Below, piece by piece: positions 1-64,000 of a DNA stretch of 64,000 bases (the first letter of the stretch is position 1; every line of letters begins with the position of its first letter). The notes under the pieces are model-generated. The model was not told where the DNA came from. It was given only the letters and a program-made list of their open reading frames with translations, and ran no database searches. The position numbers and the translations under genes are program-made. Where the stretch lies: NCBI RefSeq assembly GCF_000142905.1, contig NW_013657672.1, forward strand, positions 204,244 to 268,243, written 5' to 3'. Origin of the DNA: Thecamonas trahens ATCC 50062 (lineage: Eukaryota; Protista; Apusomonadida).

Positions 1-1029
1 CGTCAGCCCCAGCACCGACAGGTCCACGTTTGAGTCGCCCAGCAGGTCGTCCAGCATCGCTGACGCCGCGTCGGCCGCGTCAGCGTCGGCGTCTCCGCCA
101 CCCATATCCGACGGCGGCGGCGCCGGTGACACAGGCGTGCCCGGCGAGATCCCCATGGGAGAGCCCATGCCCGACATGCCCGCAGGCGAGCCCATGCCCG
201 GCGAGACCGACGACGGCGTCGCCGACGTGCCAGCAGACGCGCCCATCGACGACAGTGTGCCCACCATCGCCGGCGATGCAAGATCGAGCGGGGACTTGGC
301 GTCCATGTTAAGAATTGTCGGCCCGGCACCCCGCGAGACCAGGTACTCGGCCACCTGCTGGTGCCGCCAGAAGCATGCGTAGTGCAGCGGCGTGTTGCCA
401 TGCCGGTTTTTGGCGTTCACGTCGGCTCCCGCACTCTCGCACAACATCCGCGCAATGAGAAAGTGGCCCTGTCCACCCACCGTCAGACAACAAACAAACC
501 AAGAGAGCCGCACCATCCATGAGTTCCTTACCTCTTTCTCACCACCGTCCGCTCGCCCCCCCCCCCCCCTCCCCTCCCTCCTGCCTTCCCTCCCCCCCCC
601 CCCCCCTCCGCCACTCTCCCTGTGTTCCGAAAACACAACATTGGCCGAAAAAGGGGCTTGAACAACCACACCCGGTGGAGAAAAGCCACCTCTACCTCTG
701 CCTACCGTCCCCACCGCCCCCCCTCTCCCTCCCACTCCCCCCCAGCCTCCTTCCCCTACCTCCTCCCCCCCCTCCTCTCCCTTTCCACCTAAGAAAATGC
801 GTACCTCAGAGGCTGCGTAGTGCAGGGCGGTGTCCGAGGCGCAGTTGCGCTCGTTGGCGTTTGCCCGAAGCTGCACCAGGCGGGTGACGACCTCCTGGTG
901 GCCCTTGCGGGCGGCCCAGTGAAGCGGGGTAAAGCCGTGCTCGTCCTTCTCGTCCACTGGACGGCCCATCTGGAGCCAGTAGTTGACTCGGGCGACGTTG
1001 CCCTGCGCTGCTGCCGAGTGGATGTTCAT
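1..1029 (-). CDS. ILK: Integrin-linked kinase-like protein, N-terminal ankyrin repeats (5' part only; exons 1029-805 and 468-<1)
   Basis: Spliced translation MNIHSAAAQGNVARVNYWLQMGRPVDEKDEHGFTPLHWAARKGHQEVVTRLVQLRANANERNCASDTALHYAASE|GHFLIARMLCESAGADVNAKNRHGNTPLHYACFWRHQQVAEYLVSRGA...KSPLDLA is colinear with the ILK ankyrin region (HGFSPLHWA, DTPLHLAASHGH, HGNVPLHYACFW). The kinase domain would lie beyond the left edge. The gene is absent from the ORF track. Confidence 0.8.
   Translation of the reverse strand, partial: MNIHSAAAQGNVARVNYWLQMGRPVDEKDEHGFTPLHWAARKGHQEVVTRLVQLRANANERNCASDTALHYAASEVRIFLGGKGEEGGEEVGEGGWGGVGGRGGAVGTVGRGRGGFSPPGVVVQAPFSANVVFSEHRESGGGGGGGREGRREGRGGGGRADGGEKEVRNSWMVRLSWFVCCLTVGGQGHFLIARMLCESAGADVNAKNRHGNTPLHYACFWRHQQVAEYLVSRGAGPTILNMDAKSPLDLASPAMVGTLSSMGASAGTSATPSSVSPGMGSPAGMSGMGSPMGISPGTPVSPAPPPSDMGGGDADADAADAASAMLDDLLGDSNVDLSVLGLT
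469..804 (-). other. Spliceosomal intron in ILK-like gene (336 nt, phase 0)
   Basis: GAG|gtacgc donor, ctgac branch-like motif, gacag|GGC acceptor, G-rich interior. Splicing restores the ankyrin repeat in frame. Confidence 0.9.
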
Positions 1030-1207
1030 GTGGGCGCGACAAGTATTGCTACACGCCACACGCCCGCCGTAGCTGTTGCAATTGCCGGCCCGGCAAGCGA
1101 CCAAGGACCGAGACGATTGATTGTGAGAGGTTTGATGTTGTTGATGAAAAGAAATGAAGGGAAACATGCGTGTACGCGCGTGTGCGCAAAGAGAGAGAGA
1201 GAAATAT

Positions 1208-4200
1208 CTACAGCGCCGTGAGCTCGATGCCGCCGTCGGCGTCGGTGCCGTGGGCCGCCTGGGACAGCGGCGACGGGTTGACGAGGGTCTCGGGCGTGCC
1301 GGGCGGGCCGTTATCGTCAGACGAGGACGAGGACGACGAGCTTGCGGCGGCGCCCTGGACCACTGAGCGAGCGCCAGACATGGCCGAGATGACGCGGGTA
1401 CGGGCCTGGTCAAAGAGCGAGGCGTCCTCGGGAGAGAGGGAGCCGCCCGGGGAGCAGCGTGAGACGATCGACTCAATGGTGGCGACGAGGTTACCAGCGG
1501 TCTGCTGACGGAGCGAGACGATGTCGGCGGGTGTGCCTTCCTTAGACTCAAGGAGGTCGTTGACAACCTTGAGCAGGTTGCGCTTGGTGTGGAGGAAGAG
1601 CTTGAGCTGGGCTGCCTCAAAGTGCTTCTTGGGGATCTCGACGGGCGGCGGTGCGACAAAGACGTCCATCTTGCACAGCCGCTCAAAGAGGGCGTTGACT
1701 TCGTTCTTGTTGGAGAAGATAAAGTCGTTGAGCTGCTGCATATGCTGCTCCTTGCCGCCAAACTCCTTGTTGTTGGACAGGTTCTGGAGGACCTTGCCAA
1801 CCATGATGAGCGCGCGGCGCTCGTCGGGCAGCGGGGCCTCAGAGACGAGGACGTACGACTCGGGGGCGGTAATGGCCGGGACGAGGAAGCGGAGGAAGAA
1901 GAAGCCTCCGACGGCGATCGAGTTCTGCGAGTTGGTGTGCTCTTCGAGCAGCCGGCGCGCCGCCGGCGACGTCGGGTCGAGCGCACCCTCGAGCGACTCG
2001 CACGCCGTCATCATCTTCTTGAGCTGGACGGAGAGCGTCTGCACCGTTGACGCAAACGTCTGCACGAGGCTCTGCACGGGTGCAATGACGTGCTTGAGCT
2101 GCTCGAGATCATCCGTCACGTGCTCGTCCATAAACTCAAGGTTCTGGAACGAGTCGACACCCTCCTCGTACGCCTCACGCGTCGAGTGCAGGCCGTTAAG
2201 CATCTGCGACGAGACCACTGCCGCAAGGTTCTCCATCTTGATGGGGAACTCCTCGCGGATGCACTCGCGAACAACAGCAAAGATCTGTCGGAATTGGACG
2301 GGGATGTTCTTCTCCGACCGCACAATGGCGTTAAAGATCTTCTGGCACGAGGTGAGGAGCGTGAACTTGGACCGGTTGGCGTCCGTTGCACCAGCCGCCG
2401 ACCGGAACGACCCGATGTTCTCGCCCTCCTGCACCATAATGCGATTGATGAGCACCGCAAGCGTTGCGTGCAGGTATGGGAGACCCACCATCTTGGAGTA
2501 AGCCTTGAACATCTTGGTCGCAAACGAGTTGGTCCGGAACATGGTCGACTGCGAAATCGCAGCCTTGATCTCCTTCCGCACAAAGGCCGAGAGCACCGCC
2601 ACCGTATGGTTGTCGCGCTCAAAGACGTAGATCATAGCCTTGGAAATGTCATCGGCCTCGGTCGCCTGCGTCACGTCGCACACAGCAAAGATGGCTTGCC
2701 TGTTCTCCTCCTTCAGAATGTCCATAAAGGGCCCAATGTGAGCCAGGAACGTCCGCGCGTCCTGCGGGTTCGAGAGGCCCTTGCCAAAGATCGTCTCGCG
2801 CAGCAGCGCAGGTGTCAGCTTGGGCACTTCCACCCCGTCGTTGCCGCGCCGTGTCACAAGCAGGATGACAACCGCAATGACAATCGCGAGAATGCACAGA
2901 ATGAGGACACCGCCGCCAATGGCTAGCGGCGACGTTACAAACGACGGAGACGGCGACGGCGCCGCGTCTGCACCCACAACCGTGTACACGGCAGATCCCG
3001 TCGTGTACGGCAGGCCCGTGTCGCGATACGACAGTGAGAACTGGAAGACAGAGCCGACGTCGGCCGGCGGCGAGGTGCACACCACCTCAGTCTGCGAGTT
3101 CCACGTCGACTCGTTGTACTGCGTTGTCGAGAAAACGCAGCCGTAGTTGACGCCCTCGGCAAAGTTGGTGCCGGTCACGGTGATAAGGTCCCCGCCGTCG
3201 GGCGAGCCCGACACCGGGTTGATGTTGCTGATCTCCGAGCACGCGTCTTGCGACCAGAGCGGCGACACCGTAGTCGCACCCTCGGTGCACTCAAACTGCG
3301 TCCCACAGAACGCATCACCAAAGCAGTATCCACACTCGGGCTTGCTCGACGAGAAGCACGCGTCGCATGACGACGCCGCACAGTCGTAGTACCGGAACAG
3401 CACCACAGAGCCATCTGTGTACGGCTGGCCCAGGAACTTGAGCACAACGCTGGCCCGCCCTGCCTCAGACACAGAACCTGAGATGCAGTTGATCACCTTG
3501 GGGTCCGCTGTAGACGAGGCGTTGGTCACAAAGACCGACGACGAGTCTGTAAGCGTAAACTCGCACGTGTACGCCTCGATCGGCGTCGGAAAGTCAAACT
3601 GCGACACCATTGGGATCGGGGTGCGGCCCGCAAGTGAGCCCGCGAGGTCAGTGCTAGGCTCGAGCGTCGGGCAACCAACAGTGGCGTTGAGCACCTGCTG
3701 TGTGCAGACCGGCGCCGTGTTGATGGCCCGACACGTTGAGTCGCCTTGGCACCATGTGCACTTGCCGGACTCACGGGCGTGACAACCCGAACAAGTGGTG
3801 GCAGGAAGACACGACACAACCTCCAGCTGGACCAGAATTTGCTCCGTCCACACGCTTGCGTCTGTCGAGTAGCACAGCTTGTACACGCCAGGTGTGAGGC
3901 CGAGCGAGAGCGAAGGAATGATCGTAGACGACGTAAGCGCCACTGACGACGGCGGGCTCGGCTTGCAGCTCTGCCCCATCGGAATAAACGCAGCAAGGGT
4001 CTTGGGCGTCGACACCGCGCCCACAAGCTCGATCGGCGTGGCCTCGCCCTCGCCGATGCGCGAGACCGAGAGCGCAGTCACCGTTGTGTTTGAGGTCAGC
4101 ACCACCTCGAGCTCCACATCGCCCTGAACCTCGTATGTCGACCCGCCGTCTGTCGACCAGCACACAGGGTACATGCCCGGATCGGTGAAGCCCGACGCCA

Positions 4201-7200
4201 CGCTGTACTTGGCGGGCAGGGCGGTGAGCGCCGCCGGGGCAAGCACCGTCGAGCAGTTGCCACTCGTGTCGCCGATGGCAATGTACGACGACGGTGACGG
4301 CACAGCCGAGACCGACGTCGCGTTGAGGCCAATGTCGAACGTAATCGGAACACCGACAGAGACCGTGCCTGGCGCAATCGAGAGCACGTCTTCAGACGTC
4401 GGCGCGATGACCCGCATCACCACACCCGTCGTAGTCTGCTGCACCCAGCTGGCACCGTCGTCGACCGTGTAGCAGACCTCGTACAGGCCAGGAACAGTCA
4501 TTGCGGTCGCCAGAGCAACCTTGCCGCCCACCACGTTTGACGGAGAGTAGAGCGTTTCGCCGCGCCGCGCTGCCGGTGACGAGCACGACGCACCCGAGAG
4601 CACAAACGCAACACGCGAGTCGTCCGACGGCAAAAAGTCGGCCACGCCCGCAAATGCCACCTGCACCGATGCATGATTGGCGCCAATGACCGGCGTGACC
4701 GACGTAATCGACGTCGCCTGCGCCTGGATGATGTTGATCTTGGTCGCAGACGTCTGTAGAACACGGGTCTGGAAGTTGTCCACCGTGTAGCACACAAAGA
4801 ACTCACCGGCGTTCGACAGCGGAGCAGAGGCGGGCATCGTGTTGTTGCCGTCCGGTACGACAACCGGGATCGTCTCTGCAGTCGTTGAGCAGTCCGAGGC
4901 AGTAGAGAGGAAGACAAACGAGTCGCTCGTCACCCGCAGCTGATCCAGGCCGGAGAACCGCGGCGTGGTGCCAAAACCAACCACTGTCGGCGTCAGAGAC
5001 GCCACAGAAGCCTGGGTCGCCTCGATGATGTCAAGCGACACGCCACTTTGCTGCGTCCACGTCACCTGGTTGTCCACCGAGAAGCAGACTTGGTAGGTAC
5101 CCGTCGTCGAAATGACGTCGTCCATGAACACAGAGGTAAACGACTCGGAGACGTTGATGGCACCCACCCGCTGCGTGCAGTCGATCTGCTGAGCCGAAAA
5201 CGCAATGTAGGCAAACGGTGTCGGCACAATAGAAATGACAGGCGTGGCGGGCACAAACGAGAACTGCTTGATCTGGCCCTTCGCCGCCACTGTCGGCGAA
5301 ATGCTCGTGATCGAGCCCGTCGCCGCCGTATGCACCACAATGGTCGCTCCCGACTGCTTCATCCACGGCGAGCGCGAGACACTGGGGTCCTCATTGGCGC
5401 ACACGTCGTACGCCGCAGTCTGCGCCGGGGTGATCGGCGGGAACGTGACCGCGCCTGGCGACGCGCCCACCACCACTGTTGCCACCCGCTGACTCGCCGA
5501 CGTGCAGTCCCCGTTATAGGGCACAAGCGCGAGCGACGCCGTAGGCAAGTTGAACGCCGCAGTCGTCTGCAGCCGCGGCGATGTCGACGCACCAATGTTG
5601 CTCGGAACAAAGTCCGTAGCCGACAAAAACGTCGCCTTGTAGAACGACACCGTCTGGCCAACCTGCGCAAGGGAAGAAACGCCGTCGACCGAGTAGCAGA
5701 CAGTGTACGTGTTCTCCAAAATTTCGGGAATCGCGCCCAGATCGACCGAGAGCGACGACGAGAGCGAAAACGTGACAACCTCGGTACCGCTGCACGCGCC
5801 GACCACAAGGCGCACAGCGCCAAGCGGAGTAGGGACAAGGTCGGCCCCACCCGAGAACGTCAGCGTCGCTTCAGATCCAAACGGAAGGCTCGGATGCGAG
5901 ACGGCGGTGATGGAAGTCGTCGTGGCCTCGACAACCTTGACCGTAGCACCGGGCGACGACTGGAGAATCATGTCCGCGAGCGTGGTGTAGTTGGTCGAGT
6001 AACAGATCGAGTACATGCCAACGCCCACGCCGCTGGCGAGCATCACCGGGCTCGGCGTCGCGGCACTAACCTCGGTCAGCGCCACGGCCGCATCACACGT
6101 CGACGTGGTCAGCGCAAAGTATGTGTCCGGAGTCGCGACCAGGCCCGAGATCTGAAGCTCAGGCGTAGTCGATGCACCAAATGCACTAGGCGAGACCGTG
6201 GCAATCGATGCCGGCTGCGCCGCCACCACTTCAAGCCGCGCCTCGGATGCGATCTGTTTCGTCCAGAGGTCGCCGGTGTCGTTGCGGAAGCAGGCAAAGT
6301 ACTTGCCCGGAGAAAGGATGGGCGCGCCAAGCGGCGTCGTTGTCGTCGGTGCGGTTGTGATCGCTGTGACGGCAACCGGCGCGGCACAGTCGGGCGAGAT
6401 GTCAAAGCCGAGCTGCGACGTCGACGAAATGTCACCGGTCACCTCGAGCGATGGCTGGGTGCCAGCGCCAATGATCCGCGGCGAGATCGAGACTAGCGAT
6501 GACTCGACCGGGTCCGACGTCACCTTGAGCTCGACGAGCGTCTGTGGCACAAACGTACCCGAGATGCCACTCGTCGAGTAGCAGATGTAGTGCGGCTGCA
6601 GTCGCGCAATGACCACGTTGATCGCCACCGTAGTTGTCGAGATCACATTTGTCTTGCCGAACACACTCGAGCAGTCGCGGTCAAGCGAAAGTGCTACAAA
6701 GGTCTCCGGCGACGGCACCGCACCCACAAGTTTCAGCGTCGGCTGGGTCGAGTTGAGGAACGTCGACGGCTGCAGCTCGGTGATGGCGTTGACGAGCGGA
6801 CACGCCACAGTCACCCGCGCGCCGGTCTGGCCGACATAGATCGGTGACGCTGAGATTGTGTGGTCGTTCGACAGACAGGCCTCAAACACAACGCCTGACG
6901 CGCTGCAGTCCTCAGCCTTGGGCGCGAACGTGTAGGGCTGCGAGCCGGTCAGCAGCGCTGTTGTCGTGGAAAGAAGGTTGAAGCCAGAGCCGAGGCCGTC
7001 GCACTTGCCGACCGGTGCAAAGCCGACATACCGCTGAGGTCCTGTGGAAGTTGCCTCGGTCATCTCCAGCGAGACTGTGCCCGAGCCGTGGTTCACAGGC
7101 GCACCGACAAGGGTCAGCTCGGAGGCCGCCCGGGGGCCACAAGAGTGAGGACGCGGGCAACGTCCTGAAGGTGCCACGTGGCTCCGTTGTTGACGGAGAG

Positions 7201-10018
7201 ACAGACGTAGTACGTACCTGCAGTAATGACTGCCGCGCTCTGGCGCGCAAACGTGACGCGACGCGTCGTACCGCCGGTCAGCGCCAGCGGGGCCATAAGA
7301 CTGGCACTGGCACAGCCAGATGACTCGTGAGTCTCGACAAGAGCCACCAGCAGCGAGTTGGAAAAGTATGCGTCGATGGCCGGAGCCAGCGTCACTTCGG
7401 TCGAGATCGACTTGAGGTTGGCAGGCGCCGGGATCACCGACGGAGTAAGGGTAGTGACCGAAGCCTGATCAACGTTGACAACCCGGATTTTCGACGACGA
7501 TGCCGACGAGCCCCACGTGGAGCCGCCGTCGAGCGAGTGGCAAGTCGTGTACTCGCCGGGCGACGGAAACGGCGCGCCGAGTTCGAGCGACGAGACGGCC
7601 GAGGAGATCGATATGACGTTGGTCTTGGCTCCTGTGCAGGACCCAACAGTCCATCCCAGTCTGGTGACTCCCTGTGTCGGATCGACACCGGTCAGCGCGA
7701 TGATGGTGGGCGTCTCTGAAGTGGTGACGATCAACGGCTGGAACTTGATCTCGCGGTCGATGGCCACAACCTGCAGCGTCACCGACGTCTGAACGTAGCC
7801 GGCGTCGTTGTCTCCAGCGTGTGAGACGCAGATGATGTGGGTGGTTGGCGTGGCAAAGGTGTCGCTGATGACCGCACCGTAGGCAGGGTAGGGCACTGTG
7901 TGCGACGCAGAGTCACAGCTCGCAGCAGCAAAGCGGACATACGAGTCTGGGGTCGGCACGTATGCGCCGAGCAGTTTGAGGTTGACAGCCACGTCCTCAC
8001 CGACCACGGCAGGCACCACCGCATCAAACTCATCAGGCATGGACTTGACGATTTTGACCTGGAGATTAGCAGTCAGCTGGCGGACCCACGTCGGCTGGTC
8101 AAACGACCTAACGCACACCACATAGTCGCCAAGCGGTAGCGTCGACGGCAGAGCAAAGCCGGTTGTCGTCGCGCCCGCGAGCGAAAAAGCAGTGGCACAG
8201 AGCCGCAGTCGCTCGGGGAGAGGCCCCACTCGAGCCCAGGATACGTGTCCTCCGCCGAGATGGAGCCGTCAAAAGAGAGAGAAAACGAAACGTCGGTCCG
8301 GTCCAAGGTTTGGTAGAGCCCGACCACCGCCGGCGAGACTCCGGTGATGAACAGCGAGTCAACGTCCTTGGCGGTAGCGTACTTGAACACATTGCTCAGG
8401 ACAGTCGAGCCCGCGGGAGTAAGCACCTCGGCAGTCTCTTCAACGGCAAAGAAGATGTTGCGCGACTGGGCTTGGAAGTCGATCCCGTCGATGCTCCGCG
8501 AAAACTGAAGATCGTTCTTGTTGTACACTCCAAGTCGCGAGTTGCCCGAGCCGTCATGCAGAACCGAGGTGTAGCCTGTCCCAGGGTTGGAGATCGAGCA
8601 CGGCGAGTCGGAGCCGGTGGCAAACAGGTCGTAAGGGCCCGGGCTGTCCAGGCCGGCCAATAGCGGGTGATCAGTCAACTTGACAGAATCCGTGGCGGTG
8701 CAAGGGCCAATGTTGGCCCAGTACATCCACGGCGCAACATCCTTGTTGAGGAGGACAACCGGAATGGTGGCATCGCGGAAGAGGCCCTGAAGATCATGGG
8801 GTTCGCTTGCAGACACTGGCTGGGCGATTGACGACGAGATGACGATGCCGACCTTGTTGTTCGCATGATACGTCCCAACCCAGTCGGCACTCACCACGTA
8901 CACCGAGTAGCCCTGGGCAACAAGGTGATCATAGACCAGCTTGTCAGCCTTGGCGAACGAGGGGTTCGCGACAGAACCAACGGTCCAAACGTTCTCCTCG
9001 GACCCAACAACCATCAGCCACTCTCCGCGCGGCGCAGGAGTCGTGCAGGACGGCCCCGACCAGCCCGGCAAGCACTTGTGGCAGACATCGTGAACGCCGA
9101 CACCGCTTGCACACAGCTCACAGTTGACCACGTTGCACGTCTTTCGAGCAGTGCAGAACTCAATAGTGAACTTGTCGCCCAGCCCGCTTTGATGAAACAC
9201 GTCTTGCGACGGGTTGTACGCGAAAGCACGCGCATTGGACAAGTCTGGCTGCGAATCGCTAAAGTCCAGACCTTCTGCCGGTGTACCATCCAGCCAGATG
9301 AAGCCAGTAGAGAGCTGAATGTCAAAGATGAGCCCCGTCCACAACTCGCCACTGAAGGCGAGACCGGATGACAGGAACCGCTTACGATAGCCACGCGTCG
9401 GCAGTGTCACTAAATATCCACCCTGGGCATCACATTCGGCTGCCGCGTCCGCGAAGTCGTCGTTGTTGTATCTGGCGAAAACACAAACTCCTGGTGTCAA
9501 CTCAACCGCTGGTCCAGAACAAGATTGGTCAGCGAAGACAGACGACGGCAAACAGGTTGCAAGTGCAGCCACGATCACACTGATGTCCGTCCCAGGAGAA
9601 CCGTTGATGTGAGTTATGTGCCTCGCCAACGCACAAAAATGAACAACCAACGGAATGTGGACGACCAGGCGGCGAAAAGGCCTTTTCCTTCCGCTTGCGA
9701 AAAAAAAGCCCAGCCCAACCACCGCCAACACGCGTGTTCCCCCACCACCGACCGGGGACCGTGGGGGAGGGGGAAGGGGTGGTATTGAGGGTGCTTCCGG
9801 AATAAGAACGAACGGTAGACAATGCAAAGATACAGCAATGGGTTGATTGTATCTGTGTATGGAGGGGGGGGGGGGGAGGGAGGGGGGGAGGGGAGGGGGG
9901 GGGGGGCATGGCCAGGGCAGAGCTTTGCCTTGCAGCAACGACCGATCTTTGCAGGCAAGGAGGCACAGGAAGTAAGCACGGGGGTAGCGTACCCAAAGAG
10001 CGACAAGGCCACCTTCAT
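1208..10018 (-). CDS. Giant single-pass plexin-like receptor (~2800 aa): signal peptide, C-type lectin, EGF, uncharacterised domain, ~15 Ig-like repeats, 2x PSI/IPT, TM, RasGAP; exons 10018-9993 and 9579-1208 with two apparent -1 frameshifts (~8195, ~7130)
   Basis: Intron 9992-9580 (gtacgc...cag) yields signal peptide MKVALSLFGVIVAALATCLPSSVFA. CTLD: FADAAAECDAQGGYLVTL, LWTGL, FIWLDG. EGF: CHKCLPGWSGPSC. PSI: CSGCH..CTWCQGDSTC and CDACF..CGYCFGDAFC. IPT: ISNINPVSGSPDGGDLITVTGTNF. TM at ~2925-2856. RasGAP motifs: MFRTNSFATK, GFFFLRFLVPAI, KVLQNLSN, KEQHMQQLNDFI. Confidence 0.85.
3820..8350 (-). repeat. About 15 tandem ~100-aa two-cysteine beta-rich (IPT/Ig-like) protein repeats
   Basis: Recurring (I/V)xx(V/I)SP...C...GxYxxC(Y/F/W)SxDxGxTWxxQ, e.g. 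PGEYTTCHSLDGGSTW, TGTYQVCFSVDNQVTW, PGLYEVCYTVDDGASW, PGMYPVCWSTDGGSTY. Confidence 0.8.
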
Positions 10019-10349
10019 GGTGTAGAGCGAGTCAGCACGTCACGTTGACAAGAAGGGGCGGGGGTGGAAAAGGGGTGGGAAAAGGGGGGGGGGGGGGGGG
10101 CGGGAATGCGTAAGGTGGGTGTGGGTGTAGGTGCTTGAGAGTCGTGTAGCCTAATGCGGCAGGTTGCCGCTGCTAGCGCCCAAGATTGTCCACGCTGGGA
10201 TGGCCTGAGGCAAATTGGTAGAACTGTCGAGTGGTCAAGGATTCTGCACGGCTGCCGAGTTCCGGGCAAACAAAGTTGAGCGCAGACGCGGTGGGGAGCA
10301 GAAGGGGGAAAAATACGTTTACTTGGTCAGCAAGCACTCCAGCGGTACA

Positions 10350-11732
10350 TCACTGATGCGCAAAGCGGCAGGAAGTGCCGAAGCGGCAGCCCTGCGGCGA
10401 CTGGAAAAACTTGCAGACGACGGGACCCGAAGAGGCCTGATGGGCGGCCGGAGGAGCCTGGGCCATGCCCGAAGGATGGACAAAGCGGCAGGAGGCGCCA
10501 AAGGCGCAGCGGCTCTGCAGGAAAAACTTGCAGACCGAGGGGTCGGCGGCAGCGGCGCCGCTGCGGGCAACGGACGCGCTCGCCGGGGCCGCAGCCGGAG
10601 CAGAGGCCGACGAGGCCGGAGCCGACGACGCTGCAGGCGCAGTGGCATCCTCGACAGCCGCAAGAGCAGCGTCGACACCGCCAAAGTGGTCCACGATGGC
10701 GTAGTAGTAAAACGGCTCAGCAGTCCGGAGGGCGTCATCATCGCCCAGCTCGTTCCGCAGATCGCCCAGATCCATCTTCCACGCCACAAAGTCGACAACC
10801 TCAGCGCGTGTGTAGCCGCGCTCCTTGGCAAAGGCCCGAGCCTCGACGTCATCGGCGTCAGCAAGCCCAGGCGTGTACACAAACTTGTATGACCGGTCCG
10901 TCGTCATCAGCGCCTTTTGCATGGCTGCCAGCTGAGCGGCGTGCGGCGACGCCGCCGCAAACGACGACCGGAGCCGTGCCCGCGACGCTGCATCCACAAG
11001 GTTCGAGAACGGCGTGTGGACCTTGGCCGGCCGCTTGTGCTCCACCTGCGCGAGCCGCTCCAGCGCAGCAAGCACAGAGACCACCTCGGCCCGCGACCAG
11101 ACAAAGCCGTCGCCGGCCGACGCACGCACCTATCCACGCCCGTCAATCACCAGGGTCGAGCGCCCCGTGACCACACCTACTTTGTAAATCCACCTCCTCC
11201 ATGCCTAGCATCCACCACCACCTCATCCACACCATGCAAATATCCTTCTTCCTCTCCTTCCCCACCGCCAACCCCCCATCCACCGCCAGGGACTCGGCCA
11301 TAACCGTCCTCGGCAGGCGCCGCCCGCGCCGACGCCCATCCACCGTCCATCCTTGGCCACTCGCTGGCACCTCCACCAAGGCTCACGCCTCGCGCCTTCG
11401 ACCACCACCAGCACCACCCTTTGAAGGGGCGAATCATGGTTTGTGACCGTAGCAGCCTGCATCTAATGCCGCTACACGGCCACACAGTGCTACAGAAAAC
11501 AAGCAAGTAGGCCAAGCCGAGGTAGGGAAAAACCCAAAAGGCTCTTCCTCCTCGCCTCGCCTCCCCGGGGAAACCACGACGGCGTGGCGATGCGTACCTT
11601 GTCAGTGATGTCGGCCTCAAAGGAGATCTCCGGTTCACTGGGACATGTGATGACTGCCGTAGCAGACTCTACGTTGTTAGCGCTGTCGAGCACAACCGTT
11701 TGGTCCACAAAGACCTCGAGAAATCCAGCCAT
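10350..11732 (-). CDS. Tandem CCCH zinc-finger protein (exons 11732-11598 and 11129-10350; alternative ATG at 11792)
   Basis: CKFFLQSRCAFGASCRFVH and CKFFQSPQGCRFGTSCRFAH. Intron AAG|gtacgc...tag|GTG is in frame. Confidence 0.8.
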
Positions 11733-12072
11733 GTTCCAGAGAGCGAGGTGGTTGCTACTCCTCACCCGAATCGGACAAAGTCGAGGTGCCATCGCCCGGT
11801 GCCCGTCGAGCAGCCTCGCCTACCGCCTCTCGCACACAACACCAAGCACCACGAATTGCGTTACACCCTGCTTTGACCTTCCCTTCCCCGTGGCACAGGC
11901 TTGGATCAATGGGTGTAGCTGTGATCGTTGGATGGATGACTCCCCTAGCCCCACTAGCCAATCGGTGGAGCCGGAGGAACGGGCAACAACCAAATCGGAA
12001 CGACGAATCGTCAGCAAACTCCACCGCCGCCATTGTCACTGCTACTTGGCGCCGAGACTGGCCAGCAACGAC

Positions 12073-14631
12073 ATGGCCAATGCGAGCATGTCGCCGTTTG
12101 TAGCCTCGTTCCTGGGTGACTTTGGCCATGCCCAGCAGATTGCAGAGGACGGCGAGTCCATGCTTGATGTACGCAACCCATGCTATCCTTCACCCCCCCC
12201 CCTCCCCCCTCCCCCTCTCCTCCCCTGCTCCCCGCTTTCCCCATGCCCCCCTCCCTCCTTCTTCCCTTCACGTGCCTTGCTGGCCACGTGTTTTCGTACG
12301 AACTCTATCTCTTGACGGCTCCCGCTCGACCAACTCCTGCTTGGCAAGTGTTGGCTTGCACCGGCAGTGCTCGAATCAACACATGGGTGCAGAGCTTGAC
12401 CTTTCAACGGGTGGACGCAAGTTGTTCGTCTGCATTGCGGGCTCTGTCTGCTGCGCAAACCTAGCTCGCCACGACTTGTTGCCGTTGTTGGAACTTGAAC
12501 AAGTCAAAGTTGGCGTCCGGACCTGGGGGGGAGCATTCGTTTGAGGCATGCGCACGCAGCTCAACAACTTTTACGCTCTCCCGACAATCGGGGTGCGGTG
12601 GGAAGTGATGCGTTTGTGCGCGTGGCAAGAGGAAGAAGAAAACAGCTACAGACTCACATTTGCGATGGGGTGATCGGCAATTGATGGGGCGGCAACACAC
12701 AGAACATGGTGCAGTACTTGCAGCGGCTGGCTCTCATTGAGAGGCGGTACGCGGACGAGTTGACCGAGCTGTCCAACGAGACCAAGCTCTCGTTTACATC
12801 GAAAGGCCGCGACTCGTCTGAGGCCTGCTATCGGACGTTTGTGCAGCACATGGCGCGCGAGGGTATCCACCACTCCAACGTGGCGGACAAGATCGAGACG
12901 TACATCGTGCCGCCGCTGGTGGAATGCAAAGAGACAACGGTGAAGACGGTGGCTGCAGCGCTTGACGAGCGCAACACCATGCTGCAGCGGTTTGAGGAGT
13001 CTCTGGCATCCATCGACGAGATGCAGCATGAGTTTGACGAGCTGCGCGCCCGCGCCGATGTAGCCCGCGAAACGCTGTCCAACTCGTCGTCGGCATCGAT
13101 GCGCGAGAAGAAGCGCAAGCGGCTCATTGACGACGCAAAAAAGGCCAAGCAGGAGATGCTCGACGCAAAGTCGCGCTACAACGACGGCGTCCGCATCTTC
13201 AATGCCGTCCAGTCGGACTTTTACGTCCGCGCCCTCCCCAAATCGCTCAACGCGCTGCAGTCGACTATTCTTCGCCGCCTGATGGAGACCAAGGCCGCGT
13301 TCAAGCTCATGCACCGCGCCCTCTACCCCTCGCCCAAGTCGCTCGTCGATACCGTCGGCCAGCTCGAGGCCGCATACCAGGCTATCGACCCTCAAGAGGA
13401 CATCATGGTATTTTGCTCGTCGGCTAACTCTCAGTGGGTCATGCCGTCCGACCGCCAGCAGGCGCTCACGCCTGAAGAGCGCGACGCCCTCTACGAGGCC
13501 GCTTTTGAAGACTATTTCCACATGTCCCTCCACCGCGAGAAGCGCGACCGTCGCCGCAAGCGCCGCGAGCGTATGCTCGAGCGTGCACGCCTCACATACA
13601 TCGAGGACGTCGGAGACTCCCCCGACGCCCTTACTGATGACCAGCTTCTTGCGTGGATGCAGCGCACCCGCGAGGAAGAGCTGGCCGCAGCCGCAAAGGC
13701 CGATGCTTTTAAGCTGCAGGCCAACACCCGGCGCAGTTCTGTCTCGCTCTCCTCGCTCGCCTCACCGCTCTTTATGGCCCACATGGCCCACAAGGGCTCT
13801 ACCACAGCGAGCTCCGCACCAGTCTCGCCATCCATCACGGAAGAGGTTCTAATCGAGGATGCGGCCGCTATGCGGCCGTCCATCGACTTTTCAAATGCCC
13901 TCTCCTCCTTCTCTCTTCAAGCACCGGCCCCCTCCGCCGCTGCTGCAAACTCGGCCACTGACGCCTCAAACCTCACGTATGGCTCATCAGCCTCGAGCTC
14001 GTCGTCGGGCTCGTCGTCGGACTCGTCATCCTACTCGTCATCATCGTCAGACTCGGGCGCCGGCGCTGCTGCCAACGCAGACGGTGAGCCGCCGTCGTCT
14101 TCCTCTCGCCACAAGCGCCACAAGCGGAAGCCCAAGAAGCCTGGCCCTGACGATGCCGTTCCTTCCACTCCGGCCAAGATCCCTCCACCTCTCCCACCCA
14201 AGAACCGTCTTCCACCTCCACCTGACGTTGCCGAGAACGTTGGCGGCTTTGGTGACAGCTTTGACGAGATCTGCGCCGAGGGTGACGCCGAGATGTACCA
14301 TGCCGAGCACGGCGAGGGCTACGACGGCGAGTATGGCAAGTATGACATGGACGGCGAACACGGCGAACACGGCGAACACGGCGAACACGGCGAACACGGC
14401 GAACACATTCACTATGATAGCTACAACACCGATGTCGCTAACGACGTCATGCTCGATGGCCCTGACCCCAACCCTGCACCCATAGCTGGCGACAACGATC
14501 CTTCCGGCTACACCGCCCTGCCGCCGCCACCAACCCGTGCCTCGCCGGAGCCTACACTTGCCACAGAGCCCGATCTCTCTGGTAAGCAATCCAGTGAGCC
14601 CATCGAGTCCATCGAGCCCGCCATATCGTAA
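12073..14631 (+). CDS. F-BAR (FCH) domain protein with Ser/Pro/acidic disordered C-terminus (exons 12073-12168 and 12703-14631)
   Basis: N-terminus FVASFLGDFGH..GESMLD|NMVQYLQRLALIERRYADELTEL...HSNVADKIETYIVPPL followed by coiled coil, typical of F-BAR. PPPLPPK SH3-ligand-like motif. Intron gtacgc...cag, phase 0. Confidence 0.8.
14351..14406 (+). repeat. 9-nt coding tandem repeat (GGCGAACAC, GEH x6)
   Basis: Seen directly in the F-BAR gene tail. Confidence 0.9.
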
Positions 14632-14886
14632 CATCCCCCGAAACTCCTTGCACCCCCCTCTGCGCACAACCGTGTGTGCTGGCGTCATCGCCAAATCCAA
14701 CGACACTCGCCCACACCGCACGCGTACGTACCAAACCCACGCCGCCACCCAACAGACGCCACGGACCCACGCGCCAGACGGCGCCGACTCCAGTCCCCCC
14801 CCCCTTTACACACGGCCCATCGCCATTGGTAGTGCATGCCAAGCGCGACACGTATCTACCCGTCACCACACCCCTCCCTAAGCGTC

Positions 14887-16446
14887 ATGCCCAAGACCGC
14901 TGCCAAACGACGAGGAACGAACCGCCACCGAGACAAACCAAGGAACAGGAACAAGGTCGATCTTTCTTCTTCGTATCCCCGACAGCCCTCGGACTTGTCT
15001 GATCACCCATCACCATCGGGGGCGTCGACCTCGTTGCCGGAGTCGTCTCGCGGAGACCCCTCGCTCCCGCCGCTGCCCAAGTCCTCAGGCCGCCGCGCGC
15101 GCCGTCATCACTCCAACTCGGACTCAGACTCGGACTCGGACTCGGACTCGGCGTCGGCCATGGAATCTGGCTCGAGCTCACCGCCGCCTGAGAGCAAATA
15201 CGACAAAAGCGAGGATGAGTCCAAGACTGCGGCTCATGGCTCGCGGCAATGGCACTCGGCATCGAGCAGCTCTGGATCTGGCTCGGACTCGAGCTCACGG
15301 TACGACAACGACGCGCTGCTGCGCAAGTTTGAGCGCGGCTCGCTGGGCATGGTCGACTATCGCAACGACAACGATCTCATGCAGCGCGGGCATTGGTCGC
15401 TGTGGCTTGCGCACATCATGACTATTGTGTTTGGCATCAACGCGCCTTCGGCGCTCTGGCGAGTGTACTCGCTAACCATCGCTGCGGCCGTAACCACGGT
15501 CACCGTCGTGCAGATAGTGTCTCTCTTCTCCGACTTTTCCGATCTTGAGCATGGAATCATTGTCCTCCTTGCTGCGCTCTGGTACCTTCTCAACATGCTC
15601 ACAGCTTGGTCGTTTGCGCTTCGCTTTTGGGGCCACACCGGGTGGCTGTTTGGCATGTGGAAGGCAATGTGGCAGAGCGAGGCCGACGTCTGCCGCTCGC
15701 ACCACCGCTTGCGGTTGCTCATGCCGGCCGTGATATTTGGCGTTGTTGCCAACTTGGCGCTTACTCTTGCTGCACGATGGTTTGGCTTGCAGCGTGATGC
15801 GCAGTCGGTCTTCCGTGAGATGTTCGTTCTCTCGTCGAACGGGGCGCAGGTTGTCTTTACCGTCATCCACGTCTTTGCCACCGGTATTTTCCTCACGCCG
15901 CTGGCCCTCTTCTTTGACACCGCCGTCTCGCTCACCCGCCGCATTCATTGGCTTCAGAAAAAGGTGTTTCGCGATGAAAAGTCACTCACCGAGCTCGTCG
16001 ACGATTTTAGCGAGCTCTCGGTCCACGCCATGCTGGCAAACAAGCTGTTCGGCCCGTGGCTCACCTGCATCTTTGCCGTTCAGATTCCGCTCGTTGCCAT
16101 CTGCCTTGTCTCTCTTCTCTCGTACACGTCTCTGGACGGCCTCACTATCTCGGTCCTTGCGCTCTGGCTTGTTGTCAACACGGTCCTTACCTTTACCGTT
16201 GCTTTCATTTCGGCCAAACTCCACGCAGACACCGAGGCCACCATCCACAAGATCGCGCTGCATGTGGCATCGGGCCGTAGTAGTAGCCACCGCTCGGAGT
16301 TTATGTTCTTTACCGCCTCGATCAGCGCCCACGAGATCGGATTTCGCGTCGGCGGCTCGGTCCTCATCACTTTTCACGTCATGACCAAGGTCATTTCTTT
16401 CATCGGATCGCTCTACCTGCTACTCGTTGGCTTTCGGGCACAGTAG
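14887..16446 (+). CDS. Gustatory receptor-like / DUF3537-like 7TM ion channel candidate (GRL-A; alternative ATG at 14836)
   Basis: Disordered N-terminus with no signal peptide, an S0-like helix (LAHIMTIVFGIN), seven hydrophobic segments, 'ANKLFGPWL' before TM5, and TM7-type signature IGFRVGGSVLITFHVMTKVISFIGSLYLLLVGF at the extreme C-terminus. Confidence 0.7.
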   Translation: MPKTAAKRRGTNRHRDKPRNRNKVDLSSSYPRQPSDLSDHPSPSGASTSLPESSRGDPSLPPLPKSSGRRARRHHSNSDSDSDSDSDSASAMESGSSSPPPESKYDKSEDESKTAAHGSRQWHSASSSSGSGSDSSSRYDNDALLRKFERGSLGMVDYRNDNDLMQRGHWSLWLAHIMTIVFGINAPSALWRVYSLTIAAAVTTVTVVQIVSLFSDFSDLEHGIIVLLAALWYLLNMLTAWSFALRFWGHTGWLFGMWKAMWQSEADVCRSHHRLRLLMPAVIFGVVANLALTLAARWFGLQRDAQSVFREMFVLSSNGAQVVFTVIHVFATGIFLTPLALFFDTAVSLTRRIHWLQKKVFRDEKSLTELVDDFSELSVHAMLANKLFGPWLTCIFAVQIPLVAICLVSLLSYTSLDGLTISVLALWLVVNTVLTFTVAFISAKLHADTEATIHKIALHVASGRSSSHRSEFMFFTASISAHEIGFRVGGSVLITFHVMTKVISFIGSLYLLLVGFRAQ

Positions 16447-16632
16447 ACTGCTGCTGTTGGCGACCGGCGCGGCGCCGGCGCGACGCGCGCGCGTGAGTAT
16501 CAGCTGGCTCGCGCTGTGCGATGCTGGCAGCAAGGCGGGGCATTTACTGGAAACATAGCGACAGGTGTCACCATGGCCGATGCGGTCGGAGGCACGACGT
16601 CATTGCGGTACCCCAACGGACGAGGGAGGTAG

Positions 16633-17846
16633 CTACGAACGAGCCAGGACCAGGACAACGACTGTCAGCAAAAGAAGCAAATGGTAGATGAGAAGTCGAC
16701 GGAACGAGTGGTGGGTAAAGTGGACTGTGGGAGAAATAGACCACACGAAGCGCTGAGACGATGACGCCTCAAAACGGAGCGAGGCCACACGCGAGCCCAA
16801 GTGCCACGACTTGGCGGCGAGCCGCTCGGCAGCGACAGCGAGCTGTGACGGAATCCATGCCCAGGAAAGGAGATAGAAGGTGATGCAGACAATGATGAAG
16901 ATTGTAGCATACGTTGGCGGAGGGTACATGCCGATGTAAACTGAAAAAAGGTGACGAGACCGGTGTACAGAACAGCGCCGATGACCCAGTACACCTTCCA
17001 CACATCCACCGAGGCGCGGAGCTTGCGGCAGAGCGAGTCAAAGTGCATGATGACGCCGCCAATGTCGGTGATCGAGACAGTCGCCGAGGCGTAGAGCGCG
17101 TCAGCCATGGCTGGGTCTGAGCGATAAACAGTGGCGACTGGGTACGAGCCCGAGCCCATCGAAAGATCCAGGTTTGGCGAGGGCATTGCCATTGAGCCGT
17201 CCGGGTGGAGTGATGGTCGCCGACCGATTGAGAGCACGCCCATCTGGTGCGAGACGTCGCTGACGGCAGCAAGGTAAACCCGAACGAGAAGGAGGAGCTC
17301 AATGAGGGCAAACGGAAACATGATGGCCAGCGGCGAAGCGATAACAAAGCAGACAAAAAGTGCGGTCGAGAGGTGCGCGGATGTCGTCGCCGCAAGAACA
17401 GCAACACCGACCATCTGCGCGATGACTACGACAACGTGGAAGCCGGTGTCCAGCTTGGCGAGCAGCCGTCGCTCACGCTCTGAGCACACCAGATTGGCCA
17501 CCAATACTTCGAGCTCTTTGCACACCTCTTGCCGCATGAGGAACCAGAGCGTGACGCCCGAGTACAGTCCGGCGATCCATGCCGGGATGAGGATCGGCCA
17601 AGCGAGGAACGAGCCCGATGTGTCTTCTGGCCGCGACGACGCCTCGAACGCCCGCAGTACGATAAGCATGAGCAGCGCCGGTGCGACAGAAAGCGAGATG
17701 AAAACTTGGTACACCTCGTACGCCAAGCTCGATGACGACGAGTAGAGTCCCAGCGCGCCTAGGATCCAGCGGACAGCCCGAGGTCGCACATATGGAGTTC
17801 CGGGCGGAACGCGCGAGTCTTCGCCATGTACCCAAGCCGCTGAGTG

Positions 17847-17879
<33 letters not shown>

Positions 17880-20492
17880 TGCCCAAGAGGGCGGCGACGG
17901 CGGGGTGGACGAGATTGAGGAACGCGGCTGGCCGGTCTCAGCACCGCCGATGCCAAAGGCCGGCGCGACTCGTCGGGAGTCGCGACCGGTTGGTGCCACA
18001 CCGGTCGGTGAATGCATCACGCTTGGTGGTGTCGGCGTCGATGTCACAACTTCCTCTTCCTCGGCCCGGATGGACATGACGTGGTTGGCAAGCTGGTTGC
18101 GCCGCGGCGACTGCGAGCGCAGGGTAGGCGCATCCGGCCCAGGCTGAAGGCCGTCGCCGCGCTCGCGCTGCTTCTGCCGCATGAGAACCTCTTCGTTTGA
18201 CCGCGAGAACCCAGTCGACGCCAGCTCGGAGAGGAGGGGATAGTCTGGCGGAGGATCGAGGCCGATAACGTCAAGCGTGTTCGACCGCTGAACCGCAACT
18301 GGCCGGCCGGTAGGGCGTGCGTGCGGAGGAACGGGACCGCCGACTCGCCCGTGAGGTACGGGCCATGCACGGCTTGTCGAAGCAGGCGTGGTTGTCGGGT
18401 GAGACTCGGTCGGCGTGACCTCAGCCTCAGTTTCATACTCGTCGGATGACATGCTGTAGCCATCAAGCGACGAGCTTTCGAGTCCGTCCAGTGCCGACGA
18501 GCTCAGCGTGAGGTCTGAGAACGAGGAGCTGGTGAGAGACGCAGATTCGCCGTTCTGCTTGTAAGCGAGAGCAAGCTTGGATTTGAGCATTGCCTTGGCC
18601 TTGGCCTTGTAGTGGGCCTTGATGCGCGAGACGTCGAGCAAGAGCAAATCGGTCGATGAGTACTGCGAGTAAGTGAGCGTGGTCGGCGTCCGCGACCGAG
18701 TGCGCGACCGAGGCCTCGAATCCCGGGCCTCGATGCATGACGATTCTAGCTCAGACGTAGACGATGCTGCCGAGTTGCGCAAAATGACAAAGACGTCCCC
18801 ACCACGGCCGGGCGTGTGCCCAGAGGCACGTGCTAGAGTACCCGGTGAGCGCGAGCGGTGGGCGGCGCCTTGCACCGCAGACGAGTGCGAGCCGATCGAG
18901 TCAGCCAGCTGGGCCGGCGAGCGCGAGCGCGGCCGACTGAGCCCGGTTTCCACACCCATGCTCTGGACATCAACATGTTCCTGGACTGCGGGTAGCGGCG
19001 AGGGCGAGCTGGCATTCGAGCGACGCTTTCTGTGCCCACTACGCGAACTGGACTTGCGCGAGTGGGGAGTCCGGCGCGGGTTAGATGACGACTGGCGCGA
19101 GGTTGGGTGCGAGATCGAGCCTGTGCCGTGGTTCTGGCGTGCTGCGGGCGACGGCTGCGCGGTGGGCACGCCCGACTGAGAGAGCGACCGCCCGCCATCG
19201 CGCGCATCAGTTTGAGACCGCTTTCGCGTCTTGGCTTTGATCCTAGCCTTGGCCTTGGACTTGGCCTTGGCCTTGGCCTTAGATCGCTCCTTAACCCAGG
19301 CTCGGAACTTGGCTTTGGCCTTCTCTTTGGCTTGCGCCTTGGCTTTGGCTTTTGCCCGCGCCTTGGAGCTCGCCCGTGACCTGGGCTTGGTGCCACCGCC
19401 GCCGCCGTTCGCAACGACAGCAAAACCGTCCGAAGCCTGGACCGATGAGGCCATTCGACCGACCTCCGAGAACGGCGAGTCGTGCCGCGATGTCTGACTG
19501 CCTGATCGCGATGGCTGCGAGACCTGCGACGAGCGGCGCAGTGGCGGGGCGGTGGTGAGCATGCCTGTGCTCTCACCAACTTCTCGACTGGCAGCAGCTG
19601 CCCGGGCCTTGGCTTTGGCCTTGGTCGTGGCTTTGGCCTTGGCCTTGGCCTTGGCTTTGGCCTTCGCTTTGGCCTTGGCCTTGGCCTTGGCCTTGGCCTT
19701 GGCCTTGGCGCGGGAGCGCGTGTCGTGGCTACCCGACTTCCGCACAGCATTTGCAGCAGACGTCACCAGCAGCTGGCGGTCGCGAAAGCTGGTCGCGAGC
19801 CCATCACGCTCTGGCGAGCGGACTGGGGTGTTCGACCGCGAGTGGGACTTGACGACCGACTCAGAGAGCTCAGTAATGGAGCCGGTGGAATCTGACCGCG
19901 AGCGCGAGTGCCCGTGCGGGTGCAGATGGTCGGCTGTCGTGCCAGGTGCTGCAGCGTTTGTCACGCCCAACACTGGTGCAGCGCCATCGGCAGCCATGCC
20001 CGGTTGCGGCGCTGATAGACTTGTTCCAAACTTGTCGTCCAGGAACGAGTTGATGGTGAGCTGAAGTATGAGCTCGTCGCTGCACTGGATCTCGTCCGAG
20101 ACCGAGACATCCGATGCTACCGGAAGCGAGGCCTCGGACGAGCGGAAGGTATTGCGACGAGACCAGGTATGGCCCGATGAAGACTGGCGCGAGGCCGGGC
20201 TCGGTGGCTCGATAAGGGTAGGCGGCCGGTGCAGACCAGCCTCGCAGCTCGACTCTGACGGCGGCGTCGACGACGACGACGACGTAATTGCCTCTTGCAC
20301 AAGGGCTTCGGACGAGGTGGGCGACAAACATGAAGGTGAAGAGGCCAGGTACGAGCCAGAAGACGTGGCGGTTGTCGCACTTCTTGTCAGCTCGTTCGAG
20401 CCCTTGACATCAGACGATGAACCGCCTGAGCAAGAGGAGAAAGGGCCAGAGCCCTGCGAGGCCAATGACGCTCCGCTCCGGGCGCTCTTCAT
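16633..20492 (-). CDS. Large protein with ~900-aa disordered N-terminus and a C-terminal 7TM domain resembling a divergent GRL (GRL-B); -1 frameshift at the T6 run 16944-16949
   Basis: Joining ORF 16665..20522 to ORF 16633..17001 gives ...WVIGAVLYTGLVTFF/SVYIGMY-PPPT-YATIFIIVCITFYLLSWAWIPSQLAVAAERL...FVWSISPTVHFTHHSFRRLLIYHLLLLLTVVVLVLARS, completing seven TMs with spacing like the neighbouring gene. Confidence 0.6.
19232..19710 (-). repeat. Two blocks of GCCAAG hexamer repeats encoding (Ala-Lys)n
   Basis: Blocks at ~19606-19710 and ~19232-19366, translating as AKAKAKAK... Confidence 0.9.
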
Positions 20493-21261
20493 GACGATGC
20501 ACTCCCAAGTGTCACCACACAATGCAGTGCGGCGTCAGACAAGGTAGCTGTCAGACAAGCGCTCGCAGTACAAGCAGTAGTGTGCTGAAGCCCTGGCTGT
20601 GGCGCTACCCGCAGACGCTCGAGTGGTGAGGGCCCCACCGCCGGGGAGAAAGGTGGGGCGGTTGGCCGAGCTGACAACGGGGTGGAAGCCGAGACTGTAG
20701 GCGGAGGAGAATAAGCCGCGGCAGAAGTAGCTGCAGCGACAACGACCGGAGACGCGAGGCTGCAGTATAACCCCTCCCCAGAGGATAACGACGCCAGGTC
20801 GGTGAGCGAGGTGTCTTACTGTCACACTCGCTTCCCCTCGCCTACCGCATGCTGCCGGCTCTGTCCCCAAGTCCCTCAATGATACCATGTTTGTGACGTT
20901 TGACAGACACGTCGGAAGCGGGCCGGGGACGGGGATGACAGACATGATTCCTGACAGTCGTTGATGCAAAGAGAATGGTCTCGGCTGGAAAGGCCATGCC
21001 TGCTCCTCCATCCTCATGGTGTCTCTCCCGGTGTTGCCTTCTCTCGCCGTCGAGGCCATCGCATGCGCCACATGACTACCTCCCGCAGCTTCGTTCGGGG
21101 GTTACTCTGCGGCGGTAGGTCCCACCCAGAACGGGTGCTTTTCGCCCGCTCACCGGAAAGCCGCCGGGGCAGCAGCCACACCGCTTGCCGCTCGCCGCTC
21201 GCCGCTCACTGTTCGCCGCGCAACACACGCCCCTCGAGCCAAGACGGAGCGGCGCAACACC

Positions 21262-22014
21262 ATGGCTAGCCTGGTGGAGCTCGAGGCCAAAGTGGCAGAG
21301 CTCAAGGCCGAGGTGGCCGCTGCGCAGGCTCGCGGCGACATGGAGGCTGTGGCGGCGGCAGCAGCAGCGTACACGCAACTCAGCGTGGAGATCGAGGAGG
21401 CCTCGGTCAGAGAGGCAGCTGCGGGGTCAAGCAAGAAGGCAGAGCGTGAGCAGACGGAGGCAAATGCACGGACCAAGGCGCAAGCAGGCGAGCAGGTTGT
21501 GCTTCACGTGTACGATCTAGCGGCTGGAGCGTTGCCTGCGGCGAACCGTGCTGCGTCGCTGGTGGGACTCGGGGCGTATCACGGCGGGATCGAGGTGTAC
21601 GGCGCCGAGGTGTACTTTACGTTTGATGCGGGCATTGTGACGTGTGCACCTGGTGGCAACACGGCGCACGTGTACAACTCTGCGGCGGTACTGGGCGAGA
21701 CAATGCTGTCTCGGCGCAAGGTCAAGGCAGTCATTTCACAGATGCGACGCGACGGCTGGATTGCTGACAACTACGACCTACTCAATCGCAACTGTCTGCA
21801 CTTTGCACGGGCATTTGTTGAGGCGCTCGGACTGCCTGGCGACGCCGTTCCGGCCAAGCTCAATCGGCTGGCGGGCATCGGGTCCAAGCTGGACGCGGCG
21901 GCAAGGGCGGTGGCTGGCACCTCGCTCTCATTCCTGCGTGCAGCAACAAGCTTTGCGTCGAGCTCGGCAGCAACGAGCTCTGGTGGCTACACGCCACCAG
22001 AGGCATCCGGCTGA
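21262..22014 (+). CDS. PPPDE/DeSI-family (C97) deSUMOylase/deubiquitinase with N-terminal coiled coil
   Basis: VVLHVYDL, GAYHGGIEVYGAE (catalytic His), YDLLNRNCLHF (catalytic Cys). Confidence 0.92.
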   Translation: MASLVELEAKVAELKAEVAAAQARGDMEAVAAAAAAYTQLSVEIEEASVREAAAGSSKKAEREQTEANARTKAQAGEQVVLHVYDLAAGALPAANRAASLVGLGAYHGGIEVYGAEVYFTFDAGIVTCAPGGNTAHVYNSAAVLGETMLSRRKVKAVISQMRRDGWIADNYDLLNRNCLHFARAFVEALGLPGDAVPAKLNRLAGIGSKLDAAARAVAGTSLSFLRAATSFASSSAATSSGGYTPPEASG

Positions 22015-23371
22015 GCGGCAGGCAGCGAGCCGCGCGGTGCGACGTCGACCGGCGGTGACGGCTCATTGTGCGAGTCAAAGGCAGAGGCCCAGGTGGGAGC
22101 GCCATCGGGCGAGGGGCTGGGGCAGCGGCGCGGGAGCGATGCCGCTGCCGTCGGACTTCCCGGCTCAGCCAGCCACGGATGGGCGAGCACGTCGGCGATG
22201 GACGGCCGCTTTTCGGGCTTGGTCACCAGGAGCGAGGTGAGGAGGTCGACGCACGACGGGCTCAGCTCGCCGGGGACGGCGAAGCGGCCGCGCTTGATGG
22301 CGCGGAAAAGCGATTTGTTGGAGACGGCGCCGGCTTGGCGACGGAAAGGAAGTTGGCAGTGAGGAGGGTGTACAGGACCACTCCGAGCGACCAGACGTCC
22401 GAGGCAAACGGCGAAAGCGCAGGCTTGCGCAACATCTCGGGTGAAATGTACGACGGCGAGCCACAGTGGATCTCGAGCCGGGCCGAGGGCGAGTCGCAAT
22501 GTTTGGAAAAGCCAAAGTCGATGAGCGTGGCGCACGGCGCGCCTGGGCCGCCGTCGGGCCACGAGAGCAACACGTTCTCCAGCTTAAGGTCGAGGTGAGC
22601 CACGCAGAGCTGGGTGTGGAGCATGGCGACGGCGTCGACAATCTGCCCAAAGATGGGGCGGGCCATGGCCTCGTCCATTTCCCCCTCGTGCGCGTGGACA
22701 TACTCGAGCAGATCGCCGCCCTCAACGTAGGGGAAAAGCAGCGCGGCGTAGTTGTCGTCCTCGGCGTAGTCGTGGAGCTCGATACAGCCAGACTCGGGTC
22801 CGTACTCGGCAATGAGCCGCAAAATGTCCAGCTCCGATGCCAGTGATGCCTTCTCGGCGGCGCACATGGAAGCTTTGACCCAGACTTTGGCCACCAGCGG
22901 CGGGCCAGCCGCCACCGACCATGCGCGGAAGACCTTGGATGAGCCCGCCACAGGGGCCGCAAAGTCGATGCGATAGCAGCTTCCCAGCGCGTAAACTTCT
23001 TCTGGCGCCGATGGTCCGGGCGGTGCCATCGGCCGAGCCCGCTTGCTGCTCCGCGCGACAACGGTGCCGTCGGGCCGGGTGCGAGCCAACTTGACGCGCC
23101 CGAGGTCAGCGGCCTCATTTGCCATGACGACATCCGATCCACCAGCCTCCGATTCAGTACCAGCACCAGCACCAGAACCCCTCACGGCTGTTGTGGGTCC
23201 GGCCGCCGAGCTGGTCGCCCGTCGCATGCGGCAGGCCTCCAAGCTTGCATTCTCAGCCATCGCATCTGCATCCGTCACTGCTGCGGACGCCGTCGCCGCC
23301 GCCTCGGCCGCCGCCGCCTCTGCCACCGCCTCCTCTTCCAGCGCCATGCTCAACGCAGAGCGACCATGCAT
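21987..23371 (-). CDS. CAMK-group-like Ser/Thr protein kinase (HLD catalytic loop); -1 frameshift at ~22356; probable upstream intron 23746-23393
   Basis: VAK, GGDLLEY, HLDLKLENVLL, DFG, CGSPSYISPE, DVWSLGVVLY. Repairing the shift gives LLTGQLPF...SPSCVDLLTSLLVTKPEKRPSIADVLAHPW. Confidence 0.9.
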
Positions 23372-23783
23372 ATCTTCCTCCTCGCACACACCCTGGGGGA
23401 AGGAGGAAGAAAGCGGGAGGGCGAGAAGTGAGGCGTTGGAGATAATGACGGTGAGGGAGTAGGGAGGGGGGGGACTGACGTGTGGGAACATTGGCTACTT
23501 GCGGGGAACGGGGAGTTGGGCAGATGCCAGTCGGATGGAAGGTGGTGGTGGGGGGGGGGGGGGGGGGGGAGGGGAGGGAAGGGAGACGATCGCGATGGAG
23601 GGCGGAGGCTTTGGGCAGGGGTCTGAGGAGAACATGATATTGGATTCTGGGGGCGATGAGCTGACATCAGGGATGCGATGATAGTGTTGACAGTGACTGT
23701 GTGGGCGTGGGTGCTCGGGCAGGCGCTCCGGCTCCGGCTGGCGTACATCACTCTCGGTGCGACGTGTGAAGACTGGGCTTAGT

Positions 23784-24797
23784 ATGCACAGGCGAGAGCG
23801 CGGGCTGGTTGCGGTGGCGCTGGCATGCGGTGTGGCGGCGGTGGCCGTGGACCTCGAGTACCACGTCCACGAGTGGGGACTGCCGACAGTCGCTGCCCTC
23901 CGCCATGCACTGCTCTCGGCGCCGGCAAGCGTGCTCGCTCGGCTGGCGTCGGCTTGTGGCTTTGAGATTTTCCTTCCCCTCGTCCCTGCGCTCATCTGGT
24001 CCGGATCGCGGCGGGCCGGCGCGCTGGGCCTCCGTCTCCTCGCCCTCCTCCACTACTCGCTGCTGCTTGTCTCGCTCGCCAAGACCTGGTTCCGCGAGCC
24101 GCGCCCGCTGCATCTGCTCCGTGAGCACTCGGGCTCCGGATCGATGGCGGTCGACGGCGCCTCGGCGCTGGACTCAGTCGAGTACTCGTTCCCATCAGGC
24201 CACTCGTGGGCGACAACCGTGGCCTGGCTCACTGTCGTCGACACGTACTCGGCGAGCTACGCACAGCTCCGCTGGCTGGCAGCCGCCTGCATCGCCGCCA
24301 CTGCAGCATCGCGCGTCTACTTTGCCCTGCACTTTGTCCACGACGTCGGCTCGGGCATCGCGCTCGGCGTCCTGACCTTCTTTGCCGCGCCGAGCCTGCT
24401 GAGCGACTCACGCCGAGCCCTGGCCGCCCGCCTCGTTCTTCTCGCCACCGCCGGCTACGTCCTTATCGCTGCCTTTGAGGCCCACCACCGCCAGAAGCAG
24501 CTTGGTGCGTGGTACTCGCTAGGAGCACTTGTCACCCTCGCCTTTGTCCCGCCGCGCGCGCCACTGCTCGACGCCGCCGCCGCCGCCAAGCCTGGGCTCT
24601 CACCATCGCGCCTGGCCTGGCGCCTGCTCGTCGGCCTCACCCCACTTGGTCTTGGTCTTGGCCTCATCTTTATTCGCGTTGTCCGCGGCCAACGCGACAC
24701 CGAGCTCGAGATCATCCTCCTCCTTGCTGGCGCTGCCGGAGCCACGTGGGTCACTGTTGGAGCACCGGCCGTCTTCCGCCGTCTCAGTCTCGCCTAA
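23784..24797 (+). CDS. PAP2-superfamily integral membrane phosphatase
   Basis: KTWFREPRP, SFPSGHS, SRVYFALHFVHDV; multiple TM segments. Confidence 0.93.
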   Translation: MHRRERGLVAVALACGVAAVAVDLEYHVHEWGLPTVAALRHALLSAPASVLARLASACGFEIFLPLVPALIWSGSRRAGALGLRLLALLHYSLLLVSLAKTWFREPRPLHLLREHSGSGSMAVDGASALDSVEYSFPSGHSWATTVAWLTVVDTYSASYAQLRWLAAACIAATAASRVYFALHFVHDVGSGIALGVLTFFAAPSLLSDSRRALAARLVLLATAGYVLIAAFEAHHRQKQLGAWYSLGALVTLAFVPPRAPLLDAAAAAKPGLSPSRLAWRLLVGLTPLGLGLGLIFIRVVRGQRDTELEIILLLAGAAGATWVTVGAPAVFRRLSLA

Positions 24798-24964
24798 CAA
24801 CATATCCTCTCCCCACGCTTTGAATCCTAGCTTGCCTCCACATCGCCACTTCTGTTATCTTAGCCATGTCCTTGATCCAGGCCGCGGCCGGGCCCGTTGC
24901 CAGGCCGACGCCAAGGCCCAAGCCCACCTGTCCACCAGCACTTCCACCCGGACGACGTCATACA

Positions 24965-24967
<3 letters not shown>

Positions 24968-25000
<33 letters not shown>
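24968..25000. repeat. (CA)n microsatellite
   Basis: Perfect AC dinucleotide run. Confidence 0.95.
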
Positions 25001-25003
<3 letters not shown>

Positions 25004-25007
25004 TCAC

Positions 25008-25508
25008 ATGTCGCATCCAGAGTACTCAGACTCGGACTCGGAAGGCGACGACACGTTCCTCGACGGCGACGACGAGGTCGGCCCGGGGCAGCTGGCGGCG
25101 GCGGGGCAGTCGGCTGACGGCCAAGGCCTGGCTGCCGAGGCAAAGCCTAGGCGCAAACGCTCGATGCTGGACTACCCGGACAAAATCGTTGCTCTTCTAG
25201 AGGGTGAGCCGCCGGTGCCAAGTGGCGCGCCTCCGGTCGCCAAAGCGGCCGTAGATGGCGATGGTGCGGGGCTCATGGCAGCGGCGGCAGCAGCGGCGGT
25301 GGCGGCCGGCCCCGGCCCAGAACCGGGTACGTCAGCGGTGGCGGGGCGAGTGCCGGTCGCGCCCGGGGTCCAGATCCGTCGTGGAGAGCGGAGAATCTCC
25401 AAGGGTTCGTTCGTGGTGCCAGACGACGAGGATGATGATGATGCGGTGGCTGCCGCGGCTACCGCGGCTGTCGCTACGGCGGCTGGGCCTTCCAAGGCTG
25501 ACGCATAA
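25008..25508 (+). CDS. Hypothetical low-complexity acidic/Ala-rich protein (166 aa)
   Basis: ATG-initiated ORF MSHPEYSDSDSEG... fills the gap between two genes; no recognised domain. Confidence 0.5.
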   Translation: MSHPEYSDSDSEGDDTFLDGDDEVGPGQLAAAGQSADGQGLAAEAKPRRKRSMLDYPDKIVALLEGEPPVPSGAPPVAKAAVDGDGAGLMAAAAAAAVAAGPGPEPGTSAVAGRVPVAPGVQIRRGERRISKGSFVVPDDEDDDDAVAAAATAAVATAAGPSKADA

Positions 25509-25572
25509 AGGACTGGAAGGGCATTGAGCCAGGCGAGGAGTACAGATGGGAGTATGTTATGGCCTGCAGCGG

Positions 25573-27156
25573 CTACTCGATGTTCATGGCGGCGAGATCG
25601 TCGGCGTCGTCGGCGTTGGTGGACGCCTGGCCGGCAGTTGCAAGCTCCGGGTGAAAGGCGAGCATCTCGTTGTAGATGTGTGCGCGGATGGTGTTGATGT
25701 CGACGGGCTCCGACTCAAAGTCAAAGTCTAGGAACGGCGGAGCGGCCGGCTCGTTGGTTGGCTCGTGCAGGTCAGCAAAGTAAGGGTGCTCGAGTGCCTG
25801 CTCGGCAGTGAGCCGATCGCCCGGCTGTGTCGCCAGCAGCTTCTCCAGCAGGTCAATGGCCACTGGGCTGACGCCCGGGAACTCGACAGTAAAGTCCTTG
25901 CGCGGCCGGACGCCGTGCGAGCGAACGTATGCGCGCGCGTTGTCGTTGCGAATCTCGTCGATCTCCTCCGGCGATGGCGTGCCCAGAAAGGTGAGGATGA
26001 GCGAGAGCTGATGGACTTGATCGCGGCCTGGAAGCAGCGGGCGTCGCAGGATGAGCTCGGCAAAGATGCAGCCGACAGCCCAGATGTCGACGGCCTTGGT
26101 GTACTGGCCCGAGTCGTAGATAATTTCTGGTGCACGGTACCACCGCGTGGCCACATACTCGGTGAACCCGGCCTGGTTCATGTCGATCACGTTCGGTCGC
26201 GCAAGGCCGAGGTCGCAAATCTTCATATCGCAGTCGGCGTTGAGTACCAGGTTCGACGGCTTGATGTCGCGATGGATGACGCCTGCCGAGTGGATGTACT
26301 TGAGCCCGCGGAAGACCTGGTACAGAAAGTGTGTAAAGTGCTCCTCATTGAGCTCCTGCCCAGACTTGATGATCTGATGCAGGTCCGTGTCCATCAGCTC
26401 CATCACCATGTAGATGGTGGTAAAGGTCTCGGCCTCCTCAGGCGGAATTGTCATAATGTCCAAGATCCGGATCACGTTCTCGTGGTTCGACAGGTGCCGG
26501 AGCAGCTTCAGCTCACGCAGCACCCGCTTGGCGTCGATGGGATGCCCAAATACCTCAGCGATTCTCTTGATGGCCACCTCCTCGCCGGTCACCGTGTCCA
26601 CCGCCGCGCACACTGTTCCATACGCGCCCTTGCCCAGCGCCTACACACACGCACGCACACACGCACACATCATGCAAGCAAACGCACACGCACACATACA
26701 TACACACGCACACATGCAAGGCAAGCACCCAGGGGAATACGTGAGTGTGTACCATCGGTGATGAGGAGGTGCTGGGCAGAGACAACGCCTCCCCTCCCAC
26801 ACCCTCCCACACCCTCCCACACCACCACCACCACCACTGCCCCACACCTCCACCGCACACCTCCACCGACCCCCTTCCAATCTTCCACTCAATCCCCTCC
26901 CCCCGCTACCTGCCCCTTCCCCCCCCTCCCCCCTCCCCCCCCCCCCCCCCCCGGCCTCTCCTCTCCTCCCGAGCTTCCAATGGAACAGACAACGTCGGGA
27001 TCACCACCTTGACCAACCCCCCCCCCCACCCCCACCCCCCCACCCCCACCCCCCCCCACGCCATACAGCACGTACGACAGGATGCTCAATGACGTATCTC
27101 TTGTCAATGACAAACTCGGTGCCTCCCACTAGAAAGCTGTGCTTGCCTATATCCAT
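25573..27156 (-). CDS. Mitogen-activated protein kinase, TEY type (exons 27156-27076 and 26640-25573)
   Basis: FVIDKRY...|ALGKGAYGTVC, AKRVLRELKLLRH, HRDIKPSN, TEYVATRWYRAPE, HEPTNEP docking region. Intron gtacgt...tag. Confidence 0.96.
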
Positions 27157-27380
27157 GGTGAAGCAGGACCCAAGTGAAGTGTGGCTCAAGATGCGATGTG
27201 CGTGGAGTAGGCAGAGCGCGGTCCTCCTCTCTGTCACTCGTAGGCACTGTTTCCGCCCCACGACTCTTCGCTAGGCTTGCAGTCATGCCGATCGGCGTAA
27301 CGAGGCCTTTTCCCGCCTCTCCTGGTTTGGTAACAGCTTTGATGGAGTGCTTCGTGGCGGTGCGCTAGGGCGGTGGCGTA

Positions 27381-30359
27381 TCAGTGCCGGCGACGGGCGA
27401 GCTGGGTCACCTTGGTCGAGAGCATGGACGAGACGCCGAGATACGGCGGGAGCCACTCGGGGAACTGCGAGGTAGCGATAGTGGCCTCTTTGGAGGCGCG
27501 GACGCCCCAGAGCTTGAAGAATGGAACTAGGTCGTGCTTGGCAACCTGCGAGAGCCGCACAATCCACTGGTCGCGGAGGAGTGCCGGCGGGTTGGCTGCA
27601 ACGTCGGCGACCGAGAGCGGCGCCTTGGCGTACGAGTCAAAGACGCCAAAGAACAGCTCCCAGCCAAACTCGACAACAAGCTGGACGTACATGTGAGCGC
27701 CGGCAAGCGGATCCCGCTGCCACAGCGGCTCGAGGTCCGGATCATCAAAGCCGCGGAAGAGGAAGTCCATAACCGCAGCCTCGCGCGAGTTGAGCCGCGG
27801 ATGCGAGAGCGGCGAGACACCGAGCATCGAGTCGAATACAAAGAGCGAGAAGAGGTTGACCGCCACGTCGGCCATTCCGTCAAAGGCAAGCACATTTGAG
27901 GCCTGAAAGTTGTACCCGAGGCACTTGAACAGCGCCCACGCGCCTTGGCTCTGCAGCTTGCGCACGTCCATGGCATCAAACATTAGCGACGGCAGCGAGC
28001 ATGCAATCGGGTAGCCATTGTGAAGTGTTCCGCTTGCGAGCTGCACATCGCCCACGACTCGCTCCGGCCGCCGCCGCGACGGCGCGCCCCATGCCTGGGA
28101 CGCAGCCGGGGCGCTGCTGCTCCCATCGCGCGCGCGCGAGCCAACCAGCGCGCCTTCGCGACCATGCCGCTGCGAGAGTACGTCCATGGTGTCGATGACC
28201 CTGTCCCAGAACGCAAGCACCGCTGATGGGTCCTCAACCTCGCGGAGGACGGCCGTTGGAAGAGTAAAAATGATGCGCGAGGAGGCCAGCTCGCCCCACG
28301 GCGCCGGCCGGTGCAGCTGCATCGCCCGCCACTCAGAGATCGACGTTGTGCCATGTTGGTAGTACGGCGCTAGGACGGTGCCCTCGAGGTCAAGGACCAT
28401 TCGCGATGCTAGGTCGGCAGACCCTGCTGCCGGAGAACCACCCGCTTGCTCACGAATCTCGAGGTAAATAAGGCCACCGTACGGGTTGTGCAGCACAGTC
28501 TGCTCGCCGGCGAGGCCAATCGCGGCCGTGCAGCAAATCGACGGGTGGCGCCGCCACTCGGGTGCGTGAAAGAGGACGTCCGAATGTGCCCCGATCCGCA
28601 ACAGCACTTGCGGAAGCTCGTCGACGGCAAGCGGTGAGTCGGGACCAAAAGTGCCTGAAGCCGAGGCTAGCGCGACCGCAACAAGGCCTCCGGGCGGCGC
28701 ATAGAGGCCGGTCGAGTACCATCCGGGCCCGTTGATGTGGATCTCCACCGCTCGCGGCTGCGGCTTGGCTGTGGGAGGCACCGGCCCGGGAAAGACCGGA
28801 GCAGACGCCGCCGCGGCAGGCACGCCACCGCTCTCGTTGCTCGCCTCATATGAGCCGACAAGAACTGCGAGCCGCTGCACAATGTCCTTCTTGTATACGG
28901 GCGCGTCCAGCGACGGCAGAATCCGCGGGACAGCCTCCCAAACCGCGGCGCAGAGCGCTGGTGGAAAGAGCGATGCCTCCAACGGGAGATACACTGCGTA
29001 ATAGTCAATGACGTCAACGAGCACACTCGGTAGCTTGGCTCGAGAGCTCCGCTCCTCGAGCAAAAAGTTGAGCGCGTCGAGCGCAGCACCCACGTGTCCG
29101 TACTCGGGCGACGAGTGCGCGAGGGCAAGAAGTCGATTGCTCGGGCCTTCCCGCAGGTCGCCACTGGTGATGACCGGCTGATGGGTAAAGACAAAACCCA
29201 TGGGCGTGGTAAAGTCGTTGGCAGGGTAGCGCGGCGTTTTGAACGCGTGGCGGGCGGCGGCGCTAGGAACCGGCCCGTGGGCAGCCTCGGCTGCGCCCTC
29301 GATCTTCTGGTCGTAGAGCAGGAGCACTGCGCCTCCGAGCTTCACGTACCGCTGTAAAGCGCAGAGGCCGCGCGGGTCGGCAAAACCCCGCCACCCGCCC
29401 AGCACCACCAACACTGTGGCGTCCTGCGGCGAGAGCGCCTCGAGCTCGCGAACCGCCAGATGCGGCGCCACAACAAGGTCCAGCAGTGGCCCCAATGCCG
29501 CGAGCGAGTCGATGTACCCGCGGGCGAGGCCAACGGCGCGGACAATAGGCATTGACGGGCACGGACCGGCCAGCCACCGCAGAACGTTGGCCACAAAGAC
29601 CGGGCCATCGGCGCGCTCGTCGGTAAAGACTGTTGGATGAAGCATGTTGACGTGCCCTAGTGCGACTACTCGCCCGCGCTCTATGCTCGATGCTACTACT
29701 ACAGGAGCCGGGACTTCGGTGCGCGGGCCAGCGGTAGCCGCCCGCCCAGCGACCACCACCGCAGCATTGGGCCCAAACACCGCAATCTGCGAGGTTGACC
29801 GTGGCAGCCGCAGCGCAGCCACCGCGCTTGTGATCTCCGCCCGCGCCTCGCTCACCAGCCCCGAGCTCGGCACCGCGCTGCCGACTGCGACCGCCTGGTC
29901 AGCAGCAGTCGGATTGAGCGCCGCGAGCGCCACACCGCCCGGCGTTGACGGTGTGCCGGGCGTGCCAGGCGTGCCAGGCGTCCGCGGCGTCAGCAGCGTG
30001 CCCGAAGTGCCCGAGCCCGAGTCACCACCTCTGGCCGAGCTCAGCCTGCGCCTGCTCGAACGGCCGTGGACCGCGGCCGCTGGCACCGAAAGCGGCGGCA
30101 GTGGAGCAATAGCACCACGCAAGCCAAGATTGCCGCTTCGCCCGTCGCCTGACTCAAGCTCAGGCCCAGGCCCGGGCGTCTTTCGCCGCCGCCGCCGCTT
30201 TCTCCGCCGGTACCGGCGGCGCCCACCCTCGACTTGCCCGCCAAGCCCAGTCACTGGGACCTCGCCGCCACCACGCCCACCGTCATTGTCCTGCCCAGCC
30301 TCGAGTCCACTACTGGTAGACCTGTCCGGCGGTCCCCGCTTTGTGCAACCTGCGCCCAT
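27381..30359 (-). CDS. TCAF/peptidase M60-like protein lacking the HExxH zinc motif; possible N-myristoylation
   Basis: WYSTGLYAPPG, LRIGAHSD, NPYGGLIY, APWGEL, FWDRVI, ERVVGDVQLASGTLHNGYPI. The expected WG..HELGHN site reads WALFKCLGYN. N-terminus MGAGCTK. Confidence 0.85.
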   Translation of the reverse strand: MGAGCTKRGPPDRSTSSGLEAGQDNDGGRGGGEVPVTGLGGQVEGGRRRYRRRKRRRRRKTPGPGPELESGDGRSGNLGLRGAIAPLPPLSVPAAAVHGRSSRRRLSSARGGDSGSGTSGTLLTPRTPGTPGTPGTPSTPGGVALAALNPTAADQAVAVGSAVPSSGLVSEARAEITSAVAALRLPRSTSQIAVFGPNAAVVVAGRAATAGPRTEVPAPVVVASSIERGRVVALGHVNMLHPTVFTDERADGPVFVANVLRWLAGPCPSMPIVRAVGLARGYIDSLAALGPLLDLVVAPHLAVRELEALSPQDATVLVVLGGWRGFADPRGLCALQRYVKLGGAVLLLYDQKIEGAAEAAHGPVPSAAARHAFKTPRYPANDFTTPMGFVFTHQPVITSGDLREGPSNRLLALAHSSPEYGHVGAALDALNFLLEERSSRAKLPSVLVDVIDYYAVYLPLEASLFPPALCAAVWEAVPRILPSLDAPVYKKDIVQRLAVLVGSYEASNESGGVPAAAASAPVFPGPVPPTAKPQPRAVEIHINGPGWYSTGLYAPPGGLVAVALASASGTFGPDSPLAVDELPQVLLRIGAHSDVLFHAPEWRRHPSICCTAAIGLAGEQTVLHNPYGGLIYLEIREQAGGSPAAGSADLASRMVLDLEGTVLAPYYQHGTTSISEWRAMQLHRPAPWGELASSRIIFTLPTAVLREVEDPSAVLAFWDRVIDTMDVLSQRHGREGALVGSRARDGSSSAPAASQAWGAPSRRRPERVVGDVQLASGTLHNGYPIACSLPSLMFDAMDVRKLQSQGAWALFKCLGYNFQASNVLAFDGMADVAVNLFSLFVFDSMLGVSPLSHPRLNSREAAVMDFLFRGFDDPDLEPLWQRDPLAGAHMYVQLVVEFGWELFFGVFDSYAKAPLSVADVAANPPALLRDQWIVRLSQVAKHDLVPFFKLWGVRASKEATIATSQFPEWLPPYLGVSSMLSTKVTQLARRRH

Positions 30360-30608
30360 GCCTCCGAGTATCCGGGAGAGGTGTAGTTGCTTACTATGGC
30401 TGAGACTGACTCGCTGTTGTCGGCACCGTCACGCATTGTAGTCGCCTCGCCCGGTCGACCGGCTGGCGCCGAATTCTCCGACAATGAAGGCGGCGTTGCC
30501 ACTGCGGCGCTGCAGGGGGGGGGGGGGGGGGGGAGGGGATTTGTGCGGCAAGTGCATACGTCGGGCTTGAGGGAAAAGCAATCATGTGATGTAGAGTGGG
30601 ATGGCACG

Positions 30609-31821
30609 CTACGGCGATGAAACAAAGAACGGACCGATCTCGGTCATGGGCACCCAGAAGCGGGCGCCCCACGAAGCCTCGTTGTGCGAGCCGCCCTGGG
30701 CAAGGAAAGAGAAGAGAGTCGAGTTGGTCTTCCATCCCAGAGCCTCAAAGTGAGAGCGAACCTGCTCAAAGCCATCGGTCTGCGAAGCAGGCTCGAGAGA
30801 GCCAACGTCGAGGTAGTAGACGTTGGGCGGCGATGGCGCCGAGTCATCGGTCATGATTTGCGAGCCGAACTGGAAGTTGTCCCACCAGAAAGACGACGAC
30901 ATGCAGCCGGCAATGCCATAGACGTGCGGGCGGGTCCACGCCGCGTAGCACGAGAGCAGGCCGCCGAGCGACGAGCCAAGGATCCCGGTGTGCTCCGGCG
31001 CAGGATGCGCCGGCACCCGGTAGTTCTTGGCGATGAGCGGAAAGATGATCTCCTCCACAAAGTCAAGATATGTGTCGGCCTTGCCGCCTCCACCGACAGA
31101 CGGGTCGTACGATGGCGTGTACTCGTCGATTCGCGCCGCGGTGTTGTCGACGCCGACAAGGACGATCTCTGGAACGACGCCCTCGATGATGAGCGGGTTC
31201 ATCGTCTTCTGGCAGTCCCAAGCAATGCCCGCAAACGATGTGGACGCGTTGAAGCTGCAAAGGGGAGAGTGGAGTGAGTCGGCGGCGGGGGGGGGGGGGG
31301 GGGGGGGGAGGGGAGGGGGAAGACGTAGGGCAGCGTACAGGTTCTGGCCGTCCTGCATGATCAGGAACGGATACGGACCCTTGTACGGGTTCTCGTTGTA
31401 CGACGGAGGCAGCCAGGTGACGACGTTGCGCGAATTTTTCAGCTTGGGTGAGTAGATGTCGTAGAGGTAGACGTAGTGACCCTGGGCGGTGTAGAACCAC
31501 GGGGTGTCGGTGACGTCGGACACGCCCGCAGGTGCAACCGCGTTGCCGCCGAGCTGCCACGTCTCATCGTTGACGAGCACCTTGTACTCGAGATCGCCAT
31601 CGCTGGCAGAGCACTCGGCAGACGCCATCCACGTGTCCTTCCGGTCGCTTCCATCGCCACGCCCGTGCGCCAGTTGAGCCCGCATCCGCTTCCACGCAGG
31701 TACAGCCCCGCCCGTTCGGCAGGTTGACCGCAGGGTAGCGGACGGTGATGCTGAGGCCGGCAGCAGAGCCCACAGCCAGCACAACAGCCAGTACAGCCAC
31801 AACAAGCCATGTCATTCGCAT
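30609..31821 (-). CDS. Secreted alpha/beta-hydrolase (putative esterase, IroE/Fes-like) with N-terminal CBM20-like module; 84-nt intron 31338-31255; two -1 frameshifts (~31712, ~31641)
   Basis: Signal peptide MRMTWLVVAVLAVVLAVGSAAG; LYLRGSGCGLNW..EYKVLVNDETWQLGGN; WLPPSY, MQDGQNL|F, RIDEYTP, GSSLGG nucleophile elbow, YLDVG, HNEASW. Confidence 0.88.
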
Positions 31822-32169
31822 GGTTACCTCACCGCAAGCGAGAGAGAATTTGGCGAGACGCGAGTAGCGAGCAGCGAGCAGCGAGAGGTCGCGCGGCTGC
31901 CTGCACGCATCCACCTCGTCCGCCCCCAAGTGAGCTCTGCCACCAAGGCGGAAAACCTCACAAAGCCCAGCTCCCCCCCCCCTCCCCCCCTCCCCGTCAC
32001 AATTTTTCTGTGTCGTCCCCCCTCCCCCCACCCCCCACCCTCCCCCACTTCCCGCCTCACTTGCCAGGGGGGGGGGGCAACTTTCAGAGCTCAGGGGGGG
32101 CGACTGGCTCGACGGAGGGGACGAGGCGCCAAAGGGCAACACTTCTCTCTCTCTCTCGTGCAAGTGCGT

Positions 32170-34686
32170 ATGACAGACAACGTGACGCAGGAGAGCGGAG
32201 CGGCATTGGGCCATGCAGACGGGAGCCGGGCTGGAGAGGGAGGCGCAGCGGGCGAGGTGGGGCTGGCTAACACGGCTGGACTCGAGGGCGCCGACGAGGC
32301 TGAGGACGGGACGGTGGCGATGGAGGTTGTGGGAGGAGCGGGCAATGGGAGCACAAGTGGTGGGTCGGGCAAGGATGAAGTCCGTGAGCGCAATCTGGCG
32401 GCTGTGGATACGCTTGTGGACGCGGACGACGAGGGCGCGTGGCATGAGAACTGGGGCCAGCCGGTGCCCGGGCCGTACAACTTCAAGGAGCTCACCGAGA
32501 ACAAGTTTGTCTCGCGGAAGAAGAAGTCGCGGCCCGCGTACGATGAGGCTTTCCAGTGCGAGTGCGATAATGAGGTGCAGTGTGGGCCCGGGTGTGAGAA
32601 CTTTGACATGGCCATCGAGTGCATCGAGGGCTACTGCCACATGCGCGACCTCTGCCGCAACCAGCGGCTGCAGCGGAAGCAGACGGCAGACGTTGAAGTC
32701 TTCCAGACCAAGCTCAAAGGACTCGGTCTCCGGGCGTGCTCGAAGGTCTCGCAAGGCGATCTCATCATGGAGTACGTCGGCGACATCATCGACAAGCGCG
32801 AGTTCAACCGGAGAGTCAAGGCCTACGCTGACGAGAACATCACTCATTTCTATTTCATGTCCATCGGCAACGAGGAGATGATCGATGCTACCAAGGCCGG
32901 CAACATCTCGCGGTTTATCAACCATTCGTGTGCTCCGAATGCGCGGACCGAGATGTGGACCGTGGCCAACGAGCACCGCGTCGGCCTCTACGCCGTCAAC
33001 GACATTTACCCTGGCGAGGAAATCACCTTTGACTACCAGTTTGAACGGTACGGCGCCCAGGCACAGCAGTGCTTTTGTGGCGAGGTTGCGTGCCGCGGCA
33101 CCATTGGCGGCGAGCGCAAGGAGCTGGGTGCGTTTTTCTCGGCAAACGCTGCTTCGGCGTCCGACGACGACGACGACGACGTGGAGGCGAGCGGCGAGCG
33201 CAAGGCTTCCTCCCGAAAGTCGAGCTCCAAGGCTGAGATCAAGCGCATCATGGACGAGCGCCAGCGGCGGCTCATCTTTGACCTCTCCAACTCGGACTAC
33301 ACGCTCGAGCAGCGGCTTGCGGTCCTCTGCTCCAAGTCGGGTGGCCTGGGATCGACCAAGTACGTGAAGGACTTCAAGAAGCTGCTCCTCCAGGTTGACT
33401 CGGCGCACAACAAGGCGCTGCTGGCCAACGTCATGGCCAAGACGACGGCGAGTACGGTGCTCCGCGAGCTGGCCAAGGGCAACACCGTTTCGGCGCTTGT
33501 CCGCTGGCTGGCCTACACCGATGGCAAGGACAAGTGGGCTGAGTTCCAGCTTGCCGTCCTTACCGCCCTCCGCAAGCTCCCACTCTCGCTCGACCAGATG
33601 GCAAACAAGTCGCTCAACAGCCGACTGTCCAAGATGGTCGAGTACCCCACGGCTGACGTTGCCTCGGCCGCCCAGTCGCTTCTCGACCACTTTTCCAATG
33701 CCCAGTCGTCGCAGGTCTTTATTCCACGCAAAAAGATGCAGCCACCGCCGCTTGAGGCCGCAGCCGCTCCGACGGATCCGAACGCGCTCCTCCCAGCGCC
33801 TATGATGGTCCTCCCGGAGCCGATGGCGGTGGGCCCAGCGTCGGACGCGCCAGTGCGGAAGCCGGCTCAGGCGCGCCCGCCCAAGCGGCGGACGTCCGCT
33901 GCCGGCTCGGCTATGTTCTCATCACCGCCGCCGGAGGACAAGTCTGCTTCGTTCCGGGCCCCGCCGCCGCTGAACCCGCGGCCGCGTGACGGCGGGCGCG
34001 ACTCGGGCCGCGACTACTCGCGTGACTCGGGCCGCGACTACTCGCGCGACTCGGGCCGCGACTACTCGCGCGACTATGTCCGAGGTGGCGGTCGTGAGTA
34101 CTCGCGCGATGTGCAGGCGGCTCCGGCGTCGGCAGCCGTCCGAACTGGCTCTGCGGTCTCGATGAGCGTCGAAGGCATGGACCCGGCGACCAAGGAAACG
34201 TCCAAGCTCATCCAAGACACGGCATCGGAGCAGGCCAAGCGGCTGCTGCAGCAGTCAGAGGCCGAAGCGCGTCGCGAGACCAAGCGGCGGCGGGCCAAGG
34301 AGGCCGAAATGCGCAAGGCGAAGAAGCGGAAGCTGCTCTCCAAGTCGGGAGTGACGAGAGACATGAAGCCGTCGAGCAAGCTCGTTACGCTCCTCCGCGA
34401 CGAGACACCGCTCGACCCGCTGCAGCCGCTGTTTAAGACCCGCGTCTCGGAGCTCATCAAGGAGGCGCTCCGTCCGTTCCACAAAGCTGGGCGGTTTGCG
34501 TCCAAGGACGACTTTGCGCACCTCGCCCGTAAGTTCTCGCACCAGATCCGCGAGAAGGAGGGCGACGCCCGCCGTAACAACGGCGCGTCGTACTCGGTCG
34601 TCACCGCCAAGCTCAATCGTCGCATTGTCAAGCACATCAAGGCATACTTTGACAGACATCCGGGTGTGTACTCTCGGAACAAGTAA
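32170..34686 (+). CDS. SET2: Set2-like histone H3K36 methyltransferase (AWS-SET-postSET, TFIIS-N-like domain, C-terminal SRI-like domain)
   Basis: CRNQRLQ, KGLGLRA, MEYVGDII, GNISRFINHSCAPN, EEITFDYQF, CFCGEVACRG; C-terminal DDFAHLARKFSHQIREKE. Confidence 0.9.
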   Translation: MTDNVTQESGAALGHADGSRAGEGGAAGEVGLANTAGLEGADEAEDGTVAMEVVGGAGNGSTSGGSGKDEVRERNLAAVDTLVDADDEGAWHENWGQPVPGPYNFKELTENKFVSRKKKSRPAYDEAFQCECDNEVQCGPGCENFDMAIECIEGYCHMRDLCRNQRLQRKQTADVEVFQTKLKGLGLRACSKVSQGDLIMEYVGDIIDKREFNRRVKAYADENITHFYFMSIGNEEMIDATKAGNISRFINHSCAPNARTEMWTVANEHRVGLYAVNDIYPGEEITFDYQFERYGAQAQQCFCGEVACRGTIGGERKELGAFFSANAASASDDDDDDVEASGERKASSRKSSSKAEIKRIMDERQRRLIFDLSNSDYTLEQRLAVLCSKSGGLGSTKYVKDFKKLLLQVDSAHNKALLANVMAKTTASTVLRELAKGNTVSALVRWLAYTDGKDKWAEFQLAVLTALRKLPLSLDQMANKSLNSRLSKMVEYPTADVASAAQSLLDHFSNAQSSQVFIPRKKMQPPPLEAAAAPTDPNALLPAPMMVLPEPMAVGPASDAPVRKPAQARPPKRRTSAAGSAMFSSPPPEDKSASFRAPPPLNPRPRDGGRDSGRDYSRDSGRDYSRDSGRDYSRDYVRGGGREYSRDVQAAPASAAVRTGSAVSMSVEGMDPATKETSKLIQDTASEQAKRLLQQSEAEARRETKRRRAKEAEMRKAKKRKLLSKSGVTRDMKPSSKLVTLLRDETPLDPLQPLFKTRVSELIKEALRPFHKAGRFASKDDFAHLARKFSHQIREKEGDARRNNGASYSVVTAKLNRRIVKHIKAYFDRHPGVYSRNK
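33997..34077 (+). repeat. 24-nt coding tandem repeat (RDSGRDYS x3)
   Basis: CGCGACTCGGGCCGCGACTACTCG units inside SET2. Confidence 0.9.
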
Positions 34687-34706
34687 GTGAATGTTTGTGG
34701 TTCGCG

Positions 34707-36160
34707 TCACAGCTTGGACGCCGAACTTGGCTCGACGCCGCTCTCGAGTGCGGCGCAAAGCCGCTCTTCGTCAAGCTTGACAAGCTCGACCGCAAAGCCG
34801 CGAGTCCGGGTTAGCACGTACGTGCCCGAAGAAGCCTCGCGGGTCTTGACACGGAAGCCGTCGGGGGTAAGCGCGCCGATGTGCGTCTCGGTCGGAACGA
34901 CAAAGTCGTGCCGCAGCCCATCGCGGTCCTGGCCGTGGAACCGGATCGAGCCGCCCGAGCTGACAGCAATCGCGGTGATGGCCGAGCCGCGGTTGTCAGG
35001 CGCAGACATGTCCGAGTACGAAGTGTCGGCAATGACAAAGGTGATGCGTGCATCGCCGCCAGCAGGCACAACCATGACTGTCGGCGACTGGCCGTGCGGG
35101 GTGTGCCCGGTGATGACCCTCGTCACGCCCGACGCCGCCAAATACGCCAGAACGCGCGCCGATGGCGGCTTGGCCGCGCCGTTGTCGAGGAATGAGGCGT
35201 ACATGACACCGCGCCCGCCCACCCACCGGGAACGCCATAGTCCATCAGCGAGTTGCCGCCGCGCCGAGTGCACGCCGGCGGATCCTCCCACTGCGGCGAT
35301 GCATCCCACTGCGCCATTTGCTCGTTGTACCACGCGTTGAGGGCAGCCACCCACTCGGCAACGCCCAGCTCGGGTGGCGGCGCAGTGGCAAGCGTGTCGA
35401 TGCCAGGCGCAGGCGACGGAAGGACTTGCGCGCCGTCAAGCGGCGGCACGTACCCGATGTTGGCGTCGTTGACCGCACCGTGGACAAAGAGCGTGCCATC
35501 CACCAGGGCGGCAATTTGGCCTTGAAGCAGGTACTTGTGCAACACACCGCCCTTGGCCGCCGCGCCCACATACGAGGCGTAAACTTGCGCGTCGGTGATA
35601 GACTCGGTCGATGCGGCGCCGGCCAGGATAGCAAGCTCCTCGCGGCGGCGATCAAAGGCACCCTCGGAGCCCATGGTGCAGTCGAGCATCCAGCGGAGCC
35701 GGGCCGACGGTGTGTCCTGGAAGCCCTTCTCGACCAGATAGTCCGGATACAGTTTGCGCTTGGCCTCCTCCACCCAGTAGAGAGTGAACATGTCGTCAGC
35801 CGGCGTGGGGTGGGCAAGCTCGGCCGAGAATCGCAGCTTGTTAACGTCGCGGTTGCCGACGAGGAGAAAGACCCGCTCCGGAAAGGCCTCCTTGAAGGCC
35901 AGCAGGCAAGCAATGACCCTCAGATCGCCGTTGCCCTTGTCGCACACATCGCCACCGTATACAAACACTGCGCCGTCTGCCTCAGCCTCTGGCGTAAAGA
36001 CCAGGTTAGGGAGCGGGCCCGCAGCAGAGCCGAGCCGGGCCGGGTGGTCGGGCGCAGCGGTGGCGAAGCAGACCACCGTCGACTCTTCCACATATCGGCA
36101 AAAGTACTCGGCGTTGCCTTCCACATCGGTCACATACCCTATGGGTCGACCGCTGTCCAT
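34707..36160 (-). CDS. Calcineurin-like metallophosphoesterase with variant motifs; -1 frameshift at ~35215
   Basis: GYVTDVEGN, YGGDVCDKG, LLVGNRD, LFVHG, and after the shift VITGHTPHG and IADTSYS. Confidence 0.82.
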
Positions 36161-36405
36161 AGTTACAGAATGGGGTGGAGGAGTGGGGAGGGGGAGGAGG
36201 GGGGCGTTGGAAGGGTATCCAATGGAAGACAGGCTGTCGGCCCGACTCACCCGATGATGCTCTCCTTGGCGTGGAGATGGAGGCATGGTCTGAGTCTGCT
36301 TCACACCTCACCAGAGCCACGAGTGCTGGACGGGAGGGGATGTGCGTGGACTCTGGCGAGGGGCGTCGTCGTCTGTGTAGGCTGGCGTGCCGTCTGGAGC
36401 TGTGG

Positions 36406-37095
36406 ATGGTGGCGGGCTCGGTGGTGGTGGTGGCTCTGCTGGCCGGCGTGGCTTTCTTTGACGATGCGCGCTGGTTGGTCGCCACCCAGATGGCGGCGCC
36501 GACGTGGGGCATCGGGAGTGTGGTGGCGGTCATCTACGACGCAAGTGCCGCTCACATGGCAGTGCTGGATCAGGTTCGATGCGAGCCGTGCTCGCGAGTC
36601 CTCGAGATCGGGCCGGGCACAGGCCGTGTGCTCCCGTATCTGGTGGCGAGGGCCGGTGGGCCCGGCTTCGCTCACGTGGCCGCCATCGAGCGTGCGCCAG
36701 CCATGTGTCGCGCACTTGGTGCATTGTACGGGTCTTGGATCGACGCAGGCACACTCTCTGTTGCCTGCAGGGACGTCCAGCTCACGCCAGTCCCGTTTGA
36801 AGCCCAAGCCGCCTTTGATCTGGTCACTTGGCATGGCCTTCTCGAGCACCTAGAAGATCCGATCGAAGTCCTGGAGAACATACATGCTCTCCTTGCGCCA
36901 CACGCCCGCATTGTGTCATGTGGTGCTTCCGACGCTGCCCGCAGTACCGCCGTGTGGTGGGCCAAGTACCTGGCCCAGCCCCACATGGACGAAGCCGAGC
37001 ACGTGGCGTGGTTTGAAGACGCTAGCTACGTGGTCGATGGCGTGCTGCGATCACCAGATGGCCTTGTCACTTGTGTTGTAGCCATGCCAGCATAG
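36406..37095 (+). CDS. Class I SAM-dependent methyltransferase with hydrophobic N-terminus (start uncertain)
   Basis: VLEIGPGTG motif I, AAIE, FDLVTWHGLLEHL, LLAPHARI. Confidence 0.85.
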   Translation: MVAGSVVVVALLAGVAFFDDARWLVATQMAAPTWGIGSVVAVIYDASAAHMAVLDQVRCEPCSRVLEIGPGTGRVLPYLVARAGGPGFAHVAAIERAPAMCRALGALYGSWIDAGTLSVACRDVQLTPVPFEAQAAFDLVTWHGLLEHLEDPIEVLENIHALLAPHARIVSCGASDAARSTAVWWAKYLAQPHMDEAEHVAWFEDASYVVDGVLRSPDGLVTCVVAMPA

Positions 37096-37179
37096 ATGCG
37101 GTCGGCGTGCTGTGGACAGAGTGACCAGCGGCTTGGGTGGGAGTCGGCTGCGCACCGCTCACACTGCCACACTTGACCC

Positions 37180-40079
37180 ATGAGCACCAAGGCCCGAGCC
37201 CAAGTGGCAGCCCAGCTGGCGGCTGCGTTGGACGCACCTGTGCTTCGGGAGGTCGGACAGAGCGTGTACGTTGGTGGGACTTGCGCCCCCATGGCTGGAC
37301 AGGCGGTCGTCGGGAGCCGCCCATGGCGGGATCGTGAAGAATGGAAGGCCGAGGCGAGAGCAGGGAGAAGGGTGGGCAGGCGGTAGCTGCACTCACATGG
37401 CTATGGAGGTGTAGATATGTGGTACATGCGCGCTGGCTGCGGAGTGTGGGAAGGTACTATGGACTGCAAGATCATCCATTCTTTGCGCCGGTGATGCTGG
37501 GTGCTCCCGCGGATGAGGCTGTTGACGACGGCGTACCCGGGGTGGCCGAGACGGTGCCCGTGATCGATGAGGTGACAACGGCAATGACTGCCGGATCTGG
37601 GTTTGTAGCCATGCGCAAGGACGTTCGCGAAAAGGTCGACTTTGAGGTTATTCCTGAGGCGGCATGGCGAATGCTGCAAGAGGCGCACGGAGACGGGAGC
37701 GGTCCAGAGCTGTGCCGCAAGGTGGTGGCGCGCGGCAGCGGCAACCTCGGCGTCGAGCTCCACCCGCTTGTCCTGCATCTCATCAGTTACACAAGCCGGA
37801 ACGGATTTGGTCCGCGGACTCTGGTGGTCCGGCCACGGGAGTGTGCAATGGCGGATCTTGTGGGCGACGTGCGGGCAGTGTTCGGATGGAGCAGCGAGAC
37901 GCCGCTAGCAATGTGGCGGTCGGACGAGGCAGCGCCGACGTCCGAGACTGCGATGCAGAGAGCCGAGTACACACGGGTGGCGCTGAAGGCTGCGACGCTC
38001 GACGATGCAGAGCTTCTCGATGGCGCATTGGTGGTTGTGGTCTCCGGCCCACTGGCTGAGAGCGGACAGCCCCCGTGGCGGGCGGCGGGCACAGGAGCGA
38101 CGGTGGAGGGCCGAGCCGGACTTGCGGGACTCCGCAACTTGGGCAACACGTGCTTTATGAACGCGACGCTCCAGGCACTGTCGAACACGCCGCAGCTTGT
38201 GGCGTACTTTGCAAGCGGGGCGTTCGTTCGCGATGTGAACGTGGAGAACAAGCTAGGGACCGGCGGAGCGCTTGCAGCGGCTTGGGCAGATCTGGTGCGC
38301 GAGCTGTGGCTGGGACCCAAAGCTTCTGTGGCACCGAGCAAGTTCAAACGGGTGCTGGGGCAACTGGCGCCGCAGTTCTCGGACTTTAAGCAGCAGGACG
38401 CCCACGAACTGTTCTCATTTGTGCTCGATGGTCTCCACGAGGACGTCAACCTGGTGACTGACAAGCCGGTGACCGAGAAGCTCGAGCTAGAAGATGGGCA
38501 GGACGAGGCATGGCTGGCGGGTGAGTCGTGGGCGACGCATCTGCAGCGAAACAAGTCGGCGGTTGTTGACCTCTTCCATTTTCAGCTCAAGTCGACGGTG
38601 GTGTGCCCTCAGTGCGAGCGGGTGTCTGTGACGTTTGATCCGGCATGCGCGCTCTCTGTCCCGCTGCCGAGCTCGGGTAAGGCACGGATTGGACTGACCA
38701 TGGTGTTTGCCAGTGCTACAAGTCCGCCGCTGAAGGCGTGCCTCGAGCTGGACGCCGAGTGCAACGTCGGGCACCTGAGGCACCAGTTGGCTTGCCTCAC
38801 TGGAGTTCCCTCGGGCCAGATTGTGATTGGAGCAGTGGATGACAGCCGACTTGGCAGCACGTTTGGAAACAAGAAGGCGCTATCCAAGGTGCCGCGTGCT
38901 GGCGGTGACGGGCCGTCGGTTGTGGCGTGGGAGCTTGCGCCGGGCTCGTCGCGCGCGCTGTATGTGCTGTTCCGCCGGCGGGATACCCGCGTTTGCGGCG
39001 GGTGCTCCGCGCCAGCGACTCGGCTGCGGTGCAAGCAGTGCAAGGTGCAGTACTACTGCTCGCGCGAGCACCAGGTTGCCGACTGGAAGTACCACAAGAA
39101 GCGGTGCGGCGTGGCGAGTACGCCGCCGCGGGCACGCATGGTGATCTTTGGCACACCACTGGTGATTGGCCACGATCTGGCAGCGCCGCAGCTGACCGGT
39201 CGGGCGCTGTATGCCACCATTGAGGCAGCCATTGCCGGGCGCGTGAGTAAGGCCTGGGCCAATGGGCCGTCCTCGCCGCCGCCGTATTTGCTACGGCTCT
39301 GCGATGCTGATGGCATCTCGTGTGCTGTCTGTGAGCCGGAAGCGCGCTGCCGCGGCTGCGCTGTGGCGTGGGACGCAGACGAGCCTGTGGCTGTGCCCAA
39401 GCGGGCGAGGGTGGTGGTGGACTTTGGCGGCGACGACGGCGGCAGCAGCGTGTTGCTGGGCGCGGCAGCGCCTGCTGTTGAGATCGACGAGTCTGCGGCG
39501 CGCGGGACGGGCATCACGCTCGGTGAGTGCGTGGCGCAGTTTGAGGCGTCGGAAGTGCTCGATGAGCACAACGAGTGGTACTGCAGCGTGTGCGCTCAGC
39601 ACCAACAGGCGACACTGCAGATGAAGATGTGGTCGGCGCCGCGGGTTCTCGTTGTGCATCTCAAGAGGTTCCGCCGGCGCGGCTGGACCGGGTTCTTTGG
39701 CACCAAGGTGACCGATGCAGTCGACTTTGACGAGACGCTTGATCTCCGCCCGTTTGTGGCCGGCGATGTCGATCCTGGCACGGGTGAGCCGTTTCCAGCC
39801 AGCATGCCGTACGTGCTGTACGCGGTGGTCAACCACATGGGCAACATGTACTCGGGCCACTACACGGCGTATGCGCGATCGCCGCGGGCGAACCTGAGCC
39901 AGGTGCTCGCCGAGCGCGACGCCGACGCGACGGCGGCGCGCATCGGCGAGGTGGCGAGCGACCCGTGCCATGAGCAGTGGTGGCTCTACAATGACTCGAC
40001 GGTGAGCAGGGTCTCTGCGGCGCGGGTGCTCAGCGACCGGAGCCACGCGTACATGTTGTTTTATATGCGGGCGTGGTGA
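37180..40079 (+). CDS. Ubiquitin-specific protease (DUSP-UBL-USP) with a MYND finger inside the catalytic insert (exons 37180-37265 and 37415-40079)
   Basis: DUSP: V|YVVHARW...DFEVIPEAAWRMLQEAHG. Cys box GLRNLGNTCFMNATLQAL; QQDAHE; His box NHMGNMYSGHYTAY; WWLYNDSTV. MYND: CGGC..RCKQCKVQYYCSREHQVADWKYHKKRC. Confidence 0.93.
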
Positions 40080-40128
40080 GTCTAGAGTTACGATCAGGCC
40101 ATGCGGTACATGCTATGTTTCGCCGCAA

Positions 40129-40758
40129 TCAAGCCATGCGGGCAATGGGTGCGTCGGCAACGTTGGCTACAACGCCCTGGACGTGGGCCACGAGCTCTTT
40201 GGTAATGGTCTCGGACTCGCGGGCGGCGTCGCAGCGAAACCATGTCTCGGGATCGGCAGCGGCCATGTCCTCGAAAATGCCACGGACAATCCGCTGGAAC
40301 TCCTCCTTCTCATAGCGCTCGCCGCCGTAGCCACCGCGCTTGGCAGCATCCTCGATGGAGAGGTCCATGTAGATGATAGAGTCCGGCTTTGGCAGGCCGA
40401 TCTCTGGCGCAGCGCACCACTCGAGGGAGTAGCCCTTGGCGGCGGTAAAGGCCATGCCCGAGTACGAGTAGCGGTCGACAATGAGGGTGGTACCGGCGGC
40501 AAGAGCCGCCTCGATGGCCGACGCAGCTTCCCAGCGGTTGGCAGCAAACAGAAGGTGCACCGCATGGTCGTCCAGCTCGGCAGCCTGCCGGAGGTAGGCG
40601 TCGAGCATGGAGCCGATGGCTGTCTCCCGCGCCGGGAACCGCATCTCGTCCACGGCCACGCCTGCCGCCCGCAACGCCGCCGTCACTGCCTTTGCCTGTG
40701 TCGACTTGCCACACCGGTCGATGCCCTCGAACAGGATGAAAGCGCCCCGAGCAGCCAT
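40129..40758 (-). CDS. DTYMK: Thymidylate (dTMP) kinase
   Basis: RGAFILFEGIDRCGKSTQ P-loop, HLLFAANRWE, IVDRYSYSG, GLPKPD, GERYE. Confidence 0.96.
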   Translation of the reverse strand: MAARGAFILFEGIDRCGKSTQAKAVTAALRAAGVAVDEMRFPARETAIGSMLDAYLRQAAELDDHAVHLLFAANRWEAASAIEAALAAGTTLIVDRYSYSGMAFTAAKGYSLEWCAAPEIGLPKPDSIIYMDLSIEDAAKRGGYGGERYEKEEFQRIVRGIFEDMAAADPETWFRCDAARESETITKELVAHVQGVVANVADAPIARMA

Positions 40759-40802
40759 TGTAGATTTGTAAAGGGAGGAGTGAGAGAGGGGTCGACCGGG
40801 GC

Positions 40803-40902
40803 NNNNNNNNNNNNNNNNNNNNNNNNNNNNNNNNNNNNNNNNNNNNNNNNNNNNNNNNNNNNNNNNNNNNNNNNNNNNNNNNNNNNNNNNNNNNNNNNNN
40901 NN
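40803..40902. other. Assembly gap (100 N)
   Basis: Run of N. Confidence 1.
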
Positions 40903-41181
40903 CTTCTCGGTGGAGGCCATACGCTGCTCGAGAGCCTTCTTGGTCTTGTCCAGCTCTGTGATCTTGGCCTTGTAATCGTCGAGCTTGGCGTTGGCCTCGG
41001 CGACGACCTCGTCCATTGACTTGTGAAGGTACATCTTGCCCACGGTGACGTAGGTCTTGGCATCGGCCGAGAGCTCGGCCAGATCGCGCAGCGTCAGCTC
41101 GGTCCGGCGACGCTCACGCTCGTACGAGTTGAGCGATGAGACAACCTGCCCATACGACCGCTTGAGGCGCGAATATTGCTC
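40903..41181 (-). CDS. Prefoldin beta subunit (PFDN1-like), partial exon; 3' end in the gap, first exon unresolved
   Basis: Coiled coil - ELSADAKTYVTVGKMYL hairpin - coiled coil; acceptor cacacag| at 41182. Confidence 0.8.
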
Positions 41182-41400
41182 CTGTGTGTGAGGGAAGGGG
41201 GAGGGGGAGAGGGTGAGTCTGCGCCATGTCTTGGTCTGGTCTGTCTGGCCTGGTCTGGTCTGTCTGGCCTGGTCTGTCTGTCTGGCCTGTCTGTCTGGCC
41301 CTACCTGCTCAGCACGGAAACCTCCCTTCCCTTCCTCCCTTCCTCCCTCCCCCCCCCCCCCTTCCGCCCCCCTTCCACCTTGCCCACACCGTCTCCTGCC

Positions 41401-42465
41401 ATGCACCTGGCCCGCCGTAGAATCTACTCGACAGGGCCACAGCCCCGCACTCCGCCGTCGACACCACTGAGTGAGGATGACAAGGCCGCCCTTCTCCCAC
41501 CGCCGCTCGAGTCGTCAGAGGTGCTGCGGCCCGAGCCGATGGCCCCATGTCGCTCGGCTTTGGGGCCCACCTCCTCCCCCGCCGCCGAGTTGGCCTCGGC
41601 GCGGCATCCTCACCCCGGCTCGCCGCCAAAGGCCGAGGACGATAACGAGGCCGCCGAGGCCGCCGCCGGCAGCGAGCTGGACAACGCCGCAGCGCTACAA
41701 AGCAGGACCGAACTGGCGCAGGCAGAGTACGGGCCCGAGTATGTGGTCAATCTGCTGGCGATGGAGACCCGGTACGCCGAGTCCCACGCATCGGTCCGTG
41801 CAGCCCACGTCCCGCTCCGCTACAACGCTGTCGTCTGGCTGCTGCGAGTGGCTGAGGCGCAAGCACTCGGCTCGGAGACCTTCTTCCATGCGGTTGCGCT
41901 GATGGACCGCATGGAGGCTGCCATCAAGGTCCGGCCCAAGCATGTTCGCCTCGTCGCCGGCGCCGCACTCCTGATTGCCTGCAAGGTGCGCGAGCCCGAG
42001 GGTAAGACCTGTTTTGACCTCATTGCCGCCCTCGTTCCCTGCCCAACGGTCAGGCTGCGCAGAATGGAGGCGCTTGTTCTCCACCACATGGGCTGGCGCG
42101 TCAACGACGTCACTCCGCACCTGTTTGTCGAGTCACTCCTGCCGTCGCTCGCCGCGCCGCCGCCAACCCGCGAGGCGCTTCGCACTCGGGCTCACTTTTA
42201 CATCGAGCTCGCCTGCCACGACGCATCGCTTGTCACCACTTACCCGTCGGTCCTCGCTGTCGCCTCGCTCGCGCTTGCGGCCTCTGATACCTCGATCGCC
42301 GAAGGCCCGATGCCGCGGGCCGACGTGCTCGATGGTGCCTCTGCCGCTCTCTCGGCCGACCCGGCCGCCGTTGCCGCCGCTGTATCCGCCTTGCGAACCG
42401 CCCTCAAGTCCATGGCCCAGCGCGGCACGCTCATCCTTGCTCCCCATAGTGAGTCATGCCCCTGA
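41401..42465 (+). CDS. Cyclin (cyclin D-like box; start 41401 or 41539)
   Basis: RYNAVVWLLRV, ETFFHAVALMDR, LLIACKVRE, RMEALVLHHMGWRVNDVTPHLF, YPSVLAVASL. Confidence 0.88.
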   Translation: MHLARRRIYSTGPQPRTPPSTPLSEDDKAALLPPPLESSEVLRPEPMAPCRSALGPTSSPAAELASARHPHPGSPPKAEDDNEAAEAAAGSELDNAAALQSRTELAQAEYGPEYVVNLLAMETRYAESHASVRAAHVPLRYNAVVWLLRVAEAQALGSETFFHAVALMDRMEAAIKVRPKHVRLVAGAALLIACKVREPEGKTCFDLIAALVPCPTVRLRRMEALVLHHMGWRVNDVTPHLFVESLLPSLAAPPPTREALRTRAHFYIELACHDASLVTTYPSVLAVASLALAASDTSIAEGPMPRADVLDGASAALSADPAAVAAAVSALRTALKSMAQRGTLILAPHSESCP

Positions 42466-42619
42466 TAGCGGAGGAGCCCAACAGACCCCTTCCCCTTCCC
42501 CCGTCGCCGCCGCGCCGACCTTGACGGTCGGCGCAGCGAGCAAAGCAAAGCAAAAGTTGCCAAACACCAAGCCAACATGCACGATACGCAGAGCAGACGA
42601 CCACTTCTCTCGCTTCCTG

Positions 42620-43489
42620 ATGGCCGCCGCACATATCACTCTGCCCGCAGCGCTGGAGGCGCTCGAGGCCGCAGGCCTTGGGTACGATCCATCGTCACGG
42701 GCGGTGACGGGGCCGAGTGAGGCTGCGGCGAGCGAGGCCGGTGTGGCGGCGGTGCAGGCGCTGGTGGTGGCGCTACTGACGGCGGCGCCGCTGGCGCTGC
42801 GGAGGGTTCCGCTCCCTGGCGGTTCTTACGTCCTCGCCTCGCCCGACTTCTCGACGGCGACGCGGGCACTAGTTTTAATCCAGGGCTCGGGCGGCGTCCG
42901 CATGGGACAGTGGTCGCGGACTCTCTGCCGCACCGCCTCGCTCAACGAGGGCACCATGCTGCCGTACGTCGAAGCGGCGGTGGCGGCCGGCGCAGGCGTC
43001 CTTGTCTGCAACCCGAACGAGAACTTTGACGCCGACGGCCACCCACTGGTGGGATCCGAGTCGCGCGAGGCGCACGTGGCGACAGTGTGGCAGCTGGCCA
43101 CTGCGCCCGACTCGCCGCTCGCCGACGACATCGGCCTGTCCTCGGTCACCCGCGTCGACGTCATGGTCCACTCGTACGGCGGGCGATGCATCCAGGCTCT
43201 GCTCGCGCATCCGGCTCTCGCTACTGACTTTACCACTCGTGTCTCCAAGCTCGCGCTCACTGACTCGCTGTATAAGCCGACCGGCGATGGCGCGAGTTGG
43301 CTTGCTGCGCACGCCAAGCACTGGCTGGCGTCGCAGGCGCCGCTGGATACACCACTGGGCGACAAGGACTGGATGGGTGTGGCGTGCGTGTCTGCAGGCG
43401 TCACCGACCACGCGTCCACCAACGCCGCGGCCATGGCTTCGATTCTCCACTTTCTGGAGCTCAGCTCGCCGGAAGAAGACTGTGCATGA
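42620..43489 (+). CDS. FAM172A/Arb2-domain protein
   Basis: LVLIQGSGGVRMGQWSR, GTMLPYV, VLVCNPNEN, VHSYGG, LALTDS, SAGVTDH. Confidence 0.88.
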   Translation: MAAAHITLPAALEALEAAGLGYDPSSRAVTGPSEAAASEAGVAAVQALVVALLTAAPLALRRVPLPGGSYVLASPDFSTATRALVLIQGSGGVRMGQWSRTLCRTASLNEGTMLPYVEAAVAAGAGVLVCNPNENFDADGHPLVGSESREAHVATVWQLATAPDSPLADDIGLSSVTRVDVMVHSYGGRCIQALLAHPALATDFTTRVSKLALTDSLYKPTGDGASWLAAHAKHWLASQAPLDTPLGDKDWMGVACVSAGVTDHASTNAAAMASILHFLELSSPEEDCA

Positions 43490-45512
43490 GGCACGCCGTC
43501 CAAGTCGCGTTAAGCGGCCAGTACACAAAGAACACCAGGTGGAAGAGCGCGGTCGGCTGGTAGAGCCATTGCAAGACTACAGCGTCGATTGCATGTCCCA
43601 GTGCGCTTAAAGCAGCAAACTCGCCGCTGCACAACATCGTCGCCCATCCACCCAGCACCACCGGCGGCGAGCTTGTCACCATCACGACCAGCTGCAGCGC
43701 ATTGAGCAGCCAAGATATCGCCGTGCGCGCTGGGCCAGCATCGCTTGGCGGCACAAACGGCCCGGTCGGCACGTACAACAGACAGAGAACGAGCGCAAAG
43801 ACAGCCGAGAGGCCCAGGTTGAGCAGCGAGCCACAGACAATGACCCAAACGGCCTCCAGAAGCATGATGCACTTGATGGAGAGCCAGAACAGGTGCGACG
43901 GCGGCGACAGCGTCGCTACCACCGCAGGGAGTGCAACAAGCGCAGTCAGCCATACAGCGCCGGCCGCAAACGCAAGTGCCGCAACCGAGGCAAAAAGCGG
44001 CGGCACTAGCGCGTGCGCCAGGTGGTGGAGCTGAGGCAGGAAGGCAAGGACAAGCACAGGCACGGCGTGCACGCTTGTCCATACGCAGAGCACCGAAAGC
44101 GCAAGCTGCCGAAGGCCACCGCTCCGACTAAAGGCGAAAATGCCAGCCGATACGCGGAGGTAGGCGGCAATGGCGGCGAGGAGCGCAGTGGCGACCACGC
44201 AGGCCAGCGGCCACACGTAGTCGCCGTAAGAGATAAACAGCCGCTCGGTGCCGAGCACGTACAGTCGGAACGAGGCGTGCAGAGACTCGAGGAGGTTGGA
44301 GAGAGAGCGCAGCGTGGCTAAGAGCGTGTTGGCAGCCAAAGTGATGTCGGTCGTGAGCAGCGCGAGATCGGCCGAGCCTCCCGTAACTTCCTTCGGCACG
44401 GCAACAAGCGAGAGCGCCGGCACAGCGTGAGCCGCCACCACACCGGTGGCGGCACGCGGAACCGAAGCCGCCTGGACAGCGAGGAACGAAAAGACATTGC
44501 AGAGGATGCGAGCGTGGTACGAGGTCATGCCCGCCACGTGAACAAGCGCCCGCAAGTACGGGACTAGCTCGGCCCGCGGCGACGGGTAAGCGACCGCCGA
44601 CCCGCGGTGATTCGCGACCTGGACCACGACATTGACGAGGTCCATGTTGGGAAGAAGGCCGTCGATGCCAACGACGTCCATCGCCCACGAGGCCACTCCA
44701 GTGTCGGGCAGCTCGATGCCGAGGACTGCAAGAAGCGCGCCGGCGCGGGCGTGGAGGGCATCGTAGCGAAGGTGACCATCGACAGCCGGGCCGGCTGCGT
44801 AGTACGCATCCATCCAGGCCTGCAAGCCAATGGATCGCGCGAGGTTCGGTGGAAGGGCGAGCTGCGGCCGGTGGTCGGCAACCCAAGCCGGAGCATCGGT
44901 GAGGACAACAATGAGCGAGCGCGACATCCAGCGCGCGTCTTGGACCGCCTGAGCCACCACAACAAGGGCCTCAAGACCTACAGCACCACCGGGGCGGGCA
45001 GCAGCGTCATCCAGAGACGCTGAAGGCGTGGAGGCTAGGAAGGCGTCCCAGTCTGCGAGCGGAAGTGCCGTCGTGATCACGATGGCCTCCTTGCCGTCAG
45101 CGCGCGGCGGGGTGTAAACGCCATACACGTTTGCACCAGCCCACATCGACCCGTCGGCGGCGCGCGGTGCATGAAGAGCATATCCGTGCGAGTAGAAGCG
45201 GACGCCAAGGCGAGTGGCAAGGGCCGTAGCGAGGGCCGAGCCGAGGGCGGCGTGAGCCGGAGACGCGGCGTCCGGGCCGAGGGCCAGCGTCGGGCGGAGG
45301 CTGGCGAGGGCTCGGTCGACGTCACCGCGCGAGAGAGTTGTGGCACCGGCGTTGGGCAGCAGTGCATTCTCATCGACGTATGTCGAGTTGAGCAGGCCCG
45401 GGACAAGTGCGACCCAGGTGAGGCCGACGACGAGCGCGAGCAGGGCCGGTAGGGGCGAAGCAAAGGTAGCGCGGATGGCGGCGCGCAGGCAGCGCCGAGA
45501 GGCCAGACCCAT
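43461..45512 (-). CDS. GPAA1: GPI transamidase subunit Gaa1
   Basis: TYVDENALLP, GANVYGV..PRADGKEAIV, GIDGLLPNMDLVN, RSLSNLLESLHASFRLY, multi-TM C-terminus. Confidence 0.93.
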   Translation of the reverse strand: MGLASRRCLRAAIRATFASPLPALLALVVGLTWVALVPGLLNSTYVDENALLPNAGATTLSRGDVDRALASLRPTLALGPDAASPAHAALGSALATALATRLGVRFYSHGYALHAPRAADGSMWAGANVYGVYTPPRADGKEAIVITTALPLADWDAFLASTPSASLDDAAARPGGAVGLEALVVVAQAVQDARWMSRSLIVVLTDAPAWVADHRPQLALPPNLARSIGLQAWMDAYYAAGPAVDGHLRYDALHARAGALLAVLGIELPDTGVASWAMDVVGIDGLLPNMDLVNVVVQVANHRGSAVAYPSPRAELVPYLRALVHVAGMTSYHARILCNVFSFLAVQAASVPRAATGVVAAHAVPALSLVAVPKEVTGGSADLALLTTDITLAANTLLATLRSLSNLLESLHASFRLYVLGTERLFISYGDYVWPLACVVATALLAAIAAYLRVSAGIFAFSRSGGLRQLALSVLCVWTSVHAVPVLVLAFLPQLHHLAHALVPPLFASVAALAFAAGAVWLTALVALPAVVATLSPPSHLFWLSIKCIMLLEAVWVIVCGSLLNLGLSAVFALVLCLLYVPTGPFVPPSDAGPARTAISWLLNALQLVVMVTSSPPVVLGGWATMLCSGEFAALSALGHAIDAVVLQWLYQPTALFHLVFFVYWPLNATWTACLMHSLLPAS

Positions 45513-45781
45513 GTACGGGAGGGGGGGAAGGGGGAGGGGAAGAGAAGTGGTGCAGAGACAGGGGGGAGGACGCTCGCTCGTTCGCTGCAGGTACAGCCAA
45601 CCGAAGCCGACCATCGTGAGTGTCCGTCGAAGCGAGGGCGAGAGCGAGAGCCTTCCCGGCTCAACAGTTGGTGGGTTGCACGGCAGGCGGCAAGACGGCC
45701 AGACTCGACTGGGCTCGTGGGGGGCTACTCACGTACGGGCTGGGCTCTGACGTGTTTGGCAAGGAAAGTAGAAAGGCCAAC

Positions 45782-47455
45782 ATGACGATGTTTTCGCGCA
45801 GGGAGCTGTGCTCGGAGCTTGTGCGTGCGGTGCACTTGCGGGCGGAGCGGGCGGAGCGTCTGCGGCTGGCAGTTGAGTCGGCCGACGGCAAGGGTCCCCA
45901 GGCTGCGATGGCGCTGTACTCGGCACTGCAAGAGGGCGCCAAGGCCATGGCCGGATGGGACCGTATGGTTGCCATGTTGATGCACCTGCTCAAGGTCTGC
46001 GAGGGCTGCTGGCGGCTGGGCTGCCCAAACAGCCTCGAGCAGGACGCGGGCGCGGCGCCGGCCAAAGTCGAACGGGCACGGACAGGCCTCGCTCATGGCG
46101 GTGAGCTCGGCCTGCCCAACTACCTACGGTGCTCGCGGTGCAAGGCTGCCAAGTACTGCTCGGTCGAATGCCAGCGCGCTGACTGGAAGACGCACCGCGC
46201 GTTCTGCAAGCGCGGCGCCCGGGCGCAGCCGCCGGCCAACCCAAACAAGTGGCCGGCCGACTGGGACGCGGTCATGGCCGAGGCGCTGAAGGCCGACCTG
46301 CCGCCGCTCACCTGCCCTGACGACGTGCTGCGCAACGCAGGCGAGGAGCCTGGCGATGCGCCGCCGTTCTGGCACGCCATGGTGAGCGCCATTTTCAACG
46401 AGATCCGGGTCGGCTTCCCGTCGCAGGCCGACGACGCCCACATCAACGCCATCGCCGCTGCCGTTGCCGAGGGGCTCCTCGCCCGCCTCACTGGCTGCCG
46501 CGCCATGATGTCCGAGGAACCAGCGCTGCAGACAATTGTGGGCGAGCGCGGAACGAGACGACTGGCGGAGCTGTACCACCGCGCCGACACGCGTGGACTC
46601 AACCTGTTCTGGGAGTCGCTCATGGTCCGGATCACCGGCCGAGCCTTTGCCATGCTTGGCGAGCACGAGTCGGTTGTCCTTGCCGACTTTACCTACGAGT
46701 CAGGCATGATGACGCGGCTCCGGTTCGAGGTGGCGTACCGGTTCTTTGACAAGGTTGACAAGGTCGAGCTGTTCGAGCTGATCCACGCTCGCGCCGCAAT
46801 CTGTCTCTTTATCGAGAATGAGTGCCACCGGCTGTTCAAGGTCTGGCGCGGCATGCCGACAGCAAAGCACAAGTCGGCGCCGGCAGTCACTGAGAGCAAA
46901 GGCGACGAGGCCCAAGGAGGCTCGGTCGACAAAGGCCAGGCTGAGAGTGCAGCGGCGGCAAAGCCGGCGGGCGACGCGGCGGGCGAGGCCGGTATGGGCC
47001 TTGTCACCACTCTTGTCTCGGATGCCACCATTCCAAGCGTGTTTGCCGGCAAGGCCAAGGACGAGCTGCCGGCAACCCCGCTGGCGGCGGCAAATATCCT
47101 CGGCGAAGCTGGCCACCGGTCGATGGACTCAGACCACCTCGCGCAGGTCATCACTCTCATTGCTCGCGGCCCGCACGCACTGTCCGGCATCATGCGGCCG
47201 CGTGGCTCCATCCCACCATCGTGGGATCCGTATCTGGTGGTGCCCGAGGTGACGGCGCTCGTCGAGGCCAAGTATCCCGATGAGTCGGCACACGACATCA
47301 AGACGCTTGTGGCCTCGGTCGTCGGCACCATCACCTGCACATTCAAGGTCTCGACCTTTGAGCCTGACCAGTTTGTCTTTCACGAGGACGGCCTGAAGGC
47401 CAACCTCGAGCGAGTCCGGGCCAAGCGGGCACGGGAGCTGGAGAAAGCCAGCTGA
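45782..47455 (+). CDS. MYND zinc-finger protein, otherwise uncharacterised
   Basis: CEGC...(insert)...RCSRCKAAKYCSVECQRADWKTHRAFC. Confidence 0.8.
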   Translation: MTMFSRRELCSELVRAVHLRAERAERLRLAVESADGKGPQAAMALYSALQEGAKAMAGWDRMVAMLMHLLKVCEGCWRLGCPNSLEQDAGAAPAKVERARTGLAHGGELGLPNYLRCSRCKAAKYCSVECQRADWKTHRAFCKRGARAQPPANPNKWPADWDAVMAEALKADLPPLTCPDDVLRNAGEEPGDAPPFWHAMVSAIFNEIRVGFPSQADDAHINAIAAAVAEGLLARLTGCRAMMSEEPALQTIVGERGTRRLAELYHRADTRGLNLFWESLMVRITGRAFAMLGEHESVVLADFTYESGMMTRLRFEVAYRFFDKVDKVELFELIHARAAICLFIENECHRLFKVWRGMPTAKHKSAPAVTESKGDEAQGGSVDKGQAESAAAAKPAGDAAGEAGMGLVTTLVSDATIPSVFAGKAKDELPATPLAAANILGEAGHRSMDSDHLAQVITLIARGPHALSGIMRPRGSIPPSWDPYLVVPEVTALVEAKYPDESAHDIKTLVASVVGTITCTFKVSTFEPDQFVFHEDGLKANLERVRAKRARELEKAS

Positions 47456-47484
47456 CCACGGCTGGCCACGACCTAATCAAGGAG

Positions 47485-48240
47485 TCAATTGGCTGGTGGC
47501 GCAGCAGCGCGCGGCGACGACGGTGGCGACACTGCCGGCGAGACAGCCGGCGACACTGCCGGCGTCGCCGACCGGCTCATGGCCACCCCGTCGATGACGG
47601 GCATGATGCGCGAGAACGAAGGCGTACTTGGCACAGCCGCAAGATGGGCCCGCGCAACTTGGAGGCGCATCTCGTCGCCCGCAAGGCCGTACGCGGCCCA
47701 AAGGCGGAGCGAGTAGAGTGCGTCGACAACTGGATCGTGGACGCCGGCCTGGATGTCGACGCCGAGCAAGTGAAGAACCTCGTGGCGCAGGGAAAACGTG
47801 GTGAACTTGCGGCGGAACCAAGGCGGGGCCTCGACGCGGAAAAGCTTGCCGATATCAATGGCCTCTTCATAGTCTCGCCCGGGTACCAGCCCCAGCCATG
47901 TTGTGTCCTTGTGGATGTTCTGCCCGACCAGCCGCGCGTTACGCGGGAGCAAGGCCCGGACCGCCGCCACCGTCTCGTCAAACGGCAGCACCGTCCTCGT
48001 TGGGTCGGCAAAATCGGCCTCGGTCAGCCCCGTCAGCGGGGTGAGGTACGAGAAGACCGGCCTCGATGGCGACACCAGTGCGTCCAGTACCGTCTGCTCC
48101 GTCTCGTCCACCACCGCCACCCGCGCAACCATCCGGTCCGCATACCCGGGTCCGTCGGCCACGCACTCGACGTCGATAGAGAAGGTGGCCACCGGAAAGT
48201 CGGCGTCGAGCTGGGTCAGCCACCGGAACGAGACGCCCAT
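47485..48240 (-). CDS. DEDDh RNA exonuclease (REX4/ISG20-like)
   Basis: SIDVECV, ARVAVVD, YLTPLTG, LVGQNIHKD, SLR..LGVDIQAGVHDPVVDA. Confidence 0.88.
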   Translation of the reverse strand: MGVSFRWLTQLDADFPVATFSIDVECVADGPGYADRMVARVAVVDETEQTVLDALVSPSRPVFSYLTPLTGLTEADFADPTRTVLPFDETVAAVRALLPRNARLVGQNIHKDTTWLGLVPGRDYEEAIDIGKLFRVEAPPWFRRKFTTFSLRHEVLHLLGVDIQAGVHDPVVDALYSLRLWAAYGLAGDEMRLQVARAHLAAVPSTPSFSRIMPVIDGVAMSRSATPAVSPAVSPAVSPPSSPRAAAPPAN

Positions 48241-48552
48241 GTGGAGAGAAAGTATGAGAAGGGGGAAGAGGGAAGAGAGAGGGAGAGAGGAAGAGAAGCT
48301 GTGTTGTCTTTGGGGAGTTGCTGCCAAGCAAGCTGCGGGGGGGGGGGGGGAGTTGGAGGGTAGAACGGGGCGGGCGGGCGGAGCCGAGCTGTGTGTTGCC
48401 GGCTGCCAAGTCGCACAGTCGCCGACAACGCAATGCAGGTTGGAGACGGAGACAACGCTTCTCTCGGATATTGCTTCCGGGCCGTAAGCACACACACACA
48501 CACATACACACACACTCTCTCTCTCTCTCTATTCCTCTCAACCCGCAATAGC

Positions 48553-49907
48553 ATGGGAATTAAGGGCCTGACGCGGCTGATATCGGACAATGCGCCTGAG
48601 GCCATCACGTATAAGAAGATCGGGGCCTACCAAGGCCGCCGTATTGCTATCGACGCCTCGATGTCCATCTATCAGTTCATGGTACGCAGAAGAGCAGTAG
48701 TACAGGGAGAGGGGTGTGGGGAGGGTGTGGAAGGCAGCCGGGGTGTATGGGGGGGGGGGCAGGGGGGCGGGGGCTGGGGATTGTTGGATAGAGGGGGGAG
48801 GGGGAGGCGGGGAGGGGAGGGAGGAGGAAAGATTCTACATGCCTCACCTTGAATGTGGTGTTTGTGTTTCAGATTGCGGTTCGTCCGGGCATGGACGGAA
48901 TGATGCTGACGGATGCATCCGGTGCCGAGACATCGCATCTTGTGGGCCTGCTGTACCGCACGATTCGGCTGATGATGATGGGTATCAAGCCGCTGTACGT
49001 GTTTGACGGCAAGCCGCCCGAGATGAAGTCCGAGGAGCTGGTGAAGCGGCGCGAGGCGCGGGCAAAGGCCGAGGCTGAGCTGCTCAAGGCAACCAAGGCC
49101 GACGACGCCGAAGCGATCGAAAAGTTCTCGAAGCGGACGCTGCGGGTGACCAAGGAGCACATGGCCGAGTGCCAGCGGCTGCTCACACTCATGGGCGTGC
49201 CGTGGATTGAGGCGCCGTCCGAGGCTGAGGCCCAGTGCGCGGCGCTGGCCAAGGCTGGAAAGGTCTTTGCTGCCGGCTCGGAAGATACCGACACACTCAC
49301 CTTTGGGTCACCGATTCTGCTGCGCAACTTGACGGCGTCTGCGGCGCGCAAGCTCGACATCATGGAGCTGGACCTTGAGCGCGCGCTCCAGGGTCTCGGG
49401 CTTACCATGGCGCAGTTCATTGACGTCTGCATCCTGTGTGGCTGCGACTACTGTGACTCGATCCGCGGCATCGGCCCGGTCCGCGCCCTGCAGTTCATTA
49501 AGCAGTACGGATCTATCGAGGGCATGCTCGAGAAGATCGACACGACAAAGTACGTTGTGCCCGACAACTGGAACTTTGCCGTCGCCCGCCGCCTCTTTAC
49601 GGACCCGGACGTGATGCCGGCCGACCAGGTCGACCTCAAGGCCAACGCCGAGGCTGGCCTTGACGAGACCGGCCTCATGCAGTATCTTGTCGAGGAGAAG
49701 GGCTTTGACACCGTCCGCATCTCCCGCGCGGTCCAGAAGATCAAGGACATCCGCAAGAAGGCAAAAGGCTCGCAGACCCACCTCGACTCGTTCTTTGGCC
49801 GCCCTACCGTCATCGTCAACCAGAACCGCAAGCGCAAGGCCATCGCCGACGCCAAGGCCAAGCGTGCTGGAAAGAAGCGCAAGGGCAACGGCAAGCCGCG
49901 TAGGTAG
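48553..49907 (+). CDS. FEN1: Flap endonuclease 1 (exons 48553-48681 and 48873-49907)
   Basis: [18 protein letters not shown]|, [36 protein letters not shown] box QTHLDSFF, basic tail. Confidence 0.97.
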
Positions 49908-49918
49908 TGCCCCACCGC

Positions 49919-51595
49919 TTACATAACACCTACCCGCTCCTCACACACACTCGTAACAACAGCTTGGAGGCCTGCAAGAACAGCCTTGGGGTGCGACGGG
50001 GAGTCGATAACAGACACCGTCGCACCACCGGCACTCGCGACGGCGACCGTGTCAAGGGCTCGCCCTGCGAGCGGCGCTGCTGAGGAGTAGAGCAAAACTC
50101 GCGCAGCTGCCGGAGCCAGCAGTGCGGGCCACGAGTCGGTATCGTCAAGTAACCCGACAAAGACATCGACACTGGCGATGCCAAGCGCATCGTTGACAAC
50201 CCCGACAGTGAGGTGCTCGATGTGCGAGCTGCGGGCAGCCTTCAGCTTGCGAAACTGGTCAAGACCAACTTTGAGCACCGGGGATATCCCGATGCGTATG
50301 CTTCCACAACTCGTGGCCAGGCGAGGCGTCGAGGCGGGAGGCGGGGGTGGAGCGATCCGCGAAGCCTGCGTCGTCGCCGCCAAGGCACCCCCAAAAAGCT
50401 CGCGGCTTTTGGCAAGGTACGCCACCATGCGCGCTTGCTGGGGATGGATGTCGGGGTCACTGGCGTGGACAAAGTTCAGCGCTTTCATCGCCGCGCCGGT
50501 GTCATCTCCCAGCAGCCACGTCTCTGCGGCGGCAGGAAGCACCGCATCCAGCCACGGATCGGCCAATGCATCAAGTCTAGCGCAAAGCACGACAAGCCGC
50601 GGAACAACAACCGAGACGGGACTCTCCAGAGCCCGCCATGCGGAGAGCGAATGGATCGAGTAGCGCGTCGACATCCCAGACATGTAGCCATGGACAAGTA
50701 CTGCAGCCAGGTGGTAAGACGCCGGGCCACTGCGGCCAAAGCCGGGACCGGTCGGATCAACCAGAAAAACGACACAGGCCTCGGCGGCAACATCGACCAT
50801 GGCGTCAAGGCCAAGGCGCATCGCATGCGCGTACTTGAGCTGGAAGAGCTTGGATGCAGTGCCAATGCCAGCCGGCGGAGTGAGCAAAACGTGGCTGCAC
50901 TCGCTGTCCAGGACAACGTTGGGCAAGCTGAGAACTCGCCGCGTCTCGAGCTCGATCGACGGCTCAAGCTGGTGGTCAGGATCCAAGGCATCCGCGAGAT
51001 GTGCCAACGATGCCCTGTAATCGCGCGAGCCAATCGGAACCACATCAAACGGCAGCAGCTCGGCGCTGCGGCCCGGCGACGAGCTTGTGCCGTCCAGAGC
51101 CTCCGCCAGCGACTCCCGACACGCCGACGAGCAATCACCCGAGGCCGGTGTGAGCCATGGAAGCTCGACCGCCTGCAAAGCGATGCCGTCCGAGCCGTCG
51201 TGAAATGCGATGTTGGCCATGTGCGGCGGCAGCGCAGGCTCGATGGCGAGTCGGCCACCTGGAAGATCCGGTGCAAGGAGGCGCGCATCGCGGGCGTCGA
51301 GTCCAGCGATGCCGTCGTCGAGGCAGACGGCCCGAAGATACGCCGCGGCGACTCCAGAGCGGCGGCTCCGCATGGCCACATACTCTGCCATCGATTGATG
51401 CTTTGCACCTGGTAAAGCAGCAGCGGCGGCGGCGATGGCGGCCGAGTCGCCTAGGTCGGCGCGGAGTCCCCGCGAAGCGACGAGCCCGTCGCGGGCGCCT
51501 CGTGGCGGCTTGGTGCCCAACATCGAGTGAGCCAAGTAGACCTGGAGTGCCAGTCCCAGAGCGAGCGCCACCAGCAAGGCGCTTCGCTCCCACAT
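49919..51595 (-). CDS. Hypothetical type II membrane/secreted protein (558 aa)
   Basis: N-terminal anchor MWERSALLVALALGLALQVYLAH; long ORF filling the intergenic space; no domain recognised. Confidence 0.6.
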   Translation of the reverse strand: MWERSALLVALALGLALQVYLAHSMLGTKPPRGARDGLVASRGLRADLGDSAAIAAAAAALPGAKHQSMAEYVAMRSRRSGVAAAYLRAVCLDDGIAGLDARDARLLAPDLPGGRLAIEPALPPHMANIAFHDGSDGIALQAVELPWLTPASGDCSSACRESLAEALDGTSSSPGRSAELLPFDVVPIGSRDYRASLAHLADALDPDHQLEPSIELETRRVLSLPNVVLDSECSHVLLTPPAGIGTASKLFQLKYAHAMRLGLDAMVDVAAEACVVFLVDPTGPGFGRSGPASYHLAAVLVHGYMSGMSTRYSIHSLSAWRALESPVSVVVPRLVVLCARLDALADPWLDAVLPAAAETWLLGDDTGAAMKALNFVHASDPDIHPQQARMVAYLAKSRELFGGALAATTQASRIAPPPPPASTPRLATSCGSIRIGISPVLKVGLDQFRKLKAARSSHIEHLTVGVVNDALGIASVDVFVGLLDDTDSWPALLAPAAARVLLYSSAAPLAGRALDTVAVASAGGATVSVIDSPSHPKAVLAGLQAVVTSVCEERVGVM

Positions 51596-51764
51596 GGCTT
51601 GCTGGCGTTCGAGGGAGTTGGCGCGAGAGTGGAGTGGGGCGTGAGTTGGGGGGTGCGAGCGCTCAACCCTGCGCGGACAAGGCAGAGAACGACACCGGCA
51701 CTCCTCTCAGTCTCGCAGCAGCACCGCCACACACAACGTCGGAGTCCCGTAGCCTAGCAGTGTG

Positions 51765-54488
51765 ATGCCACAGGAGAGCAGGCACCGGATGCGGTCGTCT
51801 GAGAGCGGGTCGTCGGTGCTCGACTCTCCGACGCCGCTGGCGTCGTCGGCCGAAGAGGGCTACACCTACGCCTACGCCTACACTTACGAGTCGTACACGG
51901 GATCAAGCTCCGATGGAAGGGCTGGCACGGGTTCCGGGGACGCTATTCTCAGAACAGAGGTCGCTAAGAGCAAGGATCGCACGGCGGCCGAGGAGGCATC
52001 GGACCATGTCTCGGTCCGCGGCCGGCTCAGCTCGGACTCGTACCTGTCGTCACATGCCTCGTCCAATGCTGCCGGGAGTGACGGAGGCGGGATCGAGGTC
52101 GAGGCGCAGAGCGGAGTTGCCAACGACGACGTAGATTGTGCAGCCTCTGGGCCGGAGCCGTTGGCGACGCCGGTGTTGGTGTCAACGATTGGAAAGCATG
52201 CATCGCTGCGCGACGGGCGACGGCGGCATTCACCAGCAAGCGGCAGGGACCACCGCCGAGATGCAGGTCTGGTTAGGGTCAACGAGCTCAAGATGGAGCC
52301 ACAGACTGCGGCGCGAGTCTTTCCGCAAGCCAAGTTGGAGCTGGCGTCCAGCGGGGGTGAAGGCGTGGTGCAGCGGCTGACGCTGCTCATGCGAATCAAG
52401 CTGTTCCTGCTCCGGTTCGAGTCGCTCTCATCGAAGCATCGGCGGTACTGGAACTTGTTTCTACTCCTGGTGGTGGTGGTGCAAGGAGTGACGGTGCCGA
52501 TGCGAATTGCATACCGCAAGATGTGGCAGCTGGACCAGACGTTCTTCTACGTCTTCTCAGCCTTTACCGACGTTGTTCTATTGGCCGACATTGTGCTCCA
52601 CTTTCGCTCTGTCTACGTCGACCGCAGCATTCCCATTCTCGACTACGGCAAGATTCGGGGCCACTACTTGCGCACGCGGTTTCCGCTCCATGCGCTGGCA
52701 TCACTCCCACTCGACTGGATCTTTCTTTCGCCGGTCTGGCTACACGCAACGCTGCGGCTGCCACGCCTGCTGCGGCTTTTAGAGATGCGACGGTTTGTGC
52801 GGGCATGGGATGAGCGGTCGCAGCATCTACTCCGGACGCGGCTGCTCTTTCTGCTCGTAGTACTTCTCCTCCTCGTGCATTGGATTGGATGCGTTTACAC
52901 GAGCATCGAGTACGAGCGCGGGTTCGGAGCAACGTCGTGGTCGTCGCCCACGGAGCGAGAGAATGCACCGCTGTGGGAGCAGTTTGTGGCGGCGTACTTT
53001 TGGGCGCTCAATCAGGTGACGAACAAGGGCGGTACGCCGTTGAAGCCGGTCACCCAGTTTGAGCGCGGCTTTGAGCTGGGCATTGCCGTCCTCTCGCTGT
53101 TTGTGGTGGCGACGGTGATCAGTGCGATTTCGCGACTCATTGTCAAGGCCGGGGCTAAGGACGCGCGGCTGGCGACCAAGTCGCGTGAGGTTACGGCCTT
53201 TATCAAACAGCGCAACTTGCCAACCGAGCTTGCCGACGCCATCAAGTCACACGTTCTCACGGTTCACGAGCGCGAGGAGGACAAGGGCGCGTTTGCGGTG
53301 TACGCGGCGCTACCCGAGCAGCTCAAGCGCGACGTGGCGATGTGCCTCAAGGCCGAGCTGCTGAGTCAGGTTCCGTTTCTGGCCGAGGCCTCGGACGGGT
53401 TTGTGGAGAGTATTGCCGTCCACCTCAAGGCCACGCTGTTCTCGCCGGGCGAAATGATTGTGCAGCAAGGCGCCAAGGGCGGCCGGATGTACTTTGTCGA
53501 GTCGGGCCACGTAGCGCGAGTCGAATCGGGCAAGGTCCTCAACCGATTGGCGGCTGGTGAGGTGTTTGGCGTGACCGCGCTCCTGCTCCCGCACCTCTCG
53601 CAGCCGTTTGGCTACTCAGCGCTGAGCTTTGCGTCGGTCTACACGCTCTCACGCAAGCACCTCTCGGAGACGCTCAAGTTCTTTCCGGCTGAACGCGCCA
53701 AGCTCCGTGATCGAGCGTACAAGGTGGCGAACGAGCGCGCTGTCCACGACGCACTGGACGTGGCGCTCAACGGCGAGGATTCCGAGGCGAATCGGCCGCG
53801 GTTCTCGTTCTCGCAGCTTGTAGCACTTCGCGCCGAGTTTGAGCATGTGGTGTACGGTGTGGGTGAGGAGATGTTTGCTGCAGGCGCACCCGCTGACCAA
53901 CTTGTCTTTGTTGTCCATGGCCAAGTCTCGATCTACACCGCAGACGGCGATCCGCTCGGTGTTGTCGCACACTACTCCTTCATCGGCGGCCTCGGGCCAC
54001 CGCCGGCGGTCCTCCCTGTGAGCGGGCGGGCAGGTGGGGTGGTTCATGCGCTTTGGTTGCCGCGGCAGGCGTTTGACGCGCATGTAGCAGCATGTAGCAA
54101 GCGCGCCGCCGATGCACTTGAGGCTTGGGCTGCGCGTGGGCTGGAGGCGGGCTATTATCGGGACCATGTGTGGATTGAGCGCGACGGCAATGCCGAGGAA
54201 GTGTGTAGCAGTGACGAGAGCGACGGCAACGGCAATGGCGAGCCGATGCTGGCTAACGACGCAGCAAGCAGCGGCAAGTGGGTCCAGCGGCGGCAGGCGC
54301 GGACGTCGCTCTCGGTCCGAGCCATCTTGGCCGATCTGGCAGACATTGCTTCGTCGTCGGGGCACGCACTGGGCTTTGCCTCCGATGCCGTGTCGTGGCG
54401 GGGCCTCTCGAATCAGACACTACTCCGGGCAGCGCGGTGTGCAGCCAAGCTCCGCCACGTTGTGGATGAGGAGCTATTTACGCGATAG
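51765..54488 (+). CDS. CNG/HCN/KCNH-superfamily 6TM cation channel with two degenerate cyclic-nucleotide-binding-like domains
   Basis: S1 YWNLFLL, S3 ALASLPLDW, S4 LRLPRLLRL, S5 LVHWIGC, pore AYFWALNQVTNKGG.P, C-linker LPEQLKRDV, VPFL..FSPGEMIVQQG..MYFVESG; second CNBD-like GEEMFAAGAPADQLVFVVHG. Confidence 0.88.
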   Translation: MPQESRHRMRSSESGSSVLDSPTPLASSAEEGYTYAYAYTYESYTGSSSDGRAGTGSGDAILRTEVAKSKDRTAAEEASDHVSVRGRLSSDSYLSSHASSNAAGSDGGGIEVEAQSGVANDDVDCAASGPEPLATPVLVSTIGKHASLRDGRRRHSPASGRDHRRDAGLVRVNELKMEPQTAARVFPQAKLELASSGGEGVVQRLTLLMRIKLFLLRFESLSSKHRRYWNLFLLLVVVVQGVTVPMRIAYRKMWQLDQTFFYVFSAFTDVVLLADIVLHFRSVYVDRSIPILDYGKIRGHYLRTRFPLHALASLPLDWIFLSPVWLHATLRLPRLLRLLEMRRFVRAWDERSQHLLRTRLLFLLVVLLLLVHWIGCVYTSIEYERGFGATSWSSPTERENAPLWEQFVAAYFWALNQVTNKGGTPLKPVTQFERGFELGIAVLSLFVVATVISAISRLIVKAGAKDARLATKSREVTAFIKQRNLPTELADAIKSHVLTVHEREEDKGAFAVYAALPEQLKRDVAMCLKAELLSQVPFLAEASDGFVESIAVHLKATLFSPGEMIVQQGAKGGRMYFVESGHVARVESGKVLNRLAAGEVFGVTALLLPHLSQPFGYSALSFASVYTLSRKHLSETLKFFPAERAKLRDRAYKVANERAVHDALDVALNGEDSEANRPRFSFSQLVALRAEFEHVVYGVGEEMFAAGAPADQLVFVVHGQVSIYTADGDPLGVVAHYSFIGGLGPPPAVLPVSGRAGGVVHALWLPRQAFDAHVAACSKRAADALEAWAARGLEAGYYRDHVWIERDGNAEEVCSSDESDGNGNGEPMLANDAASSGKWVQRRQARTSLSVRAILADLADIASSSGHALGFASDAVSWRGLSNQTLLRAARCAAKLRHVVDEELFTR

Positions 54489-54592
54489 CTGGAGCAAATG
54501 CTTGCAGGATTGCGGCAGTGTGGTATGGCGGTATGCGAGCGGGGATAGGTGCGGCGCGAGTGGCGAGGAACGCAGGTTTTTCGTGGGGATGG

Positions 54593-54625
<33 letters not shown>

Positions 54626-54667
54626 ACACCCCCCCCAGACCCAACTCGAAGGACTTGAATAGATACC

Positions 54668-56239
54668 ATGGGGCCTGTGGGCAAGATACTGCACATTGCT
54701 GCATTGCTTGTGGAGGTTGTGACGACGGCGCTGTCGCTGCTCTCGCCGCCTGACTTTGTGTGGGCAGCGCTGGGCTTTGGGGCCGACCGCCATGTGCTTG
54801 TGGCGGAACTCCCGCACGCGCTAGAGGTTGTGGGCGTGGTGCCGCAGCTGACACTGGAGCATGTAGACGGGCTCGTGGAGGAGATGCGGGCTGTGTTTCT
54901 GACGGGGCTGACGCGGCCGCTGACGAAGCGGCGCGAGCAGCTGCGTGCGCTGCGGCAGCTTGTGGTGGAGAACGAGGCTGAGATGCTGGGTGCGCTTGCG
55001 GCGGATCTGGGGCGGCCCAAGTTTGAGGGGCTCTTCTACGACGTGCTGGGGGTTGTGCACGAGATCGACCACCTCCTTGGGCACCTCGACGAGTATGCGG
55101 CGGCCGAGTGCAAGGGCATCAACCTGCTCTCGTTCCCGGCGTCGAGCTACATTGTGAAGGAGCCGTTCGGGACGGCACTTGTGATTGGGACGTGGAACTT
55201 TCCGTTCCAGCTCGCGCTCGTGCCGATGGCTGGCGCGATTGCTGCGGGCAACAACGTGGTGCTCAAGCCCTGCAATGTGGCGCCCGCGACGGCGGCGCTG
55301 CTGGAGAGGCTGCTTGCGACGTACATGGACCCGCGGGTGGTGTCTGTCATCGGCCCGGCGATGAAGGGAGACCGGACGACGACGGCGGCGCTGCTGGAAC
55401 ACAAGTGGGACAAAATCTTCTTCACTGGCTCACCGACGGTGGGCAAGGTTGTGGCGCGGGCTGCGGCGGAGCACCTGACGCCAGTCACGCTTGAGCTTGG
55501 CGGGAAGAACCCAGTGTTTGTGGATGCGTCGGCGGACATTGCGCTGGCGGCTAAGCGGACGGTTTGGGGTCGTGGCATGAACGCCGGACAGCAGTGCATC
55601 TCGCCGGACTATGTGCTTGCGCACGAGTCTGTGGCGCGGGCTATGGCCGAGGTGATGGGGCAGTGGATGGGGCAGTTTTACGCCTCCGAGGCCGATGTGG
55701 GGCGGATTGTGGGCGACTCGCAGATGCGGCGGATCGTGAACATGCTCGAAGAGAGCGGCGGCGAGGTCATCCATGGTGGACACTATGACCTCAAGTCGCG
55801 GTACTTTGAGCCGACCGTGGTCATGGTTCCGATGGACTCCCCAGCGCTTGACGACGAGACGTTTGGCCCGATTCTGTGGGTTGTGAGCGTGCCCTCGATG
55901 GACGCGGCCATCCACCACGTCAACTCGCGGCCAAAGCCGCTCTCGCTCTACGTCTTTGCCAACGACCAGGACGTGGCGCAGCGGATTGTGACCAACACCT
56001 CGGCTGGTGGCTGCACCATCAACGCCACGCTCTTCCACTGCACCCATCCCGAGCTGCCATTTGGGGGCGTCGGCGAGTCGGGCTCGGGCGCGTACCACGG
56101 CAAGGCCACCTTTGACACCTTTACCCACGAGAAGCCGGTCCTTCGCAAGATGTTTGGCTTCTTTGATCCGTTCTTCCTCTATCCGCCGTGGACCGACTTT
56201 AAGGTCACTGTCCTGCGCTTCCTCGCCAAGCTGGTGTGA
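54668..56239 (+). CDS. Aldehyde dehydrogenase family 3 with hydrophobic N-terminal extension
   Basis: IGTWNFP, FFTGS, TLELGGKNP, NAGQQCISPDY, ETFGP, PKPLSLY, PFGGVGESG. Confidence 0.95.
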   Translation: MGPVGKILHIAALLVEVVTTALSLLSPPDFVWAALGFGADRHVLVAELPHALEVVGVVPQLTLEHVDGLVEEMRAVFLTGLTRPLTKRREQLRALRQLVVENEAEMLGALAADLGRPKFEGLFYDVLGVVHEIDHLLGHLDEYAAAECKGINLLSFPASSYIVKEPFGTALVIGTWNFPFQLALVPMAGAIAAGNNVVLKPCNVAPATAALLERLLATYMDPRVVSVIGPAMKGDRTTTAALLEHKWDKIFFTGSPTVGKVVARAAAEHLTPVTLELGGKNPVFVDASADIALAAKRTVWGRGMNAGQQCISPDYVLAHESVARAMAEVMGQWMGQFYASEADVGRIVGDSQMRRIVNMLEESGGEVIHGGHYDLKSRYFEPTVVMVPMDSPALDDETFGPILWVVSVPSMDAAIHHVNSRPKPLSLYVFANDQDVAQRIVTNTSAGGCTINATLFHCTHPELPFGGVGESGSGAYHGKATFDTFTHEKPVLRKMFGFFDPFFLYPPWTDFKVTVLRFLAKLV

Positions 56240-56616
56240 GCACTCGGGATGAGACGATAAAGGACGTGGTGTTTTTCGATGCGCGGGCACGTGTTGGACA
56301 CACTCTCATGCCGTCCAACGCGACGCGAGTCCGCTCGTCCTCCACCTGACTCTGAGACTTGGCGTCCTCGAGTCAGGGCTTTTCAGACATCCCAAGCACA
56401 CGCACGCGCACACACCTGCCCTACTAGGCAGCTCTCAAACGCGTCACTCGGGTAGACGTGACTGACTTGGGGGTGCTGTGGCTATTGCTGCAGGTGGTGG
56501 TGGCAAAGGAGGCGAAAAGGCGTGCCAAGGGCGCGAGTCGGATTCTGCGAGGCGCAAGCTCGTAGCGAGCGAGGCAAGAGGGGACGGCGGTAGCAGAGCG
56601 AGGCGAAACGGGTAGG

Positions 56617-57810
56617 ATGCTGACGGTGGACGAAGGGCAGCGGCTGCTCCGCTTGCTTCGTGTCATGTCGTATGCGTCGCTGGTCTCTTCGTTTCTGGTC
56701 GTGCTTACGTTTGCGGTGTTCCCAACGAAGCGGTCGTCGCTGGGGCAAGTCCTCACGCTCTGTTTCTGCCTCTCTGCACTCGGGCTCACCGTTGGGCTGC
56801 TGATCAGCACGTCGTGGGTGTCGCTCGAACAAGTGTTTGCCTCACGGTCTCTTTGCCATTTGCAAGCGGTGTTCATCCAGTTCTTTGGCTCGTCATGCAT
56901 CATTTTCTTTCTGCTCATCGCAGTCAACCTCTACCGCATGGTGGTGCGAAAGGGCCTGCACGTGCTGTCTCTGACACGGCGGGCAGCAGCGCTTGAGCAG
57001 CGGCGGGCAGATGCACTCTCTGTGGTCTTTACATGGCCTGTGCAGGTCTCGATCGGGTTTATGTACGCGGTAGTCATGACGCTCATTCCGCTAGTGGCCA
57101 ATGGCTTTGGCCCGCACCACATGTACTGCTGGATTTCAGGCGACGACTGGGGCTTTATCTTTGGTACGCTCTACGCTGAGATGCTCGGCTGCCTGCTTGT
57201 GGGTGGCTTTCTCTGGCTGCGGATCGTGTATCTTGCGCAGCGGATCCACGCGTTGGCGGCGAAGCGGTCGGCGGCGCAGCGCGAACGGGCCAAGCTTCTG
57301 GACCGCAACTCACGAAGCGGGATGGCTTCAAGTCACGCCTCGGCCCCACTGCTAGGCTCGCCGGCGGGTGGAAACGCAAGTCTGCCGGGTGTGACTAGCG
57401 GAAGCATGCGGAGCGAGGCCTCGCCGCCGATGGCGCTCCTCGGCTCACCGCACCCGCCGACAGCAACGATTTCGACGGCAGGCTCATCAGGCAACTCGTC
57501 GGGCCTGATGGTGGCGCGGCACCTTGCATTTGTTGCTTGGTTTGCCATTGTTTTCTCCATCATGGCCTCCAACGAACTGTACATGTACTCGGGCCACATC
57601 TCGTACACCTTTTGGGTTTTTCACGTCCTCGCCCTTGGTGGCATCGGCGTTTCGACGCTGATCACATGCGGCTGCTCCAAACTCAACTATCGGCTCTGGC
57701 GCAATCTGATCGTCTCGTGCTGGTCGTCGCCTACCGCCGTCTCGGCAGTTAACTCCCCTGGCCTGCCGTATGCCCAGACCTCACCGTACGGCTCGACACG
57801 GCGGTCGTAG
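56617..57810 (+). CDS. GPCR of the cAMP-receptor-like (Dicty_CAR/Crl/GPR157) type
   Basis: Seven TMs, SLVSSFLVVLTF, LCHLQAVFIQFF...IAVNLY, ECL2 GPHHMYCWI. Confidence 0.8.
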   Translation: MLTVDEGQRLLRLLRVMSYASLVSSFLVVLTFAVFPTKRSSLGQVLTLCFCLSALGLTVGLLISTSWVSLEQVFASRSLCHLQAVFIQFFGSSCIIFFLLIAVNLYRMVVRKGLHVLSLTRRAAALEQRRADALSVVFTWPVQVSIGFMYAVVMTLIPLVANGFGPHHMYCWISGDDWGFIFGTLYAEMLGCLLVGGFLWLRIVYLAQRIHALAAKRSAAQRERAKLLDRNSRSGMASSHASAPLLGSPAGGNASLPGVTSGSMRSEASPPMALLGSPHPPTATISTAGSSGNSSGLMVARHLAFVAWFAIVFSIMASNELYMYSGHISYTFWVFHVLALGGIGVSTLITCGCSKLNYRLWRNLIVSCWSSPTAVSAVNSPGLPYAQTSPYGSTRRS

Positions 57811-58381
57811 TGGTTGCTGTTAGCGCGCGTAGACACGCGCGGGGTCCGGGTACGGAATTTAACGAAAGAAAAGAAGCTCAGGCCGTAGACGAGCTTTGTG
57901 GCCTGATCTGTGCAAACAAAGTGGTGGAGAGCGAGTTGGTCGGTCACCGGGCTGTGCAGAGGAGAGGAGTTGGTCGATGGTAGAACACCCCTTGGGAAAG
58001 CAGGGGGGGGGGGGGGGCACTGCCGTCGTCGACGATGGAGACCTTTCTGGTGCTGGATTGGTCCTACCCCGCGGTTGAGGGGGGCGATCTGTGATGGGCA
58101 TGAGCCTAACGGACGTGAGCCTTACGGTCAAGACTGAGACAATGACCCCTGCCAACATCGAGGAACGACCGACTTAATGAGATTAGCCCAACCGAGTTGG
58201 TTGTCCTCATTCAACACATCAACCTCTCAACGTTGGACAACACGGTTGCCCAACATGCACAGCAGGAATTGTCCTGTTCAACACTGGGGCAGCTTTTTCC
58301 GGAATCGCCAATACAGGACGTCCTGCCCGCGCCACGGTGCCGCGGTGGCGACGTGCTCTCAGCACTTGACTCCAAAATCTC

Positions 58382-61300
58382 ATGTCCGACTCGGAGTACG
58401 GTTCGTGCTCGGGTTCCGACTCGGGCTCGGGCTCGGGCACGGGCTCGAGCTCCGAGGCATGCGAGGCCGAGTCGTCGAGCACGCCGTCGCGGTTTTCATA
58501 CCTTAAGGGCTTTGATCTTTCACTCAATCAGCTGGATGAGTACTTTCCGCCGATGGTGTTTGAGATGAAGTCGATGGAGTGGTACGTGGCCTGAGAGCGA
58601 GTGGGTGTGCGAGGGAGCTGCCATCATCACGCATGAGCCGGCTGGCGACCAAGCAACCGGGGCTGTGAGGCCGAGACCCTGCCGCAGGTGCCGCTGCAGG
58701 TGCCGCCGCAGGTGGAGAGGATAGAAAAGAGCTGGTGCAGCATGCGGCGCGATAGTGCGAGTTGGCGGTAGGGGCGTGCCTGCGTGCTACAGGGTGCAAA
58801 GAGCCACCAAGAAGACTTTGGGCTCGCGTACATGTTTTTTGCCTTCACCCGAATCCATTGGCACGCGAGTCAGCTGGCTGAACGGCAGGGTGGGGCGGTG
58901 CAGAGACGGGGCAGCGAGGAGTGGGGCAGGGCAGGGAAGACTCACGGTGCGCGCACGGGGTCGGGGCTCTGGGTCGACAACAGGTTGCGACTGAAGCACA
59001 ACAACTTGGAGGCCCTGCCGGAGCAGCTGTGGCAGCTCACCAACTTGGACCGGCTGGACATTGGGTGCAACGCACTGGCGCAGCTTCCGGACCACATCAC
59101 GAGCCTAACCAAGCTGGAGACGGTCTCGCTGCGGCACAACAAGTTTGGCGAGGACCCGAGTATTCCGCACGAGGGGCTTGTGCCGGGCTTGTTTGAGCTT
59201 GCCGGCTTGCGGCGGGTGAACCTCGCGTACAACTCGCTGACGGCGGTGCCGTCGTCGCTGCTCAAGCCGCCGCTGCCAAAGACGGCCATGCTGGTCATCT
59301 CGCTGGCGCACAACAAGCTGACCTCGATTCCGCGGGCGTTTTGTTCGGCCTTTCCCAACCTTCAGATCCTGGACCTGCGGCACAACGAGCTGACGGCTGC
59401 GCCGGTGGACTTGCACCTCTGCCCCAAGCTCGACTCGCTGCTCCTCGGCTTTAACAAGCTGCCGTACGTCGACTGGATGGTGTGCCAAGCTGTCAAGCTG
59501 CGGACGCTGGACGTGTCCGGCAACACGCTGACGGTGGACGACATACCCGACGCACTGTCGCGGCTGACGGCGCTAACGACCCTCCATCTCGAGGACAACA
59601 AGCTGAGCGCGATTCCGCCTGCTTTGTACTCGCTGGTCAACCTCCAGCACCTCAACTTGTCGGGCAACTCGATCGATTACTTTGACGCCGACATCAAGGC
59701 TATGACCGGGCTGCGGTCGCTCAACCTCTCGCGCAACGGGTTCCACAAGCTCCCACCGATGCTCTGCCGCATCACTTCGCTCGTTCGACTCGATCTCAAC
59801 GGCAACGAGCTGACCGGCGACGGCATCTCGCTTTCGATGCGATACCTGACAAACCTGGAGGTACTTTCGCTCTCGAACAACAAGCTCGAGACGGTCCCGC
59901 GTGCCCTGTTCATCTGCTCATCGCTGGTCAAGCTTGACCTGTCGTACAATGGGCTTAAGACGGTACCGTCTGCGGTGTACAAGCTGACCAAGCTGAAGAA
60001 CCTCAACGTGACCGGCAACCCCGAGTTTGTCATGCCGCGGCGGCGCGAGGTACCCGCAGGCTATTTTACCGTCGACGAGGAACATCTCAAGCACATCATT
60101 GTGACCCAGAAGGAGAAACTGGCTGCCAAGGCGGCGCGCAACCGCACCCGGCGAGCCGCGGCGCTGCGTGGCGGCGCGTCCGGCGTGCTTGATGCAAAGA
60201 GCGAAGCTGCTATGCTCGGCGCGCGTCGGCGGGCTGCGGCGCTGTCGTCGACGTCCGCGGCTGCATTTGTCTCGGCGATGGCAGCGAACACAAACCATCA
60301 GTCGATCGACTTTGACGATGATGATGACGATGACGATGACGACGACGACGACGGCGCCGGCCAAGGTGACGTCGCAGAAAGTCAAGATCAGGGCGAAGGA
60401 GCTAGTGGCGCCGATGCCGGACTTGCGATAGGCGAGCGTGCAGGCTCGCGACCAAGCTCGTGTGCGTTTGTCAACAAGCGGCTCTCGACGCTCTCCGCGA
60501 GCTCGTTCAGCTCTGGACGGCGGATGTCGTGGTCGATGCAGGCGCGCAAGCTTGTGGACTCGGACTCGGACGACGAGGACGAGGAGGATGCGGCGGCCGA
60601 AGCCGAGGCGCTGCTTGTGGCCGAGGCTGCAGCGGCCGAAGCGCGGTCGTGGCAGAACATTATCCAACGTCCCAAGATGGACTACTCGGAAGTCTTTGGC
60701 GAGATCGAGGCCGAGGAAGGGTGACGGTGTGGCGGGTGGAAAAGTTCCAGCCGATAGAGCTGGACGAAGACGAGTACGGGATTTTCTACTCGGGTGAGGC
60801 GTACCTCATTCTTGCTGGCGAGTGGAACGAGGAGCTGGACAACCTCGAGTACCGGGTCCTGTTTTGGATTGGCAACGAGTCGCCACTGGACAAGCGGGCA
60901 TGCGTGGCGATGCACGCGGTCCAGCTGTGTGCGTACATAGGAACGCGCGAGAACTCGATCCGCGAGGAAGAGGGCGACGAGTCGGAGGTCTTCAAGCGAG
61001 TCTTTGCCGCCTTTGACCTCGAGTACGAGGACGGGTGCTACTTTGAGTCCATGCTTGACAAGGTTGTCTCCAAGAGCTTCTCGCCCAAGCTCTACTCGAT
61101 TTGTCCGACGACGCATCGGCCGCTACTGATTGACTTTGACCTTGAGGCCATGGCCACCAACGACGTGTTTGTGCTCGACACTGGCGATGTCATCTACCAC
61201 CTCAACGGCAAGGACGCAACGTTGGTGCACCGCGCTGTGGCGCGGCTTTTCTGTGACGACCTCGCCAAGGAGCGCAAGGAGGGCCACGTCCGCATTGTGG

Positions 61301-64000
61301 ATGTGGTCGACGCCAAGGCTGCGCGCTCGGCCGACTATGACGAGTTTGTCTCGTACTTTGACGACGATGATGACGACGATGAGTACGAGTACGAGGAGGT
61401 CGACGACGACGACGACAACGACGAGGCTGGTGATGATGCACTTGCCAACGCTGACGAGGCCGTGGACGACGGAGGCGTCGAAAGCGGAGCTGAAAGCAAA
61501 AGCGACGGTGACGACGAAGCCAGCGTTGGATCTGAAGATGGAGTGCCGTCACATGGCAAGGCGGCAGCAGAGGCAAAGAGCGCGACAGGAGCGGCCACAA
61601 CAACGGCGCCGGCCAGCGAAAGACCTGGCCATGCGAGCGCGGCCGAGAAGGAGAACGTCCGCGCCAACCTGTACCAAGTCGACGTCGGCTCATGCCTGGA
61701 GCTTCCACAAGTGGACGGCAAGCTCTCGCGGACGATGCTCAAGTCCGAGTCTGCATACATTCTCGACTGCCGGACAGAGCTGTACGTGTGGCTGGGCAAG
61801 AAGACGCGGCGGCTGCAGAAGCGGGCTGCGCTGGCGTTTGTGCGCAACTTTCTCATCATCTTTAAGCGGCCCGAGTGGACGACGATGACGCGGGTGCTCG
61901 AGTCTGCCGAGCCGATGGTGTTCAAGTCCAAGTTTTCGGACTGGTTCAATACGGACGGGCTGAAGGTCAACTACGGACGGACGCTCCGCGGGCGCGGAGC
62001 CGAGGAGGATGCGATGTCGCTAACTGCGATCGGCGGGCACACCCACGCGTACGACATGCCGCAGCGGGCCCAGATGAGGTTCAACATCTCGGAGCTCTTT
62101 GCTCCGCCGCTGGAAGCCGCGGGCGGCAACGGCACGAGTGGCAACAGCAACGGACACGGGAGCAACGGGCATAGTGGCCATGGGGCTACTAACGGGCACG
62201 CCAATGGGATCGCCAACGGACGCGGAAGCGGACGCGGAAGCGGAAGCGGGAGCGGAAGCGGAAGCGGAAGCGGAAGCTCTGGCATCAGCTTCAGCTCGGG
62301 CGAGTCGGTGGTGTACAAGGGTGTGTTTAATGGCTCACGCTTTGTAGACGTCAAGCACGAGGCAGTAGGCGAGTTTTACTCGCACGCGGCGTATGTGCTT
62401 GTCTCAGCTGGCGACGACAGGCGGAGTGCGACGGCGTACTTTTGGGAAGGCGCACACGCACCAAAGAAGGCCTGGCTCGCGTTTCAGTTTGGGACTGCGG
62501 CGTATGTGGAGCGGCTGCTTGACCTCGGCTTTGGCGTCCACACGCGACCGACTCGCGTGACACAGCAGCACGAGCCGCCGGCGCTTCTCTCTGCGCTCGG
62601 CTCTGCCGTAGTGGTCTACAACTCGACTCGCGAGGCTTGGCCAGACGAGATCAACGGCCTGGCGAATCGCGACGAGCTTGCACCCGAGGACGACGAGTAC
62701 TACTCGGACGACGAGGATGGCGATGGCGGCATCGGAGCTGATGGCGACGGCAGCGGCAACGACGACGACGACGACGACGACGATGAGTACGTGTACGAGG
62801 AGGTGGACGACGACGACGATGATGATGACGACGACGACGACGACGATGATGACGACGACGATGAGGTCTTTGTTCAGGTTGCGCGGCGGCGGGCAAAGGC
62901 TGCCGGCAAGGATCCCGAGGAAGCCGAGGAAAAGGCACGCGAGCTGCTTGCAGCGCGGCGGGCAGCGGCCGACAACGAGGACGATGACGGTGACGAGGAG
63001 AGCGATGACGAGGACGACGAGGAGATGGACTCTGACCTCGAGGGCGCGTCATCGTCGGGCTCGACTGTGGAAGGCAGCGAGCTCGGTGTGATGGAGACAT
63101 CGTTTGCAGCGGCGACGGCCGGAGTGTGGCGGCGGTCGATGGCTGTCGAGGCCGAGGCGCCGGTCAAGAAGCGGCGGCGACGGCGGCGGCGAATCAAGCA
63201 GAAGGTTGCGGTGGAGCTGTCAACGGTCGTGGATGCTACGCGTAAGGCCAGCGAGGCCCAGCGATGGACAACACCGCGGCTGTTCCAAGTCCAAGTCGTG
63301 CCGACAGCCTCGGGTGCGGCGGTGCGGGTGCTGCAAGTTGAGGCGCGGACCTCTGTGCTCCGCGCAGCGCCATCCGCCACGTTTGTGCTCCGCGCCCGGA
63401 ACCGAGTTCTTGTCCGCGGCGAGCTTGCGAATGCGTCACTGCTGGAGGCAGCAGTAGGCATGGTCGATGTGTGCGGGACGGCAAGCGTGAAGCATGTGAC
63501 CGGCGCAGTTCCGAGTGCGATGGCGGAGCATTTGACGGTCGACGACGCCGCCGCCAGCGCTTCCAAGGTCGACAACAGCAGCAGGGACGTCGGAAGCGGT
63601 GGAAACCAAGGGAGCGGGCGGCTGTTTGCGGCCGAGCTCGCGGCTAACGTGTTTTCGCTCACCGAGGTTATCGACTACTCGCAGGGCGATCTCGAGGACC
63701 GTGCCGTGGCGCTTGTGGACTCGGGAGCCGGCCCGGTGTATGTGTGGACTGGGAGCCGCGCGGCAGAGAAAAAGGTGCGACTGGCGCGGGCGGCAGCTGA
63801 GGCGTTTGCCGAAGCAACCGGCCGATGTGGGCGAGTTGTGTCGGTGGCGCAGGGCGATGAGCCTGTCGAGTTCCAGGCGCTCTTCCTGGGGTGGGACGCG
63901 TCGCTGTTTGAGTCCCAGTTTGTGGATCCGTACGCGGAGCGGTGGGAGGCAGTGGTTGCGAGCTGGCGCGAGGCCGCGCGGGCAACAGCACGGCGACGGG
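58382..64000 (+). CDS. FLII: Flightless-I-like protein (LRR plus gelsolin repeats); exons 58382-58581 and 58984->64000; -1 frameshift at 60719-60721; runs off the right edge
   Basis: LKGFDLSLNQLDEYFPPMVFEMKSME|WLRLKHNNLEALPE LRRs; RPKMDYSEVF..G/VTVWRVEKFQP..FYSGEAYLIL..FWIGNESPLDKRACVAMHAVQL..IREEEGDESEVF, colinear with FliI gelsolin repeat 1. The frame stays open from 60721 to the window end. Confidence 0.9.

What the first reader, a model, noticed from the sequence alone, without database searches (positions are those of the whole stretch)
1208..10018. Sema-less plexin-like receptor coupling a C-type lectin to a RasGAP
Seen in sequence: one intron and two single-base repairs join three ORFs into a ~2800-aa type I receptor (signal peptide, CTLD, EGF, unknown domain, 15 Ig-like repeats, PSI-IPT-PSI-IPT, TM, RasGAP with intact arginine finger FRTNS and FLR motif). 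Established: PSI/IPT stalk plus TM plus RasGAP is the plexin architecture, but plexins sense semaphorins through an N-terminal Sema propeller. Inference: here a lectin on a very long stalk replaces Sema, giving a candidate glycan (prey or substrate) sensor that switches off Ras/Rap GTPases. It may be a proto-plexin or a convergent assembly. Automated annotation would probably fragment it.
Basis: partly seen in the sequence, partly recalled or inferred. Interest (0 to 1): 0.85.

Follow-up and report, generated by a model that had tools for sequence, protein, structure and literature searches.

The report
Lectin-headed membrane receptor with RasGAP
The protist Thecamonas trahens encodes here a roughly 2,800-residue cell-surface receptor with a lectin-like head, a long repeat stalk with a plexin-like base and an ordinary Ras-inactivating enzyme inside the cell, one of a previously undescribed group of membrane-spanning RasGAPs that bears on how animal plexins arose.

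Summary
On the minus strand, 10018..1211, one 413-nt GT-AG intron and two one-base frame breaks join three open frames. The result is about 2,799 codons. It reads signal peptide, divergent C-type-lectin-like domain, EGF-like motif, unknown domain, 15 two-Cys repeats, PSI-IPT-PSI-IPT, TM, then RasGAP with an intact Arg finger and FLR motif.

Both breaks sit in two of only five homopolymer runs of 5 or more in 8.4 kb. Repeat spacing is normal across them. Homologues from an environmental scaffold are single open frames of 2,763-2,789 aa. Assembly error is therefore likelier than decay, but no reads could be checked.

"Plexin-like" is true of the design only:
- The PSI-IPT stalk finds plexin-A ectodomains best (family profile 1e-23).
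- The GAP is classical: NF1 3e-34, p120GAP Z 30.
- There is no Plexin_cytopl match and no Sema. The GAP insert is a helical hairpin, not a Rho-binding domain.

In a GAP-domain tree the gene falls in a well-supported clade (98/98). It holds at least 10 Thecamonas genes plus Gocevia and Mastigamoeba proteins. All have a TM about 90 aa upstream of the GAP and differ in their ectodomains.

Glycan sensing is unproven. The scan found this family before on other DNA of this genome (s1-746496, s1-758354).

The parts
9993..10018 (-). Exon 1: ATG plus 26 nt, coding the first 9 residues of the signal peptide (last codon split)
   Evidence: Read from the sequence. The only Met that gives exon 2 a signal peptide.
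9580..9992 (-). Intron, 413 nt, GT..AG, rich in C/CT tracts, with a TAAC-containing branch-like site about 35 nt before the AG
   Evidence: Inferred from frame and signal-peptide logic. No RNA evidence was available.
9531..9579 (-). Rest of the signal peptide (cleavage predicted after ..SSVFA)
9153..9524 (-). Divergent C-type-lectin-like domain (WTGL and W.DG motifs; QPD present; WND replaced by LGD)
   Evidence: Pfam Lectin_C 18.2 bits, below cut-off. PDB: mannose receptor CTLD 1.4e-8, MRC2 6e-6. Library hits are bona fide multi-CTLD proteins.
9045..9137 (-). EGF-like six-Cys motif
   Evidence: Cys pattern. Pfam EGF_Teneurin only E 0.21.
8364..9026 (-). Unknown domain of about 220 aa, alternating strand/helix prediction. 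One bacterial Big_7 protein (P0022) matches part of it.
   Evidence: No Pfam or PDB sequence match.
3812..8351 (-). 15 tandem two-Cys repeats of about 95-110 aa, presumably beta-rich, with no Pfam name
   Evidence: Cys spacing and alignment. An HMM of the unit finds 13-17 matches (whole or split units) in each paralogue locus and 14-15 units in the environmental proteins.
8184..8188 (-). Frame break 1: T5 run inside repeat 1. The downstream frame follows if the run is one base longer.
   Evidence: Cys1-Cys2 spacing across it is 31, within the normal range of 29-37.
7129..7136 (-). Frame break 2: C5G3 run at the boundary of repeats 4 and 5. The frame-1 stop follows 5 codons later (7116-7114).
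   Evidence: The paralogue P0020 ends at the equivalent point.
3668..3811 (-). PSI domain 1 (8 Cys)
   Evidence: Aligns with PSI2 of Plexin-A2.
3386..3667 (-). IPT-like domain 1
   Evidence: Collinear alignment with Plexin-A2 residues 624-853.
3239..3382 (-). PSI domain 2 (8 Cys)
2975..3232 (-). IPT/TIG domain 2
   Evidence: Pfam TIG 1.5e-10.
2855..2926 (-). Transmembrane helix followed by TRRG (positive inside)
2243..2854 (-). Juxtamembrane segment and N-terminal part of the RasGAP domain. The Arg-finger motif FRTNS has its Arg codon at 2536-2534.
1931..2242 (-). Insert of about 104 aa in the GAP domain, predicted as an antiparallel helical hairpin
   Evidence: The NF1 alignment is interrupted between NF1 chain residues 170 and 171. 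AF2 helices 206-244 and 249-290. Matched only by coiled-coil hairpins.
1670..1930 (-). C-terminal part of the RasGAP domain with the FLR motif (Arg codon 1891-1889)
1208..1669 (-). C-terminal helices, a disordered Ser-rich tail ending ..ELTAL, and the stop codon at 1210-1208

Best explanation
This is one gene of Thecamonas trahens encoding a type I receptor of about 2,800 aa. From outside to inside it has a lectin-like head, an EGF-like motif, an unknown domain, a stalk of 15 two-Cys repeats on a plexin-type PSI-IPT-PSI-IPT base, one membrane helix and a classical, catalytically competent-looking RasGAP domain.

It belongs to a clade of membrane-spanning RasGAPs. The clade shares a TM-juxtamembrane-GAP cassette and swaps ectodomains. 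It is found in this apusomonad and in Amoebozoa.

The two frame breaks are most likely one-base undercalls of homopolymers in the assembly.

Inferred mechanism: a ligand or surface bound by the ectodomain changes the clustering or conformation of the receptor, and so changes the access of the GAP to membrane-bound Ras/Rap-GTP. This switches the GTPase off locally, for example during gliding, adhesion or prey capture. The helical hairpin inserted in the GAP is a candidate regulatory or dimerisation element.

The domain content and the family relations are shown. The ligand, the substrate GTPase and the mode of regulation are inferred.
For: Gene anatomy:
- Domain hits and motifs.
- The GAP domain matches NF1 at 7.8e-22 and p120GAP at about 5e-20 by sequence, and at 3e-34 and 2e-31 with the family profile.
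- The AF2 model (pLDDT 75) superposes on p120GAP at Foldseek TM 0.82 and VIA Z 30.
- The PSI-IPT base matches Plexin-A2 at 1.1e-14. The family profile matches Plexin-A1 at 1e-23, against 7e-8 for Met.

One gene rather than three:
- The repeat array runs through both breaks with normal Cys spacing.
- Repeat 5 starts right after break 2, upstream of the annotated Met. Frame 0 has no Met between its upstream stop and that Met.
- Two of the only five homopolymer runs of 5 or more in 8.4 kb of coding sequence are the break sites.
- Environmental homologues P0002, P0003 and P0005 are single ORFs of 2,763-2,789 aa with 14-15 repeats. P0003 and P0005 begin with hydrophobic, signal-peptide-like N-termini; P0002 does not.
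- P0003 and P0005 run collinearly across one-base frame switches in the T. trahens paralogues on C37.

Family:
- At least 7 TIG-TM-RasGAP paralogues are present in the genome.
- In the GAP tree the 9 repeat-stalk receptors form a clade (97/96) inside a 14-row clade (98/98). That clade also holds Gocevia and Mastigamoeba TM proteins and three T. trahens genes with FN3, Cys-rich/TIG or other ectodomains.
- Every member has a TM about 85-95 aa before the GAP and a similar juxtamembrane layout. RasGAPs outside the clade have no TM.
Against: - Real frameshifts, and so a pseudogene, cannot be excluded.
- One paralogue (C12) has a genuine-looking 4-nt deletion relative to its near-identical copy, and C46 has in-frame TGA stops. 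Some family members may therefore be decaying.
- The short paralogue P0020 ends exactly where frame 1 ends here.
- No independent protein or contig covering piece B was found.
- The intron is inferred from sequence logic only.
- The ligand, the GTPase substrate and regulation by clustering have no direct evidence. The complex predictor was unavailable.
Confidence: 0.6

Rival explanations
1. The frameshifts are real. The locus is then either a recently inactivated receptor gene, or it now yields only a short secreted product. As assembled, translation from the ATG ends at 8076. With only break 1 being an error, the product would be a secreted head-plus-4-repeats protein of about 830 aa, like P0020.
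For: P0020 on contig C26 is an independent gene of 817 aa (signal peptide, lectin-like head, 4 repeats). It ends with TAA at the point equivalent to break 2, with nothing receptor-like downstream. Other family copies show a 4-nt deletion and in-frame stops.
Against: 350 and 1,973 codons stay open downstream of the breaks. Both breaks need the same change, one more base in a run of five. Every T. trahens copy examined is interrupted by a frame switch, an in-frame stop or, in C35, a 100-N scaffold gap, whereas all environmental homologues are intact. This fits an assembly error profile better than parallel decay.
Confidence: 0.2
2. It is a true relative of plexins. The whole PSI-IPT-TM-GAP chassis descends from the same ancestral receptor as plexins. 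Plexins later gained Sema and the Rho-binding insert, and their GAP diverged.
For: The module order is the same. The stalk base hits plexin-A best in the PDB. Plexin cytoplasmic structures superpose at Z 26 over 333-343 residues, and those alignments start at model residues 1-9 in the juxtamembrane part, against residues 27-38 for p120GAP, SynGAP and NF1. In both, the GAP is split by an insert. The design occurs in Apusomonadida and Amoebozoa, so it predates Choanozoa.
Against: The GAP sequence is much closer to NF1/p120GAP (20-25% identity) than to plexin (10-12%). There is no Plexin_cytopl match. The insert has a different fold, and apparently a different site (the site is from memory of plexin numbering and was not tested). 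PSI-IPT arrays also occur in unrelated protist and bacterial proteins. The PDB holds few PSI-IPT proteins other than plexin and Met, which biases the 'best hit'.
Confidence: 0.2
3. There are two separate genes as annotated: an upstream secreted lectin-repeat protein, and a downstream 1,951-aa protein starting at the Met codon 7063-7061.
For: The public gene model is 1,951 aa. P0020 shows that the upstream part can exist alone.
Against: The downstream product would lack a signal peptide and start in the middle of repeat 5. The 22 codons (7129-7064) between break 2 and that Met align with the first strand of the repeat. Only about 50 nt separate the upstream stop from the Met. Full-length homologues are single ORFs.
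Confidence: 0.05

Closest known systems
Plexins (animals and choanoflagellates)
   Same: Type I receptor with PSI-IPT modules next to the membrane, a single TM, a juxtamembrane segment and a RasGAP-fold domain interrupted by an insert. The stalk base has significant sequence similarity to plexin-A ectodomains.
   Different: No Sema domain. The head is lectin-like, and the stalk is mostly 15 unnamed two-Cys repeats. The GAP is of the classical p120GAP/NF1 type, with no Plexin_cytopl profile match. The insert is a helical hairpin, not a ubiquitin-like Rho-binding domain.
p120GAP (RASA1) and neurofibromin GAP-related domain
   Same: Best sequence and structure matches. Arg finger FRxNS, the FLR motif and the downstream K..QNLSN region are all conserved.
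   Different: Those are cytosolic multidomain proteins. Here the GAP is tethered to a membrane helix about 80 aa upstream and carries a helical insert of about 104 aa just before the FLR helix.
Thecamonas trahens AMSG_07818 and AMSG_07816 (uncharacterised 'Ras-GAP domain-containing proteins')
   Same: Paralogues in the same genome (37-40% identity in the cytoplasmic part) with the same repeats, PSI, TIG, TM and split RasGAP.
   Different: Their heads differ. Their public models are also N-terminally truncated by frame switches.
Gocevia fonbrunei EP01089_P001501 and Mastigamoeba balamuthi m51a1_g8516
   Same: Signal peptide, ectodomain (PSI plus TIG in Gocevia), TM and RasGAP. They fall in the same well-supported GAP clade and share the juxtamembrane layout.
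   Different: No insert in the GAP domain, no two-Cys repeats and no lectin-like head.
Mannose-receptor-family C-type lectin domains
   Same: The N-terminal half of the head domain aligns significantly (1.4e-8), including the WIGL-type core motif.
   Different: Below the Pfam threshold. The second disulphide and the WND calcium-site motif are missing. The sugar-binding loop cannot be aligned.

Membership tests
Plexin | N-terminal Sema propeller | tested here: not met
   No Sema hit in any piece. None in the whole genome at E<=1, though that search had no positive control.
Plexin | PSI-IPT stalk next to the membrane | tested here: met
   TIG 1.5e-10 and two 8-Cys PSI patterns. Plexin-A2 1.1e-14. 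Family profile against Plexin-A1 1e-23.
Plexin | Plexin-type cytoplasmic domain (PF08337) | tested here: not met
   No hit at E<=10 in the protein or in the genome. No plexin cytoplasmic chain found by the family profile at E<=10.
Plexin | Rho-GTPase-binding (ubiquitin-like) domain inserted in the GAP | tested here: not met
   The insert is predicted as two long antiparallel helices and matches only coiled-coil hairpins.
Plexin | Dimerisation-activated, Rap-specific GAP activity | not testable with these tools
   The complex predictor was unavailable. This needs biochemistry.
Classical RasGAP (PF00616) | Profile match above the curated cut-off | tested here: met
   93.6 bits against a cut-off of 28.3.
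Classical RasGAP (PF00616) | Arginine finger (FRxxS) and FLR motif | tested here: met
   FRTNS and FFFLRF are present and invariant in 9 family members.
Classical RasGAP (PF00616) | RasGAP helical fold | tested here: met
   AF2 pLDDT 75. p120GAP TM 0.82. Z 30.0, rmsd 2.8 over 322 residues.
Classical RasGAP (PF00616) | Stimulates GTP hydrolysis on Ras/Rap | not testable with these tools
   Needs an enzyme assay.
C-type lectin-like domain (PF00059) | Profile match above the curated cut-off | tested here: not met
   18.2 bits against a cut-off of 22.6. Only profile positions 4-64 of 107 are matched.
C-type lectin-like domain (PF00059) | Significant similarity to bona fide CTLDs | tested here: met
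   Mannose receptor 1.4e-8 and MRC2 6e-6. Library hits down to 1.8e-7; all 8 of those scanned against Pfam that align to this region are multi-CTLD proteins.
C-type lectin-like domain (PF00059) | Calcium/sugar site (EPN or QPD plus WND) | tested here: inconclusive
   QPD is present, but WND reads LGD. The paralogue P0020 has no QPD. The loop is not alignable.
C-type lectin-like domain (PF00059) | CTLD fold | tested here: inconclusive
   The AF2 model of the head has pLDDT 42 and is unusable.
Receptor-type (membrane-spanning) RasGAP clade, unnamed | GAP domain falls in the clade | tested here: met
   14-row clade with 98/98 support, and an inner 9-row clade with 97/96.
Receptor-type (membrane-spanning) RasGAP clade, unnamed | Single TM about 85-95 aa upstream of the GAP core, with a shared juxtamembrane layout | tested here: met

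The most novel reading that the evidence does not exclude
The TM-juxtamembrane-RasGAP cassette on a PSI-IPT stalk is the ancestral chassis from which plexins were built. Receptor-GAP signalling would then date back to the common ancestor of Amoebozoa, apusomonads and opisthokonts. Plexins would be this receptor plus a Sema head and a Rho-binding insert, rather than a fresh shuffle of separate domains in the choanozoan ancestor.
Probability: 0.2. Interest if true: 0.85.

Novelty: new variant of a known kind. Interest (0 to 1): 0.6.

Why it matters
Plexins are the only described receptors that carry a RasGAP-fold enzyme. They are regarded as an invention of the animal-choanoflagellate ancestor, made by shuffling Sema with pre-existing PSI, IPT and RasGAP domains (PMC6374515, PMC8011033).

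Here a free-living apusomonad has a whole family of membrane-spanning RasGAPs, at least 10 genes. Some stand on a plexin-type PSI-IPT stalk, and relatives occur in Amoebozoa. I found no paper describing them.

If the family is functional, direct receptor-to-Ras/Rap inactivation is an old and modular signalling design in amoeboid and gliding protists. It would also make the origin of plexins testable by phylogeny and biochemistry.

It shows too that the public T. trahens gene models for this family are truncated by assembly indels.

Tried and rejected
- Complex prediction (homodimer of the cytoplasmic part) was unavailable.
- The protein-atlas search was busy twice.
- The AlphaFold model of the head (lectin-like, EGF-like and unknown domains) came out at pLDDT 42. 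It was not used for fold search, so the fold of the unknown domain and of the CTLD remains untested.
- The search of the 5.8-billion-protein set with piece B (350 aa), meant to find independent contigs spanning the breaks, found nothing.
- The search with the PSI-IPT region, meant to fetch plexins for a joint GAP tree, returned only TIG-rich proteins from a bacterial MAG, Phytophthora and JGI records. No plexin sequence was therefore available, and the plexin-versus-receptor-clade phylogeny could not be run.
- Short introns as the cause of the frame changes: rejected. Repeat lengths and Cys spacing are normal across both sites, so no sequence is missing.
- Two programmed -1 frameshift sites: considered and judged unlikely. 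Neither site has a canonical slippery heptamer, and two such sites in one gene would be unusual.
- Homopolymers are not the cause of every frame switch in the paralogues. One switch is a 100-N scaffold gap.
- Paper searches for transmembrane or receptor RasGAP, and for Thecamonas plus plexin or RasGAP, found nothing relevant.
The pieces were searched apart, by reference. A joined reading with X at each break was used only inside local scripts, for coordinates, repeat analysis and local BLAST.
Full report
**What is in the sequence**

The region is GC-rich (about 0.6). On the minus strand it carries three long stop-to-stop open frames: 10031->8076 (652 codons), 8268->7117 (384) and 7468->1211 (2086). 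They overlap by 193 and 352 nt.

An ATG at 10018 opens 26 nt of coding sequence. It is followed by GT at 9992-9991. An AG at 9581-9580 precedes exon 2, which starts at 9579. Splicing yields a clean 25-residue signal peptide and then DQSC. Nothing else upstream supplies a Met for exon 2.

The first frame change lies at a T5 run (8188-8184). The second lies at a C5 run followed by G3 (7136-7129). In both, the downstream frame is reached if the run is one base longer. Read this way the product is about 2,799 residues.

**Domains**

- Pfam finds RasGAP (2e-26, 93.6 bits) and TIG (1.5e-10). PSI is weak in this copy (E 0.49) and Lectin_C is below threshold (18.2 against 22.6 bits).
- The PSI calls are backed by two 8-Cys patterns. 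Homologues also give significant PSI hits.
- The lectin-like domain is backed by reciprocal similarity: mannose receptor CTLD 1.4e-8 and MRC2 6e-6 in the PDB. Whole-library hits reach 1.8e-7, and the eight of them checked against Pfam that align to this region are all multi-CTLD proteins.
- Only its N-terminal 60% aligns. A QPD tripeptide sits where a sugar-site motif would be. However, WND reads LGD, the second disulphide is absent, and the paralogue P0020 lacks QPD. The fold could not be checked because the head model has pLDDT 42.
- Between the head and the PSI-IPT base lie 15 repeats of about 100 aa with two conserved Cys. They have no Pfam or PDB sequence match.
- The EGF-like call rests on the Cys pattern alone.
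- The domain of about 220 aa after it remains unknown. One bacterial Big_7 protein matches part of it.

**One gene or several, and are the breaks real?**

For one gene:

- The repeat array is continuous through both breaks. Cys1-Cys2 spacing across break 1 is 31 (range 29-37). Cys2-Cys1 spacing across break 2 is 67 (range 64-76). No sequence is missing, so introns are excluded.
- Repeat 5 begins immediately after break 2. The public gene model (P0001, 1,951 aa) starts at a Met in the middle of that repeat and has no signal peptide. Frame 0 has no earlier Met.
- In 8.4 kb of coding sequence there are only five homopolymer runs of 5 or more, and two of them are the break sites.
- The genome is that of Thecamonas trahens.
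- An environmental scaffold (ERZ23486198) carries two tandem intact ORFs of 2,787 and 2,789 aa. A third homologue, P0005 (2,763 aa), is known from ENA without a fetched contig. These three have 14-15 of the same repeats. P0003 and P0005 start with hydrophobic, signal-peptide-like N-termini; P0002 does not.
- P0002 is 96-100% identical to three T. trahens copies. P0003 and P0005 run collinearly across one-base frame switches in the two copies on C37.
- So every T. trahens copy I examined is interrupted by a frame switch, an in-frame stop or, in C35, a 100-N scaffold gap, while every environmental homologue is open. This fits assembly indels better than parallel decay.

Against:

- I could not look at reads.
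- One paralogue has a real-looking 4-nt deletion, and another has in-frame TGA stops.
- P0020, an independent 817-aa gene on C26, consists of signal peptide, the same head and 4 repeats. It ends exactly at the point equivalent to break 2.

I put an intact single gene at about 0.6 and a real frameshift or short product at about 0.2.

**Is it a plexin?**

Ectodomain base:

- The PSI-IPT-PSI-IPT segment aligns collinearly over about 220 residues with PSI2-IPT2-PSI3 of Plexin-A2 (1.1e-14).
- The family profile finds Plexin-A1 at 1e-23, A2 and A4 at about 1e-21 and fly PlexA at 4e-11. Met comes in at 7e-8.
- The PDB holds few other PSI-IPT proteins, and similar TIG arrays occur in a Phytophthora protein and a bacterial MAG protein. 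This shows plexin-type modules, not orthology.

Cytoplasmic part:

- By sequence the nearest structures are NF1 (7.8e-22; 3e-34 with the profile), p120GAP and SynGAP, followed at much weaker E-values by IQGAP. No plexin cytoplasmic chain appears at E<=10.
- Plexin_cytopl (PF08337) matches neither the protein nor the genome.
- The AF2 model (pLDDT 75) superposes best on p120GAP: Foldseek 9e-9, TM 0.82, with plexin A3 at rank 26.
- By VIA-align the figures are p120GAP Z 30.0, SynGAP 27.1, plexin-B1 26.6 and NF1 26.6. Sequence identity is 20-25% to the classical GAPs and 10-12% to plexins.
- The plexin alignments start nearer the N-terminus of the model, at residues 1-9 in the juxtamembrane part. 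The p120GAP, SynGAP and NF1 alignments start at residues 27-38. This is a weak hint only.
- The GAP is split by about 104 residues, which fold as an antiparallel helical hairpin. It is not a ubiquitin-like Rho-binding domain.
- From memory of plexin-B1 numbering, the insert also sits closer to the FLR helix than the plexin insert does. I did not test that.
- The genome has no Sema match (no positive control).

Verdict: it works and is built like a plexin, but it fails two defining plexin features.

**The family**

- The genome holds 55 RasGAP-profile matches.
- At least seven loci have TIG directly upstream of a RasGAP closely related to this one. Five carry the same two-Cys repeats. One, on C8 at 460 kb, has PSI plus three TIG instead.
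- In a maximum-likelihood tree of 28 GAP domains the nine repeat-stalk or PSI-TIG receptors form a clade (97/96). It lies inside a 14-row clade (98/98).
- That larger clade adds a Gocevia fonbrunei protein (signal peptide, PSI, TIG, TM, RasGAP) and a Mastigamoeba balamuthi protein (signal peptide, EGF-like, TM, RasGAP). It also adds three more T. trahens genes, whose ectodomains are FN3 repeats, TIG plus Cys-rich repeats, or unnamed repeats.
- Every member has a membrane helix 85-95 aa upstream of the GAP core and a similar juxtamembrane layout. The T. trahens RasGAPs outside the clade have none.
- This is a receptor-type RasGAP group with swapped ectodomains. Plexin GAPs could not be placed in the tree, because no plexin sequence could be obtained with the tools.

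**Mechanism**

- Shown: a secretory signal, a very long modular ectodomain, one TM with positive-inside topology, and a GAP domain whose catalytic Arg finger, FLR motif and surrounding residues are invariant across nine family members.
- Inferred: binding at the head or along the stalk changes clustering or orientation. The membrane-tethered GAP then inactivates Ras/Rap-type GTPases locally, as plexins do on dimerisation (PMC3787391, PMC8011033). The conserved hairpin insert may regulate or dimerise the enzyme.
- A role in prey or substrate sensing is plausible for a gliding bacterivore but has no direct support.

**Literature and earlier notes**

- Plexins are described as a Choanozoa novelty, assembled from pre-existing separate domains. 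The surveys were Sema-based (PMC6374515, PMC8011033, PMC6792448).
- I found no paper on membrane-spanning RasGAPs or on these Thecamonas genes.
- The scan has already met this family on other DNA of the same genome. Note s1-746496 has a follow-up that reached the same reading, and s1-758354 is a first-reader note. My tests were made independently on this locus.

**Constraints**

The pieces were searched apart, by reference.
- The complex predictor and the Atlas were unavailable.

Noticed in passing
G000 contig C26:265352-267805 (L018:2352-4805): P0020 is an independent 817-aa secreted paralogue: signal peptide, the same lectin-like head, EGF-like motif and unknown domain, then 4 two-Cys repeats. 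It is 35% identical to the first 823 residues of this receptor. It ends with TAA exactly at the point of frame break 2 and has no TM. It could be a soluble decoy or a partial duplicate.
   Followed up: partly
G000 C12:196000-205999, C35:260500-270499, C46:14500-24499 (L009, L011, L012): Three copies of one receptor-RasGAP gene are 96-98% identical in DNA over 5.5-6.8 kb and diverge upstream. C12 has a 4-nt deletion, C46 has in-frame TGA stops, and C35 is interrupted by a 100-N gap. They are either recent duplicates or separately assembled haplotypes.
   Followed up: partly
L019 (ENA ERZ23486198, scaffold_187, 18.8 kb): A metagenome scaffold carries two tandem intact receptor-RasGAP ORFs (2,787 and 2,789 aa). 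One is 96-100% identical to T. trahens copies, so a Thecamonas-like organism is present in that sample. It gives an error-free reference for the family.
   Followed up: partly
G000 C15:255062-258616 (L006), C16:153447-156965 (L007), C40:72500-82499 (L015): Further membrane-spanning RasGAPs have other ectodomains: FN3 repeats (C15), unnamed repeats (C16), and TIG plus many Cys-rich disintegrin-like repeats (C40). They fall in the same GAP clade.
   Followed up: partly
window 1211-1225 and the C-termini of P0002, P0003 and P0004: Four family members end in a similar C-terminal motif (..TAL, ..KEL, ..VEL, ..VEL). It may be a short docking motif such as a PDZ ligand. Plexin-B also ends in a PDZ ligand. 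Three residues are weak evidence.
   Followed up: no
window 40803-40902: A run of 100 N marks a scaffold gap inside the window. The same kind of gap interrupts paralogue C35 and lies just upstream of P0020.
   Followed up: no
G000 C8:468556-470499 (L014:8057-10000, minus strand): A tubulin-tyrosine-ligase family ORF (TTL, 3e-59) lies about 2.5 kb upstream of the PSI-3xTIG receptor-RasGAP on the same strand.
   Followed up: no
window 10040-10140 and 9780-9910: Long poly-C and CT-rich tracts lie in the 5' flank and in the first intron of the gene. Both are low-complexity and pyrimidine-rich on the coding strand.
   Followed up: no
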